From NCBI GenBank assembly GCA_963663165.1, contig OY760175.1, positions 5,600,001 to 5,664,000 on the forward strand: DNA of 64,000 nucleotides, given 5' to 3'. This DNA is from an uncultured Desulfospira sp. Lineage in GTDB: Bacteria > Desulfobacterota > Desulfobacteria > Desulfobacterales > Desulfobacteraceae. Made by a program: the position numbers and the translations under genes. Under the pieces are notes generated by a model, which worked only from the letters and a program-made list of their open reading frames with translations, did not search any database and was not told the origin of the DNA. Below are positions 1-64,000 of this stretch, piece by piece (the first letter of the stretch is position 1; the number at the start of each line of letters is the position of its first letter).

Positions 1-596
1 AAAGCGGCGGACCATGATTTTAAACCCGATTCCCTTTTGAAACTTTTCGGTATCAACATACCTGCTCTGGATGAAAATTATATGTACATCACTGAAAGCA
101 ACATCACCTCTGATTTCATGATTGATGCGCTGGAATCACTCTGGCCTTCTTTGAACGCAAGATTCGCCCCACATACACTGGTGATCAATCTTGATAATGG
201 GCCGGAAAATAGTAGCCGAAGGAGCCAATTCATTAGTCGCCTCGTGGACTTTGCCAAATCAGCATTTGTAAATATTAGTTTGGTGTACTATCCCCCGTAC
301 CACAGTAAATACAACCCAATAGAGCGAGTTTGGGGTGTTTTGGAAAATCATTGGAAAGGCGAATTGCTGAACAAAATTGAAAAGGTTCTCGGTCTATGTC
401 GAACAATGACATGGAAAGGAGAAAATCCTGTCGTCAAATTAATCAAAGGTGTTTACCCGACAGGGGTACGTTTGGTCAAGTCCGCCGTGAATAATATAGA
501 AAACAAAATTATTCGGATTCCAGGGATTGAAAAATGGGCTGTTGATATTCCATGCTATGAGGAATGAATTGTGGGTTTTGATTTTACCACATCCCT
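1..596 (+). mobile_element. 3' part of an ISAzo13-type IS (left part outside the window); right end approximate
   Basis: Transposase C-terminus runs to 567; the minus-strand DUF1566-like frame breaks at about 596 (...catccct|taa). Confidence 0.6.
37..567 (+). CDS. ISAzo13-family DDE transposase, C-terminal part (frame open from the window start)
   Basis: Motifs INLDNGPENS and YYPPYHSKYNPIERVWG; upstream in-frame DHDF. Confidence 0.85.
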   Translation: MKLFGINIPALDENYMYITESNITSDFMIDALESLWPSLNARFAPHTLVINLDNGPENSSRRSQFISRLVDFAKSAFVNISLVYYPPYHSKYNPIERVWGVLENHWKGELLNKIEKVLGLCRTMTWKGENPVVKLIKGVYPTGVRLVKSAVNNIENKIIRIPGIEKWAVDIPCYEE

Positions 597-1061
597 TAAC
601 TCTGATCTATTGGGAAGGCGCCAGTCTCCGGCCAGAGATCCGTCTGTTAAATCAGCATTGCTGGCGGCGGAAAGGCTGCTGCAAAAATCTATTGCCCCTT
701 GCCAGGTCGATTCAAGTTGATTGGCATTTCTCATCCACACAAGATTGGTAAGGTTATCCGTGATTGTTCCATCACCATTGTCTGTGAATCTTACGGATTC
801 GGGCTGAACCCCTATGCGAAGCTCACCATCGTCCCTGTCGCCATATGATGTAGACTGGCCTGTCGCAGGGACAGGTGCTTCAGGGCAGTCCAATGCGGTG
901 TTGAGGGTATCTAATATTTCTTCATTTTGGTTAAATATGTCCTCCAGACTATTCATGGTTGAACCGGGCGGTCCAGATGGATCTAAATCTCCTGCTGTAA
1001 TGGTTGACGATAGTGCCGTGATTAAAAGAATAACGGCCATCTTAATTTTGAGATGCTTCAT
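597..1061 (-). pseudogene. Secreted DUF1566 (Lcl C-terminal-like) protein, truncated by the IS
   Basis: Signal peptide; RFTDNGDGTITDNLTNLVW and DWRLPNRSEL motifs, after which the frame reads into the IS end. Confidence 0.75.
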
Positions 1062-1089
1062 AATCGTTCTCCTTAACCTATGAAATTTA

Positions 1090-2781
1090 GTAACTACTCA
1101 CCCCGGTCAAAATCGACACCGGGGATTTCACCTGCCAAAGCAAGCTGAATGGCAACAAGAGGATTCACGCCTTTGTTTGCCATGGTTTGCAGGTAGCTTG
1201 AAATTCGACAATAAGCATGAGCATATTGCTGACATCGAAAACAACCTGATATTTTCTGTTTTACCTTTGCCATCCGAAGATCGCGTTCTGCCCGATTATT
1301 AGTGAATGGAACATATGGGTCCTTGGCAAACAGCAAAACGGCCGCTTCATTATTTTTAAGCCTTTCCCACAAATTATGGGCATCTGATTTGGCCATTTTA
1401 CCGCGTTTGCCTTTTGGTTTTGGCGGGATTTCCGGCAGCTCTTTATCACCTCGTGTAAGAATGTTACGGAATCGTTTTTGCAAATTAGCGTATTCTTTAT
1501 CTGCCAAACACTTTTCTTCCCGCTTTGCTACTTTATGACAAGTTTCCTGTAAAAGCTTTTTCATATTAGCAGCCCACCTGTACTGATTGGATTCAACAAT
1601 AAATGTCAGTTCCCTCAATAGATGGGAACCACAAAGTCCATGTCCACAATGATCGTACGACAGGTATGATGCCCAGCAATCGTGGATTATTACCCCGCCA
1701 TAGCGGGGAATAATATTCAAATCGACTATCGCCTCCTTGCCTCGCTTTCGGTGAAGTAGCTTCAAGGTGGTGCCTCCGGAGGAATACACATGTATCCAGT
1801 GATTTTTTCGATCCACCCGAAAGGATGTCTCGTCAACATGAATTGATGGGGCCTGAAGAATGTCTTCTATCGATTTGACCTCCCACCTTTCAAGTGCTTG
1901 ATAAAGTCGCCAGACAAACTTTAGAAGGGTTGCTTCTGAAATTACCACACCGATCATTGCAGAAATCTGCTTTTGAACTCGGTTGAGTGCAACCATTTGG
2001 CTGATGATCAAGTGAATGACAAATGCTTTGAGTCCATTCCCATATTGCAGAGGGCCTGGCATATCCTCTGGAAATTGTCCTTTGACCGTCGTGTTACAGT
2101 TGGGGCACTCTTTGATTTCGGCATCAACATGATCCACGACTTTTTCAAAAATGATATCTATTTTGGTACGCCGCTCATATCCCTGGCAGGGTGCTTGATC
2201 AAGCGGCTGACCACATACATTACATGTTACAGCTTGCGCAACGGTGACGGTTGATTTTGTGCGGGCACTGCTAAGCTTACCGCTGACCTCTTTGCCCTTT
2301 CCTTTATTTCCAGGATCTGATTTGGAGGTCTCATCCTTAGATGTTTGTGAAGACGGTAGACTTGAGTTTTTGTTATCTTTGCGGGTCTTTTTCTCAAGGA
2401 AGATAGATAGTATCAATTCAACAATAAGGAGCATGCTGTTCATCAGAGCCCGCATCTCAGGAGATACTTTGCCCTCAGCACAAAGATTTTCAAAATCCTT
2501 TTTTAGACGGGCTATTTCTTCCCGAACACTATTTTTATCTACCGTTGCCATGTCAGCATTATAACACGGGTTTTTGGCGGCTCGAGATTTGCTCTATAGC
2601 GGATTTTCTATGTATTCGGCATCATCTGTCATGATTTTACGGTAAATTTCTGGATAAATAAGCGCCAGCATGCTTTAATAAAGGATTTGGTGACCATTTA
2701 AAAAATTTTAAAATTGACCTCAAAAAACCTGTCAAGTCTTTTTTTTAAATTTTTACATTTTTTTATGGGGTGAGTAGTTAC
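1090..2781 (-). mobile_element. IS66-family element, single-ORF type
   Basis: 15-bp TIRs GTAACTACTCACCCC (1090-1104) / GGGGTGAGTAGTTAC (2767-2781); 8-bp TSD GAAATTTA at 1082-1089 and 2782-2789. Confidence 0.95.
1094..2551 (-). CDS. IS66-family transposase
   Basis: Coiled coil, KNSSLPSS, CxxC zinc ribbon, HVDET, IHDCW, CGSHLLREL, FTNNRAERDLR. Confidence 0.95.
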   Translation of the reverse strand: MATVDKNSVREEIARLKKDFENLCAEGKVSPEMRALMNSMLLIVELILSIFLEKKTRKDNKNSSLPSSQTSKDETSKSDPGNKGKGKEVSGKLSSARTKSTVTVAQAVTCNVCGQPLDQAPCQGYERRTKIDIIFEKVVDHVDAEIKECPNCNTTVKGQFPEDMPGPLQYGNGLKAFVIHLIISQMVALNRVQKQISAMIGVVISEATLLKFVWRLYQALERWEVKSIEDILQAPSIHVDETSFRVDRKNHWIHVYSSGGTTLKLLHRKRGKEAIVDLNIIPRYGGVIIHDCWASYLSYDHCGHGLCGSHLLRELTFIVESNQYRWAANMKKLLQETCHKVAKREEKCLADKEYANLQKRFRNILTRGDKELPEIPPKPKGKRGKMAKSDAHNLWERLKNNEAAVLLFAKDPYVPFTNNRAERDLRMAKVKQKISGCFRCQQYAHAYCRISSYLQTMANKGVNPLVAIQLALAGEIPGVDFDRGE

Positions 2782-2924
2782 GAAATTTAAATGGTTTTGC
2801 CATGAAATCCGTTAAGCTTTAACTGTTTGTAATCCTAAATTTGTAATGCACTATTTTTAAATCTTTTCCTTTCAATTGGTGGCTGCCATCAAATCCCGTA
2901 TCTTTTTCTGTCGTTTCATTCAAA

Positions 2925-3051
2925 AAAGAACGACAAGCTCAGCCGACCGGGGCAAATTGCCGAGCGCGTTGTAAAAGCCCAATCCTTTCAAAAATCAAGG
3001 TCTTTCAAAAGTCGCTAGGCCCCCCGGGTCGGCTGGAGCGGCTTGTTAGCT
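2925..3051 (-). repeat. attC site 1 (family A)
   Basis: aaagaac...gctcagccgaccgggg...ccccgggtcggctggagc...gttagct. Confidence 0.9.
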
Positions 3052-3054
3052 GAA

Positions 3055-3426
3055 TCATAGCTTTTTTACGTTTATGGTTTTATCGCATATCACTCCAATT
3101 AGTGATGTTATTAATCCCAGAACAAGACTACCGCCAATTGCGTATAGCGGAATAAAAATAAATATAAGGCCAGCTGTAGATGAACCAGTTTTAGTTGCCC
3201 ACCAATCAAAAAACCATGCGAAATGACTAAAAAAGACTATGATGGTCGCACCTGTAGCGAATCCAATACCCCCCAATTTATTGGCATAGCTTTTGCTTTT
3301 AAAGCTACTCTTCAATACTATATATCCAAGAACAAGAGGGACCATATTCCAAAAAGCAAAAGGGTTAATTGGTATTCCCTCCAAAATATATACAGAAACA
3401 CAAAGAATGATGAAAACTATTGTCAA
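3055..3426 (-). CDS. Cassette membrane protein (about 4 TM segments), hypothetical
   Basis: Hydrophobic ORF filling the space between attC2 and attC1. Confidence 0.75.
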   Translation of the reverse strand: MTIVFIILCVSVYILEGIPINPFAFWNMVPLVLGYIVLKSSFKSKSYANKLGGIGFATGATIIVFFSHFAWFFDWWATKTGSSTAGLIFIFIPLYAIGGSLVLGLITSLIGVICDKTINVKKL

Positions 3427-3481
3427 TAAATTTCCTTTTTTCCCATTGTATGTTTAATGATATCCATGGTCGATTTTAACA

Positions 3482-3612
3482 TGCTAACGGGGAGCTCAGC
3501 CGCCCGGGGAACGAAAACCAAGCACTTGCCTGAAGTTAAATTTGTTTCAAAAACCGCGGGCTTTTGAAAAGCCGCTAACCTCCCCGGGGCGGGCTGCAGC
3601 GTTTTGTTCTGA
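3482..3612 (-). repeat. attC site 2 (family A)
   Basis: tgctaac...gttctga; R'' is complementary to tcagaac at 8780, so it belongs to the 7949-8773 cassette. Confidence 0.9.
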
Positions 3613-3758
3613 TCTATTTTTGAGAATGGTCACAAAAAATCATGGAAAAATTGAAGATAATTTGCAAGATATGTCAGGTTTGAGGCAGAAGTTCCCCTGT
3701 TTATCTCGCAAATAATCGTGAAACTCCTGCCTCCCCACCCAATAACAGGGCAGGAGAT

Positions 3759-4346
3759 ATGCTATCAGAAGTTCTGAAAAACGAAAGTTTTTTTTGGGAT
3801 CTATACAAAATAGATCTGGCAACAGCCGAACGTTATAGACAGATGAAGTGCCCCCACTGCCAGGGACCGTTGTATTATGCCAATTATCCGCGCAAACCCA
3901 GGGGGGAGCCTGAAGGGTTGTCTGAAGAATGTTTTTTACAATTCAGTTTATGTTGCGGAAGGGAAGGCTGTCGACGTCGTTTGATCCCGCCAACCTGCCG
4001 TTTCCTTGGTAAAAACATTTACTGGTATGCGGCCATTCTGACGATTGTGTCCGACTGGCAGAACCAATCTGTAGGTATCACGATGTCCAGGTTTGCTGAA
4101 ACAATCGGTATCTCCCGCAACACCCTTAGCCGCTGGGTCAGCTTATTCAAAGAAATATTTCCAACAAGCTCTCAATGGAAGAAAATCCGGGGCCGAGTAC
4201 CTGCAAGCGTAAAAAATGATCGTCTTCCAGCAAGTTTGGTCAACTTCTATCTGCATCAACAGGCGTCCATCAAAAAAACGTTGATCTCCTGTTTGTCATT
4301 CTTGTCTCAAGGCAGTGAAATATCACAAAAAATAAGGGCCGGGTAA
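3759..4346 (+). CDS. Transposon accessory protein, Cys-rich zinc ribbon plus HTH
   Basis: CPHC...CC..EGC cysteines; HTH-like FAETIGISRNTLSRW; RBS caggag. Confidence 0.8.
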   Translation: MLSEVLKNESFFWDLYKIDLATAERYRQMKCPHCQGPLYYANYPRKPRGEPEGLSEECFLQFSLCCGREGCRRRLIPPTCRFLGKNIYWYAAILTIVSDWQNQSVGITMSRFAETIGISRNTLSRWVSLFKEIFPTSSQWKKIRGRVPASVKNDRLPASLVNFYLHQQASIKKTLISCLSFLSQGSEISQKIRAG

Positions 4347-4461
4347 TCTCACGCAGAAGATGGGCGTGGCCTTGGGCGCTCAACTGTTCTATCAAAGGGG
4401 CCGGGATTTTTATCAGCATTTCGCTGAAAATTTTAACTCAAAATTGAAAGGACCCCGGCCT

Positions 4462-5907
4462 ATGAACAGTAAAAACCAAAGTCCGGTTGATAACTGGGCT
4501 TTGTTTCGCTTCTCAGTCGTTGGCGGTTTGCTGGCAAATCCGCCGGCCAAAGGTGAGCTGCGCAAGGAACTGGAAAAGCTTTCCTATCAGATTTACACCC
4601 ATCCCATCACGAACGAATCAACGGTATTTCATTTTTCAACTATTGAAAGCTGGTATTACAAGGCAAAAAATGCCCAGGACCCCATTATTGCTTTAGGGCG
4701 GAAAGTTCGTTCTGACTATGGCGGTTCAATTGTATTCACACCTGAACTGATCCGGATGCTGGGCAGACAATACCGGACTTATCCGAACTGGAGCTACAAA
4801 CTGCACGCAGATAATTTCGCAGCAGAACTCCAGGAAAAGGAGGCTTCAGTATCGGTACCATCCTATGCCAGTGTCCGGCGGCGGATGATCGAAAGGGGGT
4901 GGACCAGGAAGCCCTCAGCAAAGAAAAAACAGACAGCGGGTATGAAAATTGCCGCAAAGCGGTTCGAAAGCCATGAAATCCGAGGATACGAAGCAGAATA
5001 TGTTCACAGCCTGTGGCATCTGGATTTTCATGAAGGCAGTCTGCGGGTGGTGGATAACAACGGTAACTGGTATACGCCCAAAGCCTTATGTATTCTTGAC
5101 GACCATTCCCGCCTGTGCTGCCACATCCAATGGTATTCAGGAGAAACCACCCAGGATTTGATTCATGGATTGACCCAGGCATTTTTCAAAAGGGGGCTTC
5201 CCAGGGCACTGATGACGGACAACGGATCTGCCATGACCTCCCATGAGTTTTGCAACGGTCTTAAAAAAACAGGGATACTTCATGAAACGACACTGCCCTA
5301 CAGCCCTTATCAAAACGGTAAGCAGGAAGCCTTTTGGGGAACCCTTGAAGGCAGATTGATGGCCATGCTGACCCGGGTGGACCCTCTGACACTGGAATAT
5401 CTCAATCACAGCAGTCAGGCCTGGGTCGAGATGGAATATAACAAAACCAGGCATAGTGACATCGGCACATCTCCTGTTCAACGCATGCTTGAAGGCAAAG
5501 ATGTTTCCCGGCCGGCACCGGATGAAGAGCAACTGAGGTTCGCCTTTACAGTCTGCGAATCCAGAAATCAGCGAAAATCTGACGGTACCGTGTCCATCAA
5601 CGGGGTAAGATTTGAGATCCCTTCCCGGTTTCACCATATCCCTCGGTTACATGTCTGCTTTGCCAATTGGGATAAATCCATGGCCTGGCTCATGGACCAG
5701 AGAACCGGCAAACAGATTGCGCAGATCTACCCCCAGGACAAAATCAAAAATGCTTCAGGAAAACGAAAGATCAAGTCGAGACCTGAGCATACCATTCTAC
5801 CGGATGAAACATTGAAAGAATCCGAGCCTGCATTATTAAGAAAACTGATGGCCGAGTATGCCCAAAGCGGCATGCCTCCAGCCTATCTTCCCAAAGGAGA
5901 ATCATGA
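4462..5907 (+). CDS. DDE (rve/Mu-like) transposase
   Basis: LWHLDF, MTDNG, NGKQEAF triad; Mu-like C-terminal DGTVSINGVRFEIP; start ATG 4462 after gaaagga. Confidence 0.9.
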   Translation: MNSKNQSPVDNWALFRFSVVGGLLANPPAKGELRKELEKLSYQIYTHPITNESTVFHFSTIESWYYKAKNAQDPIIALGRKVRSDYGGSIVFTPELIRMLGRQYRTYPNWSYKLHADNFAAELQEKEASVSVPSYASVRRRMIERGWTRKPSAKKKQTAGMKIAAKRFESHEIRGYEAEYVHSLWHLDFHEGSLRVVDNNGNWYTPKALCILDDHSRLCCHIQWYSGETTQDLIHGLTQAFFKRGLPRALMTDNGSAMTSHEFCNGLKKTGILHETTLPYSPYQNGKQEAFWGTLEGRLMAMLTRVDPLTLEYLNHSSQAWVEMEYNKTRHSDIGTSPVQRMLEGKDVSRPAPDEEQLRFAFTVCESRNQRKSDGTVSINGVRFEIPSRFHHIPRLHVCFANWDKSMAWLMDQRTGKQIAQIYPQDKIKNASGKRKIKSRPEHTILPDETLKESEPALLRKLMAEYAQSGMPPAYLPKGES

Positions 5908-6731
5908 ACAACAAACAGCTTCTGGCTTATTACGGCCTTAAATGGAACCCTTTTTTTCCTAATATCCCCGTGGAAGCCTTATGGCATCCGCCATTGATGA
6001 ACAGTTTTATTTTTCGTCTTGAGAATATGACCCTGAACGGGGGCTTTGCTTTGATCAGCGGGGACCCCGGCCTTGGCAAATCCAAGGCGTTGCAGATGAT
6101 TGCCCAAAAGTTCGGTAAACTTGACGAGGTAGTTGTCGGGGTAATGGAACGTCCCCAAAGCAGTGTCGGAGACTTTTACCGGGAAATGGGAGTTTTGTTT
6201 GGTGTCAATTTGAGCCCTGCCAACCGGTACGGCGGGTTCAAGGATCTTCGGGAGCGCTGGAAAAGTCATGTAAAAACCACCTTGTTCCGGCCCATCCTGC
6301 TCATAGATGAGGCCCAGGAGATGCTGACCGGATGCTTAAATGAACTGCGTTTGTTGAACAGCGCGGACTTTGACTCCCAAAACCTGTTGACCACCGTGAT
6401 TTGCGGCGATGACCGGCTCCCGGAACGGTTCAGATCAAGATCCCTGGTATCGCTGGGAAGCCGGATGCAGTTCCGGCTGACGCTGCTTCCCTATGTCCGG
6501 GATGACCTGCTGGATTACATGGATCACAGCCTGAACCAGGCCGGCGCCCCGCACTTAATGACGAAAACTCTGATCAGGACCCTTGCAGACCATTGCGCCG
6601 GCAACCTGCGGGTTCTTAACAATATGGCCGCAGACCTGCTGACTGCGGGGATTGAAAAAGAACTCAATCAATTGGACGAAAAGCTTTTTATGGAAGTCTA
6701 TTCCAGACAGCCGCCCAATAAAAAATCATAG
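5904..6731 (+). CDS. ExeA-like AAA+ ATPase (transposition helper)
   Basis: YGLKWNPF N-terminus, Walker A GDPGLGKS, Walker B LLIDEA; ATGA overlap with the transposase. Confidence 0.9.
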   Translation: MNNKQLLAYYGLKWNPFFPNIPVEALWHPPLMNSFIFRLENMTLNGGFALISGDPGLGKSKALQMIAQKFGKLDEVVVGVMERPQSSVGDFYREMGVLFGVNLSPANRYGGFKDLRERWKSHVKTTLFRPILLIDEAQEMLTGCLNELRLLNSADFDSQNLLTTVICGDDRLPERFRSRSLVSLGSRMQFRLTLLPYVRDDLLDYMDHSLNQAGAPHLMTKTLIRTLADHCAGNLRVLNNMAADLLTAGIEKELNQLDEKLFMEVYSRQPPNKKS

Positions 6732-6740
6732 GAGAACAAT

Positions 6741-6923
6741 ATGGGTATTTATGATGATCCGGACATGAAACTGGAAGAAATCACACAGGAATTGGAACAT
6801 TTTATCCTGGATATGGTCCTTGCCGGACTTGAAAGCTTGAATATGGAATATCGGGCCTTCAGGCGATTCCAGAAACAAAGGCTCACGGAAAAGAACCGTC
6901 ATAAAGAACACGAGCCGTTTTGA
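6741..6923 (+). CDS. 60-aa hypothetical protein
   Basis: Strong RBS aggaga; lies in the operon between the ATPase and the primase. Confidence 0.6.
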   Translation: MGIYDDPDMKLEEITQELEHFILDMVLAGLESLNMEYRAFRRFQKQRLTEKNRHKEHEPF

Positions 6924-6960
6924 ACGTACGCCCGGACTCCAAAGGTCCGGGCCTGCCTCA

Positions 6961-7749
6961 ATGGAAAAAATACTTTGGAAAATCGGCAATTATTTTAAGC
7001 ACCGCTTCAGCCTGGCAGTTCTTGATGAAATTAAGGGCCGGTGGCCCGTTCTCCCCTCTTGTAAAAACATCCCTTATCTTAAAGCTGAAAATGCCGGAGG
7101 AAGGCACATCCTGATCAGACCTGATCCTGTTATTCAGCCTTATTATTTTCTTGCCGACGATTTAAACATTGACCTGCTTATCCGGCATCATCAATCCATA
7201 TCAAACCGCTTTAAACCAGGCAGGATGGTTATAGAAACATCTCCCGGCAATTATCAAATTTGGATTCACAGTGACCGTCCGTTAAGCCTTCCCGAAAAAA
7301 AGTATTGGTTGGAAAACATGCACAGTGATCCCGGCGCCGACCCGAAAAACAGGTGGGGCAGATGCCCCGGGTTCAGGAACAGAAAAGCAAAACACAGAAC
7401 GCCTTCAGGACAATACCCTTTGGCAAAGCTATTATGGGTGGACTGGAAATGCCAGGCTATTGTCCCTGAAATAGAATTATCCTCCCAACCTCAAGAAGTC
7501 TTTTCCCATCAACCCCGGGGGGGAGTGTGCCATAACGGTAATATTTCCCGCTCCCTCTATGATAAGGGTGACGAATCTGCCACTGATTTTGCATATGCTC
7601 TGGCCCTCTATAGAAGAGGTTTCTCACGAATGGAAATTTACAATCGCATTATCAATGAAAGGCAGGATTGGATTAATCATGCGGGTGAACGAAAAAAAAC
7701 ACAGTATCTGATCAGGACATTACAGAAAGCTGAAAAAATTATCAGTTAA
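6961..7749 (+). CDS. RepB-type (AEP superfamily) DNA primase with C-terminal helical domain
   Basis: FLADD, VIETSPGNYQIW, DPGA, GRCPGFRNRK, C-terminal DESATDFAYALAL. Confidence 0.8.
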   Translation: MEKILWKIGNYFKHRFSLAVLDEIKGRWPVLPSCKNIPYLKAENAGGRHILIRPDPVIQPYYFLADDLNIDLLIRHHQSISNRFKPGRMVIETSPGNYQIWIHSDRPLSLPEKKYWLENMHSDPGADPKNRWGRCPGFRNRKAKHRTPSGQYPLAKLLWVDWKCQAIVPEIELSSQPQEVFSHQPRGGVCHNGNISRSLYDKGDESATDFAYALALYRRGFSRMEIYNRIINERQDWINHAGERKKTQYLIRTLQKAEKIIS

Positions 7750-7948
7750 AATCGGGCTCTCTTGGCCTCCGGGAAAGCCCTTATTTACCATGAAACGTTG
7801 TCCATGAATTATCGTGATTGCTCTCATTTTCACCTGGGATGCTTAACAGGATTTACCCTGAGTAGGAGGTCTCGGCTCATAAAGCCGAAACCTCCGACAG
7901 CACCTCGCCCCCCACCTTAAAAGATAGGGTCCAGGGAGTTGCCTCTGA

Positions 7949-8773
7949 TTATTCCCTCCTTAAGAAATCTGGTTGGGATTGTGCGTTCATCATCTTTCTC
8001 ATTGTTTTCCCTTCACAGATTTCAAATAAATCATTTCTCCATTCTATACATTTTAAATCCACATTATTATCAAGTTGTGTTCCAAGGTAATATCGGATTT
8101 TATCTATAATTATACCAAATGTAATAGCCGACGAACCCGGCTTACGATAAACGCCAACTAATTGAGGTGCCCCTCCACAAGCTATGTCTTTGATATTAAA
8201 CAAAGTGTCACAAAAACAATGAAATACGCTACGGCTCGTCCCTTTATCTGGCCCCTCATTATAACGCTTATAATTATCGCGAAATTCATTAGCACCTGAA
8301 CCAAGAACAAAAAGTATATCAGAGTTCTCTGGCATTTTTATCTCTTTTCCTGACCATCCTTTTGATCGGGACCATTCTATAAGCCGACATTCAAATTTTA
8401 AATTATCTTCCAGATCTCTTGAAATGTGGATAATCTGAAATACATCTGAGACTATACCTCTCACCATTTTAGGATATTTATCAAATTGATGGACTAACTT
8501 TTCTTTGATTAATTCGAATCGTTCTTTACACGATGCATTTTCAGGAAAAAATAAACCTCGATCAGTCATTTCCGTGACTTGTGAAAGTACCATCATAGGA
8601 AAAAGTACATCCCCACAATATCCGAGAATATCTGGAGAATGTTGTAAGGCAAATACTTTTCTTCCATGATCATAATTTGCAGCATGGCCCCAACTTACAC
8701 GACTATCTGCAGCAATATATGCGGATGCTGTCCCGTGTGTATCAACTCCTATCCAAGAAACAAGTAGTGTCAT
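7949..8773 (-). CDS. Cassette protein, putative Ntn-hydrolase/proteasome-beta-like fold
   Basis: M-T N-terminus, IAADSR, LGSGA and CGG motifs. Confidence 0.6.
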   Translation of the reverse strand: MTLLVSWIGVDTHGTASAYIAADSRVSWGHAANYDHGRKVFALQHSPDILGYCGDVLFPMMVLSQVTEMTDRGLFFPENASCKERFELIKEKLVHQFDKYPKMVRGIVSDVFQIIHISRDLEDNLKFECRLIEWSRSKGWSGKEIKMPENSDILFVLGSGANEFRDNYKRYNEGPDKGTSRSVFHCFCDTLFNIKDIACGGAPQLVGVYRKPGSSAITFGIIIDKIRYYLGTQLDNNVDLKCIEWRNDLFEICEGKTMRKMMNAQSQPDFLRRE

Positions 8774-8779
8774 TTTAAA

Positions 8780-8905
8780 TCAGAACGGGGAGATCAGCCG
8801 CCCGGGGCATATTGCCGGGAAGCTTGTCGAAGCCAAGTTTTTCGAAAACCAAGCACTTTAAAAAAGCCGATAGCTCCCCGGGTCGGCTGCATCGTTTTGT
8901 TCTGT
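8780..8905 (-). repeat. attC site 3 (family A)
   Basis: tcagaac...gttctgt; compensatory change agatcagccg / cggctgcatc. Confidence 0.9.
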
Positions 8906-8927
8906 GCTATTTTAAATTCGTCCGAAG

Positions 8928-9278
8928 TTAACTCCCATCTAATATCGATAATATGATTCCACAACAAGCTATAAAAAAGAAATAGATTGGGATATGCCAT
9001 CCTGACCATCGAATCTGTTTTTTATACGTTTCAATAGTTGGATCATTGTAATTGTCTAAAGATCTCCAAATAAAATTATAGACTGATTGTGAATAATAAG
9101 GATGCGTCCACGTTGCAGTCCACGAGCTATCATTTTTCATAGCTTCCCATTCAAAAGGATATTTTTTTGACATGTATTTTTGAAAAGGAAATCGAATCAA
9201 ATAACAGTGCCGGGCTAAAACAAAAATCCATCCAGCCACAAATGACAATACAATTATTAAAATTACAGATTCATTCAT
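8928..9278 (-). CDS. Cassette membrane protein (2 TM segments), hypothetical
   Basis: ORF between attC4 and attC3. Confidence 0.75.
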   Translation of the reverse strand: MNESVILIIVLSFVAGWIFVLARHCYLIRFPFQKYMSKKYPFEWEAMKNDSSWTATWTHPYYSQSVYNFIWRSLDNYNDPTIETYKKQIRWSGWHIPIYFFFIACCGIILSILDGS

Positions 9279-9305
9279 CTTTATTAATCAGCTGCGTTTT
9301 ATTAC

Positions 9306-9435
9306 ACAGAACGGGGAGCTGAGGGGCCAGGCTTTTAAACCCAAAAAGCTCCGATAAAAAGATAAATTTTCCTGAACCAGGCACTTCCGAAAGGCCGCTC
9401 TGTAAGCCTGGTCCCTCTCCAGCGTTTTGTTGTGC
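9306..9435 (-). repeat. attC site 4 (family B)
   Basis: acagaac ggggagctgaggggccaggc...gcctggtccctctccagcgtttt gttgtgc. Confidence 0.9.
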
Positions 9436-9442
9436 ATATTTT

Positions 9443-9901
9443 TTACCCAATATATTGCACGTCTTTTGGGGATTCTGCGTGTTCTCTTGTACCGAAAATC
9501 ACATCCCGCAAAACTCCTATTTCGATAGAATCTGACTTTGTTAAATCTTTTCGCATTGCTGATATCAACATGCTGAAAGCCAAAAAGGATTCGTCTGTTA
9601 TTAGAAAATTAGTACCGCTAAAAAATTTACGCATTTCCAATACAACTTCTGCACTACCAATTAAGGCAATTCTGGATTTCGCCTGTGTCAATTTTTGTAG
9701 CTGTTCAAGAGTCCGTTTATCACGATGCTTTGCTGAGCTTGCTATTTCAGAAATGATGTTTATAAAATCGAGATATGCTTGTGTACGGATTTCTAAAATT
9801 TTTTTGCTTTTTTCTGCCCGGCGTCCCAGAAAAAATTGGATCAAAGCGCTTGCCCCGACACCAATCAGTCCAATTATTGCTACAATGAGTTTAATATCCA
9901 T
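9443..9901 (-). CDS. Cassette protein with N-terminal TM helix, hypothetical
   Basis: ORF between attC5 and attC4. Confidence 0.75.
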   Translation of the reverse strand: MDIKLIVAIIGLIGVGASALIQFFLGRRAEKSKKILEIRTQAYLDFINIISEIASSAKHRDKRTLEQLQKLTQAKSRIALIGSAEVVLEMRKFFSGTNFLITDESFLAFSMLISAMRKDLTKSDSIEIGVLRDVIFGTREHAESPKDVQYIG

Positions 9902-9937
9902 AAATCATCTCATTAGAGATATCCGTCCCGTTTCAAA

Positions 9938-10065
9938 GCACAACGGGGAGCTCAGCCGACCGGGGGCATACAGCCAAGCAGGTTGTCGAAGCCAAATTTT
10001 TTCAAAAACCAAAAGCTTTTAAAAAGCCGCTATCCCCCCGGGTCGGCTGCAGCGTTTTGTTATCT
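9938..10065 (-). repeat. attC site 5 (family A)
   Basis: gcacaac...gttatct. Confidence 0.9.
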
Positions 10066-10066
10066 T

Positions 10067-10378
10067 TTATTTTAAAATGGGATTCATAAAACTACGTTCA
10101 TGACTTATGATACACCGTGTTTTTTCAGAATGTTCAAATGCCTTTATACATTCAGGATCTTTCCTCATTTTATCCCGATAGGTTTCATACTCCGCAAGAG
10201 AAGGGAAACTGAATAATGCCACTGCAATATTATTGGCGCCTTCATGTGGTAAAAAATATCCATGATGAGTTCCGCCAAACTTGTTGACCAGGGGAATCCA
10301 CATCTTTGCATAAACTTCGAAATCTTTTATTTTATAAGGATCGATAACATATCTCAGATAGCAAGTAATCATAGTCAC
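10067..10378 (-). CDS. NIPSNAP-family protein (cassette)
   Basis: ITCYLRYVIDP...FGGTHHGYFLPHEGANNIAVALFSFPSLAEYE. Confidence 0.85.
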   Translation of the reverse strand: MTMITCYLRYVIDPYKIKDFEVYAKMWIPLVNKFGGTHHGYFLPHEGANNIAVALFSFPSLAEYETYRDKMRKDPECIKAFEHSEKTRCIISHERSFMNPILK

Positions 10379-10608
10379 TCCGTTTCAGAAATTTTGTACA
10401 ACTTGTCAAGCACCCGACACCGCATCCTTAACCAACCAAGTATCAGTTAGAACATGATTTTTTATTGGTCGATCGAGTCACCTAAATCTGTCAAAGTTTG
10501 CCATGTCTGATGGTACTACTTTAAGCATATTTTAAATTTGGAATCAAAGTCCTTTTTTCTTTTATAATCCGATTTAGTTTGGGCGATATTCTTCCGTTTG
10601 TTTTTTGA

Positions 10609-10738
10609 AGATAACGGGGAGCTGAGGGGCCAGGCTTTTAAACCCAAAAAGCTCCGATAAAAGTTTAAATTTTCCTGAACCAGGCACTTCCGAAAAGCCG
10701 CTCTGTAAGCCTGGTCCCTCTCCAGCGTTTTGTTGTGC
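10609..10738 (-). repeat. attC site 6 (family B)
   Basis: agataac...gttgtgc. Confidence 0.9.
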
Positions 10739-10745
10739 AATATTT

Positions 10746-11408
10746 TTAAAAAGTTATAGACCCAGATGTATCGTTCTCCTTTGTCAACTCAGTAATTAAC
10801 AATCTAATATTTTCCCCTTTTTTTGTATGAGGTGGGAACAACTCCTTAAGGAAATATAATGCATCATAGCCATCTGGGATTGTTGCGTAATAAAATTCTT
10901 GAGCTATTTCGCTAAAATTTAATAAATTATTTTCCTTATTACATGCGATGGTAAACCGTGAAATAAGCTCCTTGAGAATATTTTCAAATTCATGATAATA
11001 GGCTAAATCATATAAGAGCTGAACGTGTGTAGGTCGTTGATCAAGGCCATACAAAAGAAGGGCTTTAAGATTTTTATTTGCTTTCTTGAAATATTTTCTA
11101 ATCAATGGATGATTGGGATGTTGAGCATCTCGTTCAGCGTCAAATATTTGTAATGTCTTTTCAGATAATTCTTTCTTGCCGTCAAAATATGAAACTAAAT
11201 ATTTTTGGTTGGAATTTTGAGGAACAGCATTATTTTCTTCTTTTTCTTCAAAATCTTCTTCCTCGTAATATTCAAAACCAATTTCTTCTAAAGTTTCACG
11301 GAAATTGCCTGGCTGATCTTTTAGGATATTATCAACTTTCTCAAAAACCATTTCGTTTTTTATTTTCTGATAATCATTGAGAAACGAATCCTCTTTTTTC
11401 TTTCCCAT
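10746..11408 (-). CDS. Cassette hypothetical protein (acidic, helical)
   Basis: 220-aa ORF ending just before attC6. Confidence 0.75.
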   Translation of the reverse strand: MGKKKEDSFLNDYQKIKNEMVFEKVDNILKDQPGNFRETLEEIGFEYYEEEDFEEKEENNAVPQNSNQKYLVSYFDGKKELSEKTLQIFDAERDAQHPNHPLIRKYFKKANKNLKALLLYGLDQRPTHVQLLYDLAYYHEFENILKELISRFTIACNKENNLLNFSEIAQEFYYATIPDGYDALYFLKELFPPHTKKGENIRLLITELTKENDTSGSITF

Positions 11409-11594
11409 GTTGTAGTGAATTCCTCTTTTTTTATCCTCCGTCTAAGCGATGAAATGAAGTTTCCAAAACCAACTTCTCTGATCAACCGACTCGTTTTGGT
11501 CATCACTATCTGAAATTATCCAGCCCCAATATATTATGTTTGTTTTGAAAAGCCAAAATCCTTTTCATTGGAGACTATCCGTTCCCGTTTTGAA

Positions 11595-11725
11595 GCACAA
11601 CGGGGAGCTGAGGGGCCAGGCTTCTTAAACCCCAAAAGCTCCGATAAAAAGATAAATTTTCCTGAACCAGGGACTCCCGAAAGGCCGCGCAGTAAGCCTG
11701 GTCCCTCTCCAGCGTTTTGTTGTGC
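11595..11725 (-). repeat. attC site 7 (family B)
   Basis: gcacaac...gttgtgc. Confidence 0.9.
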
Positions 11726-11830
11726 AATATTCTTAAGAAAGCAGACCCTCTCTCAAAGTCGATAATTAATTTATTGTTTTATTAAATTGATTATAGCTGT
11801 CTTTGGCTGTAGCGTTTTGTTCAGTTTCTT

Positions 11831-12352
11831 TCAATTTTTTTTCATCCACTTTTTTTTAAAGTCTTCTTTTGATGTGATGAATTTACGTTCCAATATAATT
11901 GCAGTAAAACCGTGTTTTGTGGCTTTGTCTGCAAAGGAATCTAAGTGGTCGGCACCGCACACAAACAACATAGGGTCCACAAACGCAGAACTGAGTTTCT
12001 CTATCCACGCATCTTCGATCATGTTGAAGTAACGTTGCGTTTCCTGCTCAACTTTGCTTTGTGACCAATCATACTGAAACTTCTGAATATCAATGTCTTG
12101 TAAGCCAAGGATTCCTCTTTGCGCCCTTTCCTCTCGGGTAATGCCACAATACTTGTGTGGAATATGCATTCTATCCGCAAAGCACTTGAGGATAGTTTTG
12201 CTTTCCCCCACATCAGAGAGACCATCTAAGCTCATCTCCTCCCCAAGTGAACGAATATCATGACTGCTAAATATCTCTTTTATGTAAGCCTCGAATTCAG
12301 GTGATGGGTCCGTCTGCTGGTCATGAGTAACACCAAGTATGTATATTTGCAT
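11831..12352 (-). CDS. Cassette protein, possibly TraB/Tiki/EreA-like metalloenzyme fold
   Basis: YILGVTH, LGEE and LFVCGADH motifs. Confidence 0.55.
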   Translation of the reverse strand: MQIYILGVTHDQQTDPSPEFEAYIKEIFSSHDIRSLGEEMSLDGLSDVGESKTILKCFADRMHIPHKYCGITREERAQRGILGLQDIDIQKFQYDWSQSKVEQETQRYFNMIEDAWIEKLSSAFVDPMLFVCGADHLDSFADKATKHGFTAIILERKFITSKEDFKKKWMKKN

Positions 12353-12510
12353 ATGTTACCCCCCCCCCCCCCCTCCTATTCTGATTCAATCTGTCCTATT
12401 AAATTGAATTTTGAAGGGTTCTTGAAGAATAAGGAGTTTATAAAATTAGCCTTCAATAATTCCGACAAGCCAAACTTGTTATTAGTTAACCATCCCCGCT
12501 CCGTATCAAA

Positions 12511-12640
12511 GCACAACGGGGAGCTGAGGGGCCAGGCTTTTAAACCCAAAAAGCTCCGATAAAAGTTTAAATTTTCCTGAACCAGGGACTCAGAAAAGGC
12601 CGCTCTGTAAGCCTGGTCCCTCTCCAGCGTTTTGTTGTGC
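12511..12640 (-). repeat. attC site 8 (family B)
   Basis: gcacaac...gttgtgc. Confidence 0.9.
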
Positions 12641-12905
12641 ATATTTTTCCGTAACAATTATGAAAATAATATAAAAAATGTATTTTTAAAAAAATGGTCT
12701 GGAATCCTTCGTCCCAATGGTCTTTATCTAAAACATATTCATCTATTGAGAAGCCATTAGGGCGATCTTTAAAGCCAGAAACATCTTTTAGTCTATCCAC
12801 AGCCTTTTGGGCTATGAATAACGAACTATAAATTCCAATGATTTTTAAATCTTCTGTCTCATCGTCGAACTGGTGAACGTGTTGAACTAAAAATACCTTA
12901 ACCAT
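12567..12905 (-). CDS. Small cassette protein; plausible coding part ends at about 12686 and the ORF reads through into attC8
   Basis: VFLVQH...KIIGIYSS...GFSIDEYVLDKDHWDEGF followed by an implausible tail. Confidence 0.6.
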   Translation of the reverse strand: MVKVFLVQHVHQFDDETEDLKIIGIYSSLFIAQKAVDRLKDVSGFKDRPNGFSIDEYVLDKDHWDEGFQTIFLKIHFLYYFHNCYGKICTTKRWRGTRLTERPFLSPWFRKI

Positions 12906-12936
12906 GATTGTTTACCATCACGTTTGAATAATCTTT

Positions 12937-13029
12937 TTATATGAAAGAGTTCAATAAGCCATTGAGTTCTTTCTACTTTCGTTGTGGGCTGCACCTCAGT
13001 GCTGATATGTCAAGTCGGCCCGTGGCTGT
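12937..13029. repeat. Diverged copy of the 91-bp double-hairpin repeat
   Basis: ttatatgaaag...ctttc...tcgttgtgggc...cggcccgtggctgt, followed again by ttatatgaaa. Confidence 0.7.
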
Positions 13030-13422
13030 TTATATGAAATTTTCTTTTTCCAGGTTATTTTCTTCAAATAGGGTTTTATATAGGTCCAAGGAACTGCCTG
13101 TTTTTAAATATCTTGTGATTTCCTTGTTGACTTCACTTCGGAGTCCCATCTGTTGCATACATAAAACAAGACATATTGAAGCAGTTTCAGATTTTGGCGA
13201 CAATTCCACGGATTTTTGTGCCCACGGTAAAGCTTTTTTGGGATCATTCAACTCTGAATAAAGCAGGGAAGCTATCATGCCAACAACGGGACCATAGGCT
13301 CCATTGTTTTCGATGATTTCTCTACACTTCTCAACGGCTTCTGTATATTTGCCAGAATTCTTTAATTCAACAGCTTTTTTGAACTCAGTTTCGTAAATTT
13401 TTTCCATATTTGACAATATCAA
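13030..13422 (-). CDS. TPR-like cassette protein (start may be ATG 13407)
   Basis: Helical-repeat pattern GKYTEAVEK / KKALPWAQKSVELSPKS. Confidence 0.7.
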   Translation of the reverse strand: MILSNMEKIYETEFKKAVELKNSGKYTEAVEKCREIIENNGAYGPVVGMIASLLYSELNDPKKALPWAQKSVELSPKSETASICLVLCMQQMGLRSEVNKEITRYLKTGSSLDLYKTLFEENNLEKENFI

Positions 13423-13484
13423 AAGAAGTTTTTCTTGGATTCAATAGTCAAGTTTAATTGGAGATTATCCGTCCCCGTTTTGAA

Positions 13485-13611
13485 GCACAACGGGGAGCTC
13501 AGCCGACCGGGGCATATAACCGAGCAGGTTGTCGAAGCCAAGTTCTTTCGAAAACCAAGAGTTTTCGAAAAGCCGCTAGCCCCCCGGGTCGGCTGCAGCG
13601 TTTTGTTATCA
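13485..13611 (-). repeat. attC site 9 (family A)
   Basis: gcacaac...gttatca. Confidence 0.9.
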
Positions 13612-13621
13612 TAATTTTTGA

Positions 13622-13912
13622 TCAAGCATGAAGGGCTTCAAGTACCGCTTTAGGGTTTTTGGAGGCGATACGTAACAAGGCTTTTGCAGGGCCTTCTGGT
13701 TTCCTCCTCCCTTGTTCCCAATTTTGAAGAGTTCTTACGCTTACTCCTATCATCATGGCAAATTCAGACTGTGAAACGCTTAAAGTCTTCCGAACCATTT
13801 TAATTTCAGGAGCTTCAATCTCAAAAACTCGGCTTGGTTTCTTTTTTTCGGTTTTTATATCGCCAGCTTCTTTTATGCTTGAAAGCAACATATCAAAAGC
13901 TTCTTTTTTCAT
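13622..13912 (-). CDS. higA: HigA-type XRE HTH antitoxin
   Basis: SQSEFAMMIGVSVRTLQNWEQGRRKPEGPAKALL. Confidence 0.85.
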   Translation of the reverse strand: MKKEAFDMLLSSIKEAGDIKTEKKKPSRVFEIEAPEIKMVRKTLSVSQSEFAMMIGVSVRTLQNWEQGRRKPEGPAKALLRIASKNPKAVLEALHA

Positions 13913-14223
13913 AATAAATTCTCCGTTAATGCTTTTTTCAAGATTTTGACTTGTTCGAGGGTTAAATCTTCTTGTTCGTTTTTCTTGTACATGAACAGCA
14001 TGTAGATCGTTTCGGGTTGATCAAAATAGTAAATAACCCGTAAAGCCCCTCTTTTGCCTGCACCAGGTAATTTCCAACGAATTTTACGAATTCCTCCACT
14101 TCCTTTAATAATTGCCCCTGCACCTGGATTTAACATTAAAGCAGATTGCAATACTCGATAACTCGAGTCGGGTAGAAGCTTCAGAACTTGCTTGGTAAAT
14201 ATTGATGTTTCAATGAATTCCAT
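13909..14223 (-). CDS. higB: HigB/RelE-family toxin
   Basis: FIETSIF...GSGGIRKIRW...GKRGALRVIYY...YKKNEQEDLT; toxin-first order with ATGA overlap. Confidence 0.85.
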   Translation of the reverse strand: MEFIETSIFTKQVLKLLPDSSYRVLQSALMLNPGAGAIIKGSGGIRKIRWKLPGAGKRGALRVIYYFDQPETIYMLFMYKKNEQEDLTLEQVKILKKALTENLL

Positions 14224-14229
14224 AACACA

Positions 14230-14258
14230 ACAATACGCCATTGACGTATTTAAGTCAA
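14230..14258 (-). promoter_or_regulatory. higBA promoter with operator palindrome; leaderless mRNA likely
   Basis: TTGACT-17-TATTGT, 6 nt before ATG 14223; palindrome AATACGCCATTGACGTATT at 14232-14250. Confidence 0.75.
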
Positions 14259-14276
14259 GATGGAGATGGTTTTAAA

Positions 14277-14334
14277 TGATAACAGTGAAATAGGCAGAAT
14301 GGGCCAATAGTATAATAGGCAGATTCTGTCTATT
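14277..14334 (-). other. Candidate attI site
   Basis: GTTATCA core (14277-14283) matches attC9 R'' but has no attC upstream; AATAGGCAGA at 14289 and 14314 plus an inverted copy at 14325. Confidence 0.7.
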
Positions 14335-15074
14335 GTCTAAAAATATTCCGTTTTCCTTTTAATTTGTCTGTATATACATCCTATGGAACCTTAATATACA
14401 GATTTCAGATTCAAAGGACACAATTAACATGTGAAATCGGTTAAGTGAGCATCCACTTTAATTTTATGTGTATGGTGCTACTTTTAAATACCCCTTCCTT
14501 ATATATTATTTGCACCCTGCAAAGAATACTGCAAGTCAGACATTTTGAAATTTGGCTCATCAAACAATACGCAACGCCGAATCTCCTTTTGATCATCATG
14601 GCACCAAGGGAACTCCGGCCATTCCCTGGGTATGTCTTGACGCAAATTCGAAATCCGGCCCATGCATTGAAAATTATATTCAAAGCATGGGCTTTTACTC
14701 TAAAAACAAATTGAACAAACGCTGGTCTCGTCTTAAATTATATGCAAGTTCTATGCAAAGTGAACCGATTGCGAATGGTGTAGGAAAAAAAATAAAAGAA
14801 AATTCGGAATCCTTTTCCAGTTCGGCATGTTGGCTGAATAATAAATTAAAATTATAATATGAATCTAATTTAATTGATTGTAACCCTTCATATTTAGTCC
14901 ATATGTCAGGGTTGGTGTGTAAAATCGGTAATAGTTTTAGGAAATAAATGTAACAGTGGTATGTAAAATTTTTCCTACCTAAGAGAGAGGCATTGATCCT
15001 TGAGGCCAGGGATAGGATATTGGGTTATTTTGATAGGGGGTGTTACCTTAGATACTCCCCCGGATTTTCGAAAG

Positions 15075-17264
15075 TTACCCCTGCATCAGCATGTCTTTGA
15101 GGCCTGACCGGCGAAGCCGGGTCTGGTTGTTTTCAAAGGCGATTTCAAAGGCCCGGGATGATCCCACAATGATGGTCAGCTCCCGGCCCCGTGTGATGGC
15201 CGTGTAAAGCAGGTTGCGCTGTAGAAGGGGGAAATGGGCCCGGGTCAGGGCGATGATCACGGCCGGGTATTCCGAACCCTGGGATTTGTGGATGGAGACC
15301 GCATAGGCCAGGGTCAGCTCATCTAACTCCGGCACGTCGTATGCCACGGTACGGCCTTCGAAATCCACGGCTACCCGCCCCTCTTTTTTGTCCACAGAAA
15401 GGATGGTGCCGATGTCCCCGTTGAACACGTCTTTTTCATAGTTGTTTTTCAGGTGCATGACCTTGTCCCCTTCTCGAAACACCATGCCCCGGCTGGGGAT
15501 ACCGTCTTTGTCCGGGTTCAGGACGGCCTGGAGCTGCTGGTTCAAGTTAATGGTGCCGGCGTCTCCCCGGTGCATGGGGGTGAGCACCTGGACTTCGTCG
15601 ATATGGGGAAAGGCTTTGGGAATCCGGTTTGAACACAGCTCCTGGATGGTTTCCACCACCCGGGCAGGATTATGGGTTTCGATAAAATAAAATTCAGACA
15701 GGCTGTCCTTGTCCGGCTTTTGTTTCAGATCGGGGAGTTTACCGTTCCTGATGCTGTGGGCATGGGCGATGATGGGGCTTTGTTCGGCCTGGCGGAAAAT
15801 TCGGGTCAATGAAAATACCTTGACCTGGTCTGATTCAATGATGTCGGACAGCACGTTACCCGGGCCTACCGAGGGCAGCTGAAAGGTGTCACCCACCAGG
15901 ATCAGAAAGGCCCTTGCCGGCATGGCCTCCATCAGGTGGTACATGAGGAGGGTGTCCACCATAGACGCCTCATCCACCACAAAGACGTCCAGGTTAAGGG
16001 GGTTGGTAAAGCCGTATTCAAACTGTCCCGTGTCCTGGTTGTACCCCAAAAGCTTGTGAAGGGTGAACGCCTTTTTACCGGTCACCTCGGACAGGCGGCG
16101 GGCCGCCCTGCCCGTGGGCGCCCCTAAAACCACCGAGAGGCGAAGCTTTCTGAACACCGCGCACAGTGCCCGGATGAGGGTGGTTTTGCCGGTGCCGGGC
16201 CCGCCGCTAATCACGGATATTTTTCGGGCAATCACCTGGGACACCACATGGAGCTGTTCTTCGGAGAGCTTCACAGCCAGGGTGGAAAGGACCTGTTCTA
16301 AAATGTCATCGTCACTGACGTGGTATTCGGGGACAGGCATGGACAGCAGTGCCTTGATTCTTGATGCGATCAGGTTCTCAGCCTTAAACATGTGGCTTAG
16401 GTAAACCCGCTCCTGGAGACTGCCGGTATCCTGATCTCCATTGGCGTCGGGCAGGTCCGGGGTAAAGATGGTGATTTCTCCGTCCCTTTCCAGGTCCCTT
16501 AAACAGTCCTCAATGATGCCTGAACTGACCCCGGCGGTTCTTGCGCAGTCGGCAATGAGTTCCTGCTTTGGGGCATAGACATGGCCGTCCTGCTCAAAGG
16601 CGGCCAGCCGGCAGAGCAGGCAGGCAGACAGGCGGCCAGCGTCCTCTTTTTCAAATCCCAAGGACCGGGCCAGCCGGTCGGCAGCCTTGAAATCCAGGGC
16701 CGGAATATCCCGGGCCAGCCGGTAGGGCTCGGTTTCAAGAACGTCTAATGCATTGGCACCATAGGTTTTTAAAATAGGGCCGGCATGGGACAGGCCCAAA
16801 CCCTTGTCCTGGAGGAATCCCATGACCCGCCGCACGGAATGGTGGCGGTTCCATGCCCTTTCAATGGCCTGTCTTTTGGCCTTGCCGATGCCGTGAACTT
16901 CCAGGAGTTTGTGCGGCTGGTTTTCAATGATCTCAAGGGTCTGTTCGCCAAACCGGTCCACGATCCGGTCGCAAAGGGAATGGCTTAAGCCCTTGATCAG
17001 CCCGGACCCTAAGTATTTCCGGATTCCGGATATGGTGGCCGGGAGGGTGACCTTAAACGACTGGACGCTGAACTGGTCCCCGTATTTGGGGTGGGCCGTC
17101 CATTTTCCTTCAAGGCTTAAGGTTTCTCCTTCAGATACCCCGGGCAGGCAGCCGGTTACGGTAATGGGATCGGCAACCCCCGGCACCCGGAGTCTGCAGA
17201 CCGTATAATGGTTGTCGGGGTTCTGGAAGGTGATTCCGGTGAGAACGCCTTTAATGGTGATCAT
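15075..17264 (-). CDS. recD2: ATP-dependent RecD-like helicase RecD2
   Basis: HPKYGDQF, HhH repeats, GGPGTGKT, VDEASM, HKSQGSE. Confidence 0.95.
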   Translation of the reverse strand: MITIKGVLTGITFQNPDNHYTVCRLRVPGVADPITVTGCLPGVSEGETLSLEGKWTAHPKYGDQFSVQSFKVTLPATISGIRKYLGSGLIKGLSHSLCDRIVDRFGEQTLEIIENQPHKLLEVHGIGKAKRQAIERAWNRHHSVRRVMGFLQDKGLGLSHAGPILKTYGANALDVLETEPYRLARDIPALDFKAADRLARSLGFEKEDAGRLSACLLCRLAAFEQDGHVYAPKQELIADCARTAGVSSGIIEDCLRDLERDGEITIFTPDLPDANGDQDTGSLQERVYLSHMFKAENLIASRIKALLSMPVPEYHVSDDDILEQVLSTLAVKLSEEQLHVVSQVIARKISVISGGPGTGKTTLIRALCAVFRKLRLSVVLGAPTGRAARRLSEVTGKKAFTLHKLLGYNQDTGQFEYGFTNPLNLDVFVVDEASMVDTLLMYHLMEAMPARAFLILVGDTFQLPSVGPGNVLSDIIESDQVKVFSLTRIFRQAEQSPIIAHAHSIRNGKLPDLKQKPDKDSLSEFYFIETHNPARVVETIQELCSNRIPKAFPHIDEVQVLTPMHRGDAGTINLNQQLQAVLNPDKDGIPSRGMVFREGDKVMHLKNNYEKDVFNGDIGTILSVDKKEGRVAVDFEGRTVAYDVPELDELTLAYAVSIHKSQGSEYPAVIIALTRAHFPLLQRNLLYTAITRGRELTIIVGSSRAFEIAFENNQTRLRRSGLKDMLMQG

Positions 17265-17311
17265 GGCATTCTGAAAGGATGAGGGATGAAGGATGAAAAG
17301 GGCGCATCGTG

Positions 17312-17875
17312 CTAAGACCGGCCGTCGATGATCCAGCGGGCGGCCTGGTACAGGTTGTCGGCAAAATGGTCCGGGGTGATGCCCTTTTGCTTTAAGGCCT
17401 TGCGGGCCGAAGGGCCTCTGCCAGTGGCCACCAGACAGGTGGCGCCGCATCCCCCATTTATGCCGCATTCTATGTCCCTGGCTGAGTCTCCTATCATGAC
17501 GGTGGTGCCAAGGTCTATGGCGTATTTTTTTTGGGCCTGATGGATCAGGCCGGGCAGGGGCTTTCTACAGGAACAGCCCTGGTCCGGCGCATGGGGACAA
17601 TAAAAAACGTCTTTTATCCGGCCCCCGGCGGCTGCAATGCCCTTTGTCATTTTTTCAAAAATGGCTTCAAGAGCGTCAAGGCCTACCATTTCACGGCCGA
17701 TCATGGACTGGTTGGTGATGATAATCACCTCAAACCCGTTTTGGTTGAGCAGGGCCACGGCTTCCGGGCTCTGGGGAATAAAGAAAAATTCCTCCGGGGA
17801 CTTGATATAGGCGTCAGAATCTTCATTAATGACCCCGTCCCGGTCCAGAAAAATTATTTTTTCACTGTGGCCCAT
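17312..17875 (-). CDS. gmhB: D-glycero-D-manno-heptose 1,7-bisphosphate phosphatase
   Basis: FLDRDGVIN, ITNQS, CPH...CSCRKP, MIGDS. Confidence 0.9.
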   Translation of the reverse strand: MGHSEKIIFLDRDGVINEDSDAYIKSPEEFFFIPQSPEAVALLNQNGFEVIIITNQSMIGREMVGLDALEAIFEKMTKGIAAAGGRIKDVFYCPHAPDQGCSCRKPLPGLIHQAQKKYAIDLGTTVMIGDSARDIECGINGGCGATCLVATGRGPSARKALKQKGITPDHFADNLYQAARWIIDGRS

Positions 17876-18070
17876 AATATCTTTATTAGGTAAATAGGCT
17901 GAAGGCTGAAGGCGTTTAGGTTTGGTATCTGGCGGGAAACCAGTGTTTGGGCGCAAAGTTGCCCAGATGCAAGGCGCAGAAAAATTTGCAACCGGAGCAA
18001 CCATGGGGTTGTGAGGATTGCAGATTTTTCTGCAACGCAGCAGATGGGTGGCTTTGCGTTCAAACACCAT

Positions 18071-18868
18071 TTATTCTCCTACGGGGAAGGCGCTCTTAAA
18101 CAATCCCCTCTCCACAATCCGGTCGCTGAACTGCATGGCATCGTTAGCATTGGAAAAATGCCCGATCCTTACCCTGTAAAACCTTCCCCGGTAATCCTCA
18201 TAGGTGACCATGTGGGCGTTCTGATAGGATCTGGCCAGCATGTCCCGGTAGCTCTGGGCATTGGCAAAGCTTTTAAACGCCCCCACCTGTACCGAGAAAT
18301 TCCCCTTCCAGTAATCCATGGGTTTGAATTTAATGGGCGTGTGGCTGTTTTTGGCATAGGAAACCGCGCTGCCTAGGGCGGTGACCCTGACCTTTGCCGT
18401 GCCCTTGTCCGCAATGCCGATTTTTTTGGCCCCGGTATAAGACAGGTCTATGATCCGTCCTCGCACAAACGGTCCCCTGTCATTGATTCTTACCCTGATT
18501 TTTTGGCCGTTTTCAAGGTTATGAACCTCTACCCAGGTTTCCATGGGAAGGGTTTTATGGGCCGCGGTCATGGCATACATGTTATAGGTTTCGCCGTTGG
18601 AGGTTTTCCGGCCATGGAATTTTTTGCCGTACCAGGACGCAATCCCGGTCTGGGAAAATCCATTGGCGTCAGGAATGGGGTAGTATTTTTTCCCTTTTAT
18701 CCGGTAGGGTTTCTGGGTGGCCGGGGCAGTGTTTGAGTCATAGTCCCGGGAGGAATAACTGCCGTAGTAATCGGCTTCCACCTGTTTGGAACAGCCGGCC
18801 AGAAAAAAAATGATCAGGATCAAGAAACCGATCAGGGCAGGCAATGAGTTCAATAATTGGGGTTTCAT
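18071..18868 (-). CDS. rlpA: Septal ring lytic transglycosylase RlpA (DPBB + SPOR)
   Basis: Lipobox LAGC, GIASWYG, TAAHKTLP, INDRGPF, SPOR VQVGAF. Confidence 0.95.
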   Translation of the reverse strand: MKPQLLNSLPALIGFLILIIFFLAGCSKQVEADYYGSYSSRDYDSNTAPATQKPYRIKGKKYYPIPDANGFSQTGIASWYGKKFHGRKTSNGETYNMYAMTAAHKTLPMETWVEVHNLENGQKIRVRINDRGPFVRGRIIDLSYTGAKKIGIADKGTAKVRVTALGSAVSYAKNSHTPIKFKPMDYWKGNFSVQVGAFKSFANAQSYRDMLARSYQNAHMVTYEDYRGRFYRVRIGHFSNANDAMQFSDRIVERGLFKSAFPVGE

Positions 18869-21219
18869 AGGCTGAATGCGTTTTTCAGGACATCCTCCAT
18901 TTGATCCGTAAAATAAAAATCCATATGGGTTTTAATGTGGTCCGGCACTTCCTCCATGTCTTTTTCATTCCACAAGGGCAGGATAAGTGACCGGATGCCG
19001 GCCCTGTGCGCGGCAATGACTTTTTCTTTAATGCCGCCCACGGGCAGCAGGTCTCCGCGTAAGGTGATTTCACCGGTCATGGCCAGGCGGGGCTTGACCC
19101 TCTGCCCGCAGACCAGAGAGGACAGGGCGGTCAGGATGGTTACCCCGGCAGAGGGACCGTCCTTAGGGATAGCGCCTTCAGGGACATGGACATGGATGTC
19201 ATGGGTTTTAAAAAAAGATTCATCCACCTTGAGTTTTTCCGCATTGGCCCGGATATAGCTTAAGGCTGTTCTGGCCGACTCTTTCATGACATCCCCTAAC
19301 TGGCCGGTCAGGGTCAGTCTGCCGTTGCCTTTCATGGCGGCAGCCTCCACAAAGAGGATCTCACCGCCCACCGGGGTCCAGGCAAGTCCCACCACCACCC
19401 CGGGCTTTTTAACACTCAAGGCAAGGTCCGGCATATTTCTGACCGGGCCTAAATATTCGGGGATGTCCTTTTGGCCGATCACCAGGCTTTGGGCCTTGTC
19501 TTCGGCCACTTTGGCGGCGACCCCCCGGCAGACCGTGCCGATTTCCCGCTCCAGGTTGCGAAGTCCGGATTCCCGGGTATACCCGGATATGATCCGTTTG
19601 ACGGCCCCCGGGGTGATTTTGATCTGGCCGGCAGTAAGGCCGTTGGCTTCCCGCTGCCGGGGGATCAGGTACCGGGTGGCGATTTTAAGCTTTTCGTCCT
19701 CGGTGTAGCCGTTCAGCTCCAAGACTTCCATGCGGTCCCGCAGGGGGGCCGGAATGGTATGAAGCACATTGGCCGTGGTTAAGAACATGACATCGGACAG
19801 GTCAAAGGGCACGTCCAGGTAATGGTCGGAAAAGGAAAAATTCTGTTCCGGGTCCAGAACCTCAAGCAGGGCAGAGGACGGATCCCCATGGTAGGAGGAA
19901 TCTACTTTGTCTATTTCATCCAGCATAAAAACCGGGTTCTTTTTCCCGGCCTTTCGCAGGTGCTGGATAATTCTTCCGGGAAGCGCCCCCACATAAGTTC
20001 GCCGGTGTCCCCTGATCTCCGCCTCGTCCCTTACCCCGCCCAGGGCGATTCTGACAAATTTTCTGCCCAGAGCCCTGGCAATGGACCGGCCCAGGGAGGT
20101 TTTGCCGGTTCCCGGAGGCCCCACAAAACAGAGGATGGGGCCTTTGGAATCCTTTTTGAGTTTTCTGACGGCCAGGTATTCCAGAATCCGCTTTTTGGGC
20201 TTTTCAAGGCCGAAATGATCCTGGTTCAGCACCTGCCGGGCCTTGGGGATATCCAACCGGTCTTTGGATGCCTCATTCCACGGAAGGGATGTCAGCCAGT
20301 CCAGGTATGTGGATGCCACCACATATTCCGAAGACGAGGGATGCATCCTGGAAAGGCGCAAAAGCTCCCGGTCCGCCTCTTTCGCAGCCTCTTCCGGCAG
20401 CTGTTTCTTCTTGATCAACGCCTTGTATTCAAGGATTTCGACCCCCTGGTCCTCATTTTCTCCAAGCTCTTCCTTGATGGCCTTGAGTTGCTGGCGCAGA
20501 TAATATTCACGCTGGCGCTTGTCCATGTCCTCCTTGACCTGGCTCTGGATTTTGGAACCCATTTCAAGGATTTCAAGCTGGTCATTGACCATCCGGGTGA
20601 CTTTTTTCAACCGGCGGGTTACATCGAGAAGCTCAATGACTTTCTGCTTTTCCAGCACCGGGGCATTGATGGTGGAGGCCACCATATCGGCCAGGACGTT
20701 GGGTTCCTGAATGGACTTGATCATCTGGCTTAACTCAGAGGGCAGGCCCGGGGACAGATCCACTATTTTTTCATACTGCTCAACGATATTGGCCATCAAG
20801 GCCCGGTTTTCCACACTGGCCTGACTGTTTTTGCTTTCCATAACTTCAATGCGGGCCTGCATATAGGGCTTTCCATGAAGAAATTCAAGGACCTTGAACC
20901 GGTTTAGTCCCTGGATCATCAGCTGGGCTTTGTCATCTTCCATTTTGGACATTTTCAGGATCATGGCCACGGCCCCGATTTTGAAAAGGTCCTCTGCCGT
21001 ATGCTTTGTGTTGATGTCCGACCGCCGGGACAACAGCAGTCCGAGCATCCGGTTGCCGGCCATGGCTTCGTCTATCAGGTCCACCGCCTCCTTCTGGACC
21101 AGAACCAGGGGCAGCACCATTTTGGGAAACAGATTGGTATCCACAATGGGAAGAATGGGAATGGTTTGGGGGATATGGGCGCTGGAGATTTGTGCTGAAT
21201 GGGGGCTGATATCATCCAT
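18865..21219 (-). CDS. lon: Lon protease
   Basis: GPPGTGKTS, HRRTYVGALPG, PKDGPSAG. Confidence 0.97.
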   Translation of the reverse strand: MDDISPHSAQISSAHIPQTIPILPIVDTNLFPKMVLPLVLVQKEAVDLIDEAMAGNRMLGLLLSRRSDINTKHTAEDLFKIGAVAMILKMSKMEDDKAQLMIQGLNRFKVLEFLHGKPYMQARIEVMESKNSQASVENRALMANIVEQYEKIVDLSPGLPSELSQMIKSIQEPNVLADMVASTINAPVLEKQKVIELLDVTRRLKKVTRMVNDQLEILEMGSKIQSQVKEDMDKRQREYYLRQQLKAIKEELGENEDQGVEILEYKALIKKKQLPEEAAKEADRELLRLSRMHPSSSEYVVASTYLDWLTSLPWNEASKDRLDIPKARQVLNQDHFGLEKPKKRILEYLAVRKLKKDSKGPILCFVGPPGTGKTSLGRSIARALGRKFVRIALGGVRDEAEIRGHRRTYVGALPGRIIQHLRKAGKKNPVFMLDEIDKVDSSYHGDPSSALLEVLDPEQNFSFSDHYLDVPFDLSDVMFLTTANVLHTIPAPLRDRMEVLELNGYTEDEKLKIATRYLIPRQREANGLTAGQIKITPGAVKRIISGYTRESGLRNLEREIGTVCRGVAAKVAEDKAQSLVIGQKDIPEYLGPVRNMPDLALSVKKPGVVVGLAWTPVGGEILFVEAAAMKGNGRLTLTGQLGDVMKESARTALSYIRANAEKLKVDESFFKTHDIHVHVPEGAIPKDGPSAGVTILTALSSLVCGQRVKPRLAMTGEITLRGDLLPVGGIKEKVIAAHRAGIRSLILPLWNEKDMEEVPDHIKTHMDFYFTDQMEDVLKNAFSL

Positions 21220-21361
21220 GAACTGTCCTCGTAACGGGCTTGAATCCTTCGTTGATGCGGTGCTGCCGGGATTTATGTAAAACTGCGCTCATATGTGATG
21301 CGTAACCTCAATGTTTTTTTGTAAATAAACCCGGGAAGGATTCCGGGTTGCCCGGGGGGCG

Positions 21362-21814
21362 TCAGGCAAAATCTATGGATATATTCCTTTTATGGTCCAT
21401 GTTCTGGGGCCGGGCTTTTCCTAAACTTAACTTGAGAAATCCATTGGTAAACGTTGCGGATACTTTTTCCACATCAATGGCAGTGGGCAGGTACAACACC
21501 CTCTCAAACTGGCCAAATTGAATTTCGGCCAGCCGGTAAGTGGCCGTGGGATGGGGCTGGTTGTTTTTCCGGGTTCCGGTGATTTTTACGGCCTTGCCTG
21601 AAACTTCGATAATGATATCTTCTTTTTTTACACCGGCAATCTCAGCCTGGATAATGATCTCCTCCCGGGTTTCGAACATATCCATCTGGGGCTTGAAGAT
21701 TGGTTTTGAAAAACAGAACATGGGGCTGACCGACTGAAACATATTTTCAAAAGATTTCTCCTGTCCCGAATGTGTTTCTATGCTGTCTCCGAACCTGATC
21801 TCAATATGTTTCAT
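21362..21814 (-). CDS. Hsp20 small heat-shock protein
   Basis: AEIAGV, FGQFER, ATFTNGFL. Confidence 0.9.
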   Translation of the reverse strand: MKHIEIRFGDSIETHSGQEKSFENMFQSVSPMFCFSKPIFKPQMDMFETREEIIIQAEIAGVKKEDIIIEVSGKAVKITGTRKNNQPHPTATYRLAEIQFGQFERVLYLPTAIDVEKVSATFTNGFLKLSLGKARPQNMDHKRNISIDFA

Positions 21815-22089
21815 ATGTCCGCCGCAGGCTGCCGGATATATCCGGATCAGCCCAAATTAAAAATTGAAACGAAACCCCCTGATTTGTTTTACGCCTTTGC
21901 TGTAAGAATGATGCCATAAAACAGCAGGTTAACTTAGCAAAGATACCATTTGAAGGCGCCCTTGTAAAGCGCAATCGAAAAACGGGTTGCAAATTTTGGC
22001 CGTTTTTCTAGGGCCGGCCCCGCCCTTTTCTCGTCCCTGTTTGGTGCTCCGGCTTTTGATGGTTAATTTTTGCTGACCAAATGTTCATT

Positions 22090-22180
22090 TTATATGAAAG
22101 TCTCACTAACATCTTGAGAAGACTTTCATTATTTGTTGTGGGCGGTTCTTGGTTGGATAACCAAGACGGCCCGTGGCCGT
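22090..22180. repeat. 91-bp double-hairpin intergenic repeat
   Basis: Near-identical to 36526-36616 and 36617-36707. Confidence 0.9.
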
Positions 22181-22190
22181 TAGTCCTGAT

Positions 22191-23792
22191 TTATTTATCC
22201 AGGGTCTGCCTTAATGCCCGGGAAAATTCGAACATGGAATAGGGTTTTCGGATCAGCCCGTGGTATTCCCTTTCAGGAATTTTCTGCTCCTCCCGGGAAT
22301 GGCCCGCCGCCAGAAGGATTTTCACATCTTCTCGCATTTTCTTGATTTCAGCGATAAGCTTTATGAGATCCATCTTTACCATAGGCACATCCAGGGCCAC
22401 CAGTAGAATTTCATCCCCGTACATGGAGAATATTTTCAAGGCCTCCATACCGTCTCTGGCCGTGATGACGTTATACCCATGTTCCACAAGAAATTTTTTG
22501 CCCTGAATGAAGCCATTTTCCTTTTCATCCACCACCAGAATGGTTTCCGTTCCCTTGATTCCGGGGTCGATTTCACGGCTCTTGAGAAGCTCGCCAGGCC
22601 CGGCGCCGGGCAGTGCCGGAAGGCAGACATGAAAGATGGACCCCCTGCCAAGCTCACTGTCCACCGTAATAAACCCGCCATGGTTTTTGATGATTCCAAA
22701 TACCGTGGACAACCCCAGGCCCCGGCCTTTTTTATCGCCCACTTCTTTGGTGGAGAAAAACGGGTCAAATATTTTCTTTTGAATTTCCCTGCCCATGCCC
22801 ACGCCGGTATCTTTGATGCTGATTCGAATATAATCGCCGGGCTCAACGGTAAAGGGATAGTCATGGTTTTCGGGTACCGTGAAGTTCCGGGTGGATACAA
22901 AGATTTTGCCGTGGTCGGCAATGGCTTCTGATGCGTTTAACATTAGGTTAAGGCAGACCTGTTCCAACTGGGCCTGATCGCCTTCAATGGTGGCCAGGTC
23001 CTTTTCAAGGGATTTGCTCAGGTCCATATCCTTTCGGGTGGAACTGAAAATATCCAGGGCAATGGATACCACATTGTTTACATCCAGGGGAATGATCTGG
23101 TATTTTCCGCCCCTGGCAAAGCCTAAGAGCCGGTTGGTCAGTTCCGCGGCGGTTCCCACCAGTTCTTTGATCTGGTGGATGTGTGAGGTAATTTTTTCCG
23201 TGGCGGTTAAATCGATCCGCATCAGGGACAGGTGGCCCTGGATGCCCATCAGGATGTTATTGAAATCATGGGAAATTCCTCCGGCAAGGACCCCGATGGC
23301 CTCCATTTTCTGGGCCTGCTGGAGCTGGATCTGGAGGCTTTTGATCTCAGAGATGTCCGTGACAATCACGACGGTTCCCTTTTCCGGGCTTCGGGGATCC
23401 AGTAAAGACGCCCTGACCCGGCAGTCCAGAACGGTTCCGTCTTTTCGGGCCAGGCAGGTTTCGATCAGGGCGACACCGAATTTTTCCATCCCGGAAGACA
23501 ACTGTCTGCCGGCCCGGTAAAAATCGCTCTTTGAGGCAAAAAATGCCCGAAGGTCAATCCCCTTGAGGGTTCCGAACTCATAGCCGAACATGGCATATAA
23601 ATTTTCATTGGCCCAGACAAGGGTCCCGCTGGAGACAATCCCGATTCCGGCAGGCAAGGTTGCCAGAATGTTTTTCATCTGGTTCAGTGTCAGACAGTCC
23701 TGGTCTGAAATTTCACTGCAATCGCAGGGTCCGATCTCGTCAATGAGATTTTCCATCTCCATGCGGCCGTCCTTTTGCCTTTGAGTTGTCAT
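22191..23792 (-). CDS. PAS hybrid sensor histidine kinase
   Basis: ISHDFNN H-box, DTGVGM, GRGLGL, C-terminal atypical receiver. Confidence 0.9.
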   Translation of the reverse strand: MTTQRQKDGRMEMENLIDEIGPCDCSEISDQDCLTLNQMKNILATLPAGIGIVSSGTLVWANENLYAMFGYEFGTLKGIDLRAFFASKSDFYRAGRQLSSGMEKFGVALIETCLARKDGTVLDCRVRASLLDPRSPEKGTVVIVTDISEIKSLQIQLQQAQKMEAIGVLAGGISHDFNNILMGIQGHLSLMRIDLTATEKITSHIHQIKELVGTAAELTNRLLGFARGGKYQIIPLDVNNVVSIALDIFSSTRKDMDLSKSLEKDLATIEGDQAQLEQVCLNLMLNASEAIADHGKIFVSTRNFTVPENHDYPFTVEPGDYIRISIKDTGVGMGREIQKKIFDPFFSTKEVGDKKGRGLGLSTVFGIIKNHGGFITVDSELGRGSIFHVCLPALPGAGPGELLKSREIDPGIKGTETILVVDEKENGFIQGKKFLVEHGYNVITARDGMEALKIFSMYGDEILLVALDVPMVKMDLIKLIAEIKKMREDVKILLAAGHSREEQKIPEREYHGLIRKPYSMFEFSRALRQTLDK

Positions 23793-23882
23793 GGTAGCAT
23801 CTCCATTTGAATAAATTGACTACCAATTAATTAATTGATACTTAATATCATAATCTTTTACAGAATTTAAGGCCAATTAAAA

Positions 23883-25478
23883 TTGTTTGAAAAAAAAACC
23901 GTTCCTGGTATGCCCGACTTGGTTTATTTCCCATCCATTCTCAGCGGTTTGATGCTCACGGCCGGGTTCCCTTCCCTTAACGTGAATGTGTTGATGTTCG
24001 CGGCCCTGGCCCCTTTTCTGGTATCCCTTGAGGCCCTGGACCCGCGACAGGCGTTCTATGCAGGGGGGATCATGGGGCTTTGCCATTATATCACCCTGAT
24101 TTACTGGATTGTTCCCACCCTGTCCACCTATGGCGGTCTTCACCCGGTGTTGTCCCTGTCCGCCCTGATTCTGCTGTCAATTTACCTGTCCCTTTTTTTC
24201 GGCCTGTTTGCCTTTGGCATAAAAAAACTGGACCCGCCCCCGGTTATGCTTCCCCTGGCAGGGGGGTGCCTCTGGGCCGGCCTTGAGTGGATCAGGACCT
24301 ATGCGCTGACCGGGTTTGCCTGGGGGGCCTTGGGGTACAGCCAGTATACCCACCTGTTCCTGATTCAGGCCGCAGATCTTGCCGGGGTTCTGGGGATTTC
24401 ATTTCTGATTCTGGTGAGCAACCATGCCATCGCGTTATGCTGGCAGGTTTTTGCCCCTTCTTTCGCCGGTAAACGGCCTGCTAAAAAACAGGTTCTGGCC
24501 TGCCTGGCTTATGGAATGATTCTGTTTGGAGCTGTTTTGGGGTACGGCCGGCATAGAATCCAAACCATGGATCAGATCATGGCATCCTGTCCCGGTCCAA
24601 CGGTTTCCGTTATCCAGGGCAATATCCGCCAGGAGCTTAAATGGAGCCAGGAATTTAAAACATCGACCATGGAAAAATACGGGGCACTGTCCCTTGAAGC
24701 GGCCCGATCCAACCCGGATCTTCTGGTGTGGCCTGAAACCGCCCTGCCGTTTTATTATGGCTATGATATGGATTATACCCCGGTGATGGATCAGATTGTT
24801 CAAAGGGCCGGGACCAGTTTTTTAATCGGCAGTCCGGCCTTTGAAAGAACCCGGGAAAGCATTTTATTTTTTAACCGGGCCACCATGCTCAATCCCCTGG
24901 GTCTTGAGGCAGGCCATTATGACAAAACCCATTTGGTTCCCTTTGGGGAGTATGTTCCCTTTGGAGAAATTCTTCAATTTTTGGGAAAGCTTACCGAGCA
25001 GGCCGGTGATTTTACCCCGGGGCATACCGGGTTTGTCCCCTTAACCTTTGCCGCCAAGGATAACCAGAAATTTCAAACCGGGGTCCTGATTTGTTTTGAA
25101 ATTCTTTTTCCTTCCATTTCCGCGAAGTTTACCCGGGCCGGGGCTGATTTTTTGACCACCACCACCAATGATGCCTGGTTCGGCAGAACATCTGCCCCTT
25201 TTCAGCATTTTTCCATCGCTGTTTTAAGGGCCGTTGAGAACCGGCGCAGCATTGTCCGCGCCGCCAACACCGGAATATCCGGGTTTATCGATCCGGTCGG
25301 GCGGATGGTGGCACAGACCGCCTTGTTCCAGGATGCCGTTGTTACCCGAAAGGTGCCGGTGGTGACGGACATCACCGTTTATTCCCGGCACCCGGATTTG
25401 TTTGGTTTAACCGCACTGGTTGCATTCCTGGCAGCCTTTGTGGTAAAAGCTTCAAAAAAAACCTTGAGGAGATCTTAA
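23883..25478 (+). CDS. lnt: Apolipoprotein N-acyltransferase
   Basis: QGNI, WPETA, KTHLVPFGEYVP, ICFE, NDAWFG, RAANTGIS. Confidence 0.95.
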   Translation: MFEKKTVPGMPDLVYFPSILSGLMLTAGFPSLNVNVLMFAALAPFLVSLEALDPRQAFYAGGIMGLCHYITLIYWIVPTLSTYGGLHPVLSLSALILLSIYLSLFFGLFAFGIKKLDPPPVMLPLAGGCLWAGLEWIRTYALTGFAWGALGYSQYTHLFLIQAADLAGVLGISFLILVSNHAIALCWQVFAPSFAGKRPAKKQVLACLAYGMILFGAVLGYGRHRIQTMDQIMASCPGPTVSVIQGNIRQELKWSQEFKTSTMEKYGALSLEAARSNPDLLVWPETALPFYYGYDMDYTPVMDQIVQRAGTSFLIGSPAFERTRESILFFNRATMLNPLGLEAGHYDKTHLVPFGEYVPFGEILQFLGKLTEQAGDFTPGHTGFVPLTFAAKDNQKFQTGVLICFEILFPSISAKFTRAGADFLTTTTNDAWFGRTSAPFQHFSIAVLRAVENRRSIVRAANTGISGFIDPVGRMVAQTALFQDAVVTRKVPVVTDITVYSRHPDLFGLTALVAFLAAFVVKASKKTLRRS

Positions 25479-25481
25479 GTC

Positions 25482-26571
25482 ATGAGTGCAGAATTAAAAC
25501 AAGCCCTGTTAAATCTTACCGCCAAAGCTGAAAAGCTCAAGGAGTATCTTTGACCTGCCGGTCAAACTCAAACGCCTCCGGGAAATAGAACATTTCAGTG
25601 CCAGAGAGGATTTCTGGAACGACGCAGACAAGGCCACAGACCTGTTAAGGGAGCAGAATATCCTTTCAAATCTCGTGGACACCTGTGAATCCATTTTCAG
25701 CGAAATTGATGATGCCAATGTCCTTTTGGAACTGGCCAGGGAAGAAGAAGACCGGGAAAGCGAGCAGGAAGTGGCCGGCCTGGTCAAAACCCTTGAAAAA
25801 AAGATTAAAAAATTCTCCCTGGACATTACCCTGGACAGCGAGGACGACGCCAGGAATGCCCTGGTGTCCATCAATGCCGGGGCCGGGGGCACAGACTCCC
25901 AGGACTGGGCCGAGATGCTGTTTCGCATGTATACCCGCTGGATCGATAAAAAAGGGTATAAAATGAAGGTGATTGACTATCAGCCCGGGGACGAGGCCGG
26001 GATCAAAGGCGTCACCCTCCAGGTTTCAGGAGAAAACTGCTATGGGTTCATGAAGGTGGAATCCGGGGTTCACCGCCTGGTCCGGATTTCCCCCTTCAAT
26101 GCCAGCGGAAAACGGCACACCTCCTTTGCCTCGGTGTTTGTCTATCCTGAAATCAAAGATGAAATTAAAATTGATATTGATGAAGGGGACCTGCGCATTG
26201 ACGTCTACCGGGCCAGCGGTTCCGGGGGGCAGCATGTCAACAAGACCAGTTCGGCTGTGCGCATCACCCATCTGCCCACCGGCGTGGTGGTCCAGTGCCA
26301 GCAGGAGCCGTCCCAGCACCGGAACAAGGAAATTGCCATGAAGGTTCTCAAGTCCCGGCTTTACCGGCTTGAGCAGGAAAAACAGGACCAGAAAATGCAA
26401 AGCCTCTATGAGGGCAAAGACGACATTGCCTTTGGCAACCAGATCCGCTCCTATGTCCTTCACCCCTACCGGCTCGTAAAAGACCACCGGACCGGCCAGG
26501 AAATCGGTGATGTGGACCGGGTCCTGAACGGTGACCTTGATCCGTTTATTGAAGGGGTGCTGCTGTCTTGA
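25482..26571 (+). CDS. prfB: Peptide chain release factor 2 with programmed +1 frameshift
   Basis: ATG 25482, AGGAGTATCTTTGAC slippery site (CTT 25548, TGA 25551), SPF and GGQ motifs. Confidence 0.97.
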
Positions 26572-26572
26572 A

Positions 26573-26646
26573 TAGCTTTTAGCTGTTAGCCATCAGCTTT
26601 CAGATCCCCGTCGGCTAACAGCTAACAGCTAAAGGCTAACAGCTAA
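26573..26646. repeat. Inverted arrays of heptamer repeats (TAGCTGT / GCTAACA)
   Basis: tagcttttagctgttagc...gctaacagctaacagctaaaggctaacagctaa. Confidence 0.75.
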
Positions 26647-26652
26647 TAAACA

Positions 26653-27213
26653 ATGAATCCAGACAAAATTATCGATAAATATTACCCGCCGGGCTCCCGT
26701 CTCAATGCCCTGCTCAAGGACCACGGACACAAGGTGGCCCAAAAAAGCCTTGAAATTGCCAAGAACCTTCCCAAAGACCAGCAGGTGCTTCTGGACCTGA
26801 AGTTTTTGGAAAATGCCGCCATTCTCCACGACATCGGCATATTTAAGACCAGTTCCCCATCCATTGGATGCCAGGGAGACCTGCCCTATGTCTGTCACGG
26901 ATATCTGGGCCGGGAAATTCTGGATAACGAAGGGCTTGACCCGGCCTATGGCCTGGTGGCCGAACGGCATACCGGTGCCGGCATCACCCTTGAAAACATT
27001 ATCACCAACAACCTTCCCCTTCCCCACCGGGACCTGGTTCCCGTGACCCTGGAAGAAAAAATTATCTGCTGCGCGGACAAATATTTTTCAAAAAATTCCA
27101 AAAAAGCAGACCGGGAAATGACAGCTAAGAAAATTCTGAAAAAGCTGAACAAAATTAGCCCGGATCACGGGCAGCGGTTTGCCCTCTGGGTTAAAGAGTT
27201 TAAGCTTAAATAG
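26653..27213 (+). CDS. HD-domain phosphohydrolase
   Basis: AILHDIG, HGYLG, ERHTG, CADK. Confidence 0.9.
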   Translation: MNPDKIIDKYYPPGSRLNALLKDHGHKVAQKSLEIAKNLPKDQQVLLDLKFLENAAILHDIGIFKTSSPSIGCQGDLPYVCHGYLGREILDNEGLDPAYGLVAERHTGAGITLENIITNNLPLPHRDLVPVTLEEKIICCADKYFSKNSKKADREMTAKKILKKLNKISPDHGQRFALWVKEFKLK

Positions 27214-27224
27214 TGTTTGAACGA

Positions 27225-28109
27225 TTAAGAACTGGGAAAATCCTCATATATGTCGGGGAAATGCACTTTGTCAAAAAACGTATGAAGAAGAATTTTTTCA
27301 ACCGTCTCTTTGTGTTCTCCATCGGATAAAAAGTGGACATAGACCGGATATTGATGCCGGGCAGATCCCTGGACAATAAAAACGCGCTTTTCCTCAAGGA
27401 GGCGGGACACAAAACGCCTGGGCAGAAAAATCGTGCCGCCGTTTTCCAGGAAAAAATTTAAGGCCAGTTTGGCCGAGTTGGTGCGCAGGGCAGGGCGGGG
27501 CAGCAAATCCATTGACTGGGCATAGGCCACGGAAGGGTTTTTCCCCCAGTCAACCATGATATGATCCAGTTTCAAAGCTTCATTCAGGTCCATATCCGGG
27601 CTCAGGCAAAGCATGACCAGTTCGATTTCCCCCATCTTCCGGGAAACAAGGTTGGGCATGGGCAGGGCATCATAGGAAAAACAGATATCAATTCGCCGTT
27701 CCAGCACTTCTCTTATCAGGGTGTCATGGGGTTCTACTGAAACGGCAAAGGTCATTTCGGGCAGGGTGTGATGAAGATGGCTTACCAGGGGCAGCAGCAT
27801 ATTCTCCCACAGGCTTGAGACCCCGCCAATCCGTAAAGAAGGCCTTGGTTCTTCTTCCAGGGAAAGGGTTATGCAGGCTTTATCCCAGGCCTGGAGGACC
27901 TCTTTTGCGTGACGGACCAGTTTTTCACCATAATGGGTCAACTGGATATTATTTCGTTGCCGGTTAAACAACGGCCGTCCCACTTCCTGCTCAAGGAGCC
28001 GAACCCTCGCGCTGACAGCCGATTGGGTGACGTTCAGCCTGTTGGCGGCCTTGCCGAAATGGCGGGTTTGAACCAGTTCCATAAAAGTCTTGAGCAGTTC
28101 CGTATCCAT
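27225..28109 (-). CDS. LysR-family regulator (HdfR-like)
   Basis: MDTELLKTF...TRHFGKAA...TQSAVSAR. Confidence 0.9.
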   Translation of the reverse strand: MDTELLKTFMELVQTRHFGKAANRLNVTQSAVSARVRLLEQEVGRPLFNRQRNNIQLTHYGEKLVRHAKEVLQAWDKACITLSLEEEPRPSLRIGGVSSLWENMLLPLVSHLHHTLPEMTFAVSVEPHDTLIREVLERRIDICFSYDALPMPNLVSRKMGEIELVMLCLSPDMDLNEALKLDHIMVDWGKNPSVAYAQSMDLLPRPALRTNSAKLALNFFLENGGTIFLPRRFVSRLLEEKRVFIVQGSARHQYPVYVHFLSDGEHKETVEKILLHTFFDKVHFPDIYEDFPSS

Positions 28110-28244
28110 AATTCGGTAATCAACGACAATTTTTTTTTATCAATTCAATCATTTTATTTTGTTTTACCAGGAAATAGAAAGAAGATAAATAAGTATGCGC
28201 CTGAAGGCAGTTTAATTAACGCATATTTTTCAAAGGAGAAAATA

Positions 28245-28472
28245 ATGAAAAAAAAATTGATTACCCTTGCCGCTGCCCTTACCATAATGTTAACGGCACC
28301 GGCCATATGGGCAGCGGAACAGGAAGGGCCGACCGAAGATGATTGCCGGGCAATGGCCATCGAACAGAATATTCCGGAAGACGAGGTCGAGCAGTTCGTT
28401 GCGGATTGCCTGGCTGACCTGGCAAAGTCTGAATCCGGTGAGCAGAATGAGGAAGCCCCGGTAAAAGAATAA
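28245..28472 (+). CDS. Small secreted acidic two-Cys protein, divergent from the LysR gene
   Basis: RBS aaggag, signal peptide, C..A....I..DE...F..DC pattern. Confidence 0.75.
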   Translation: MKKKLITLAAALTIMLTAPAIWAAEQEGPTEDDCRAMAIEQNIPEDEVEQFVADCLADLAKSESGEQNEEAPVKE

Positions 28473-28587
28473 GACATATGTCCTGAAAAATGGTTCCCGG
28501 CCAATGCCGGGAACCATTTTGAACTTAAATCCGATGTGTTCCGGCAAAGGGGCACAGGGATAAAAAAAATAGTAACTTACGGGTCTG

Positions 28588-29697
28588 TCAGACCTCATTC
28601 AGTGCTTGCCGTTCTTCTTCGTGGTCTGCAAATTCCAGGGCAACCAGGCGGAAAGCCTCTTGCTGGTCCATAAAGGCATTGACCACATCCGGGTCAAAAT
28701 GGCTGCCGCTGTCGTTGAGCATGATTTCTTTGGCCTTGGCATGGGTAAAGGGCGGCTTGTATATCCTTTGGCTGATCAGGGCATCGTAAACATCGGCCAC
28801 GGCCATGATGCGGCCGGACAAGGGGATATCATAAGATTTGATTCCCAAAGGGTAGCCGGAGCCATCCCATTTTTCATGATGGCTGTATCCGATCTCCCGG
28901 GCGATCTGTAAAAAAGCACTGACCTGGCGTTCTTCCATGGCCGCTTCCGCTTTAAGAATGGTTTCTTTGCTGTAGTCGGTATGCTTTTTCATAATGGTAA
29001 ATTCCTGGTCGGTGAGCTTTCCCGGTTTAAGCAGGATGGCGTCGGGCACACCGACTTTCCCGATGTCATGCAGGGGCGCCGACTTATACAGAAGCCTGAC
29101 CGTATTCTCGTTGAGAACAGCGGCAAATTTGGGGTTTTTCTGCAAGGTCCGGGCCAGGATTTCTACATATTTCTGGGTCCGGATAATATGGCCGCCGGTT
29201 TCATTATCCCGGGTTTCAGCTAAGGCCGCAAGACTGTATATGGTGACCTCCCGGGTAAGCTCCAGTTCCCTTGTCCGCTCCAGGATCAAGTCTTCAAGGC
29301 GGTCCCGGTGCATTTTTAACTCCACATGGTTGCGGACCCGGGCTTTGACCAGGGGCGGGCTGACCGGTTTGATCAGGTAGTCCACAGCCCCGAGTTCCAG
29401 CCCTTTTTTTTCATCTTCCAGTTCATTCATGGCCGTGACAAAAATAATGGGGATATTGCGGGTGTCCGGGTCACTTTTCAGGGTTTCGGCAACCTGATAC
29501 CCGTTCATTTCCGGCATCATGATGTCTAAAAGGATGAGATCCGGCGGATGGTCTGACTGGGCGATCTTGATGGCGACATTTCCGTTAAGTGCTGCCTTAA
29601 CCTTATATTCGGCTTTTAAGATGCCCACCAGCACGTCAATGTTTTCCGGAGTATCGTCAACCACCAGAATGGTCCTTTTTTCCGACTCTATGATCAT
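28588..29697 (-). CDS. Response regulator with HD-GYP c-di-GMP phosphodiesterase
   Basis: REC domain, LHDIGK, HHEKWDGSGYP. Confidence 0.95.
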   Translation of the reverse strand: MIIESEKRTILVVDDTPENIDVLVGILKAEYKVKAALNGNVAIKIAQSDHPPDLILLDIMMPEMNGYQVAETLKSDPDTRNIPIIFVTAMNELEDEKKGLELGAVDYLIKPVSPPLVKARVRNHVELKMHRDRLEDLILERTRELELTREVTIYSLAALAETRDNETGGHIIRTQKYVEILARTLQKNPKFAAVLNENTVRLLYKSAPLHDIGKVGVPDAILLKPGKLTDQEFTIMKKHTDYSKETILKAEAAMEERQVSAFLQIAREIGYSHHEKWDGSGYPLGIKSYDIPLSGRIMAVADVYDALISQRIYKPPFTHAKAKEIMLNDSGSHFDPDVVNAFMDQQEAFRLVALEFADHEEERQALNEV

Positions 29698-29997
29698 GGT
29701 CTATCCCTCCCGGTTGATATTTGATCACAAATTATTCAGGGAAGTTATATTGTTTGTAAATGAATATGAGTTGGCTTCCCATCACAAGCTTGGCCAATGG
29801 TACGCAGGATATCTTGAATACGCTGTTTGAATTAAAAGATTCAAACGGCGATATTCGCAAATTTTTTCGGCTTGAAATTCAACTTTAAGTGCGGCCTGCA
29901 ATTTCAACATGTCATTTATGTAATATTCAAATGTACCAGTCGGGCCGCTCGAATACAAGTCTAAAATTAACGGAGACCGGGGGCCGGAGACCGGAAC

Positions 29998-32112
29998 CTA
30001 TGGGGCTTCGGAGTGGGCGCCCGCGCCCTGGGCCTGAATCGCGGTGATCGCCACGGTATTGACGATATCCGCCACCAGGCACCCCCGGCTCAAATCATTG
30101 ACTGGCTTGTTCAGCCCCTGGAGAACGGGCCCGACCGCCACAGCTCCCGAAGACCGCTGAACCGCCTTGTAGGTGTTGTTCCCCGTGTTCAGGTCCGGGA
30201 AGATGAGGACCGTGGCCTTTCCGGCCACCGGGGAGTCCGGCAATTTGGTCCGGGCCACGTCAGGCTCCACCGCCGCATCGTACTGGATGGGGCCTTCCAC
30301 TAACAGATCCGGCCGTTTTTCTTTGACCAGGCTGGTGGCCAGGCGGACCTTATCCACATCCTTGCCTTTGCCGGAACTTCCCGTGGAATAGGACAGCAGG
30401 GCAACCCGAGGCGTAATCCCGAACATCCGGGAGGTTTCAGCGGATATGATGGCGATTTCCGCCAGGGTTTCGGCATCGGGGTCCGGGTTGATGGCACAGT
30501 CCCCATAGGCCAGGACTTTATCGGCTAAGCACATGAAAAACAGGCTGGAAACCGAATTCATGCCCGGCCGGGTCTTGATGATCTCAAAGGCCGGCTTGAT
30601 GGTGGCGGCGGTGCTGTGGACCGACCCTGAGACCATGCCGTCCACCAATTCATGGTAAACCATCATGGTGCCGAAATAATTTAAATCCATTACCCGGTCC
30701 GCCGCCACTTCCCGGGGAAGCCCTTTATGTTTGCGCATTTCGTAATAGGTCTGGGTGAACAGATCTATGTACGGGGAGGTGTGGGGGTCTATAATGTCTA
30801 TGCCCCCCATACGGAATCCCATCTGGCCGATCTTTTTTAAAATTTTTTCCCGGTTGCCCAGAAGGGTAATGTCCACAATTTCCCTTCTGTACAAAATTTC
30901 AGCGGCATGGAGGATCCGTTCTTCCTCCCCTTCGGGCAGGACAATCCGTTTTTTATCGGCCTTGGCTTTCTGGATCAGCTCGAATTCAAACATCTTCGGG
31001 GTCACCGTGGTACTCTTGGTGGTAATGACCTTTTCCGACAGCAGGCCCGTGTCAACGCTCCGGTCAAAAAGGGCCAGGGCCCGGGTGATTTTCCGGTGGT
31101 CACTGGGGGAAATTACGGAACGGATTTTTTCCACTTCCACGGCGGTCTGAAAGGTGTCTGTCTGGACACTGAGGACCGGAACCATGCTTTTAAAGCCCTT
31201 GATCACCTCGGCCACAGCCCCTTCGGGAACAAGGCCTCCGGTCAACAGGATGCCGGAAATTTGTTCCATGGATGTGGAAGATATGGCCGCAAGACATGCC
31301 ACAATGATATCGGCCCGGTCCCCCGGGGTGATGATCAGGGTGCCGTGCTGGATCCTTGGAAGAAAATTTTTCAGCTGCATGGCGGCCACGGCAAATCCCC
31401 TGACATGGCGGTACAGCTGTTTTTCCCCGAACAGCACCTCGGCGTTCAAGGCTTTGGCCACTTCTGCCACGCTGGGCTTGCCGATGACGGCTTCGTCGGG
31501 AATGGCAAAAACCAGCTGCCCGCCGCTTTGTTTTCCTTGCTTGACCTGGTCCACCACCCGCTGTGACTGGCCGTCCTGAACCCGGTTGATGATAATGCCG
31601 ATAATCTGGCACCCCCGCTGCTCTAGAGATTCCATGGTCAGGTTAATGGGCAGAATGGTATCTTCCAGGGTTTTTTCAGCGGCATTGGCCACCAGAAGAA
31701 CCGGGCAGGCCAGATCTTTGATGATGATGGCATTGATATCAAATTCAAGGCCTGTGGTAGATGTCTTGAAATCGGTCCCTTCACAGAGAATAAAGTCCGA
31801 ATACTTTTTAGCTTCATTGTATTTTTCAATAATCTGCTCAAAGACTTCTTCTTTTTTTCCCTGGGACAGCAGGGCGTCCGCATCTTTCTGGGTGATCCCG
31901 TACATGGCCTCATAAGGGATGCTGAGGCTGAACTGGGTTTTCATCAGCCCGATGTCGTGGTCCATGCCGTCTTCACAGGATTCCGGGTTGATGATGGGCC
32001 TGAAAAATCCGACCTTGTCTATTTTCCGGTGCAGCATTTCCATTACGCCCAAAGCAATAGCGGATTTGCCGCTGCCGGCTTCAGTGGATGTAATATATAA
32101 ACAGTTTGACAT
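29998..32112 (-). CDS. pta: Phosphate acetyltransferase (long form)
   Basis: N-terminal P-loop/DRTGG, IVLPEG, GNNTYKAVQR, NDLSRG. Confidence 0.95.
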   Translation of the reverse strand: MSNCLYITSTEAGSGKSAIALGVMEMLHRKIDKVGFFRPIINPESCEDGMDHDIGLMKTQFSLSIPYEAMYGITQKDADALLSQGKKEEVFEQIIEKYNEAKKYSDFILCEGTDFKTSTTGLEFDINAIIIKDLACPVLLVANAAEKTLEDTILPINLTMESLEQRGCQIIGIIINRVQDGQSQRVVDQVKQGKQSGGQLVFAIPDEAVIGKPSVAEVAKALNAEVLFGEKQLYRHVRGFAVAAMQLKNFLPRIQHGTLIITPGDRADIIVACLAAISSTSMEQISGILLTGGLVPEGAVAEVIKGFKSMVPVLSVQTDTFQTAVEVEKIRSVISPSDHRKITRALALFDRSVDTGLLSEKVITTKSTTVTPKMFEFELIQKAKADKKRIVLPEGEEERILHAAEILYRREIVDITLLGNREKILKKIGQMGFRMGGIDIIDPHTSPYIDLFTQTYYEMRKHKGLPREVAADRVMDLNYFGTMMVYHELVDGMVSGSVHSTAATIKPAFEIIKTRPGMNSVSSLFFMCLADKVLAYGDCAINPDPDAETLAEIAIISAETSRMFGITPRVALLSYSTGSSGKGKDVDKVRLATSLVKEKRPDLLVEGPIQYDAAVEPDVARTKLPDSPVAGKATVLIFPDLNTGNNTYKAVQRSSGAVAVGPVLQGLNKPVNDLSRGCLVADIVNTVAITAIQAQGAGAHSEAP

Positions 32113-32340
32113 GATAAATCCTTAGGTTAGTATGATGTTGCTAAATTTTTAATTTTTAAATGGCAGGGAGCTTTCCGGTATATCAGGAATGCGAATTCTT
32201 TCTCAACCTACTGGACAAAACCTAGGGTACATTTATACAAGAATTGCCGGGAAAAGCAAGCCAAACCCACAGGGTGATCGCATGTAACTTGCCTTCCGGT
32301 GATGTCAATTTAGATGATAAGGATAATAATGTATATTGTT

Positions 32341-32422
32341 GAGACTTGGGATATGGGATATGGGACTTGGGGAGGCCGTGGATGCCGCAATCCCCAGGTC
32401 CCATATCCCAAGTCCCAAGTCC
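32341..32422. repeat. Inverted heptamer repeat arrays (GGGATAT/GGGACTT)
   Basis: gacttgggatatgggatatgggacttgggg...ccccaggtcccatatcccaagtcccaagtc. Confidence 0.8.
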
Positions 32423-32519
32423 AATTTTTTGGAGATTATTCTTATTTCCCATTCCAGGATGGCTTATTTTTTTACATGCGATTGCCCTGGCCAAACCCAT
32501 TTTTTTGCCCAAAAATCGT

Positions 32520-34430
32520 TTATTGATAAAATTGTTCTATTTCAGGTTTTAACCTTGCAAGGACCACGTTCCGTTTCACTTTCATGGTCGGGGTGATCTC
32601 CCCGGTCTGTTCGGTGAGCCGATGGTTGAGAATGGTGTATTTTTTGATGGTTTCAAATTCGTCAAGAACACGGTTGGCCTGATCAATTTCCCGGGCTATC
32701 AAATCTTTCAGTTCTTGTTTTTCCAGAAAATCATCCCCAACGGCAACACACATTCGGGCGGGGCCCAGATCCGAGAATTCAAGGGCGGATGCGTCATACC
32801 CTATCTGGCTTTCGTCAAAGTATTCAATAAACGCATCAAAATCCGGGATCACAAAGGCGGCCACAAATTTGCGGTTGTCGCCTACGGGCACCACCATGTC
32901 GATAAACTTTGAAAGAGCGAAACAGCTCTCAATCTTGGCAGAGGGGACATTCTTGCCCGTATCCAGCACCATGAGCCCTTTTTTCCGGTCCACAATTTTG
33001 ATGTATCCGTCGGCCAGTTCTTCTACGATGTCTCCGGTTTTATAAAATCCGTCTTCGGTGAAGGCCTCCTTCGTGGCCTCAGGGTTGTTCCAGTATTCTT
33101 TCATGTTGTTAGGGCCCTTGACCAGCCATTCCCCATCCGGGCCAATCCGTCCTTGAACACCAAATGCCAGGGGGCCGACACTGCCGGGCAGCACCTTGTC
33201 CGGCCGGTTCAGGTTCACCGTGTTGCAGGTTTCCGTGGCCCCGTACCCTTCGTATATCCTTACGCCCATGGCCATGAACAGTTTGCAAAGATCCGCCGAA
33301 AGGGCACCGGCTGCCGAAAAGGCAAACCGGAACCGGCCGCCTAAAAGATCCCGCACCTTGGAAAACAGGATTTTGTCCACGAACCGGTATTGAAGCTTGA
33401 GGGGCAAAGGCAGCCCTGAAAACAGGTCTGTGTCCGGCCCCATGTCCACAAATCCATCCTTATCCGCCCTGGTGTCCACCACCTTTTGGCCAATGGAAAG
33501 GGCATAGTTGAATATGGCTTTTTTGATCGGAGACAAGGATGCCTTTGCCCGCATGGCCATGAAAATACGTTCGTAAATCCGGGGCACGGACATGAAAATG
33601 GTGGGCTTGAAAACCTGAAGGTCATCCACCATGGTTTTTGGGGTGGAATAGGCAATGGTGGCGGCGCAGTGCATGGCAACGCCGTGGCCGCATTCACGTT
33701 CATAGGTATGGGCTAAGGGCAGAAAAGACAACAGGACATCTTCGGGGTCGATATATCCCAAGATGGTCATATCCCGCCGGCACGCCGCATTCATGCTTTC
33801 ATGGGTATGGACCACGCCTTTGGGTTTTCCCGTGGTGCCCGAGGTGTAGACAATGGTCATGTTGTCTTCAAGCGCGACAGACTTCCACCGGTTTTCATAG
33901 GCGTCCGGGTTATCTTCGGTAAATTTTTTCCCCATATCCCGCAACTGCTGAATCCCGATTACATCCGGGAAATCCGGCACAAATTCCGGATCCAATACCA
34001 CCATTTTTTCAAGATCCGGCATAAGATCTGCTCCCGGCAGGATCTGTTTCAGAATATCTGCATTCTGGACAAACAGGACCCTGGCACCGGAATCATTGGC
34101 AATATAGGCGGCTTCCTTATCCGACAAGGTGGGATAAATGCATACCGTGACGCCCCCGGCGCACAATATGGCATAATCCGTCTGCATCCAGGCAGGGCTC
34201 GTATGGGACATGAGGGCCACCCGGTCACCTTTTTCAATCCCCAAGGCCATGAGACCGCAGGCGGTCTGTTCTACCATTTCGCCCAATTGGGAAAAGGTCA
34301 GTGACTGGACATTGCCCTGGTTGTCTTTCCAGCACTGGGCGGTTTTTGAACCAAATTCATCAACATTTCGGGCAAGCAGTTCGCAAAAGGTCTGGGTGCT
34401 GATGTACCATTTCTTGGCAGGGTTGCTCAT
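32520..34430 (-). CDS. Long-chain fatty acid--CoA ligase (AMP-forming)
   Basis: YTSGTTGKPKG, EGYGATE, KTGD, DRKK. Confidence 0.9.
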   Translation of the reverse strand: MSNPAKKWYISTQTFCELLARNVDEFGSKTAQCWKDNQGNVQSLTFSQLGEMVEQTACGLMALGIEKGDRVALMSHTSPAWMQTDYAILCAGGVTVCIYPTLSDKEAAYIANDSGARVLFVQNADILKQILPGADLMPDLEKMVVLDPEFVPDFPDVIGIQQLRDMGKKFTEDNPDAYENRWKSVALEDNMTIVYTSGTTGKPKGVVHTHESMNAACRRDMTILGYIDPEDVLLSFLPLAHTYERECGHGVAMHCAATIAYSTPKTMVDDLQVFKPTIFMSVPRIYERIFMAMRAKASLSPIKKAIFNYALSIGQKVVDTRADKDGFVDMGPDTDLFSGLPLPLKLQYRFVDKILFSKVRDLLGGRFRFAFSAAGALSADLCKLFMAMGVRIYEGYGATETCNTVNLNRPDKVLPGSVGPLAFGVQGRIGPDGEWLVKGPNNMKEYWNNPEATKEAFTEDGFYKTGDIVEELADGYIKIVDRKKGLMVLDTGKNVPSAKIESCFALSKFIDMVVPVGDNRKFVAAFVIPDFDAFIEYFDESQIGYDASALEFSDLGPARMCVAVGDDFLEKQELKDLIAREIDQANRVLDEFETIKKYTILNHRLTEQTGEITPTMKVKRNVVLARLKPEIEQFYQ

Positions 34431-34650
34431 GGGGTCCTCCTTGTGGTGTTTGAGATGAATCTGATCCGGGCCATAGTCTGTACCATCTTGCTTAAAGCAA
34501 ATTTAAAATAGGGTGTCAATATCATTCCAGGGTAACCGCATTTATAATCCGGCATGATTTTGGGTTATCGGTAGTGAATTTAATGTAAAAAACGGAGACC
34601 GTTAGACCGCTATACGGGAGACCGGATGAGGCGGTGTTGTTGGGTCGGCC

Positions 34651-34678
34651 GTAGGGGCGATTCATGAATTGCCCCTAC
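34651..34678. repeat. GTAG-type REP-like palindrome
   Basis: gtaggggcgattcatgaattgcccctac. Confidence 0.65.
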
Positions 34679-34903
34679 ACCGTCATCACATGTAATGTAA
34701 AAATCCAAGATTCAATTTTATTCACCGGTGTTTCAGGGGCATTGTTTTATGTTGTATTTGATTGCGACGGGTTGAATCTTGGCCCCTTTTAAATTCCCCC
34801 AAACCGGAAAAATTCGTTATTCAGGATGAAATTTTCGTAACCCGGTTGGGGTGTTTGGGAGCCCTGTTTTATAATAGTTTTGAAAAATCAGAGGGTTACA
34901 TTG

Positions 34904-34919
34904 TGGCATGCCCCTTGCT
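34904..34919 (+). promoter_or_regulatory. Sigma54 -24/-12 promoter
   Basis: TGGCATGCCCCTTGCT, GG-N10-GC spacing, upstream of a PEP-CTERM-type gene. Confidence 0.75.
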
Positions 34920-35055
34920 CTTGTAAAGGGTGACGGACCAAGGCAGGCATCAGGGACAGTGCCCTGAACCCCTTGCGCCCGTCATCAATAATTCCCGGGG
35001 CCGGGAAAAGGGTTTTCCGGCTCAAAAATTTACCATTGAAAAAAGGAGAAAAATC

Positions 35056-35625
35056 GTGTTCGACTTAAGAAAAGGTATTCTGGCTGGTTTAGTAGCGGTC
35101 CTTGTGGGCCTTGCACCGTCTGCATGGGCGGCTTCCTTTGTCAACGGCAACCTGAGCATGGAAATTACCATCAGTGGCATGGACTCGGTTGATTTGTCCG
35201 GCTTTGACATGGAAATTACCTATGACAGTTCATTGCTCGACTTCAGCGGTTATGTTCTGACCGATGAGCTGGGCAGCATTGATGACGGGCAAGCCGTAGA
35301 CAACAGCTATGGCGAGGAAGATGCGTTCACACCGGGAACCATCACATTAAGCATGGTTTCCCTGCTGGATGCTTCAGATCTTGCCAGCCAGTCTGATGAT
35401 TTTGTTCTGGCCACCCTCTATTTCTGGGGGGATGAAGAGGCGATTTCAGGGGTAAGCGTCAGTTCCCTTGACATTTCCATTGCCAATGTATCCCTTAATG
35501 CCATCTCTTTTAGCATTGATGTTGAAACTAAGGCCGCTGAAACCGTCCCCGTTCCGTCGGCTTTCAGCCTCCTTGCCTTAGGCCTGATGAGCCTGTCACA
35601 GGTGGGAAGACGCCGCAAAGCTTAA
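35056..35625 (+). CDS. PEP-CTERM/VPLPA-CTERM-type surface protein, cohesin-like domain
   Basis: GTG after aaggag, signal peptide, C-terminal VPVPSA-TM-RRRK. Confidence 0.8.
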   Translation: MFDLRKGILAGLVAVLVGLAPSAWAASFVNGNLSMEITISGMDSVDLSGFDMEITYDSSLLDFSGYVLTDELGSIDDGQAVDNSYGEEDAFTPGTITLSMVSLLDASDLASQSDDFVLATLYFWGDEEAISGVSVSSLDISIANVSLNAISFSIDVETKAAETVPVPSAFSLLALGLMSLSQVGRRRKA

Positions 35626-35657
35626 AAATTTTTTGTTCAATCCTTTGTTTTAAGGGT

Positions 35658-35695
35658 AAATGTCCTGGGAAATTTTTCTCCCAGGACATTTTATT
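35658..35695 (+). terminator. Intrinsic terminator
   Basis: aaatgtcctggga...tcccaggacattt followed by T-rich sequence. Confidence 0.75.
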
Positions 35696-35741
35696 TTCCG
35701 GCCAGGGCCCGGGCTTGGCCAGGGCAAAGGCATGCCCCATT

Positions 35742-36389
35742 TTACAGAGACGTCAGCCCCTCCCGGATAGCGATCTTGGTCAGGCCGGCAATGCTGTGGA
35801 CGTTAAGCTTGTCCATCATTTTTCTGCGGTGGGTGGAGATGGTTCTTTCGCTGATGTGGAGGCGGGCTGAAATCTGAACTGAAGAAAATCCCTCGGCAAT
35901 CATCTGAAGGATTTCTTTTTCCCGGGAGGTCAGGGTCATGGCTTCAGAACAGTCATTAAATTTTCGTCCCTGGATAAAATCGTTCACCAGCATTTCCGAT
36001 ATGGCAGGGCTTAGGTACCGGCGGCCCTGTAAAATGGTTTCCACGGCGGCAATTAATTCTTTGAACATGCAGTTTTTCAACAGGTACCCGGATGCCCCGG
36101 CATCCAGCATGCCGGTCACATACCGGCGTTCTGTGTACATGGAAAGGACCAGGATTTTAATTTCCGGCTTTTGGGCCAGAATCTGCCGGGTCGCCTCAAT
36201 CCCGTTGAGTTCCGGCATACTGATGTCCATGACCACCAGATCCGGCTCCAGGGACAGGGCCAGTTCAACGGCCTCCCGGCCGTTTTCCGCCTCCCCGGCC
36301 ACGGCCATGCCTTCCCGGCTGTGTATCAGGGAAACCAGACCCTCACGGGTAATATGATGATCATCTGCCAGCAGGATGTTAATGGTCAT
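35742..36389 (-). CDS. NarL/LuxR-family response regulator
   Basis: LLADDH, MDISMP, LTSREKEILQMIAEG. Confidence 0.92.
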   Translation of the reverse strand: MTINILLADDHHITREGLVSLIHSREGMAVAGEAENGREAVELALSLEPDLVVMDISMPELNGIEATRQILAQKPEIKILVLSMYTERRYVTGMLDAGASGYLLKNCMFKELIAAVETILQGRRYLSPAISEMLVNDFIQGRKFNDCSEAMTLTSREKEILQMIAEGFSSVQISARLHISERTISTHRRKMMDKLNVHSIAGLTKIAIREGLTSL

Positions 36390-36525
36390 GGTTACACTCT
36401 TTTGTTCCGCATTTTTCCGGGTCAGCCCCGGTTATGCCGCCAGCCACGATCACCATAAAGGAATTCCCGGGTTGAGGGGGCCGGCCCATGAGGTCATACC
36501 AGGTCAGAACCCGGTATGTCAATTT

Positions 36526-36707
36526 TTATATGAAAGTCTCACTAACAAGCTGAAAAGACTTTTATTTTTCGTTGAGGGCGGTGCTTGGTTGGATAACCAA
36601 GGCGGCCCGTGGCCGTTTATATGAAAGTCTCACTAACAAGCTGAAAAGACTTTCATTTTTCGTTGTGGGCGGTGCTTGGTTGGATAACCAAGGCGGCCCG
36701 TGGCCGT
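36526..36707. repeat. Two tandem copies of the 91-bp double-hairpin repeat
   Basis: Units at 36526-36616 and 36617-36707. Confidence 0.92.
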
Positions 36708-36801
36708 TATAAGAAACTGGAGACAAGAAACAAGAGACAAGAGAGCGAAGCACCTGCGGTGCCCAATTTATAGCCTGTCGTTGCCGGTATCTTCAGTTTC
36801 A

Positions 36802-37794
36802 TTATGGCCTTTCCCACGTCCTGACCAGAGATGACATCAGGCAGAGGCCAAGGTCATAGGCCACATCTTCAATGGTTTTCAGCTCGGGCCCCTTTGGCTG
36901 GAACCCCTGGTCGGTGGCCACGTACTCTGTGGCCTGATTCTGGTTTCCCAATTTTTTATAGGCATCATCTGAACCGGCAACCGCCAGGATCCGGCCGGTT
37001 TTGATCTCTTTGGCAACGGTCTTGAAGACATAGCCGCCCCGGGTCCTTTTGACGAGCATTTCAATATAAATGTCTGAATAATAGCTTAATGCCGACATTT
37101 CGATGTTTTTTTCCGGCAGGTCAACGGTGTTGTTTGAATTATACCGCATGGCCATGAGCCGGATGATGGTGGCCCGGTCAACAATGTTGGCCCCGGCATT
37201 GAGAAATCCATTCATGAATCCATTTTCGATGCGCCACATATTTTCTTCGATAATGGGAGACCGGCTCCCTGCCAGATCGTTTTTGGTCTGGGTGGTGACC
37301 ACAAGGGTGCCGTCAGCCACTTCCATGTCAAGCCCGCTGCTTTCCCCTGCCAGGCTGTATGAGGCCGGGCTGATGAAACCGTTTCGTTTATAGGCCGCAG
37401 CGCTGCCGTCCACCAGTTTGAGCGAACCGCTTTTGGTCGCCGCGAACCGTGAGTTGCTGGACCACTCCTGGATTTCATCGCTTAAATACCGGTTCATGAA
37501 AAGGGTCATTCTCGGTGACTTTGCCTTTCGATAAGCCTTTGAAAAGGCCTGGACCATACTGTCATTATTCTTTGCGTCTTCTGACGTCCGGGAGGGAATG
37601 GGTTGAACCGTTACGGGGTTTAATCCCCGGTAGGTATCGGCCGGCGACCGGTTCTGGCCCTGGTTCTTCATGGGGTCAAGCGGGGCCGTACTGCCCGGCG
37701 GGGTCGGCTTGTCTAAGTAAATGGTTTCGGTTTCGGCAAAGACCGTGGCCTGGACCAGGATGAAAACCAAAACAGCGGCGCCTAATTTTTTCAT
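36802..37794 (-). CDS. Secreted hypothetical protein (CsgG/TolB-N-like C-terminus possible)
   Basis: Signal peptide; AKEIKTGRILA-type strand motif. Confidence 0.65.
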   Translation of the reverse strand: MKKLGAAVLVFILVQATVFAETETIYLDKPTPPGSTAPLDPMKNQGQNRSPADTYRGLNPVTVQPIPSRTSEDAKNNDSMVQAFSKAYRKAKSPRMTLFMNRYLSDEIQEWSSNSRFAATKSGSLKLVDGSAAAYKRNGFISPASYSLAGESSGLDMEVADGTLVVTTQTKNDLAGSRSPIIEENMWRIENGFMNGFLNAGANIVDRATIIRLMAMRYNSNNTVDLPEKNIEMSALSYYSDIYIEMLVKRTRGGYVFKTVAKEIKTGRILAVAGSDDAYKKLGNQNQATEYVATDQGFQPKGPELKTIEDVAYDLGLCLMSSLVRTWERP

Positions 37795-37795
37795 G

Positions 37796-38323
37796 TTATC
37801 TTCCCTCTCTGACTTCAATATAATAATAGCCAATGTCATGGACGCCAATGGAGCTTTCTTTGTATGAGGCAACCGAATTGGCCGGCAGATAGATTCTTTT
37901 CCATGCGCTGGGGTCTTCTAACGGGGCCTTCATGTAATCAAAAAATTGCACCCGGCACTGAATCTGCAAATCATAATCCGTCCGGTTCCTGAACATGGCC
38001 CATGCCTCAAGGGTGTTGGTGGGAGTCCGCCGGGTGTTGGTGGATTCCACAGCGATTTTGCCGATTTTGCCATGTTCCTTGACCCCGGTAACGGAATTTT
38101 CATAAACGTACCATCTTTGAAGGGAATCATCCAAAATGGCCACAGAGTTCATCCGGACCTGGGCGATCCCGCCCGGGGAATTCTCCACACGGACACCCGG
38201 GGACGGCCCCTCGACAATTTGTGTGGTCTCCGTACTGGTATGGGTCGTGGTCACGCCGCAGCCGCTGAAAATGAGCAGCGCCGCCCCGGCTGAAAGTAAA
38301 ATCAGTGATAAATCAGACTTCAT
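37796..38323 (-). CDS. YcfL/DUF1425-like lipoprotein
   Basis: Lipobox FSGC, RNRTDYDLQIQCRVQFFD, W..IYLP. Confidence 0.65.
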   Translation of the reverse strand: MKSDLSLILLSAGAALLIFSGCGVTTTHTSTETTQIVEGPSPGVRVENSPGGIAQVRMNSVAILDDSLQRWYVYENSVTGVKEHGKIGKIAVESTNTRRTPTNTLEAWAMFRNRTDYDLQIQCRVQFFDYMKAPLEDPSAWKRIYLPANSVASYKESSIGVHDIGYYYIEVREGR

Positions 38324-38431
38324 ATTTTTTTCTCCTTTGCAGGTGAAAACGCCTGGGCGTTCACCCCTTATGGTTACCGGCCGGGGTATCGTTAAGGCTT
38401 TCCAATGGCCGTTACCCGGAACGGTCAAGGG

Positions 38432-39664
38432 TTAAGACTCGCGGCTGGACAGCCAGACAACGGAAATGGGCCCGTCGGTCTTCCGGACGGACCGGATTTT
38501 TGTAAAATCATCAATGAGATCCCCCTGATCATTCTTAAACCGGAACTCAAGCGTACTTTCGCCTTCAGGCAGATCCACCATCAAAACATGGACCGCATCA
38601 GGCAGGTTGTCCCAGTACCGGGTGTCGGCATGGGGCCGGGCATTCTGGGCGATGGCCATATTGGCCACTGCCACCAGGCCGATGGCACCGCTGATGGCAC
38701 TGACGGTCCCTGAATTGTCAAATAAAGGGGCGGCCATCATTCCGGCGCCGGCGATATCCCCTAATGCGGCACCGGTGTCTGCGGTGGTCTGCCTGAACAC
38801 GGCCTGGCCTTCCAGGATTTTATCAACGGGCCGTCCCCCCCGGCTGGCGGCCTGAAAATAGATATCCTCAATCATGAACATGGGGGCAAAGCCGCCGTTG
38901 TTTAAGGAGGCCTCAGCCCTTTTTTCCTGGAACCCTTTACCCCTGCGAAACTTTAATTCGGAATGCCCGGGGCCGTCGGCAAGCTTTCGCGGAGAGGTGC
39001 CGGTTTCCATGATGACCAAAGTGTTTTTGCTCAGATCCAGGTCAAATTCAGGCCTGATTTTTTTTAATTCGTCGATGACCTCCCGGGCAAATTGAGCGTC
39101 CCCGGCAGCATGTGATGAAAGGGCCTCAAGGAAAATCAGCAAGGCAAAGTCACACCGGAACTGCTCTTCTTCTGCAAAGGCATCCTGCTGGATACCGGAC
39201 CTGAAACAGGCCCTGGCGTTTTCATAATCTTTGTCCATCAGGAACATAATTCCGCTGTAATAAAAGGCCATGGCCCGTTCATAGGGTTCCCCCCTGAATT
39301 TTTTCATCCCCTCTTCATACCAGAAGCTTCGGGCCTTTTTAGCGGTCTCGTTGTTGGCGTAAATGGCGGATATATCGTTCCTGACAATGTCAAATGATGA
39401 CTTTGCATACCCGTATTCCTGAATCTCAAGGGCTTTCTTGCCGATTCTCATATGGTTTAAAACGGCGTTTCTATCCTGTTCTTCCATCAGTGTTTTATAG
39501 TAAGGCTTCAGGGGGGCGGGTTTGTCGGCGAGGCTTTGTTCCAATACCGGTTCAGGGATTTTGGCCGTTTCAAATGTCTGCCGGGTGGCACACCCGGACA
39601 GCATGGACAGATTCAGGCCAAGAACAATCCCCCACAACAGCCGCCTTGAGGTTAAATTCATCAT
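38432..39664 (-). CDS. COG3014-like TPR lipoprotein
   Basis: Lipobox LSGC, GEPYE, ADTRYWDNLP. Confidence 0.75.
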   Translation of the reverse strand: MMNLTSRRLLWGIVLGLNLSMLSGCATRQTFETAKIPEPVLEQSLADKPAPLKPYYKTLMEEQDRNAVLNHMRIGKKALEIQEYGYAKSSFDIVRNDISAIYANNETAKKARSFWYEEGMKKFRGEPYERAMAFYYSGIMFLMDKDYENARACFRSGIQQDAFAEEEQFRCDFALLIFLEALSSHAAGDAQFAREVIDELKKIRPEFDLDLSKNTLVIMETGTSPRKLADGPGHSELKFRRGKGFQEKRAEASLNNGGFAPMFMIEDIYFQAASRGGRPVDKILEGQAVFRQTTADTGAALGDIAGAGMMAAPLFDNSGTVSAISGAIGLVAVANMAIAQNARPHADTRYWDNLPDAVHVLMVDLPEGESTLEFRFKNDQGDLIDDFTKIRSVRKTDGPISVVWLSSRES

Positions 39665-39667
39665 AAG

Positions 39668-40336
39668 TTACCTGTAGATGATGTCGTCCTGGGCGAATTT
39701 CTTGAATTCATACATGTTCGCCCAGACTGGAATGGCGGTTTCCAGGTCAATGAGTTTGAATACGATCTGGGTGTACCGGGATACTTTTCCGCTTCCCGGT
39801 TCGGCCTTGTCAAGGGACATGATTCTGCCAGTCAGCCTGAAGTCGGCACCGGCCACAGCCGCGGTCTGGGACAGCGTGCCACCGCTCACGACGCCGGTCC
39901 GCTTCAATTCTCTTTCCTTCTGGACCATTCCAATGGAGTTGCGGTCAATAAAAATAATCCGGCCCTGTGATGACCGGTTCAGACTGACCATCAGCCTTTC
40001 GGTGATCAGTTTTTTGTTGATCACACTGGAACTGTCGTTGACAAAATAATTGTCATCAATGATTACCAGGGGCGGGGACTGCCTTCCCGCAATAGACGGG
40101 GTTGCCAGAATATCACGCATCATCCGGTCCGTCATGCTGACAACGTCCTGGGATTCGATTCCCACGCCGGCAACAGAGCCGGTTTCGCCGGGATCTTCAT
40201 AAACCGTCGGCCGCCCGGCCGTATTGTCAACCCTTGTGGTGGTGTTGGTATGGGTATGGGTATAAGTTGATGTTGTGCATGAACATAAAGATATTAAAAA
40301 AAGGCTGAACAGTACCAAGATTGCTTTATTCATCAT
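39668..40336 (-). CDS. LpoB/CsgG-like lipoprotein
   Basis: Lipobox LCSC, GADFRLTGRI, KLIDLETAIPVW. Confidence 0.75.
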   Translation of the reverse strand: MMNKAILVLFSLFLISLCSCTTSTYTHTHTNTTTRVDNTAGRPTVYEDPGETGSVAGVGIESQDVVSMTDRMMRDILATPSIAGRQSPPLVIIDDNYFVNDSSSVINKKLITERLMVSLNRSSQGRIIFIDRNSIGMVQKERELKRTGVVSGGTLSQTAAVAGADFRLTGRIMSLDKAEPGSGKVSRYTQIVFKLIDLETAIPVWANMYEFKKFAQDDIIYR

Positions 40337-40442
40337 CGCAGACCTTTTCACTTCGATCCCTCGAACAGTAGATAGTCCCTGGATCAATGGTTGATGTGGA
40401 CAGAACTTTATAAAGGGCACTGCCGGGCAGTGCCCGGGCCGT

Positions 40443-40976
40443 TTATGGGCTGGATGCGCTCACAAGGGCGCTTGTATAGACTTTGTTGAAATCAGGATAA
40501 ATCTCTCCGGTGGCTTTTAAAACCGCCTGATAATGTTCGTGGGTGGAGTGGTTCACATACATATAAACGGCCATTTCCTCTAAGTTGTTAAAGGATAAGT
40601 CCGAAGTTTCCTTGATATACTCCCAGCCGCCTGAAGCCTGAATGGCCATTTCTCTGCCAATGGCATCCCCTGCCATTCCCCCGAGAAAACCACCTAGAAA
40701 AGGGACTTGTTCCAACGCCTTGGCCCCGGCATAGGCCCCGGCTGTTTTGCCGATGGTTGATCCCATGCTGGCATTAACCGCTTTATCGGTCCATTCGCAC
40801 ATCACCCCATCTGAAGTATACGGGCACATATACTCCCCGGAATTATCCGCGATGGGCTCGGGGGCTTCCATTTCACTGGGTTGAGAAATATTCTGGGTGG
40901 CAACACAGCCGGCAAAAACAGATACCATGGCAACAAACAAAATGAAAAATCCTGCCTTAACACGTGAACAGCTCAT
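40443..40976 (-). CDS. Lipoprotein with glycine zipper
   Basis: Lipobox FAGC, GxxxG repeats. Confidence 0.7.
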   Translation of the reverse strand: MSCSRVKAGFFILFVAMVSVFAGCVATQNISQPSEMEAPEPIADNSGEYMCPYTSDGVMCEWTDKAVNASMGSTIGKTAGAYAGAKALEQVPFLGGFLGGMAGDAIGREMAIQASGGWEYIKETSDLSFNNLEEMAVYMYVNHSTHEHYQAVLKATGEIYPDFNKVYTSALVSASSP

Positions 40977-41265
40977 TTCTTTTTCTCCTTTTATCAAATT
41001 GGCATACAGTCTGGGTTTATATAAAAAACAAGCCGGTATAAGAAAATCGGTAAAACTGATGAAATTTGGCTTCCAGTTTTCTTTTTTAATGCTTCTGATT
41101 TTCTGAAAAAGGACTTCAAAAAATCCGATGCAACCGGTTTGATCTGTCCCGGCTGGTGGGCATCGTTTTTGTAGCTAATCAGCTGATGCTTAAAAATAAA
41201 CAAACCCAAGGGTCCGGGACTGTTTATTTGTGCTTCATATTTTTTGGCCAGGTTTTGGTAGCACG

Positions 41266-41315
41266 CTTTTGCTATGTGAGAAGACAGCGAAGATGGGGCA
41301 CTGCTGAACAGTTAC
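41266..41315. repeat. About 50-bp repeat ending in an IS66-like terminus (CTGAACAGTTAC); second copy at 60344-60400
   Basis: cttttgctatgtgagaag...agcgaagatggggcactgctgaacagttac in both copies. Confidence 0.75.
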
Positions 41316-41455
41316 CCGTTTTTTTATATTGCGTTATGATAAGCTGTTTGATATGAAGCGGACCTAATGTCAAGGATAGGGAAGCCTGCGTTTCATTGCC
41401 ATCGGGAAATGAGCGGGTCATGGTCATTATCCGTGATGGCAGCCAGGGGTTTTGC

Positions 41456-41944
41456 TTTCTGGCCTTAAATGCCACCATTGAGGCGGCCAGGGCTGGCGAA
41501 GCCGGTAAGGGATTTGCCGTTGTTGCCGGTGAAATAAAAGACCTGGCGCACCAGACCGCCCTGGCCACCCAGGAAATCAATGCCCGGATTTCCGAAGTCC
41601 AGGGAACCACCAGCGAATCCATTGAATCCATCAACGTCATTGTAGACGTGATCAATGAAATCGATACCATTGTCACCACCATTGCCGGGGTAATTGAAGA
41701 GCAGACCGCCACCACCCGGGAAATTGCCGATAATGTCAGCCAGGCCGCAGCCGGTCTCGGGGAAGTCAATGAAAATGTCAATAAATCCTCCACCGTTGCC
41801 GGGGAAGTAACCCAGGAAATCGCCAGCGTCAACGAGGCCACCAGCCACTTAGAGGACGGCAGCCGCCAGATCCTGGAAAGGTCCGGAGAACTCAGCGCCC
41901 TTGCCGAAAACCTTAAGTCAATGACGGCCCGGTTTAAAATATGA
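41456..41944 (+). pseudogene. C-terminal fragment of a methyl-accepting chemotaxis protein
   Basis: [23 protein letters not shown] with no upstream MCP sequence. Confidence 0.8.
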
Positions 41945-41996
41945 AAAAAGGGCGTTCCCAAATCCGGGCCGACTTTTCCGCCCCGAAATTTAAGGC

Positions 41997-44465
41997 TTAC
42001 GGGGCCGCGGCGTTTTCCGGCATCAGGGCCTGGATGCTCCGGACATAGGCAAGGGCCTGGGAGGCTTCCCTTCTGAGGGTGTCATCGGCCATGTCCTGGT
42101 TCAGGATATCCTGGAAAAGCCGGGTAGCCTGTTCCAGTTTGTCCTGTTTCATCAGGGCATAGGCCGCTTTGAGCCGGACCGGGGGCGTGTCGGCAAGGTC
42201 GGCGGCTTTTGAATAGGCCCTGGCACTGTCGTCATATTGGTGCATGAGAAAGGCAATATCCCCTATGGCCTCCCACCGCTGGGGGGTTTGTTCGGCTGAA
42301 ACAGCTGAGCGGGCCGCTTCAAGGGCTTTTTCGTACAGTCTGCCACTTAGATAGACATCCTTGATCTGGTCCCAGTCTTCGGGTTTGGGAGACGGGCCGG
42401 CCAGGGTTTGAAATATCCCGGCCGCCTTATCCGGTACCCCGGCCATCTGGTAATACTGGGCCAGGGCCTTTAGGGCGGCGTTATCATCGGGGTCCAGGCG
42501 GACCGCCACGGCCATGGCGGCCGCTGCCCTGGTATAATCGGCCTGTTCCCTGGCCACCCAGACCGCCAGTGTCCAGGCCTTTTTTTCAAGGGGAAAGGCT
42601 TCCAGCAGCCGGGACAATACCCCGTCGGCCTTCTGGGGCCGTTCCAGTTCCATGTTCAGCCGGACCAGAGACGAAAGCCAGGCATAGTCAGGCCCGGGCT
42701 TCTGGCAGAGAAATTCCAGAACCGGCAGGGCCTTCCGGGGCTGGTCCAAATTGAGCCACAGCAGGGCCCCCCGGTAACAGAGCCCGGAGGCTTCTGTGGA
42801 ATTGGCCAGCCGGGTCCGTTCCATGACGGTCAGGGCTTCCCTGTTTTGCCCGGTCTGGATCAGCCGGTCTGCCAATTCAATTAGCCAGCGCTGCTCTACC
42901 GGGTCCTTTGCCACACTCAGGCGGAGCAGGGCAATGGTTTTGGTCATGATTTTCTGGCTGTCCCCGCACTGGTGCCAGAGCATGGCGGCCCTGAAATAAT
43001 GCTTGCCTTCTTTGGAGATGCCGGCGGCCCGTTCCATGGCCTTAGCCGCATTAAGGGGCTGTTCCAGCAGCAGGTGGGTGTTGGAAAGGGTAATCAGCCA
43101 GACCGCTTTGGGAGAGGGACGGGCGGCCAGATGCTTGAGCAGCGGAAGGGCTTTGCCCGGTTTTTGCGCCTGAAGCCAGAGCTGGGATGCCCTGAAATAA
43201 TGCTCATCCTTTTTACTGATGGTGGCGGCCCGCTCCATGACCGGGGCGGCCTTGTTATAATTTTCTTTCATGACCCAGGCATTGGACAGGGCCACCAGCC
43301 ATTCGGCCTTGGGATGGGGAAGGGTCTCCAGAAATGTCAGCATTTTTAATGCCTTGTCCGGCTGCTTGAGCTGAAGCCGCATGACACCGGCCTGGTAGGC
43401 ATGTTCCGGTTTCCGGCTTAAGGAAAAGGCCGTTTCCATGGCCGGGGCGGCATTGGCATAATTGTCAGACATGGCCCATGCCTGGCTTAAGGCCACGAAC
43501 CAGTCGGCTTCAGGGTCAGGCAGTTTGACCAGTTTAAGCAAATGTTCCCGGGCCCTGGCCGGTTTTTCCAACTGGAGCCAGAGCACACCGGCGGTATAAA
43601 GGTTGGCCGGCGTCGGGTCCTGTGCCACGGCCCGGTCCATGGTCTTGGCCGCATCCAGGGTCCTGTCCAGGGCCAGATAGGTGTTGCACAGCAGCAGCAG
43701 CCAGTCTGTTTTAACGGTTTCTCGCTGGGCCAGGATTTCAAGGAGGGCCAGGGCCTGCCTGGGCTGGTCTGCCTCGGTCCAAAGCCAGGCCGCATGAAAG
43801 TAAAGGTTGGGATCATTGCCGGCCCGGGCCGCTTTTTCCATGGCCTGGGCCGTTTCTTTTTTCTGGTTTAACTCCCCCAGGACATTGGACAGGGCCACCA
43901 GCCAGTCGGATTTGGGGGAAGGCCGTTTTTCCAGGTCCCTGAGAAGGGGCAGGGCGCTTTTCGGGATTTTGGCTTCCATCCAGAACACCGCTGCTTGAAA
44001 GGTCAGATCCGGGTCTTTGGCCATGGCGGCGGCTTTTTCCATGGCGGCGGCCGCCGTCCGGATATCCCCGGCATCGTACAGGGCATTGGCCAGCAACTGC
44101 CGGCCCTGATTAAAACAGGGCGCCAGGTCTATGGCTTTTTTCAGATATGGCACCGCCTCTTTATACGACTTGGCCTGGTACAGAAAATAACCGATGTCAT
44201 AGGCAACATAGGCAAAGGATGGCTTTGGGTGTGCCTTGACAAATGAGATCAGGCTCCGGGCCGCTGCCTTGTACTCTTCCTTGTCTGCCAGGGCTTCAGC
44301 CGTTGTGACCGCCTCATGGAAGTCTGCAGGCAGGGTGGCCTGGATCTGGGGGCAGTCAGGAGAATCTTCAGCCTGCTCTGCCCCGGATACGGAACCAAAG
44401 CACAGGGTCAGCAGTGATATAAAAAGAACAATTATGCGGATAGTCTTCACGTTGGTTTCCTTCAA
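41997..44465 (-). CDS. Periplasmic TPR protein of the TonB operon
   Basis: Signal peptide, many TPR-like repeats. Confidence 0.85.
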   Translation of the reverse strand: MKETNVKTIRIIVLFISLLTLCFGSVSGAEQAEDSPDCPQIQATLPADFHEAVTTAEALADKEEYKAAARSLISFVKAHPKPSFAYVAYDIGYFLYQAKSYKEAVPYLKKAIDLAPCFNQGRQLLANALYDAGDIRTAAAAMEKAAAMAKDPDLTFQAAVFWMEAKIPKSALPLLRDLEKRPSPKSDWLVALSNVLGELNQKKETAQAMEKAARAGNDPNLYFHAAWLWTEADQPRQALALLEILAQRETVKTDWLLLLCNTYLALDRTLDAAKTMDRAVAQDPTPANLYTAGVLWLQLEKPARAREHLLKLVKLPDPEADWFVALSQAWAMSDNYANAAPAMETAFSLSRKPEHAYQAGVMRLQLKQPDKALKMLTFLETLPHPKAEWLVALSNAWVMKENYNKAAPVMERAATISKKDEHYFRASQLWLQAQKPGKALPLLKHLAARPSPKAVWLITLSNTHLLLEQPLNAAKAMERAAGISKEGKHYFRAAMLWHQCGDSQKIMTKTIALLRLSVAKDPVEQRWLIELADRLIQTGQNREALTVMERTRLANSTEASGLCYRGALLWLNLDQPRKALPVLEFLCQKPGPDYAWLSSLVRLNMELERPQKADGVLSRLLEAFPLEKKAWTLAVWVAREQADYTRAAAAMAVAVRLDPDDNAALKALAQYYQMAGVPDKAAGIFQTLAGPSPKPEDWDQIKDVYLSGRLYEKALEAARSAVSAEQTPQRWEAIGDIAFLMHQYDDSARAYSKAADLADTPPVRLKAAYALMKQDKLEQATRLFQDILNQDMADDTLRREASQALAYVRSIQALMPENAAAP

Positions 44466-44468
44466 GCA

Positions 44469-45260
44469 CTAATCTAATTTGAAGCGGATTTTGGTCTTCA
44501 GCCAAGCCTCCACAGCTTTCCCGTCTTTTCGGCCCGGTTTAAACCGCCATTTGCCCAGGGTTTTGATCACGGTATCGTCAAACACCCCGGGAGGCTCTGA
44601 CCCGGTGATGGTCAATTCTTTTACCGCTCCGGACCGGTCCACCAGGAATTTTACCGCGACAACCCCTTCGATGCCCCGGCGTTTGGCCCGGTAAGGGTAA
44701 ACTGGCTCAATCTGGGAAATCCGTTCCGGCTGCCGGTCCAGTTCATCGGAATTAAAGCGAATCCTTGGCGGTGCCAGTCGGGCAGGCGCCTTGGGCCGGG
44801 CCAGTTTGCCCGGCATAAGGGAACGGGCAAAATCCCGCTTAAATCCGGCCGGTCTGGCACGGACCGGGACCCCTTTGACCGACAGCGAGGAAAGGGTCGG
44901 GGTTTCAAATCCCAACGGCTGTGGGGCCATGTCCATGGGTTCCGGCGCCACCTGGTCGGGGGGCGGGGGCTCTGCCAGGTCCGGCGGCGGGATGTCCGGC
45001 AGCTCCGGTTCCGGGATGTCAATTTCAGGTTCCGGTTCCGGCGGCGGGGGTGGTTCCTTTTCTATGGGCGGTTCCATAAACGGCTCAGGGGCCTGGGCAA
45101 TCAGCCGGACCTGCCGGGCCAGAAAATCCCGGTGTCTGGCTGATGTGTGGTGCATGAGCAAGGGCAGAAGGGCCAGAACCGTCATGCCCAGAAAAGTGCC
45201 CAGCACCAGCAGAATGCCCCGGCGAAAGGGATGGGGTCTGATGGAAAGCACGGTATCCAT
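44469..45260 (-). CDS. tonB: TonB energy transducer
   Basis: TM helix, Pro/Glu-rich linker, PVYPYRAKRRGIEG, WRFKP. Confidence 0.9.
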   Translation of the reverse strand: MDTVLSIRPHPFRRGILLVLGTFLGMTVLALLPLLMHHTSARHRDFLARQVRLIAQAPEPFMEPPIEKEPPPPPEPEPEIDIPEPELPDIPPPDLAEPPPPDQVAPEPMDMAPQPLGFETPTLSSLSVKGVPVRARPAGFKRDFARSLMPGKLARPKAPARLAPPRIRFNSDELDRQPERISQIEPVYPYRAKRRGIEGVVAVKFLVDRSGAVKELTITGSEPPGVFDDTVIKTLGKWRFKPGRKDGKAVEAWLKTKIRFKLD

Positions 45261-45261
45261 G

Positions 45262-45699
45262 TTATTTCCCCGGCCGGGTGGCCGAGACCGCCACGTCTTT
45301 GGCACCGGCCAGGCGGCACTGATCCAGGACCGCCACCGTCCGGGCCGTGGGGCAGCCCCCGTCGGCATCAATGATCACCCCACCGTCGGGGTTTTCTGTT
45401 AAAAAGACCTCCACAAGGCCCCGTACCCGCCGCAGGTCGGTTTCCTGATTGTCGATATAAACCTTTCCCTCTTCAGTGACCCCGACCACCAGACCGATGG
45501 CCTCCTTGGACTGGGCCGTGGCCGCCTCGGGCCGGTTCACGGTAATGCCGGATTCCCGGACAAAGCTTGCCGTGACCAGGAAAAAGATGAGCAGAATAAA
45601 GATCATGTCGATCAGGGGCATCATGTTGATTTCCACATCATCGTTGGCAAGGGGATCGTCTAAACCGGTTCGGCTGCTTATTCGGTGCATTTTTGCCAC
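45262..45699 (-). CDS. exbD: ExbD/TolR
   Basis: INMMPLIDMIFILLIFFLVT. Confidence 0.92.
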   Translation of the reverse strand: MAKMHRISSRTGLDDPLANDDVEINMMPLIDMIFILLIFFLVTASFVRESGITVNRPEAATAQSKEAIGLVVGVTEEGKVYIDNQETDLRRVRGLVEVFLTENPDGGVIIDADGGCPTARTVAVLDQCRLAGAKDVAVSATRPGK

Positions 45700-46322
45700 T
45701 CCTTTTCAAGCCATTGCGATACGGCCTGGTGAAAAATCAGGATCTCCCGGTGGATGGCCTGGACCCGGCGGCGCATGACCTGGCCTGCCAGCAGGCCGGG
45801 GATGGCCACCAAAAGTCCGGCCTGGGTGGTAATCATGGCTTCTTTGATGCCCGAGGCCATGGCCTGGGCATTGCCCATGCCGAACAGTCCGATGACCCTG
45901 AAGGTCTCCACCATGCCGGTGACGGTCCCTAAAAGGCCTAACAGCGGGGCCGCCGCCGCCAGGACCATGATGGTGGGAATGTACCGGTAAAGGCTTCGGG
46001 TCTGCCGGCGGACCGCCACCTCAAAGAACAGACGGTCCGGCTCTCCGGTCACGGTTTTGGATTCTTTAAAGTGCATGTCCATGAAAAAGGCCAGTATTCC
46101 GGCCCTTGGGCAGCCGGTATCCGGCAGGATCTCTTTCTTTGATTCTAAAAATTCAAGGGCATCGGCCACCTTAAGGGTGTGGCGGCGAACCTGAAAGATC
46201 CAGTCGGCTTTAAGGACAATGAGAATCCACATCCAGACGGAAACCACCACAATGGGCAGCATAACCGGCCCGCCGGTTTCCACAATTTCCCAAATCCATA
46301 TTAATGTATTCATATCACTCAC
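45678..46322 (-). CDS. exbB: MotA/TolQ/ExbB proton channel
   Basis: APLLGLLGTVTGM, GIKEAMITTQAGL. Confidence 0.9.
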   Translation of the reverse strand: MSDMNTLIWIWEIVETGGPVMLPIVVVSVWMWILIVLKADWIFQVRRHTLKVADALEFLESKKEILPDTGCPRAGILAFFMDMHFKESKTVTGEPDRLFFEVAVRRQTRSLYRYIPTIMVLAAAAPLLGLLGTVTGMVETFRVIGLFGMGNAQAMASGIKEAMITTQAGLLVAIPGLLAGQVMRRRVQAIHREILIFHQAVSQWLEKEWQKCTE

Positions 46323-47770
46323 CCCTTATGGCCTGAACCGTTGGCCGCATGTTTGAGCAGCGCCGCCATAAGGGCCAGCCCCTTCTCTTCCATGTCCTGG
46401 GCCAGGGAATGGGCCCGCCGGCCCAGAAAGGCCGCCACCATCATCACGGGAATGGCCACGACAAGTCCTACCTGGGTGGTCACCATGGCCTCGCTGATGC
46501 CCCCGGCCATGAGCCGGGGATCCCCGGTGCCGTGGGTGGTGATGACCTGAAAGGTATTGATCATGCCGGTGACGGTCCCCAAAAGACCTAGAAGGGGTGC
46601 CACGGCCGCTGAGACCTTCAGGGCGGTAAGGAACCGCTCCAGCCTCGGGGTTTCTTTGAGAATGGCTTCGGACAGCCCGTTCTCAATGACCGTGCCGGCC
46701 TGGTCTTTTAATGCCAGCCCGGCCATGAGGACCCGGCCCGTGGGCCGGTTTTTATGGGGCAGGGTGGTGTTCAGAGCCCCTTTGAAATCTCCCTGGGCCA
46801 CCAGATCCGTGACCCGGGTCATGAGGGCGTCGGTGTTGTGGCGGACCCGGCCAAGGAATACCAGCCGTTCCAGGGTCAGGATCAGGGCCACGGCACCCAC
46901 CAGAAGGATGGGGATTACCAGGATGCCGCCGCTTTTGAGCTGCTCAACCTGGCTGACCTGCCGGGACAATTGCTGCACGGCAATGCCGCCGGAAATATCA
47001 ATGGGCACGGTTTGGCTTTCGTTTGACACAAACCGGTCCAGGGCCCGCTTGATCAAAAACGGCGGGGCCGCGCTCATCACCAGCCGGACCGAGGCCGGGG
47101 ACAGGGTCAGGTAGCCGGTTTCATCCTTTGTCTGGTAAAGGGCGGCCAGATGCCCTAACCGGGTGATATCGGCCTGAACGGTTTCACCGCTTCGGTCCAG
47201 CACCGGGCCTGTGTATTGATGCTGAGTTTTGGATGCGGCCATATCTTTGAAACAAAATTCAAAAAGGGTTTTAAGTTCGGCCATGCCCATTTGGGCACCC
47301 GGGGCCAGAAAGGATTTCAAGGTGGCCAGATGTTCCGGGTGTTCGGCACTGGCCGGGCTTTTTTCCGCCCTTCCCAAAAGGTTTCTGGCCGTATCCCGTA
47401 TGATGGCGTCCAGTTCCTCTTTCCTGGAAATCCGGTCAGAGATCTCTTTTGTCAAGGCATCCCGTTCACCGGATAACGCCTTTAATTTTGCATTGCCAAG
47501 GGCTACTTCCTGGCGGGCTCCGGTAAGCCCGGCTTCCAGGGTCCGGATTTCTTCGGCCAGCCGTGCCCGCTCATTTTTAATATCCTGAGCAGTGATTTTC
47601 CGATTTTCCAGGGAATGGGCATGGTCAGCATTTATTTCTCTGGCCACGCTTTGAAGGTCATTGGCCGGAAGGGCCCGGGCAGGCCCTGCCATAAGGCACG
47701 GAAGCATCAGCCCGGCAGCAAGTATACCAAAGGTTGCGGCCTTAATTGAGTTCACCACGGTCTCCTCCAT
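46319..47770 (-). CDS. Long ExbB-family protein (TtpC-like)
   Basis: Coiled-coil periplasmic N-terminus plus APLLGLLGTVTGMI. Confidence 0.85.
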   Translation of the reverse strand: MEETVVNSIKAATFGILAAGLMLPCLMAGPARALPANDLQSVAREINADHAHSLENRKITAQDIKNERARLAEEIRTLEAGLTGARQEVALGNAKLKALSGERDALTKEISDRISRKEELDAIIRDTARNLLGRAEKSPASAEHPEHLATLKSFLAPGAQMGMAELKTLFEFCFKDMAASKTQHQYTGPVLDRSGETVQADITRLGHLAALYQTKDETGYLTLSPASVRLVMSAAPPFLIKRALDRFVSNESQTVPIDISGGIAVQQLSRQVSQVEQLKSGGILVIPILLVGAVALILTLERLVFLGRVRHNTDALMTRVTDLVAQGDFKGALNTTLPHKNRPTGRVLMAGLALKDQAGTVIENGLSEAILKETPRLERFLTALKVSAAVAPLLGLLGTVTGMINTFQVITTHGTGDPRLMAGGISEAMVTTQVGLVVAIPVMMVAAFLGRRAHSLAQDMEEKGLALMAALLKHAANGSGHKG

Positions 47771-48590
47771 TTATCGGTTCGTGTCCTGCCAGGCTGTCGC
47801 CTTCTGGGAGGGGTTCATCCATTTTGGCCTCGGGCAGGTCCAGGGGCAGGTTGCTTAACCCGATAAGGCGGATGCCCTCGGCCATTTCAACGGCGTTGGA
47901 AAGATCTTTGGCCGACCCTTCCAGCGTGGTAAACTGGTTTGTTGACCGGTCCCAGACAAATCCGTTCCGGCCGTCAAGGGTGACGGCAAACAGGCCGATG
48001 CGGCCCACCCGCAGCAGTTTGACCTGCCTGGACTGTCCGTCTGCCGTGATTTCCTGCTCCTCAACGCCTACGGTATACCCAAGGTCCACCTCGCGGCTCA
48101 TTAAATCAAACATGGTCCGCGCTTTTGAAAGAAGACCCATGTCATAGTCATCCAGCACGGTCCGGGTCCGGGAAATGGCCTCCTTGCGCCGTTCCTGGTT
48201 TGCCGGTATGTCGGACATCACCAGGCGGTTCACCTGATCCAGGGTGGCATCCAGTACGGGTAACAATTCGAGTTCCACTTTTTTAATTTCAGCGGCCCGC
48301 TGGTTCAGGCCGGCAATTTTTTCCTCCAGTGTCTTGATAAACACAATGTTCTTTTCCTGCTGCCATTGGGCTTGTTTCAACTGGGATGACAAGGTTTCGA
48401 TCCGGTCCAGCATATCCTGTTTTTCCTGGGCCCAGTCTTCCACTAAATTCTGGGTACCCACGTCAATGCCGACGGTTTTTTCTGCGGTTTCTTTGACCCG
48501 GGTGGCTGAAGCGGTATGGGCTGAGACCCCTCCCGGCCAGGTTGAAACCAGCAATATCACAATACTGAGTATGGTTATACAGGTACGCAC
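47742..48590 (-). CDS. DUF3450-like periplasmic coiled-coil protein
   Basis: Signal peptide, LLRVGRIGL, first gene of the TonB operon. Confidence 0.75.
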   Translation of the reverse strand: MRTCITILSIVILLVSTWPGGVSAHTASATRVKETAEKTVGIDVGTQNLVEDWAQEKQDMLDRIETLSSQLKQAQWQQEKNIVFIKTLEEKIAGLNQRAAEIKKVELELLPVLDATLDQVNRLVMSDIPANQERRKEAISRTRTVLDDYDMGLLSKARTMFDLMSREVDLGYTVGVEEQEITADGQSRQVKLLRVGRIGLFAVTLDGRNGFVWDRSTNQFTTLEGSAKDLSNAVEMAEGIRLIGLSNLPLDLPEAKMDEPLPEGDSLAGHEPINGGDRGELN

Positions 48591-48683
48591 AAGACAAATC
48601 CTCCTGGGTTATGGTCTTTATTCGTTATGGGCCGGCCTTAGCGTTGATTATCAAGTCCGCCCGTGGCTGTTTGGGAAAAAGGC

Positions 48684-48731
48684 AAAAAAAGCCGGGAAAT
48701 TCCCATCCGCATCAATGGAAACCTTCCTGGC
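48684..48731 (-). terminator. Terminator-like hairpin plus T7 in the leader of the TonB operon
   Basis: gccaggaaggtttcca...tgggaatttcccggc ttttttt on the minus strand. Confidence 0.5.
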
Positions 48732-49131
48732 TTCGAATTCGAGGTATGATATTTGTGGGGAGTTATCCCCGGTGATAAGGATTGAGTTTAACCCTTAAGG
48801 CCGCTTCTGCGGTGATTAATGCCTGCTACTTATAATAAATCAAAAGCAAAAGTCAAGCCTGATTCGGCGGGAATGCAACTATGTACGACCACAGCCAAAC
48901 CATATGTCCCTTACGGGTAAAGATAATATCGCAAAAATATAAATGATCCTCCCCCACACAATATCCACAATACTTTTGTTATTGAATATTGTTTTGAAAT
49001 TGACTTGGACAACCGATCAGACTATCAATGCTCAGTCAATTTTATGTTCTATTAAATTGATTTCCGTTCTATCAAAGCGGACACAATATACAGTGGCTGA
49101 ATACTGTTACAGAAATACAATATTCTGAGCC

Positions 49132-51528
49132 CTATTTACCAAGTTCCATATGACGTTTGGCTTCTAATATTCTATCACAAATTTTTTCTAGTTCTTCTCT
49201 TGAAACTTTTTGAGGAAGACACCATTCTGCAGAAATATCAAGTCGGCTTTGTCCAATTTCACCTTTTGCTTTGCGAAATGGGGCAGTATTTAATACGGAG
49301 ACTGCTTTGTCTTTTGCTTTCCCTAAATATTTGCTAACATTCCTTTGTTCGCCTTCTGATCGGACTTTTGAAATTTTGATTTTAACGAATAAATAATTTT
49401 CATCATTGCTAAAACTGAGGACGATATGTTTTGTCGGATCAAGGGGTTGTATGGAAACCTTTCTATCATAATCCTCAATCTGAATTTCTCCATCCCTTTC
49501 TAATATAACAGCCATCTCTTGAAGTATTAATGGATTAGTATTAGATACACTATCTGAAAACGTCATGTCGTAAGCAGCGCGGAAGGCTTCTACAGCAGAA
49601 GCTAAGGAGATTCTATCATCCTGTTTATCATATGTACAACTTGCTATTATTTCTGAAAGATAATGTGGAAGACAACGCCATTTGCAATTAAATTTATTTC
49701 TAATCATTCTAGTTGTCGTTTTTTTGTAGTCGCTAAAATTTTGTTCGTTTGGCCGAGGGTCGTTACCACACAAAATGAAGAATCCCAACATGCCATATCC
49801 AAATACATCGACAGCAGTATGCCTTGTACTTACCCCCTCTTTTAGTCCAGTGGCGGTTTGTTCCGGAGCTGCATATCCCTGAGCTCGCGCTCCATGAACA
49901 ACAGACCAATCTGATGCTCCTTTATGCCACGACAAATCGAAGTCAAGCACGACGACATCGATAGGATCTTCTGGGCCAAAAACATTCCGTAATATAACAT
50001 TATCAGGTTTTAGATCACGGTGAAGGACCCTTTCTTCCAAATTATGTGCCTTATGAACCACCGAGCCAATTTGAACAAGGATATCTAAGCAGATGGTTAA
50101 GTCTTTAAAAATCCCCCAATCTTTGGCTTGAGATAACGTGGGACCATCAATTATTTCCATGATGATACAAGCAGGAACTTCATAGGCATCTATTATTTTT
50201 ACCATCTTGCCAACATTTCTCTGGCTGAGTATTCTCATAGAACGGACACCTCTCCGGAAACTATTCAAATAATCTGAGTTATTCCTCACTTCTGGTAATA
50301 ACAATTTAATTGCAACCCGCTCTCCTGACACTATATTTTGTGCTTCATACACTTGACCAAAGGAACCTCGTCCTTTTGAAATCAAAGTTTTATAACCATG
50401 GAGCGTGTCTAATTCTGTTTCCGGTTCGACAAGCCATGCCATATGGATTGCCCTTAAATGTTCAGTATAAAATGTTTTAACTTTTTCGATATCTTCTTTT
50501 TTGGGGGTAGAGTCTGGAGGAATTAATTTGGCGATTGATTCGTTTAGTAGCCTTCTCGCCTCATCAACAGGCATCTTAATCAACTCTTCATCAGTTGGAA
50601 GCTCTTCATCAAAACTATGGATTTCTTTATCATAGACAGATGATGGAATATCGTCAGAGGGATAAAATGAAAGAATATCTTCTAAGCTTTCTTTTATTTC
50701 AGGATGAGTTTTTTCGTCACTAGGCTTATACGGAATAACAGCAAATCCCATATCACCATACTTTCTTACCAATCCAAAATTCGATTTTGGAAATAAAATA
50801 TAGTGTTTTGAGCCTAATTCGCTTCTTTCTGTCAACGCATCTTGAAGAAGGTAGGTGAAAGCAAAATCATCGGGATTGAATCCCATTATTAATAAATTTT
50901 TCGTATGACACAATGATCGCATAAACTGTTTATATGTTTCATTGCTCAGAAGATTCGTCCTTTCTTGATTGGTAAAAATCCAGGTTGAAGGATCTGATAT
51001 AATGCCATGGGGGTAGAAAACAAATTTTTGTGGCCCTGATAAAAATTGAGTGAATCTTGAGTTCTCTTTAGATGTAGAATAATCTACAGCGCGTTGGAAT
51101 GTTTTGGCGTAAGAATCAATTGAACACGTGTCCAAGTTAAAGGTTAGTATCCCTTTTATCTTAAGCTGCCAAAGAAGATTGTAAACTTCAGGAATTTTAT
51201 TGTGTTCTTCTAACGTCAGATGTTTTTTAATACAACTTTCATAAGCTTGTCTTGGTAAGATATGTTTGAGTTCGGAAAACGCGGTCCATAAATCATTCTC
51301 AGCGCCAACTGTTTGTAATTTTGTTTTATATCCATCTCTTTCAGATTCATCTATTCCTGAGATTCTATCCAAGGCATCTTTTACTAATCTTTCACGCAGC
51401 CCATTCCAAGTTGGCAAGTCAGCAACTCGAGAAATACCAGCCCCTACGATTGCAACGAAATCCATCGGATTTTCACGGATTCTTGAACGTAAATCAACAT
51501 AATCGGGATGGTTTTTATCAATACCCAT
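49132..51528 (-). CDS. SIR2-like domain fused to a Ser/Thr protein kinase
   Basis: VGAGIS..LPTW, LTFNLD, PHG, IMGF; kinase GRGSFGQVY, VAIK, HRDLKPDN, DFD, YAAPE. Confidence 0.85.
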   Translation of the reverse strand: MGIDKNHPDYVDLRSRIRENPMDFVAIVGAGISRVADLPTWNGLRERLVKDALDRISGIDESERDGYKTKLQTVGAENDLWTAFSELKHILPRQAYESCIKKHLTLEEHNKIPEVYNLLWQLKIKGILTFNLDTCSIDSYAKTFQRAVDYSTSKENSRFTQFLSGPQKFVFYPHGIISDPSTWIFTNQERTNLLSNETYKQFMRSLCHTKNLLIMGFNPDDFAFTYLLQDALTERSELGSKHYILFPKSNFGLVRKYGDMGFAVIPYKPSDEKTHPEIKESLEDILSFYPSDDIPSSVYDKEIHSFDEELPTDEELIKMPVDEARRLLNESIAKLIPPDSTPKKEDIEKVKTFYTEHLRAIHMAWLVEPETELDTLHGYKTLISKGRGSFGQVYEAQNIVSGERVAIKLLLPEVRNNSDYLNSFRRGVRSMRILSQRNVGKMVKIIDAYEVPACIIMEIIDGPTLSQAKDWGIFKDLTICLDILVQIGSVVHKAHNLEERVLHRDLKPDNVILRNVFGPEDPIDVVVLDFDLSWHKGASDWSVVHGARAQGYAAPEQTATGLKEGVSTRHTAVDVFGYGMLGFFILCGNDPRPNEQNFSDYKKTTTRMIRNKFNCKWRCLPHYLSEIIASCTYDKQDDRISLASAVEAFRAAYDMTFSDSVSNTNPLILQEMAVILERDGEIQIEDYDRKVSIQPLDPTKHIVLSFSNDENYLFVKIKISKVRSEGEQRNVSKYLGKAKDKAVSVLNTAPFRKAKGEIGQSRLDISAEWCLPQKVSREELEKICDRILEAKRHMELGK

Positions 51529-51792
51529 GGATTTATTCCTTTAAAAAATAACAAGTACTGAACGAGCCCGGTTATCATATTTGGTTTAATATCTAAACTA
51601 TCATGAAGAAATGATTGATAACTGGAGCGGCAATAGCCTTTATATCTGCTGAATTCGATATTAGCTTTATCAACATTTTGAAACTGTGTAAATAGAGAGT
51701 CCCAATTTGAATCCAGATACCATATCTTGTGGTCCGGTTCAAATCTCGAGATTACATTTTATATATTATAGAGGTTATTGAGGTGAACAAGC

Positions 51793-52089
51793 ATGAGTAC
51801 TGAATACGGCATTAAAGAATTAGAAAACGATTTTGGACCTTTGGCATTTGGCAAAGCGCTTGCTGCCCATAGAAAAGGCGAAGAAATGACCCAGAAGCAG
51901 TTTGCTGATTTTTTAGGCATAACATCATCCAGCCTTTGTGACCTGGAAAAAGGACGAAGAATACCGTCTGTAAAAAGGGCCGCTAAAATAGCGAAAGCCC
52001 TTGGAATGTCAGAAAAAACATGGATTAAATTTGCCATACAAGACATGATCCGTGAGGCTGAACTTGAATATATCGTGTCTGTCGCGTAA
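51793..52089 (+). CDS. XRE HTH protein (HigA-like antitoxin)
   Basis: MTQKQFADFLGITSSSLCDLEKGRR. Confidence 0.8.
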   Translation: MSTEYGIKELENDFGPLAFGKALAAHRKGEEMTQKQFADFLGITSSSLCDLEKGRRIPSVKRAAKIAKALGMSEKTWIKFAIQDMIREAELEYIVSVA

Positions 52090-52523
52090 TACATCATGGC
52101 AGAAAGCCCCGTGGGATGCCCTCCACCAGACTATAGTAAACGGGATTATTCAAACAACCAGCTGTATTTCAAGCCTGGCCCAACACATTCCCAGCCATCA
52201 TCAAGTAATGAGAGCCCTGTGGATCTGAAACTGATATCAGTTTGACGATCAATGATATTAATATTGCCATCCTGGTTGGATTGAAAGGCGACAGCTTCTC
52301 CATTCTTGTGCAACAGTATGAAATTATGTTGATTACAACATTATTTCTTCAAGTTTTCCCCAAGAAATTGCAAATTATTCTGACCGCTGATATGTGAATA
52401 GTCAGTTGATTAATGTATGGAATTCACATTGATTTTTTGACTGGAACCGATGCTAATGAAAAAAGTTGGGAAGGTACGTCTACGCCAATAGTCCCCCTTC
52501 CCAACTCACACAGGATATAAAAT

Positions 52524-53168
52524 ATCCAATATCAATTCGTTAACACATATACGGACATCTGGGAATACAAAGCTGACTTTTCAAACATAAATTTTCAAGA
52601 TTATGTCGGACATCAATGTCTTATCTGTGGGGAAGAAGGTTGCCATAAGCCCATCAGAGAATATTATCGTTACGCCATAGACCTGTTTCCATTTAAAAAG
52701 CAGAAAGTTCCAGTCCCCAGATTCTTATGCAATAAAACGGGTGGAACATTTTCCTTGCTGCCCAGCCAACTGATGCCTTATTGCCAGTACACGGTTGATG
52801 CCGTGATTGGCACCCTCATCAAAGTCTATGACTATCAGCAAATCGGACAAAAAGGATACCATGGCGCCAGCCTTGAACTTTTTCCTGATTGTTCAGTAAC
52901 ACCGTACCTGATCCAGACCTGGGCCGTATTGATAATGGCCGGTTTCCTTCGAGGTCATCATGTCCTCCATGAGAAATACCCCTTACCTGATTCAAAAAAA
53001 CCTGACTCAATGCAGATAATCGCAACGATTTATCTGTACCTCCAAAGCATCTCCGGCTCAGCCAGTCCCAAACCCTGCCAGGTGAAACCGGCCATACTGT
53101 ATCATTTCCACCAAACTGAAAAATTCATATTCGGGCGCTCATCCTGTGACCGCAACCGTCCTCCTTAA
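52524..53168 (+). CDS. DUF6431-like zinc-ribbon accessory protein, probable non-canonical ATC start
   Basis: Frame open from 52521: CLICG...RFLCNKTGGTFSLLPSQLMPY; AGGA 8 nt before ATC 52524. Confidence 0.65.
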   Translation: MQYQFVNTYTDIWEYKADFSNINFQDYVGHQCLICGEEGCHKPIREYYRYAIDLFPFKKQKVPVPRFLCNKTGGTFSLLPSQLMPYCQYTVDAVIGTLIKVYDYQQIGQKGYHGASLELFPDCSVTPYLIQTWAVLIMAGFLRGHHVLHEKYPLPDSKKPDSMQIIATIYLYLQSISGSASPKPCQVKPAILYHFHQTEKFIFGRSSCDRNRPP

Positions 53169-53337
53169 AAAAACACCGGGCATGTTCAGTATTCTGTTGA
53201 CCAGGGCAGCTCCCGGTATTTGGAATGAGATTTTTGGGTATACTCTGACACAGGATTGATAACACCTTTCTTTTCAGTGGGTTAAATTGCCGGTCATGAC
53301 AACGGTTTTTATCGGTAATCTCATTACAGGAGGTGTT

Positions 53338-54597
53338 ATGGACAACGAAACCCGTGAACAAATTGCTTTAATCCGTTACAAGTTGATCAGCCCTGTGTTG
53401 GCAGAGCCGGGAAGGGTACAAAATGAGTACTTTCGATCTCAGGCAGGCAAACACCATGAATTTCCACGCTATGGCAACCGGAAGGTCAAAATATCCACTC
53501 TGAAATCCTGGCTTAAAGCATACAGGAAGCATGGCTTTGAGGGCCTGAAGCCCAAAGTAAGAAACGATAAAGGCAGACCGAGAAAAGCCGGCCCGCAATT
53601 GATGGATGCCATCAGGGTTCAATGCAAAGCCTATCCCTATATTACCGCAAAAAAGCTTCATGAAATGCTTTCACAAAAAGGTCTGATTGGAGACCCGCCC
53701 ATCCATTACAATACACTGCTGCGTATCGTTAAAGAAGAGCAGCTACTGGCTTTCGGGAACAAACGCCGGGATGTGCGGACCAGCTTTGAAACCGATCATG
53801 TCAACTGCCTTTGGATCGGCGATTTCATGCATGGTCCCCTGGTGACTATAAACCGGAAAATGCATAAAGCCATATTGTGTGCGATCATAGATGACCACAG
53901 CCGGATGATCGTGGGACACGCTTTTGCCTCCACTGAGACAGTCCTTTCCCTGACCCTGGTATTGAAGGACGCCTTTCTGGCTTTTGGATTTCCGGAACGT
54001 CTGTATGTTGACAACGGGGCCTCTTTCAGCTCTGATTTCCTGGCCAAAACCTGCGCCTTGTCCGGCATATCACTAATTCACTCCAAACCCTATGATTCAC
54101 CTTCCCGAGGGAAAATTGAGAGGTTCTTTCGCACGGTCCGGGACCGGTTTTTGTCATCCCTTACCGAAAAACTGACACTGGAAGAACTCAACGCTGCATT
54201 CGACAGCTGGCTGCATGACGATTATCACCATAAACTGCATACCGGCATAGACGAACGTCCCATTGACCGTTACCACAGGTCTGTCAGCCATACCAATATC
54301 ACCCGGCCAGCCAAGGCGGAACTGGATGAAATATTTCTTGCCCGGTATGAGCGGGTCGTCAACAATGATTCCACCATCAGCTTTAAGGGGAACATTTTTG
54401 AAGTTCCCACCGCCTATATCCGGCAGCGTGTTGACGTTCGTCATCCAGTAGACGCGGACCAGGAACTGTATCTTTATGATAAGGATATCCGGGTTTGCCG
54501 TCTCAAATTCGTTGATAAACGTCAGAACGCAAGGACTTTTAAGCCCCATCAGGCGCAGGCCACTATTTCTTATGCCAGGGAAAAGGTGCAGAAATGA
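53338..54597 (+). CDS. DDE (rve/Mu-like) transposase
   Basis: LWIGDF, YVDNG, GKIERF; RBS aggagg before ATG 53338. Confidence 0.9.
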   Translation: MDNETREQIALIRYKLISPVLAEPGRVQNEYFRSQAGKHHEFPRYGNRKVKISTLKSWLKAYRKHGFEGLKPKVRNDKGRPRKAGPQLMDAIRVQCKAYPYITAKKLHEMLSQKGLIGDPPIHYNTLLRIVKEEQLLAFGNKRRDVRTSFETDHVNCLWIGDFMHGPLVTINRKMHKAILCAIIDDHSRMIVGHAFASTETVLSLTLVLKDAFLAFGFPERLYVDNGASFSSDFLAKTCALSGISLIHSKPYDSPSRGKIERFFRTVRDRFLSSLTEKLTLEELNAAFDSWLHDDYHHKLHTGIDERPIDRYHRSVSHTNITRPAKAELDEIFLARYERVVNNDSTISFKGNIFEVPTAYIRQRVDVRHPVDADQELYLYDKDIRVCRLKFVDKRQNARTFKPHQAQATISYAREKVQK

Positions 54598-55409
54598 AGG
54601 ACATCCTGGCCTGGTACGGCTTTAAACATTATCCGTTCGACAAAGAGATCAAAACCGCTGATGTCGTTGATACGCCGGTTTTTACAGAAACCCTTGCCCG
54701 GTTTGAGTATATGAAACGCAGGGGCGGCATCATGTTATTGACAGGGGACCCCGGCGTGGGCAAAACCACTGCTACCAGGCGGTTTGCTGACTCCCTTAAT
54801 GAAAGCCTGTTCAATGTCATTTATACACCATTGAGCACCCTTAACCGGACGGATATCCTCAGACATATCAATGCCCTGTTAGGATTGCAGAACAGGTTTG
54901 CCAAAAGCGCCAATTATCAACAAATTCAAAAAGAACTTCTCGACTCCAGAGAACATCGGGGACGAACGGTGGTTCTTATTATTGACGAAGCCCATCTGTT
55001 AAAACCCGGAACACTTGAAGAAATAAGGCTGCTGACAAACTTTAAAATGGATTCGTATGATCCCTTCCTGCTCATTTTATCAGGTCAATCCGATTTAAAG
55101 CGCATGATGAACTTTGCCGTCATGGAACCGCTGAATCAAAGAATTAGAATGCGATATCACATGACAGGATTGTCGGAGCAGGACACCAGCAATTATATTA
55201 TGTCACGACTTAAATGGGCCGGCTGTTCAATTCCTATATTTAAAGAGGATGCTTTAGCGGCCATCCGGGAATACTCATACGGTTTTCCAAGGCTGATCGG
55301 GAATATCTGCGAAGAGGCCCTGACCTATGCCATGTTCTGTGACCGGAAAACAGTGGATGCGGACATGATACTAAAAATTAAGATGACAGACGATCTAACT
55401 AGTGCCTGA
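54594..55409 (+). CDS. ExeA-like AAA+ ATPase
   Basis: YGFKHYPF, GDPGVGKT, LIIDEAH; ATGA overlap. Confidence 0.9.
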   Translation: MKDILAWYGFKHYPFDKEIKTADVVDTPVFTETLARFEYMKRRGGIMLLTGDPGVGKTTATRRFADSLNESLFNVIYTPLSTLNRTDILRHINALLGLQNRFAKSANYQQIQKELLDSREHRGRTVVLIIDEAHLLKPGTLEEIRLLTNFKMDSYDPFLLILSGQSDLKRMMNFAVMEPLNQRIRMRYHMTGLSEQDTSNYIMSRLKWAGCSIPIFKEDALAAIREYSYGFPRLIGNICEEALTYAMFCDRKTVDADMILKIKMTDDLTSA

Positions 55410-57279
55410 CCGGAAACCCCGATTTTGAAATTTTCAGGGGGTCGATGTTTGACAAAACCTTAAATCTTTGTTGTTCCTGTCATCACAAACCGGGAGAAAT
55501 GCTTCCATCTCTGCCGGTTTTCGGCAACTTTCTCCTTTTCCGGACGCAACTGTAGTGTTTGCCGTGTTTTTTTTAAGCAATGGCCTGTTTTAAGCTGCTT
55601 TGCGCTGTTCAGACCCTTGCAGCTTTTTTAATCCCTTTTGTTGTATGTGATGCCCGATGATCTGGAGATTTCTTGCCAAAACCGACAGGCTCACATACCT
55701 CTTAAACCCTTGAATGCCATGATCCGGGCATCTGTCAAGACCATGATTTTCCAGTCCGTTTATGGCAGATTCCACCGCTGAATGTTTTCTTTTAAAACGA
55801 ATGAAATCTTCCGCTGTTTCTTCTTCATATTCCGCCTTGTTGCATCTGCCTTTTTTCGGAAGCACCAAAATATCCAATCTGCCCTTCAGGTCATTTTTGT
55901 TGCCTGGAGAGTAAAACCCTTTATCAAAACTGCATCCTTTGAGATCAGAAAATTTGCTTTGTGCCAATGTTACCATCGCAACGGCGACTTTATCATCGGT
56001 TTCTTTCTCCATCACCCGGTGGTGCAGGATAAAGCCATATTGGTCCTCCAGGATACATACCCGCAAGCCCAATTCCTGGGGAACACCGGCCTTGCCTTTT
56101 GAAATCCACTCCGTGTGGGGTTCGAAAATCGAAAAAATCTTGTCTTCATGGGGGATCTTTTCATCCTGTAACACCCGGCGTTTGATCAAATCAATTTGCC
56201 AAAGTGCGTAGTTGATATATGTTTGTAATTCTTCAGCTCGGGCTGCACATATAATATCGGATGCCGGTATCATTTCCACGGTCAATCGCGCCTTTTGAAT
56301 ATATTTTTCAGCAAGCTTGATATATGCTGTATGGGCATCCATAATTTGCTGGACTCTTTTGGCCTTTTTCTTTTCATCCTTTGATGTGGAATGTTTCAAA
56401 CGCTGGACTATTCGATAAAGCTTTTTAAATGCTTTAATATTATACGCTGATTGCCGCCACATACTCGTTCCAATGTCCTGGCTGATAATAGCGGCAATTT
56501 GAATCATTTTTCGGACTGCATCAAAAAGCAGGTTGATATCTGTGGGATAATGAACATTGGTTTCTACAACGAATGAATCACACCGCCCAATCAAGGCTCC
56601 ATCGTCCGAAGTTTTTTTTTCATCAGAAGTTTATGGCCTTCTTGCACAACCAGAGTGTTGATTTTGTCAAGAATATCTGGGGTCATAAGCCTGACATTAT
56701 CTTTCAGGGTCTGAAGGGGGTAGGCGATATCATTGTCCATCATGCCATGCCCCAGCATCTGCCTTATTGTTTTGTGGTTGTTCACCATTTCCTGGAGTTT
56801 ATCATAATCCCAATTGCAATTGAGCCGAATGACGCCCATTACAAGGATCTTCCACAGGTCCATACCGGGACGTCCATTTTTAGAATCGGTACTTTCTGGG
56901 ATCATGTCCGTGAGGATATCAAAAACTTTTTGTCGAAGACTCTGGTCGCAATAGATATGTTGGAGTCCCAAAAGAAGTTTGGGGATTTCATCCCTGGCTC
57001 TCATATCAATTTTAATTTGATCGATAGGGGTCTGCCCGAATGTCATCTGTAGTTCAAAAATTTTACGCAAAACGACCTCGAAGTTCTGATGGAATGTTGA
57101 AGTTTGAATTACTATTGGCTTGTCTCACAAAACATAAATCCTATATAATTTTATAGGGTTAGATTAACATAGTAATTAGTAAAAAGCAACAAGTAATTCA
57201 TATCACAACAGAAACTTCAAACGAATTTCAGCCCAGATACCCCTGGAAAATATGATGGTTCCAATTTCCGGTCAGGCAC
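55402..57279 (-). mobile_element. 1878-bp IS (ISNCY/IS5-like DDE)
   Basis: 15-bp TIRs GTGCCTGACCGGAAA; 6-bp TSD TAACTA at 55396-55401 and 57280-57285. Confidence 0.93.
55590..57070 (-). CDS. IS transposase split by a -1 frameshift at an A9 run
   Basis: ORFs 56591-57070 and 55590-56594; A9 at 56612-56620; DSFVVET, FDKGF, VESAIN. Confidence 0.85.
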
Positions 57280-57795
57280 TAACTACAAATTAACAGTTTC
57301 GGTGAAACGGAGTCAGGATATCCTGGGGAGGAAACCTGACAAGGGATAGCCGGAAGCAGGCCGCATTGAATAATGCGCCGGGGGAAGTGGGGAAATCCTG
57401 CTTCCCCTTTCTGTATTATTCAAGTGGCTCTGCCCATGCCTTAAAAAACCCACTTCGGATGAGCGAAGCGAATCCATGCTTAAAAGTTTCGGTCAGGATA
57501 ATCATGTGAAAAGGCGGGTGGACTTCAACCTTTTTTGATAACAGAGGGAACACTTACTGACATTCTCGGTCAAAATTATTGGCTCAACCGAAAACAGCAT
57601 AAAATTCAAATCAACAATTATTGGCCCCTTTTTGAAAGAGCCGCTGTAAGCCTGCTTGTGGATAATCATCCTTATTCATCGTTAATTTGCACACCCGTCG
57701 GGGTTACCGACTCTTGCGGGTTTTCAATTTTCAAAGAAAGAGGTTTTTGACTTCGCCTTGACGGCGCCAGAGTATGCCCTTGTTACGTGAACAAG

Positions 57796-58002
57796 CTAAA
57801 ATATTTTGCGCTTGAATATAATCAAGGAGGCAATGGTCAGCCCGGCAAAAAGAATGGTTTTAAACGGGGCGGACTCTTTTACCGGTGGCGCTGCCGGTCT
57901 GGCCCTTGGTGTTTCCGCCTTTTCAATGGATGGCTCAGGCGGCAGGGTTTCTTCATTTTCTACAGGGTCCGGCTCCAATGTCAGTTTGGCTCGTTTTACC
58001 AT
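57796..58002 (-). CDS. Small ParA-partner protein with C-terminal TM helix
   Basis: Overlaps the parA stop; basic N-terminus, Pro/Glu linker, ILFAGLTIASLIIF-KRK. Confidence 0.7.
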   Translation of the reverse strand: MVKRAKLTLEPDPVENEETLPPEPSIEKAETPRARPAAPPVKESAPFKTILFAGLTIASLIIFKRKIF

Positions 58003-58628
58003 AATTTTTCCTCCAGCCAGTGGAATAATGTTTTGATTTCTAACGCCGCTTTCCCGGTCTTGTCAAACTCGGAAACGGCCCTTCCGTCAATCAGGGAATG
58101 GCTGAACGCCACCCGGTTGGACAGGGCTGTGGGCGCCACGGGCAGACCATAGACCCCCAGCGCATCCCGGGCTTCGGTTACGATGGCGCGCTCTCCTTTT
58201 GGACCGGGGAAGGGGCAGCCATTAAGGACAATTGCCCCGTTTGTGCCTGCCGATTTAACAATGTCAACGGATCTTCTTATGGCCTCAAGGTCCAGGATGG
58301 CCGGCCGGGTGGGGATCAGGACAAGATCTGCAGCCTTGGCCGCTACCAGGGAATCTTCCCGGGAATGGGGGGCGGTATCAATGATCAGAAGGTCGGTGTC
58401 CCGGGCCTGCAAATCCGATATGGCCTGGTCCAGGTCGTGGGATTGGATCCCCAGAACCTTTGGGTACTCAGCTTCCCGCCGTTTCTTCCAGAACAGGGCG
58501 CTTTGCTGGGGGTCCATATCGGCAATAGCGGTTTTTTTGCCGGTGGCCATTGCCAGAACCGCCATATGAATGGAAAGGGTGGTTTTTCCGGTGCCGCCCT
58601 TTTGGGCTAAAAGGGTAAGAATTTGCAT
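57996..58628 (-). CDS. parA: ParA-family ATPase (short, ParF-like)
   Basis: QKGGTGKTT, DMDPQ, IIDTAP. Confidence 0.9.
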   Translation of the reverse strand: MQILTLLAQKGGTGKTTLSIHMAVLAMATGKKTAIADMDPQQSALFWKKRREAEYPKVLGIQSHDLDQAISDLQARDTDLLIIDTAPHSREDSLVAAKAADLVLIPTRPAILDLEAIRRSVDIVKSAGTNGAIVLNGCPFPGPKGERAIVTEARDALGVYGLPVAPTALSNRVAFSHSLIDGRAVSEFDKTGKAALEIKTLFHWLEEKLW

Positions 58629-58906
58629 GGTCAGGTCCCTTTTGGGGGTTGAGTTTTGGCTTATTACTGTACCTTTTCTTGAACTTTATTGCAATTGCAG
58701 GCTGGGAGAGGAGGAAAGTGGGCAGGTGGGAAAGTGAGAGCGTGAGAATGGGGCGCATAGACAGTGGTGCTGCCGTTTTGTCTTTGGGGTGGAATCCTGA
58801 AGGCGCCGTGAAAACATGTTCTTAAGTTTCTGTTTTTTAAAGGTATGCCTGTTCCAGCGCCTCAGGATGTGTTTTTAAACGTACTAGATTAAGGTCATCT
58901 CTCTTA

Positions 58907-60031
58907 TTATTCACTGCTGCTGGACTTGGTGGCGGTATAGGTCCATGTTCCGCCGCTGTCGGTTTCTTGCGAAACGATTTGGCTGGAAGAATACGAAATC
59001 AGTTGTTCATCGCTGTCAAGGGTCTCTTCAAATGCTGCCTGGGTGGCGCATTCATTTATCCCTAAAAGGTTATCCGAATCATTACTGTCTATGGACTCCA
59101 GGCCACATGTGGCCGCATTAATTTGATCACCGGAGGCATAGGTTGAGGAAATGACGCCGTCCGTTGCGGTCAGGTATACATACGCCGTTGCTGAAACCCC
59201 GGAGCATCCGCTGAATTCTTCAACAAGAACCCATGTCCCTGCCAGGTCAACGCAATCGGAACTGGAAGAGCCTCCTCCGCTGCCGCTGCCCCCGCTGCCC
59301 CCGCCGCTGCTGGTTGCCGCAACGGTTCCTCCGACTACCGCAGCTCCGGCAGCGACAATGCCAACGGTGGCAACAGTGGAAAGCCCGGCTCCGGCGGCCA
59401 CCGTTGCGGTGGTGGCTGTTGCCGCCGCACTGGTGGCTCCGGCTGTGCCGGCCGCCGCACCGGCCCCGGCTGCCCCTGATGAGGCCGCGTAGAGGCCCCC
59501 GGCCACGAGACCGAAACGGGCAGAGGATTCAACTACGTCAATATGGATTGAATCTGAAAAACCGGCCAGTTCCGAGGGGGCTTCAGAAAGTTCCGTTCCC
59601 AGCGTGATGGGCTCATCGGACGGGTCTGTCTGCCATTCCGGAATTTTTTCTCCGGGTTTTACGTCAGTGGAAAAAATCTGGGTTTTGATGACCTGGTTGG
59701 CCTGGTTCACGGTAAGGAATACATACTCTATGCTTCCTGCCTGGTCGGTGGGAGCCGGCAACAGGGCCGTATAGGTGTTTTTGCCCTGGACGTCCATCCC
59801 GGCAAAAATAAAATCGGCCTCACCTTTGGCTCTAAAATAGCACCGGACCGTATGGATCTGCAGTTTATCCTTTACACTCACTTCCACTTTGATCCGTTTT
59901 CCCGGGACCGCATAAGCCAGGGGTTTATGCTTGATTTTGGTAGTGACTTCAACGGGGTCGGCCATAGCTGACACACTGAGAAAAAAAATCATGAAAAGAG
60001 AAGTTGCCAAGGCTGTCAGAGACTTTTGCAT
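58907..60031 (-). CDS. Secreted protein with Ig-like N-terminus and Ala/Gly-rich linker
   Basis: Signal peptide from ATG 60031; low-complexity AG/SG tract. Confidence 0.7.
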   Translation of the reverse strand: MQKSLTALATSLFMIFFLSVSAMADPVEVTTKIKHKPLAYAVPGKRIKVEVSVKDKLQIHTVRCYFRAKGEADFIFAGMDVQGKNTYTALLPAPTDQAGSIEYVFLTVNQANQVIKTQIFSTDVKPGEKIPEWQTDPSDEPITLGTELSEAPSELAGFSDSIHIDVVESSARFGLVAGGLYAASSGAAGAGAAAGTAGATSAAATATTATVAAGAGLSTVATVGIVAAGAAVVGGTVAATSSGGGSGGSGSGGGSSSSDCVDLAGTWVLVEEFSGCSGVSATAYVYLTATDGVISSTYASGDQINAATCGLESIDSNDSDNLLGINECATQAAFEETLDSDEQLISYSSSQIVSQETDSGGTWTYTATKSSSSE

Positions 60032-60343
60032 ACAATATTTTCCTTTGTCAAATTTGATTGTTACCACCCCACCCTGCCGAATATCCTCGACCGGGAAGGC
60101 AAATATCATATTGATAAAAAGGCAATTATCTGCCGGGTATTGATTTTTGGCCGAAAAAATGAACGGAACTGCCAAACAAAGGCCTTTTCGTTTATCCACG
60201 CCTGGGTTTTGTAAGACAAGAATCCAGTTGTTGTCAAGACATAAATGGGTGCTTTCCACAGGCAGATATCCTTTGCCTTGAACGTAAAACCAGCCAATTG
60301 GATCTTAATCCCGAATGTGGTTTGCAACCGCATCAGCAGCATA

Positions 60344-60400
60344 CTTTTGCTATGTGAGAAGGCCTGAATGAGCGAAGATGGGGCACTGCTGAACAGTTAC
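60344..60400. repeat. Second copy of the IS-end-like repeat, overlapping the ABC ATPase stop codon
   Basis: Matches 41266-41315 apart from a 7-nt indel. Confidence 0.75.
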
Positions 60401-61404
60401 TCCAAATCAAACACAAGGCTGCGGCCCTGCCTTAAGTCCTCCCGGAGCCGGCCAAGTTTCCGGTCAAGGGCTTCAAGCTTCATCGCTGCCTGCCGCTCGG
60501 CTTCAGAGGTTGGGATGATTTGGGAGATGCCGCCGTTGCGGATCACAATGCGCCGGTGGCCGGAAAGGGCGAGCAAGGGATCATGGGTGGCCATGAGTAC
60601 AATTTTTTCTTCCCGGATCAGCAGGCTTAATGCCTTGCGCCGGTCCACCCCGGCATTTTCAATTTCGTCGATAAGGACAATGGGAGAGGCGCTTAAAAAG
60701 GCAACATCCGCGATCATCAGGGCCCTGGACTGGCCCCCGGAAAGGGAGGTGATGGGCGTATCCAGGTCAAAGGGTTCACCGGCAAGCCCCTTGGCCGCTT
60801 CGTAGATCTGCCTGACCCTTTCAGCGGGATCATGGACCAGGCGGCTTTCGGCATGCAGGGTTAAAAATTCGGCCACGGCCATGTCCATGACAAAATTCAT
60901 GTTCTGGGACAGCTGGGCTACCAGCTGCCGGTCTCCGGACAGCCGCATGGTTTGGTCCGGCAGGACGCCGTTTAACAGAATCTGCCGGCCTGACGGGGTG
61001 TCGGCCCTGGCCAGGCATTCAATGTCCGATAAAAGCCTGCTTTTTCCGGACCCGGTAGGCCCCACTATGCAGACCACTTCTCCCGGGCAAAGCACCACAT
61101 CACAGGCCTCTTTTTTTCCGGATTTGTCACGGCCGGCCACGATGGTCACCTGACGGATGACGTTGTCATGATCTTCTGCTTTGAGCTTTGCCATCCGGGA
61201 TATGAAATCCAGGGCCTGGGCCATGAGGGCTTCATGGGTGAGGCCGTATGCGGAGAGCTTTTCCGTGGATGCCGAAAAGATAACGTCTTTGAGGGTGGCA
61301 TCGTTCCGGGGCAGGGTCATTTCCATGGCCGAAAAAAAATCATGAAGATACGGGTGTTCAGTCAGCAGGGATGTTAAAGACTGTCGGGTTAAATCAGCAG
61401 ACAT
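60397..61404 (-). CDS. ABC-type ATPase with extra N-terminal domain
   Basis: GPTGSGKS, LSGGQ, LIDEIENAG, THD. Confidence 0.88.
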   Translation of the reverse strand: MSADLTRQSLTSLLTEHPYLHDFFSAMEMTLPRNDATLKDVIFSASTEKLSAYGLTHEALMAQALDFISRMAKLKAEDHDNVIRQVTIVAGRDKSGKKEACDVVLCPGEVVCIVGPTGSGKSRLLSDIECLARADTPSGRQILLNGVLPDQTMRLSGDRQLVAQLSQNMNFVMDMAVAEFLTLHAESRLVHDPAERVRQIYEAAKGLAGEPFDLDTPITSLSGGQSRALMIADVAFLSASPIVLIDEIENAGVDRRKALSLLIREEKIVLMATHDPLLALSGHRRIVIRNGGISQIIPTSEAERQAAMKLEALDRKLGRLREDLRQGRSLVFDLE

Positions 61405-61405
61405 T

Positions 61406-62107
61406 TCAGGAAAAATCCATGGTTTTGATGTTGCCGATCTGGCAGTCCGGACCGATTTTGGTTTCTCCCAGGCAGTAAGAGCATAAGGCACCGGGCATGA
61501 TGAAGCGCAGCCGCATGCCGTTTAAGGAGGACACAGGCACAGCCCCTTCCAGGGTTTGGGACAGCAGCAGGCTGCCCTGGCCGGTAAGGCCGTTGACGGC
61601 AATTAAAGATGCTTTGGCATTGGCCTGGCGGACCCTGAAGGCAAAGACCTCCCGTTCGGCCTGGGACACAATATCCCCCTTGGTCAGGACAACCACATCG
61701 GCGTTCCTGAGCATGGGCCCGGTTTTTCTCGGGGTGTCCACCCCGGCCAGGTGGTCGATGACGCATACCGCAAGGACTTTTTTGATGTGGGGGGAGCATC
61801 GGTTGCAAAGACCTGCGCTTTCGCTGATCAGATAGTCCATCCCCTGGCTTTTTCCCCATTGAAGGGCCTGTTCAATATTGGCAATGAAAAAATGGTCCGG
61901 GCAGACCCCGCCGGCAACACCGTTTTTGACGGGGATGCCGGCTTTTTGGTATCTGAGATGGTCATCCCCGGTCAGGCAGTCAAATTTGATGACGCCCACA
62001 GCCTTTTTCAGGGCGGTCAGGTGCTTGACCGTCTGAATGATCACCGATGTCTTTCCTGAAGAGGGCGGACCGGCCACGGTGACCAGTTTGAGTTCAGACA
62101 AAGGCAT
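61406..62107 (-). CDS. HypB/UreG/CobW-like GTPase
   Basis: GPPSSGKT, CPDH, ESAGLCNRC, TKGD, CSYC. Confidence 0.88.
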   Translation of the reverse strand: MPLSELKLVTVAGPPSSGKTSVIIQTVKHLTALKKAVGVIKFDCLTGDDHLRYQKAGIPVKNGVAGGVCPDHFFIANIEQALQWGKSQGMDYLISESAGLCNRCSPHIKKVLAVCVIDHLAGVDTPRKTGPMLRNADVVVLTKGDIVSQAEREVFAFRVRQANAKASLIAVNGLTGQGSLLLSQTLEGAVPVSSLNGMRLRFIMPGALCSYCLGETKIGPDCQIGNIKTMDFS

Positions 62108-62124
62108 GCTTGGATACCGTGTTC

Positions 62125-63333
62125 CTATACCGGTGCCAGGGGCATAAAAATGTCATCGATCTGCCGGTTTAAGTCAACCAGGTCGTTTTGCCTGAGATAC
62201 TCCCATCCCAGCCACCGCAGGGGGCGGGTCTGGACTTCGGCCTCAATGTCGGCATGGGGAACCGGGAACCTGGCATGGGCCAGGGTGGCGGCAAGTCCCG
62301 GGCCGGTCAAATAATCCAGAACCGGTTTCAGCTCAGGGATTCTGTCAGGTTTGGCCTGGAGGGTGACCGGGCTTGCCAGGGCGCCGTCTTCAGGCCAGAT
62401 GATCTTGATCCGGTCCTGGTGCCGGACCCGTTTGGCAAAGAATTCTGGCATCACATAAATGGCACCGTCACTGTTGCTGTCCATGCGTGAGACCATCTGG
62501 GACGGGTGTAGCCCCCGGGCCACGTTGGCGGCCAGGGCTTTTAGCCCCGCTTCCCCGAACTGCTGGAATATGGGCAGCAGTACCGCATGACAGAAAAATT
62601 GTTCTCCTCCCCGGATGGCCAGGCTTTTTTCCCAGACCGGGTCTAAAATATCAACCCAGGTTCGGGGAAGGGGCCGTTCCCCTGCTTGCTCTAAATTCAC
62701 CACCATGACCAGGGGGTTAACGCAAAGAACGGTATACTCGCCTTTGGGGTCCGGGATCCCGGCATCTGTAAAGTTGGCCCCGGGCTGGAAATTCCCATAC
62801 CCTGTAAAATGGCCCGGGGCCACAAATTTTTCATAAAACGAGTGCCCGTAAAATACATTAAAGTCAGAGGATACAATAATGTCAGGAAGTTCATCCGGGT
62901 CCTCAATGGTGCCCACGTAAGCGTAGTAGGACAACTCCTGATTTAAATTGCCCTCTACGGCAAATTTGATGGGCCCCTCCAGCTCCACCCGGTCCATGAA
63001 GCCGGCAAAGGCGCGGCTGAAAGGCATTTTCAGTCCGCAGGGCATGAGCCCGAGCATGGTCAGGTCCCCCTGGGTTTCCATTGAATCCAGCCCCGGCGAC
63101 TCCGGAACCGGTATCGGGTTAACAGCTGACTGCAACAGGCCTATGAAAACATCCAGGTTCATAAACCGGCTGCGCAGGGCCGTTCTAAGGGTTAAAAACG
63201 GGGCCAGGGCCCGCAGGCCGTCATCGCTGACCAGAACGCCCAGCCCGTTGGCCTGGAAAACTTCCCGGGTTTCCGGCCATTGCCGGATGATGTCCGCCAC
63301 TTTCATGTTCTGAGGAATAGTTATCTTACTCAT
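62125..63333 (-). CDS. DUF1858-like N-domain plus ABC substrate-binding fold, no signal peptide
   Basis: MKVADIIRQWPETREVF..NG; LPRTWVDILDP, IWPEDGALASP. Confidence 0.75.
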   Translation of the reverse strand: MSKITIPQNMKVADIIRQWPETREVFQANGLGVLVSDDGLRALAPFLTLRTALRSRFMNLDVFIGLLQSAVNPIPVPESPGLDSMETQGDLTMLGLMPCGLKMPFSRAFAGFMDRVELEGPIKFAVEGNLNQELSYYAYVGTIEDPDELPDIIVSSDFNVFYGHSFYEKFVAPGHFTGYGNFQPGANFTDAGIPDPKGEYTVLCVNPLVMVVNLEQAGERPLPRTWVDILDPVWEKSLAIRGGEQFFCHAVLLPIFQQFGEAGLKALAANVARGLHPSQMVSRMDSNSDGAIYVMPEFFAKRVRHQDRIKIIWPEDGALASPVTLQAKPDRIPELKPVLDYLTGPGLAATLAHARFPVPHADIEAEVQTRPLRWLGWEYLRQNDLVDLNRQIDDIFMPLAPV

Positions 63334-63767
63334 CCATTTCTCCTATGGTTCTCCCCATTTAGGGGATGGTACTGCCAAAAAAGGTTTGCAAGTTCAATAC
63401 CGGCTTTTAACACCACAGGAAAAATCTGTCCGGAAATCCTCTGAAACCCCTGAAAAAGGGGCTCTTAAAAGATAAAACAATAAAAAGAATAAGCGGCAGG
63501 CAATAAAACCATGGGGAAGAATAACAAATTTGATTAATGAAATTTCATATTTGTCGTTAAATTGAAGACCAACCCCTTTATGTTTCAACAACCGGTTTTC
63601 AAATGTGATTGAAAATATAGATTTATTTTATCCATCATGATATCCTGGAAACCATCTATGAACGATACCTGCCCCCCAGCGCCGCTGAACTCATGAATAT
63701 GATAAAGAGAGATACGGTTCAACAGGCGTTTTATTCTTTAAAAACAATGCATACTGGAGGCGATCAA

Positions 63768-63956
63768 ATGGCCGAAAACAAAAAACAGGAAGAAAAAGAC
63801 GATAAAACACTGAAATCCGCCCCATGCTGTTACAAGGGCTGCTCAAGTGTCGCCGGTTATGAATGCTCTAAATGCGGCAGCGGATATTGCAGCCGGCATA
63901 TGTCTACAAACGTCGGGGAGTATTCTTATCTATGTTATGATTGCCAGGGCGTATAA
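63768..63956 (+). CDS. Small Cys-rich zinc-finger-like protein
   Basis: RBS ggagg; CC..GC...C..C...YC..H...C..C. Confidence 0.7.
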   Translation: MAENKKQEEKDDKTLKSAPCCYKGCSSVAGYECSKCGSGYCSRHMSTNVGEYSYLCYDCQGV

Positions 63957-64000
63957 GCACTACTAAAATGTAATGGAGACCGAAAACCGGAGACGGGAGA

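Follow-up and report, generated by a model that had tools for sequence, protein, structure and literature searches.

Why does a 4.2-kb transposon end in a gene for a plasmid-type primase, and what might that primase do for it? The locus that raises this question lies in a 64,000-nucleotide stretch of DNA from an uncultured Desulfospira sp. (the window), where positions 3621-7826 form a 4206-bp transposon. Searching its own genome (6.74 Mb), we found 11 copies at 97-100% identity, all with termini corresponding to window positions 3621 and 7826: nine were uninterrupted, one ran across the contig origin, and one was broken by two other insertions. Every copy was a simple insertion flanked by a direct repeat of its own (11/11; 4, 5, 6, 3, 6, 3, 5, 5, 6, 5 and 5 bp), and these target duplications shared no common sequence. 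Insertion orientation was not biased with respect to replication direction, with six copies co-directional and five head-on.

A sequence-only reading of the window had proposed a discrete element with TG...CA ends, terminal inverted repeats (TIRs) matching at 21 of 29 positions and TTTT flanks, which the shared ends of the 11 copies bore out. The terminal repeat (arms 3621-3649 and 7798-7826, 29 nt, 72% complementary) was by itself no better than chance pairs listed alongside it (e.g., I2, 26 nt, 73%); the element boundaries are proven because 11 copies share both ends. Among the relatives whose ends were compared, the left terminus was conserved across phyla, with the consensus TGAGnnTGGnCAC...ATAATCnATGG, and the right ends aligned within the window element's own family (F1). 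The window element's right end also holds a subterminal TGATTTA/ATTATCGTG repeat; this repeat and the right-end TIR are probably transposase binding sites. The window element is a real, recently active DDE/ATPase transposon.

Table 1. Features of the transposon and its flanks, in window coordinates
Feature	Position	Strand	Remarks
TTTT target-site duplication, left copy	3617..3620	.	4 bp; the window copy's own repeat
Left terminal inverted repeat	3621..3649	+	TG start; 21/29 against right arm; all copies begin here
ORF1, Zn-ribbon (CxxC...CC...C) and weak HTH, 195 aa	3759..4346	+	predicted DNA-binding; kept family-wide
DDE transposase (rve)	4360..5907	+	515 aa as listed; rve E 5.8e-13
AAA_22 ATPase, 275 aa	5904..6731	+	'gspA'/ExeA-like transposase partner; E 4.6e-16
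ORF4, small acidic helical protein, 60 aa	6741..6923	+	matches no family
Hairpin between ORF4 and primase gene	6929..6951	.	8-bp stem, GCCCGGAC-7 nt-GTCCGGGC
RepB'-type archaeo-eukaryotic primase, 262 aa	6961..7749	+	RepB_primase and RepB_primase_C; fifth, last gene
Conserved right end	7778..7826	+	holds 29-nt right TIR 7798-7826 (CA end)
TTTT target-site duplication, right copy	7827..7830	.	the window copy's own repeat

The operon content of the earlier reading was confirmed, including the ExeA-like ATPase, the primase motifs and the primase stop 77 bp from the right end. The five genes are co-oriented: the first encodes a Zn-ribbon/HTH protein and the second an rve DDE transposase, followed by an AAA_22 ATPase gene, a 60-aa ORF and, last, the gene for the RepB'-type primase (Table 1). 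As that reading had also stated, the element holds no helicase, relaxase or other plasmid gene (0/5 ORFs matched a helicase, relaxase or plasmid initiator), and all five ORFs were intact in 8 further full copies set against the window's. ORF1 has invariant cysteines (C34, C65, C66 and C71) and a confident structure model (pLDDT 88.8); comparison with solved folds returned nothing beyond an HTH (best Z 4.6), and no likeness to TniQ was detectable. The true start of the transposase may be Met44 (4489), since its alignment with relatives and with Tn6049 begins only at about residues 17-46. It scored best against the IS481 and IS3 insertion-sequence models (IS481 104.6 bits, below the cut-off of 224) and matched phrog_310 (transposase, 4e-33), with no Mu-transpos_C domain detected. 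The ATPase gene start overlaps the transposase stop, and its product matched phrog_296 ('DNA transposition protein', 6e-14); its best PDB sequence match was MuB (8XVB), at an E-value of only 0.17. ORF4 is conserved in position and weakly so in sequence, and is also found in primase-less relatives and Tn6049.

By gene order and sequence, the four-gene core is that of the Tn6049 family of Cupriavidus, already named although barely studied. Tn6049 (Cupriavidus metallidurans CH34; also Pseudomonas aeruginosa plasmid pHS87a) encodes, in the same order, a 181-aa small 'transposase' homologous to ORF1, a 479-aa DDE transposase, a 277-aa AAA ATPase ('gspA') and a 71-aa ORF, and its transposase is 46.9% identical to the window's over 90% of the query. 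In published accounts, its ends are TG...CA inverted repeats of imperfect match, accompanied by short direct repeats (PMC4739549), and it is multi-copy, with 12 in CH34 (PMC2864759). It differs in being 3.5 kb long without a primase or helicase, and its transposase is closer to a helicase-bearing clade (55-58% identity) than to the window's clade. The five-gene architecture, which had been taken for an undescribed family, is therefore known as to its core; the primase is the new part, and we found no published description of a primase-bearing form of this core.

The primase matched RepB_primase (58 bits, cut-off 24.3) and RepB_primase_C (34.6 bits, cut-off 26.1), and contains the motifs IETSPGNYQ and DESATDF. 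It has the two-domain architecture and fold of RepB' from RSF1010 (IncQ; PDB 3H20, 3H25), at only about 22-26% sequence identity (sequence match E 4e-12); its model (pLDDT 81.8) returned 3H20 (1.7e-11) and 3H25_A (TM 0.67) as top Foldseek matches, so that the earlier assignment of the last gene stands. Residues D66, D67, D123 and R134 align with RepB' D77, D78, D134 and R145, and D66, D67, E92-T93-S94, D123 and R134 were invariant across 14 primases (25-79% identity); RepB' W50 and Y62 align with Y39 and L51, respectively. According to PMC8567376, RepB' primer synthesis requires the three aspartates and is strongly cut by R145A. Judged by this alignment, the catalytic residues are intact. All 12 genome-wide primase matches fell within the 11 element copies, which places the gene inside the mobile unit; it was intact in 10 of the 11 and split in the interrupted one. 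We regard the primase as maintained because the element's ORFs are intact, the primase active-site residues are invariant, and primase pN/pS between the two subfamilies was 0.27, although no more than 4 changes of each kind, synonymous and non-synonymous, underlie this ratio.

In relatives from other phyla, the same slot is either empty or occupied by a DnaG-type primase or by a helicase like RSF1010 RepA, the latter sometimes accompanied by a primase zinc ribbon. Across the 43 transposase-tree rows with known content, which include near-identical copies from single genomes, the slot held AAA_25 in 27 (accompanied by a CHC2 zinc-ribbon ORF in 6), RepB in 7, a DnaG-type Zn-ribbon+Toprim protein in 2 and nothing in 7. 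The AAA_25 protein matched RSF1010 RepA (1G8Y, E 1e-8) and the DnaG-type protein matched DnaG (2AU3, E 7e-19). The frequency of the primase in homologous elements, which the sequence-only reading had named as a test, thus cuts both ways: RepB is in the minority, yet 36 of the 43 rows hold some replication gene. Two sister elements in one metagenome-assembled genome, L044 (RepB) and L047 (DnaG-type), have 64% identical transposases (SH-aLRT 98), and their DNA similarity does not extend beyond the ATPase gene; the pair is a direct swap of the slot gene. A primase-less Desulfobacter/Desulfobacula lineage (3.54 kb) is nested within the RepB-bearing clade (SH-aLRT 97 and 100), and one genome contains 14 or more copies of it. 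The trees come from quick searches and carry SH-aLRT support only.

The primase clade (51-81% identical) has also spread to other small mobile elements. We classified the contexts of 89 primase loci as F2, a second DDE+AAA_22 family (36), F1 (29), recombinase trios (RIT; 12), IS21-like (4), other (1) and unclassified (7, owing to short flanks or contig edges). In 82 of the 82 loci with assignable context, the primase adjoins a transposase or recombinase, and in F1, F2 and RIT it is the terminal gene, with its stop 55-77 bp from the element end. At the 12 RIT loci, tandem tyrosine recombinase genes adjoin it; two independent contig comparisons, in which similarity ended 75 bp past the primase stop, place it inside the shared mobile unit. 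None of the papers searched mentioned a recombinase trio together with a primase. On its tree, the primase has moved at least 7 times between unrelated elements. It follows the transposase within Desulfobacterales, as the sequence-only reading would have it, but has been exchanged across element families.

On this evidence, we consider it somewhat better than an even bet (about 0.55) that the element itself provides the priming for the synthesis by which its DNA is copied. Action of the primase on the element's own DNA, the intermediate concerned and the start site are inferred. A gene maintained inside the mobile unit, in a slot otherwise filled by non-homologous replication genes, is suggestive of this role, as are the L044/L047 swap, the spread to other elements, the terminal position in three element types and, by analogy, the SCCmec precedent. 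Against it, the window element lacks a helicase and an initiator as well as iterons or other origin-like repeats, a search for a cis site brought none to light, and the copies are simple insertions in form and without orientation bias. Simple insertions with their own target duplications neither require nor exclude replication. Nor do elements need the primase to proliferate, in some hosts at least, because the primase-less nested lineage and Tn6049 proliferate. Self-priming, as first proposed, gained strong comparative support from the sister elements, whereas an indispensable primase did not; the observation behind the proposal is confirmed and its interpretation as a whole partly supported.

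The proposed priming site, a hairpin at 7754-7780, did not hold up: its fold was unexceptional (z -0.83; 40 of 200 shuffles folded at least as well), and it was absent at the same place in primase-bearing relatives. The hairpin after ORF4 folds at -11.8 kcal/mol (z -3.1) and is terminator-like without a T run, with covarying counterparts in relatives. It is a core-family feature and not primase-specific, because L019 (z -6.2) and Tn6049 (z -5.6), both primase-less, have strong hairpins at the equivalent place. No motif downstream of the primase was common to the different element types.

An unlikely alternative is that the primase initiates the replication of a circle, either excised or copied out, and does not act on a strand-transfer intermediate; the circle would persist or amplify briefly and then re-insert, as proposed for SCCmec. 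Such a form would resemble plasmids that use a primase as their initiator (ColE2 Rep). The primase clade also serves the recombinase trios, from within their mobile unit, and a free copy would be the simplest common substrate because tyrosine recombinases cannot make Shapiro intermediates. The families whose models the window transposase fits best, IS481 and IS3, are thought to use circular copy-out intermediates. However, the window element lacks the initiator, helicase and origin-like repeats of a replicon, no duplex-opening partner was found in it, and an AAA_22 partner together with conserved multi-site ends is what Mu/Tn7-like target-capture systems typically have, which are not known to use circles. 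The precedent, SCCmec (Cch/Cch2 helicase, CCPol-MP primase), is likewise integrative, without a plasmid replicon and with its own primase and/or helicase, and PMC7581432 reports a primase-helicase pair for which its authors propose post-excision replication. SCC differs in its serine recombinases, its size of tens of kb, the constant presence of a helicase and another kind of primase (an A-family polymerase plus partner).

We give slightly less credence to the primase, and the relatives' helicases, being plasmid-derived cargo without a part in transposition, kept through hitch-hiking or some host or anti-host function. Primase-less elements do transpose well, the module lies at the element's extreme edge, the likely place for captured DNA, and it has moved repeatedly between unrelated elements. 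Yet across at least 7 phyla, as judged by record title, the 43 rows showed only replication proteins in the slot, of three non-homologous kinds and no other functional class; moreover, the active site is invariant, the primase is the sole extra gene in 4-kb elements at 11 or more copies per genome, and a transposase or recombinase adjoins it at every locus with assignable context. It is highly improbable that the primase merely binds single-stranded DNA or hairpins at forks and so steers insertion or transpososome assembly without priming: RepB' does recognise a specific hairpin-containing single-stranded site (PMC8567376) and ORF1, a possible target selector, does not resemble TniQ, but pure binding would not need the invariant aspartates and arginine, and neither insertion orientation nor target sequence shows a preference.

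Known systems place self-priming by the element in context. The window element shares with Mu (MuA/MuB), Tn7, Tn5053, Tn552 and IS21 an rve-fold transposase with an AAA-type ATPase and TG...CA ends with subterminal repeats, whereas its target duplications vary from 3 to 6 bp instead of being fixed at 5 bp. Mu replication relies on the host restart primosome; the window element's family instead brings its own primase or helicase. At the oriV sites ssiA and ssiB, the partners of RepB' are a helicase, RepA, and an initiator, RepC (PMC8567376); the window element lacks both, and no ssi site is recognisable in it. Casposons, Polintons and pipolins are described as encoding some of their own copying machinery; they use DNA polymerase B and Cas1 or a retroviral-type integrase, whereas the window element has a primase only and no polymerase. 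IEE (an enhancer of insertion sequence excision), a PrimPol-helicase functionally tied to copy-out-paste-in DDE insertion sequences according to bioRxiv 10.1101/2023.06.07.543989, likewise links an archaeo-eukaryotic primase with DDE elements, but is encoded outside them, favours their excision and carries a fused helicase. The recombinase trios share the primase clade and differ in recombination chemistry.

The window element is an active Tn6049-family transposon to which a RepB'-type primase with an intact catalytic site has been added as the last gene, and this primase most likely makes the primer or primers for DNA synthesis copying the element during movement. The synthesis in question could be that of a second or lagging strand, either on a replicative intermediate (Shapiro-type or copy-out) or on a free copy of the element; either would lessen dependence on the host primosome. 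In relatives, a helicase like RSF1010 RepA or a primase of the DnaG type appears to serve the same step. Small mobile elements, related and unrelated alike, hold a primase or helicase at this position, so that elements of this type probably initiate some of the copying of their DNA themselves.

The sequence-only reading had described a discrete transposon combining DDE transposase and ATPase genes with a primase, and this description was borne out by 11 copies with the same ends and five ORFs. A search of the host genome, a single 6.74-Mb contig, with window 3500-7950 as the query returned these copies at 97-100% identity, all ending exactly at 3621 and 7826. The element starts with TG and closes with CA, and its 29-nt arms are 72% complementary, a pairing that by itself does not stand out from several chance pairs listed with it; proof of the boundaries comes from the number of copies with identical ends. 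Nine of the copies are uninterrupted (the window's included), one runs across the contig origin, and two foreign insertions break up the eleventh. Each of the 11 has its own flanking direct repeat (TTTT, CCGGT, ATATCC, GCA, CGATAG, ACA, TCAAA, TTAAT, ACAAAT, ATGGA and CAAAG), with target duplications of 3-6 bp, most commonly 5 bp (5 of 11). The window element is a recently active transposon.

Genes of the window element, contents of the gene position after its ATPase gene and ORF4 (slot) in relatives, and genetic contexts of the primase
Feature	Position (window) or frequency	Description
Transposon	3621-7826	five co-oriented ORFs; 4206 bp, primase as fifth gene
ORF1	3759-4346 (+)	
Transposase	4360-5907 (+)	rve
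ATPase	5904-6731 (+)	AAA_22
ORF4	6741-6923 (+)	
Primase	6961-7749 (+)	RepB'-type
Slot content		RepB'-type primase
Slot content		DnaG-type primase (zinc ribbon + Toprim); best PDB match DnaG 2AU3, 7e-19
Slot content		AAA_25 protein, E 1e-31 to 1e-37; best PDB match RSF1010 RepA helicase, 1e-8
Slot content		small primase-type zinc-ribbon-only ORF, after AAA_25 in some relatives
Slot content		nothing past the small ORF
Context F2	36/89 loci	second DDE+AAA_22 family
Context F1	29/89 loci	family of the window element
Context RIT	12/89 loci	tandem tyrosine recombinases adjoin the primase, three where the contig shows all
Context IS21-like	4/89 loci	rve + IstB genes
Context other	1/89 loci	another, unidentified gene set
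Context not assignable	7/89 loci	short flanks or contig edge

Two subfamilies of the element coexist in this genome, differing at 112 of 4206 positions, and a third form is a mosaic of both. The mosaic copy (L006, G000:C1:3867756-3871961 of the same genome) differs from the window's copy at 38 positions, all within the transposase and ATPase genes, suggesting recombination between the two subfamilies. The eight further full copies compared with the window's have all five ORFs intact, and pN/pS of the ORFs ranges from 0.14 to 0.45, the primase value (0.27) coming from only four synonymous and four non-synonymous changes. The twice-broken copy (G000:C1:4929062-4939243) contains insertions of about 4.06 kb and about 1.9 kb, and its primase gene is split near residues 211-218 by the second of these. 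The cumulative GC skew of the genome is lowest near 3.98 Mb and highest near 0.74 Mb, and the 11 copies show no insertion bias with respect to replication direction (6 co-directional, 5 head-on). Ten of them lie on the + strand of the contig, a bias to one absolute strand, though they are spread over both replichores.

The region around the element is rich in mobile elements. An ISAzo13-type transposase fragment (DDE_Tnp_ISAZ013) lies at the window edge (1-567), an IS66-family transposase is encoded on the minus strand at 1094-2551, and the left side of the element adjoins a palindrome-containing repeat (3488-3620; about 110-120 bp), which looks like a REP- or MITE-type family. At least 20 partial copies of this repeat occur in the genome at 77-87% identity, with clusters near 1.88-1.92, 4.19 and 5.56-5.61 Mb, and resembling sequence seems to be present at window positions ~10516-10740 and ~11568-11765 with near-identical spurious ORFs. 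The 274-aa ORF adjoining the right side (7949-8773, minus strand) had no Pfam or NCBIfam match.

The transposase is 46.9% identical over 90% of the query (E 1e-132) to relatives from Cupriavidus metallidurans plasmids and from P. aeruginosa pHS87a. The copy of Tn6049 on pMOL30 shares the gene order of the window element, namely a small Zn/HTH protein, a DDE transposase, an AAA ATPase and a small ORF (181, 479, 277 and 71 aa), and has no fifth gene. Tn6049 is 3.5 kb long, with 12 copies in CH34 and an ATPase named gspA (PMC2864759, available sections), and has ends with 12-bp imperfect TG...CA inverted repeats and a 4-bp direct repeat (PMC4739549, available sections); the same sections of both papers give no transposition mechanism. 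In the pMOL30 sequence, the Tn6049 copy is flanked by a 6-bp repeat. The window element is like Tn6049 in its short imperfect TG...CA ends and short direct repeat of the target, but it has 4206 bp and a primase where Tn6049 has 3.5 kb and no further gene, and we therefore regard it as a variant of the Tn6049 family rather than Tn6049 itself. The architecture had initially not been recognized as a described family; its four-gene core is already known as Tn6049, whereas the primase is the new part, and the pattern holds across families. Phrase searches of the literature found no description of a primase or helicase in Tn6049-type or similar bacterial transposons, and the titles and abstract openings of the seven listed papers naming Tn6049 make no mention of a replication gene.

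The transposase (515 aa) contains an rve core (E 5.8e-13), has a transposase family as its best phage-family match (4e-33), and scores under the cut-offs of the IS481, IS3 and IS21 models. IS481, the label given to the Tn6049 transposase by genome annotation, was rejected as its family (NCBIfam transpos_IS481, 104.6 bits against a cut-off of 224); IS481 elements are also not known to have a partner ATPase. The ATPase (275 aa) belongs to AAA_22 and matches a phage family annotated as "DNA transposition protein", and its best PDB sequence match is MuB, at only E 0.17. ORF1 (195 aa) combines an HTH with a conserved CxxC...CC...C zinc ribbon. Its structure model (pLDDT 88.8) matched only generic HTH domains among solved folds, with no Foldseek match at E<=1e-3 and a best VIA Z of 4.6 confined to the HTH region, and its profile had no match to PDB sequences below E 0.39; beyond the HTH, these searches showed no likeness to a TniQ/TnsD-type target selector or to any known fold. 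ORF4 (60 aa) had no family match, and relatives have a small acidic ORF at the same position. None of the five ORFs contains a DNA polymerase domain.

The last gene of the element encodes a two-domain RepB'-type primase that is intact and conserved. Its N-terminal catalytic domain (Pfam RepB_primase) scored 58.0 bits (cut-off 24.3) and its C-terminal helix-bundle domain (RepB_primase_C) 34.6 bits (cut-off 26.1), with model helices at residues 207-261. The sequence matches PDB 3H20 and 3H25, both of RepB', the primase of the IncQ plasmid RSF1010, at E 4e-12. The two top Foldseek matches of the structure model (pLDDT 81.8) were likewise RepB' (3H20, E 1.7e-11; 3H25_A, E 7.3e-10, target TM 0.67 and rmsd 3.6 over 173 columns), so that both the Pfam domains and the structural comparison uphold the original call of a RepB'-type primase. 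In the alignment, D77, D78, D134 and R145 of RepB' correspond to D66, D67, D123 and R134, which are invariant across 14 primases 25-79% identical to the window's, and W50 and Y62 correspond to Y39 and L51. According to the available sections of PMC8567376, the RepB' aspartates are needed for primer synthesis, R145A strongly lowers synthesis, and W50, which acts with Y62 in hairpin unwinding and template positioning, differs between subgroups.

To survey relatives, we scanned one genome per species, obtained 130 stretches encoding transposase relatives, and kept the best 78 loci. Judged by record title, these 78 belong to Thermodesulfobacteriota, Planctomycetota, Acidobacteriota, Spirochaetota, Actinomycetota, Myxococcota, Bacteroidota, Pseudomonadota and Cyanobacteriota. 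The order ORF1-transposase-ATPase is shared by nearly all of them, and the ends are conserved across phyla. The transposase tree comprised 59 rows, some of them near-identical copies from one genome, and 16 were on contigs too short to judge the slot. In the remaining 43, the slot holds an AAA_25 protein in 27 (6 of which also have the zinc ribbon), RepB in 7, the DnaG type in 2 and nothing in 7. In two helicase-bearing relatives (L052, 9340-9681; L053, 9248-9622), a free-standing ORF of 113-124 aa has only the CHC2 zinc ribbon of DnaG-type primases, lacks a Toprim domain, and adjoins the RepA-like helicase. The 27 AAA_25 rows all belong to a single major clade, to which the transposase of Tn6049, itself without a replication gene, is nearest; the second clade is of mixed content. 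In one Acidobacteriota metagenome-assembled genome, two sister elements differ in the slot, one having RepB and the other a DnaG-type primase, and their DNA similarity stops at the end of the ATPase gene. We argue that the slot serves DNA synthesis mainly because three unrelated replication-initiation proteins occur there and no other kind of gene was seen.

A well-supported Desulfobacteraceae clade on the transposase tree includes five distinct RepB-bearing elements. A primase-less 3.54-kb Desulfobacter/Desulfobacula lineage is nested inside it, with a RepB element as its sister (SH-aLRT 97), and reaches at least 14 copies in one genome. Because this lineage multiplies and Tn6049 has no such gene, the slot module helps at most and is not indispensable everywhere.

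The primase itself has 578 close homologues at E<=0.001, and of the 120 matches listed, most lie on contigs of 1-5 kb. A metagenome scan with the primase alignment gave 311 relatives; the best 80 of these, together with 8 genome loci and the window, make up the 89 loci whose contexts are tabulated. The second DDE+AAA_22 family (L109, L110 and about 34 further metagenome loci) is a compact one, made up of a DDE transposase, an AAA_22 ATPase and the primase. The identity of its core proteins to the window's is only 21-28%, its transposase (426-441 aa) has a Mu C-terminal domain, and its right end, about 55-60 bp past the primase stop, reads ...TTTAATTTGAAATCCAACA; no name for this family was found. 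Each recombinase-in-trio (RIT) locus has a single complete, co-oriented primase, and the idea of elements with a split primase gene plus spare copies was rejected, as no second, inverted or split primase match was present. Clear inverted ends were not found for the trio elements, and their right boundary was placed by contig comparison, similarity stopping 75 bp past the primase stop in two independent comparisons. In the window element's family, the second family and the trios alike, the primase is the terminal gene, 55-77 bp from the element end. On the metagenome contig L163 (811-4770), the primase is followed by genes for a ParB_N protein, an IstA-like transposase (rve + Mu-transpos_C_2) and IstB_IS21, a predicted IS21-like element that also carries primase and ParB-like genes.

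Context labels cluster strongly on the primase tree (82 rows), with 12 changes against a shuffled mean of 41, and at least seven changes among known contexts are needed; one clade (SH-aLRT 99) unites trio and IS21-like elements. This clustering, together with the changes, indicates that the primase is mostly inherited with its element yet has moved between unrelated element types. Phrase searches found no literature pairing recombinase trios with a primase, or AAA_25 with a transposase and a primase.

The hairpin at 7754-7780, put forward in the sequence-only reading as a candidate priming site, did not hold up: it folds no better than shuffled sequences do (z -0.83) and lacks conservation in relatives. 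A second hairpin (6929-6951) has conserved, covarying counterparts upstream of the primase in Desulfobacterales relatives, and no equivalent is present where the primase gene directly follows the ATPase gene. This hairpin was rejected as a primase-specific ssi site, since equally strong hairpins follow ORF4 in the primase-less relative L019 and in Tn6049, and it is probably a terminator-like feature of the core family. Downstream of the primase, no cis motif is shared across the window element's family, the second family and the trios, each tail being the element type's own end. Neither the hairpins nor the downstream tails thus provided a conserved candidate priming site.

The proposal that the element primes its own DNA synthesis is partly supported: it gains from the alternative replication genes in the slot and from a module common to several element types; it loses its hairpin site, and primase-less relatives proliferate. 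Mechanistically, the primase would act on DNA of the element itself, making primers while the element is being copied, and its substrate could be an intermediate of the Shapiro or copy-out type, or a free circle of the element. The trio elements speak for the free copy, the AAA_22 partner and the multi-site ends for a Mu-like pathway. The heteromeric transposons Mu, Tn7 and Tn5053 share with the window element an rve transposase and an AAA-type ATPase partner, but their target duplication is fixed at 5 bp, in contrast to 3-6 bp here. Eight public runs contain the element, all as Logan contigs, and none listed is RNA; in four of them compared over 3300-8150, no circle or tandem joint is listed, which is uninformative either way as such contigs drop rare forms.

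Phage Mu needs the host restart primosome, and RSF1010 owes its wide host range to its own helicase, primase and initiator. By analogy with RSF1010, the element would depend less on its host. In RSF1010, these three proteins are required for replication alongside host machinery (PMC8567376, available sections). The IncQ replicon accompanies RepB' with a RepA helicase, a RepC initiator and an iteron origin, whereas the window element has none of these three: its five ORFs include no RepA- or RepC-type gene, in agreement with the earlier observation that no helicase or other plasmid gene is present, and it contains no iterons or origin-like array. Also in contrast to IncQ, the RepA-like gene in relatives replaces the primase and does not accompany it. 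Casposons and Polintons encode a DNA polymerase, and the window element does not. In the literature covered, the nearest concepts are the primase-helicase module of SCCmec (PMC7581432), IEE, a PrimPol-helicase acting on insertion sequences (bioRxiv 10.1101/2023.06.07.543989), and the polymerase-bearing casposons and Polintons.

We tentatively propose, with a probability of about 0.4, that these elements form a broad, undescribed class of small "self-priming" elements, comprising the Tn6049 family, the second DDE+AAA_22 family, IS21-like elements and trios. Such elements would carry a dedicated primase or RepA-type helicase at or near one end, the module would be exchanged among them, and the start of DNA synthesis would be an element-encoded step of transposition in many bacteria. 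The teaching view is that bacterial DDE transposons rely wholly on host replication and repair for DNA synthesis. In contrast to this view, a compact, highly active family repeatedly has one of three unrelated replication-initiation proteins in the slot, and the RepB'-type primase module is also common to mechanistically unrelated small elements. If the proposed class is real, the module would free elements from the host primosome and help to explain their spread over at least seven phyla. Should the primase indeed work on DNA of the element itself, it would represent a new accessory function for prokaryotic transposons, offer a handle on the transposition pathway of the Tn6049 family, and provide small, self-contained, site-specific primases and helicases to study.
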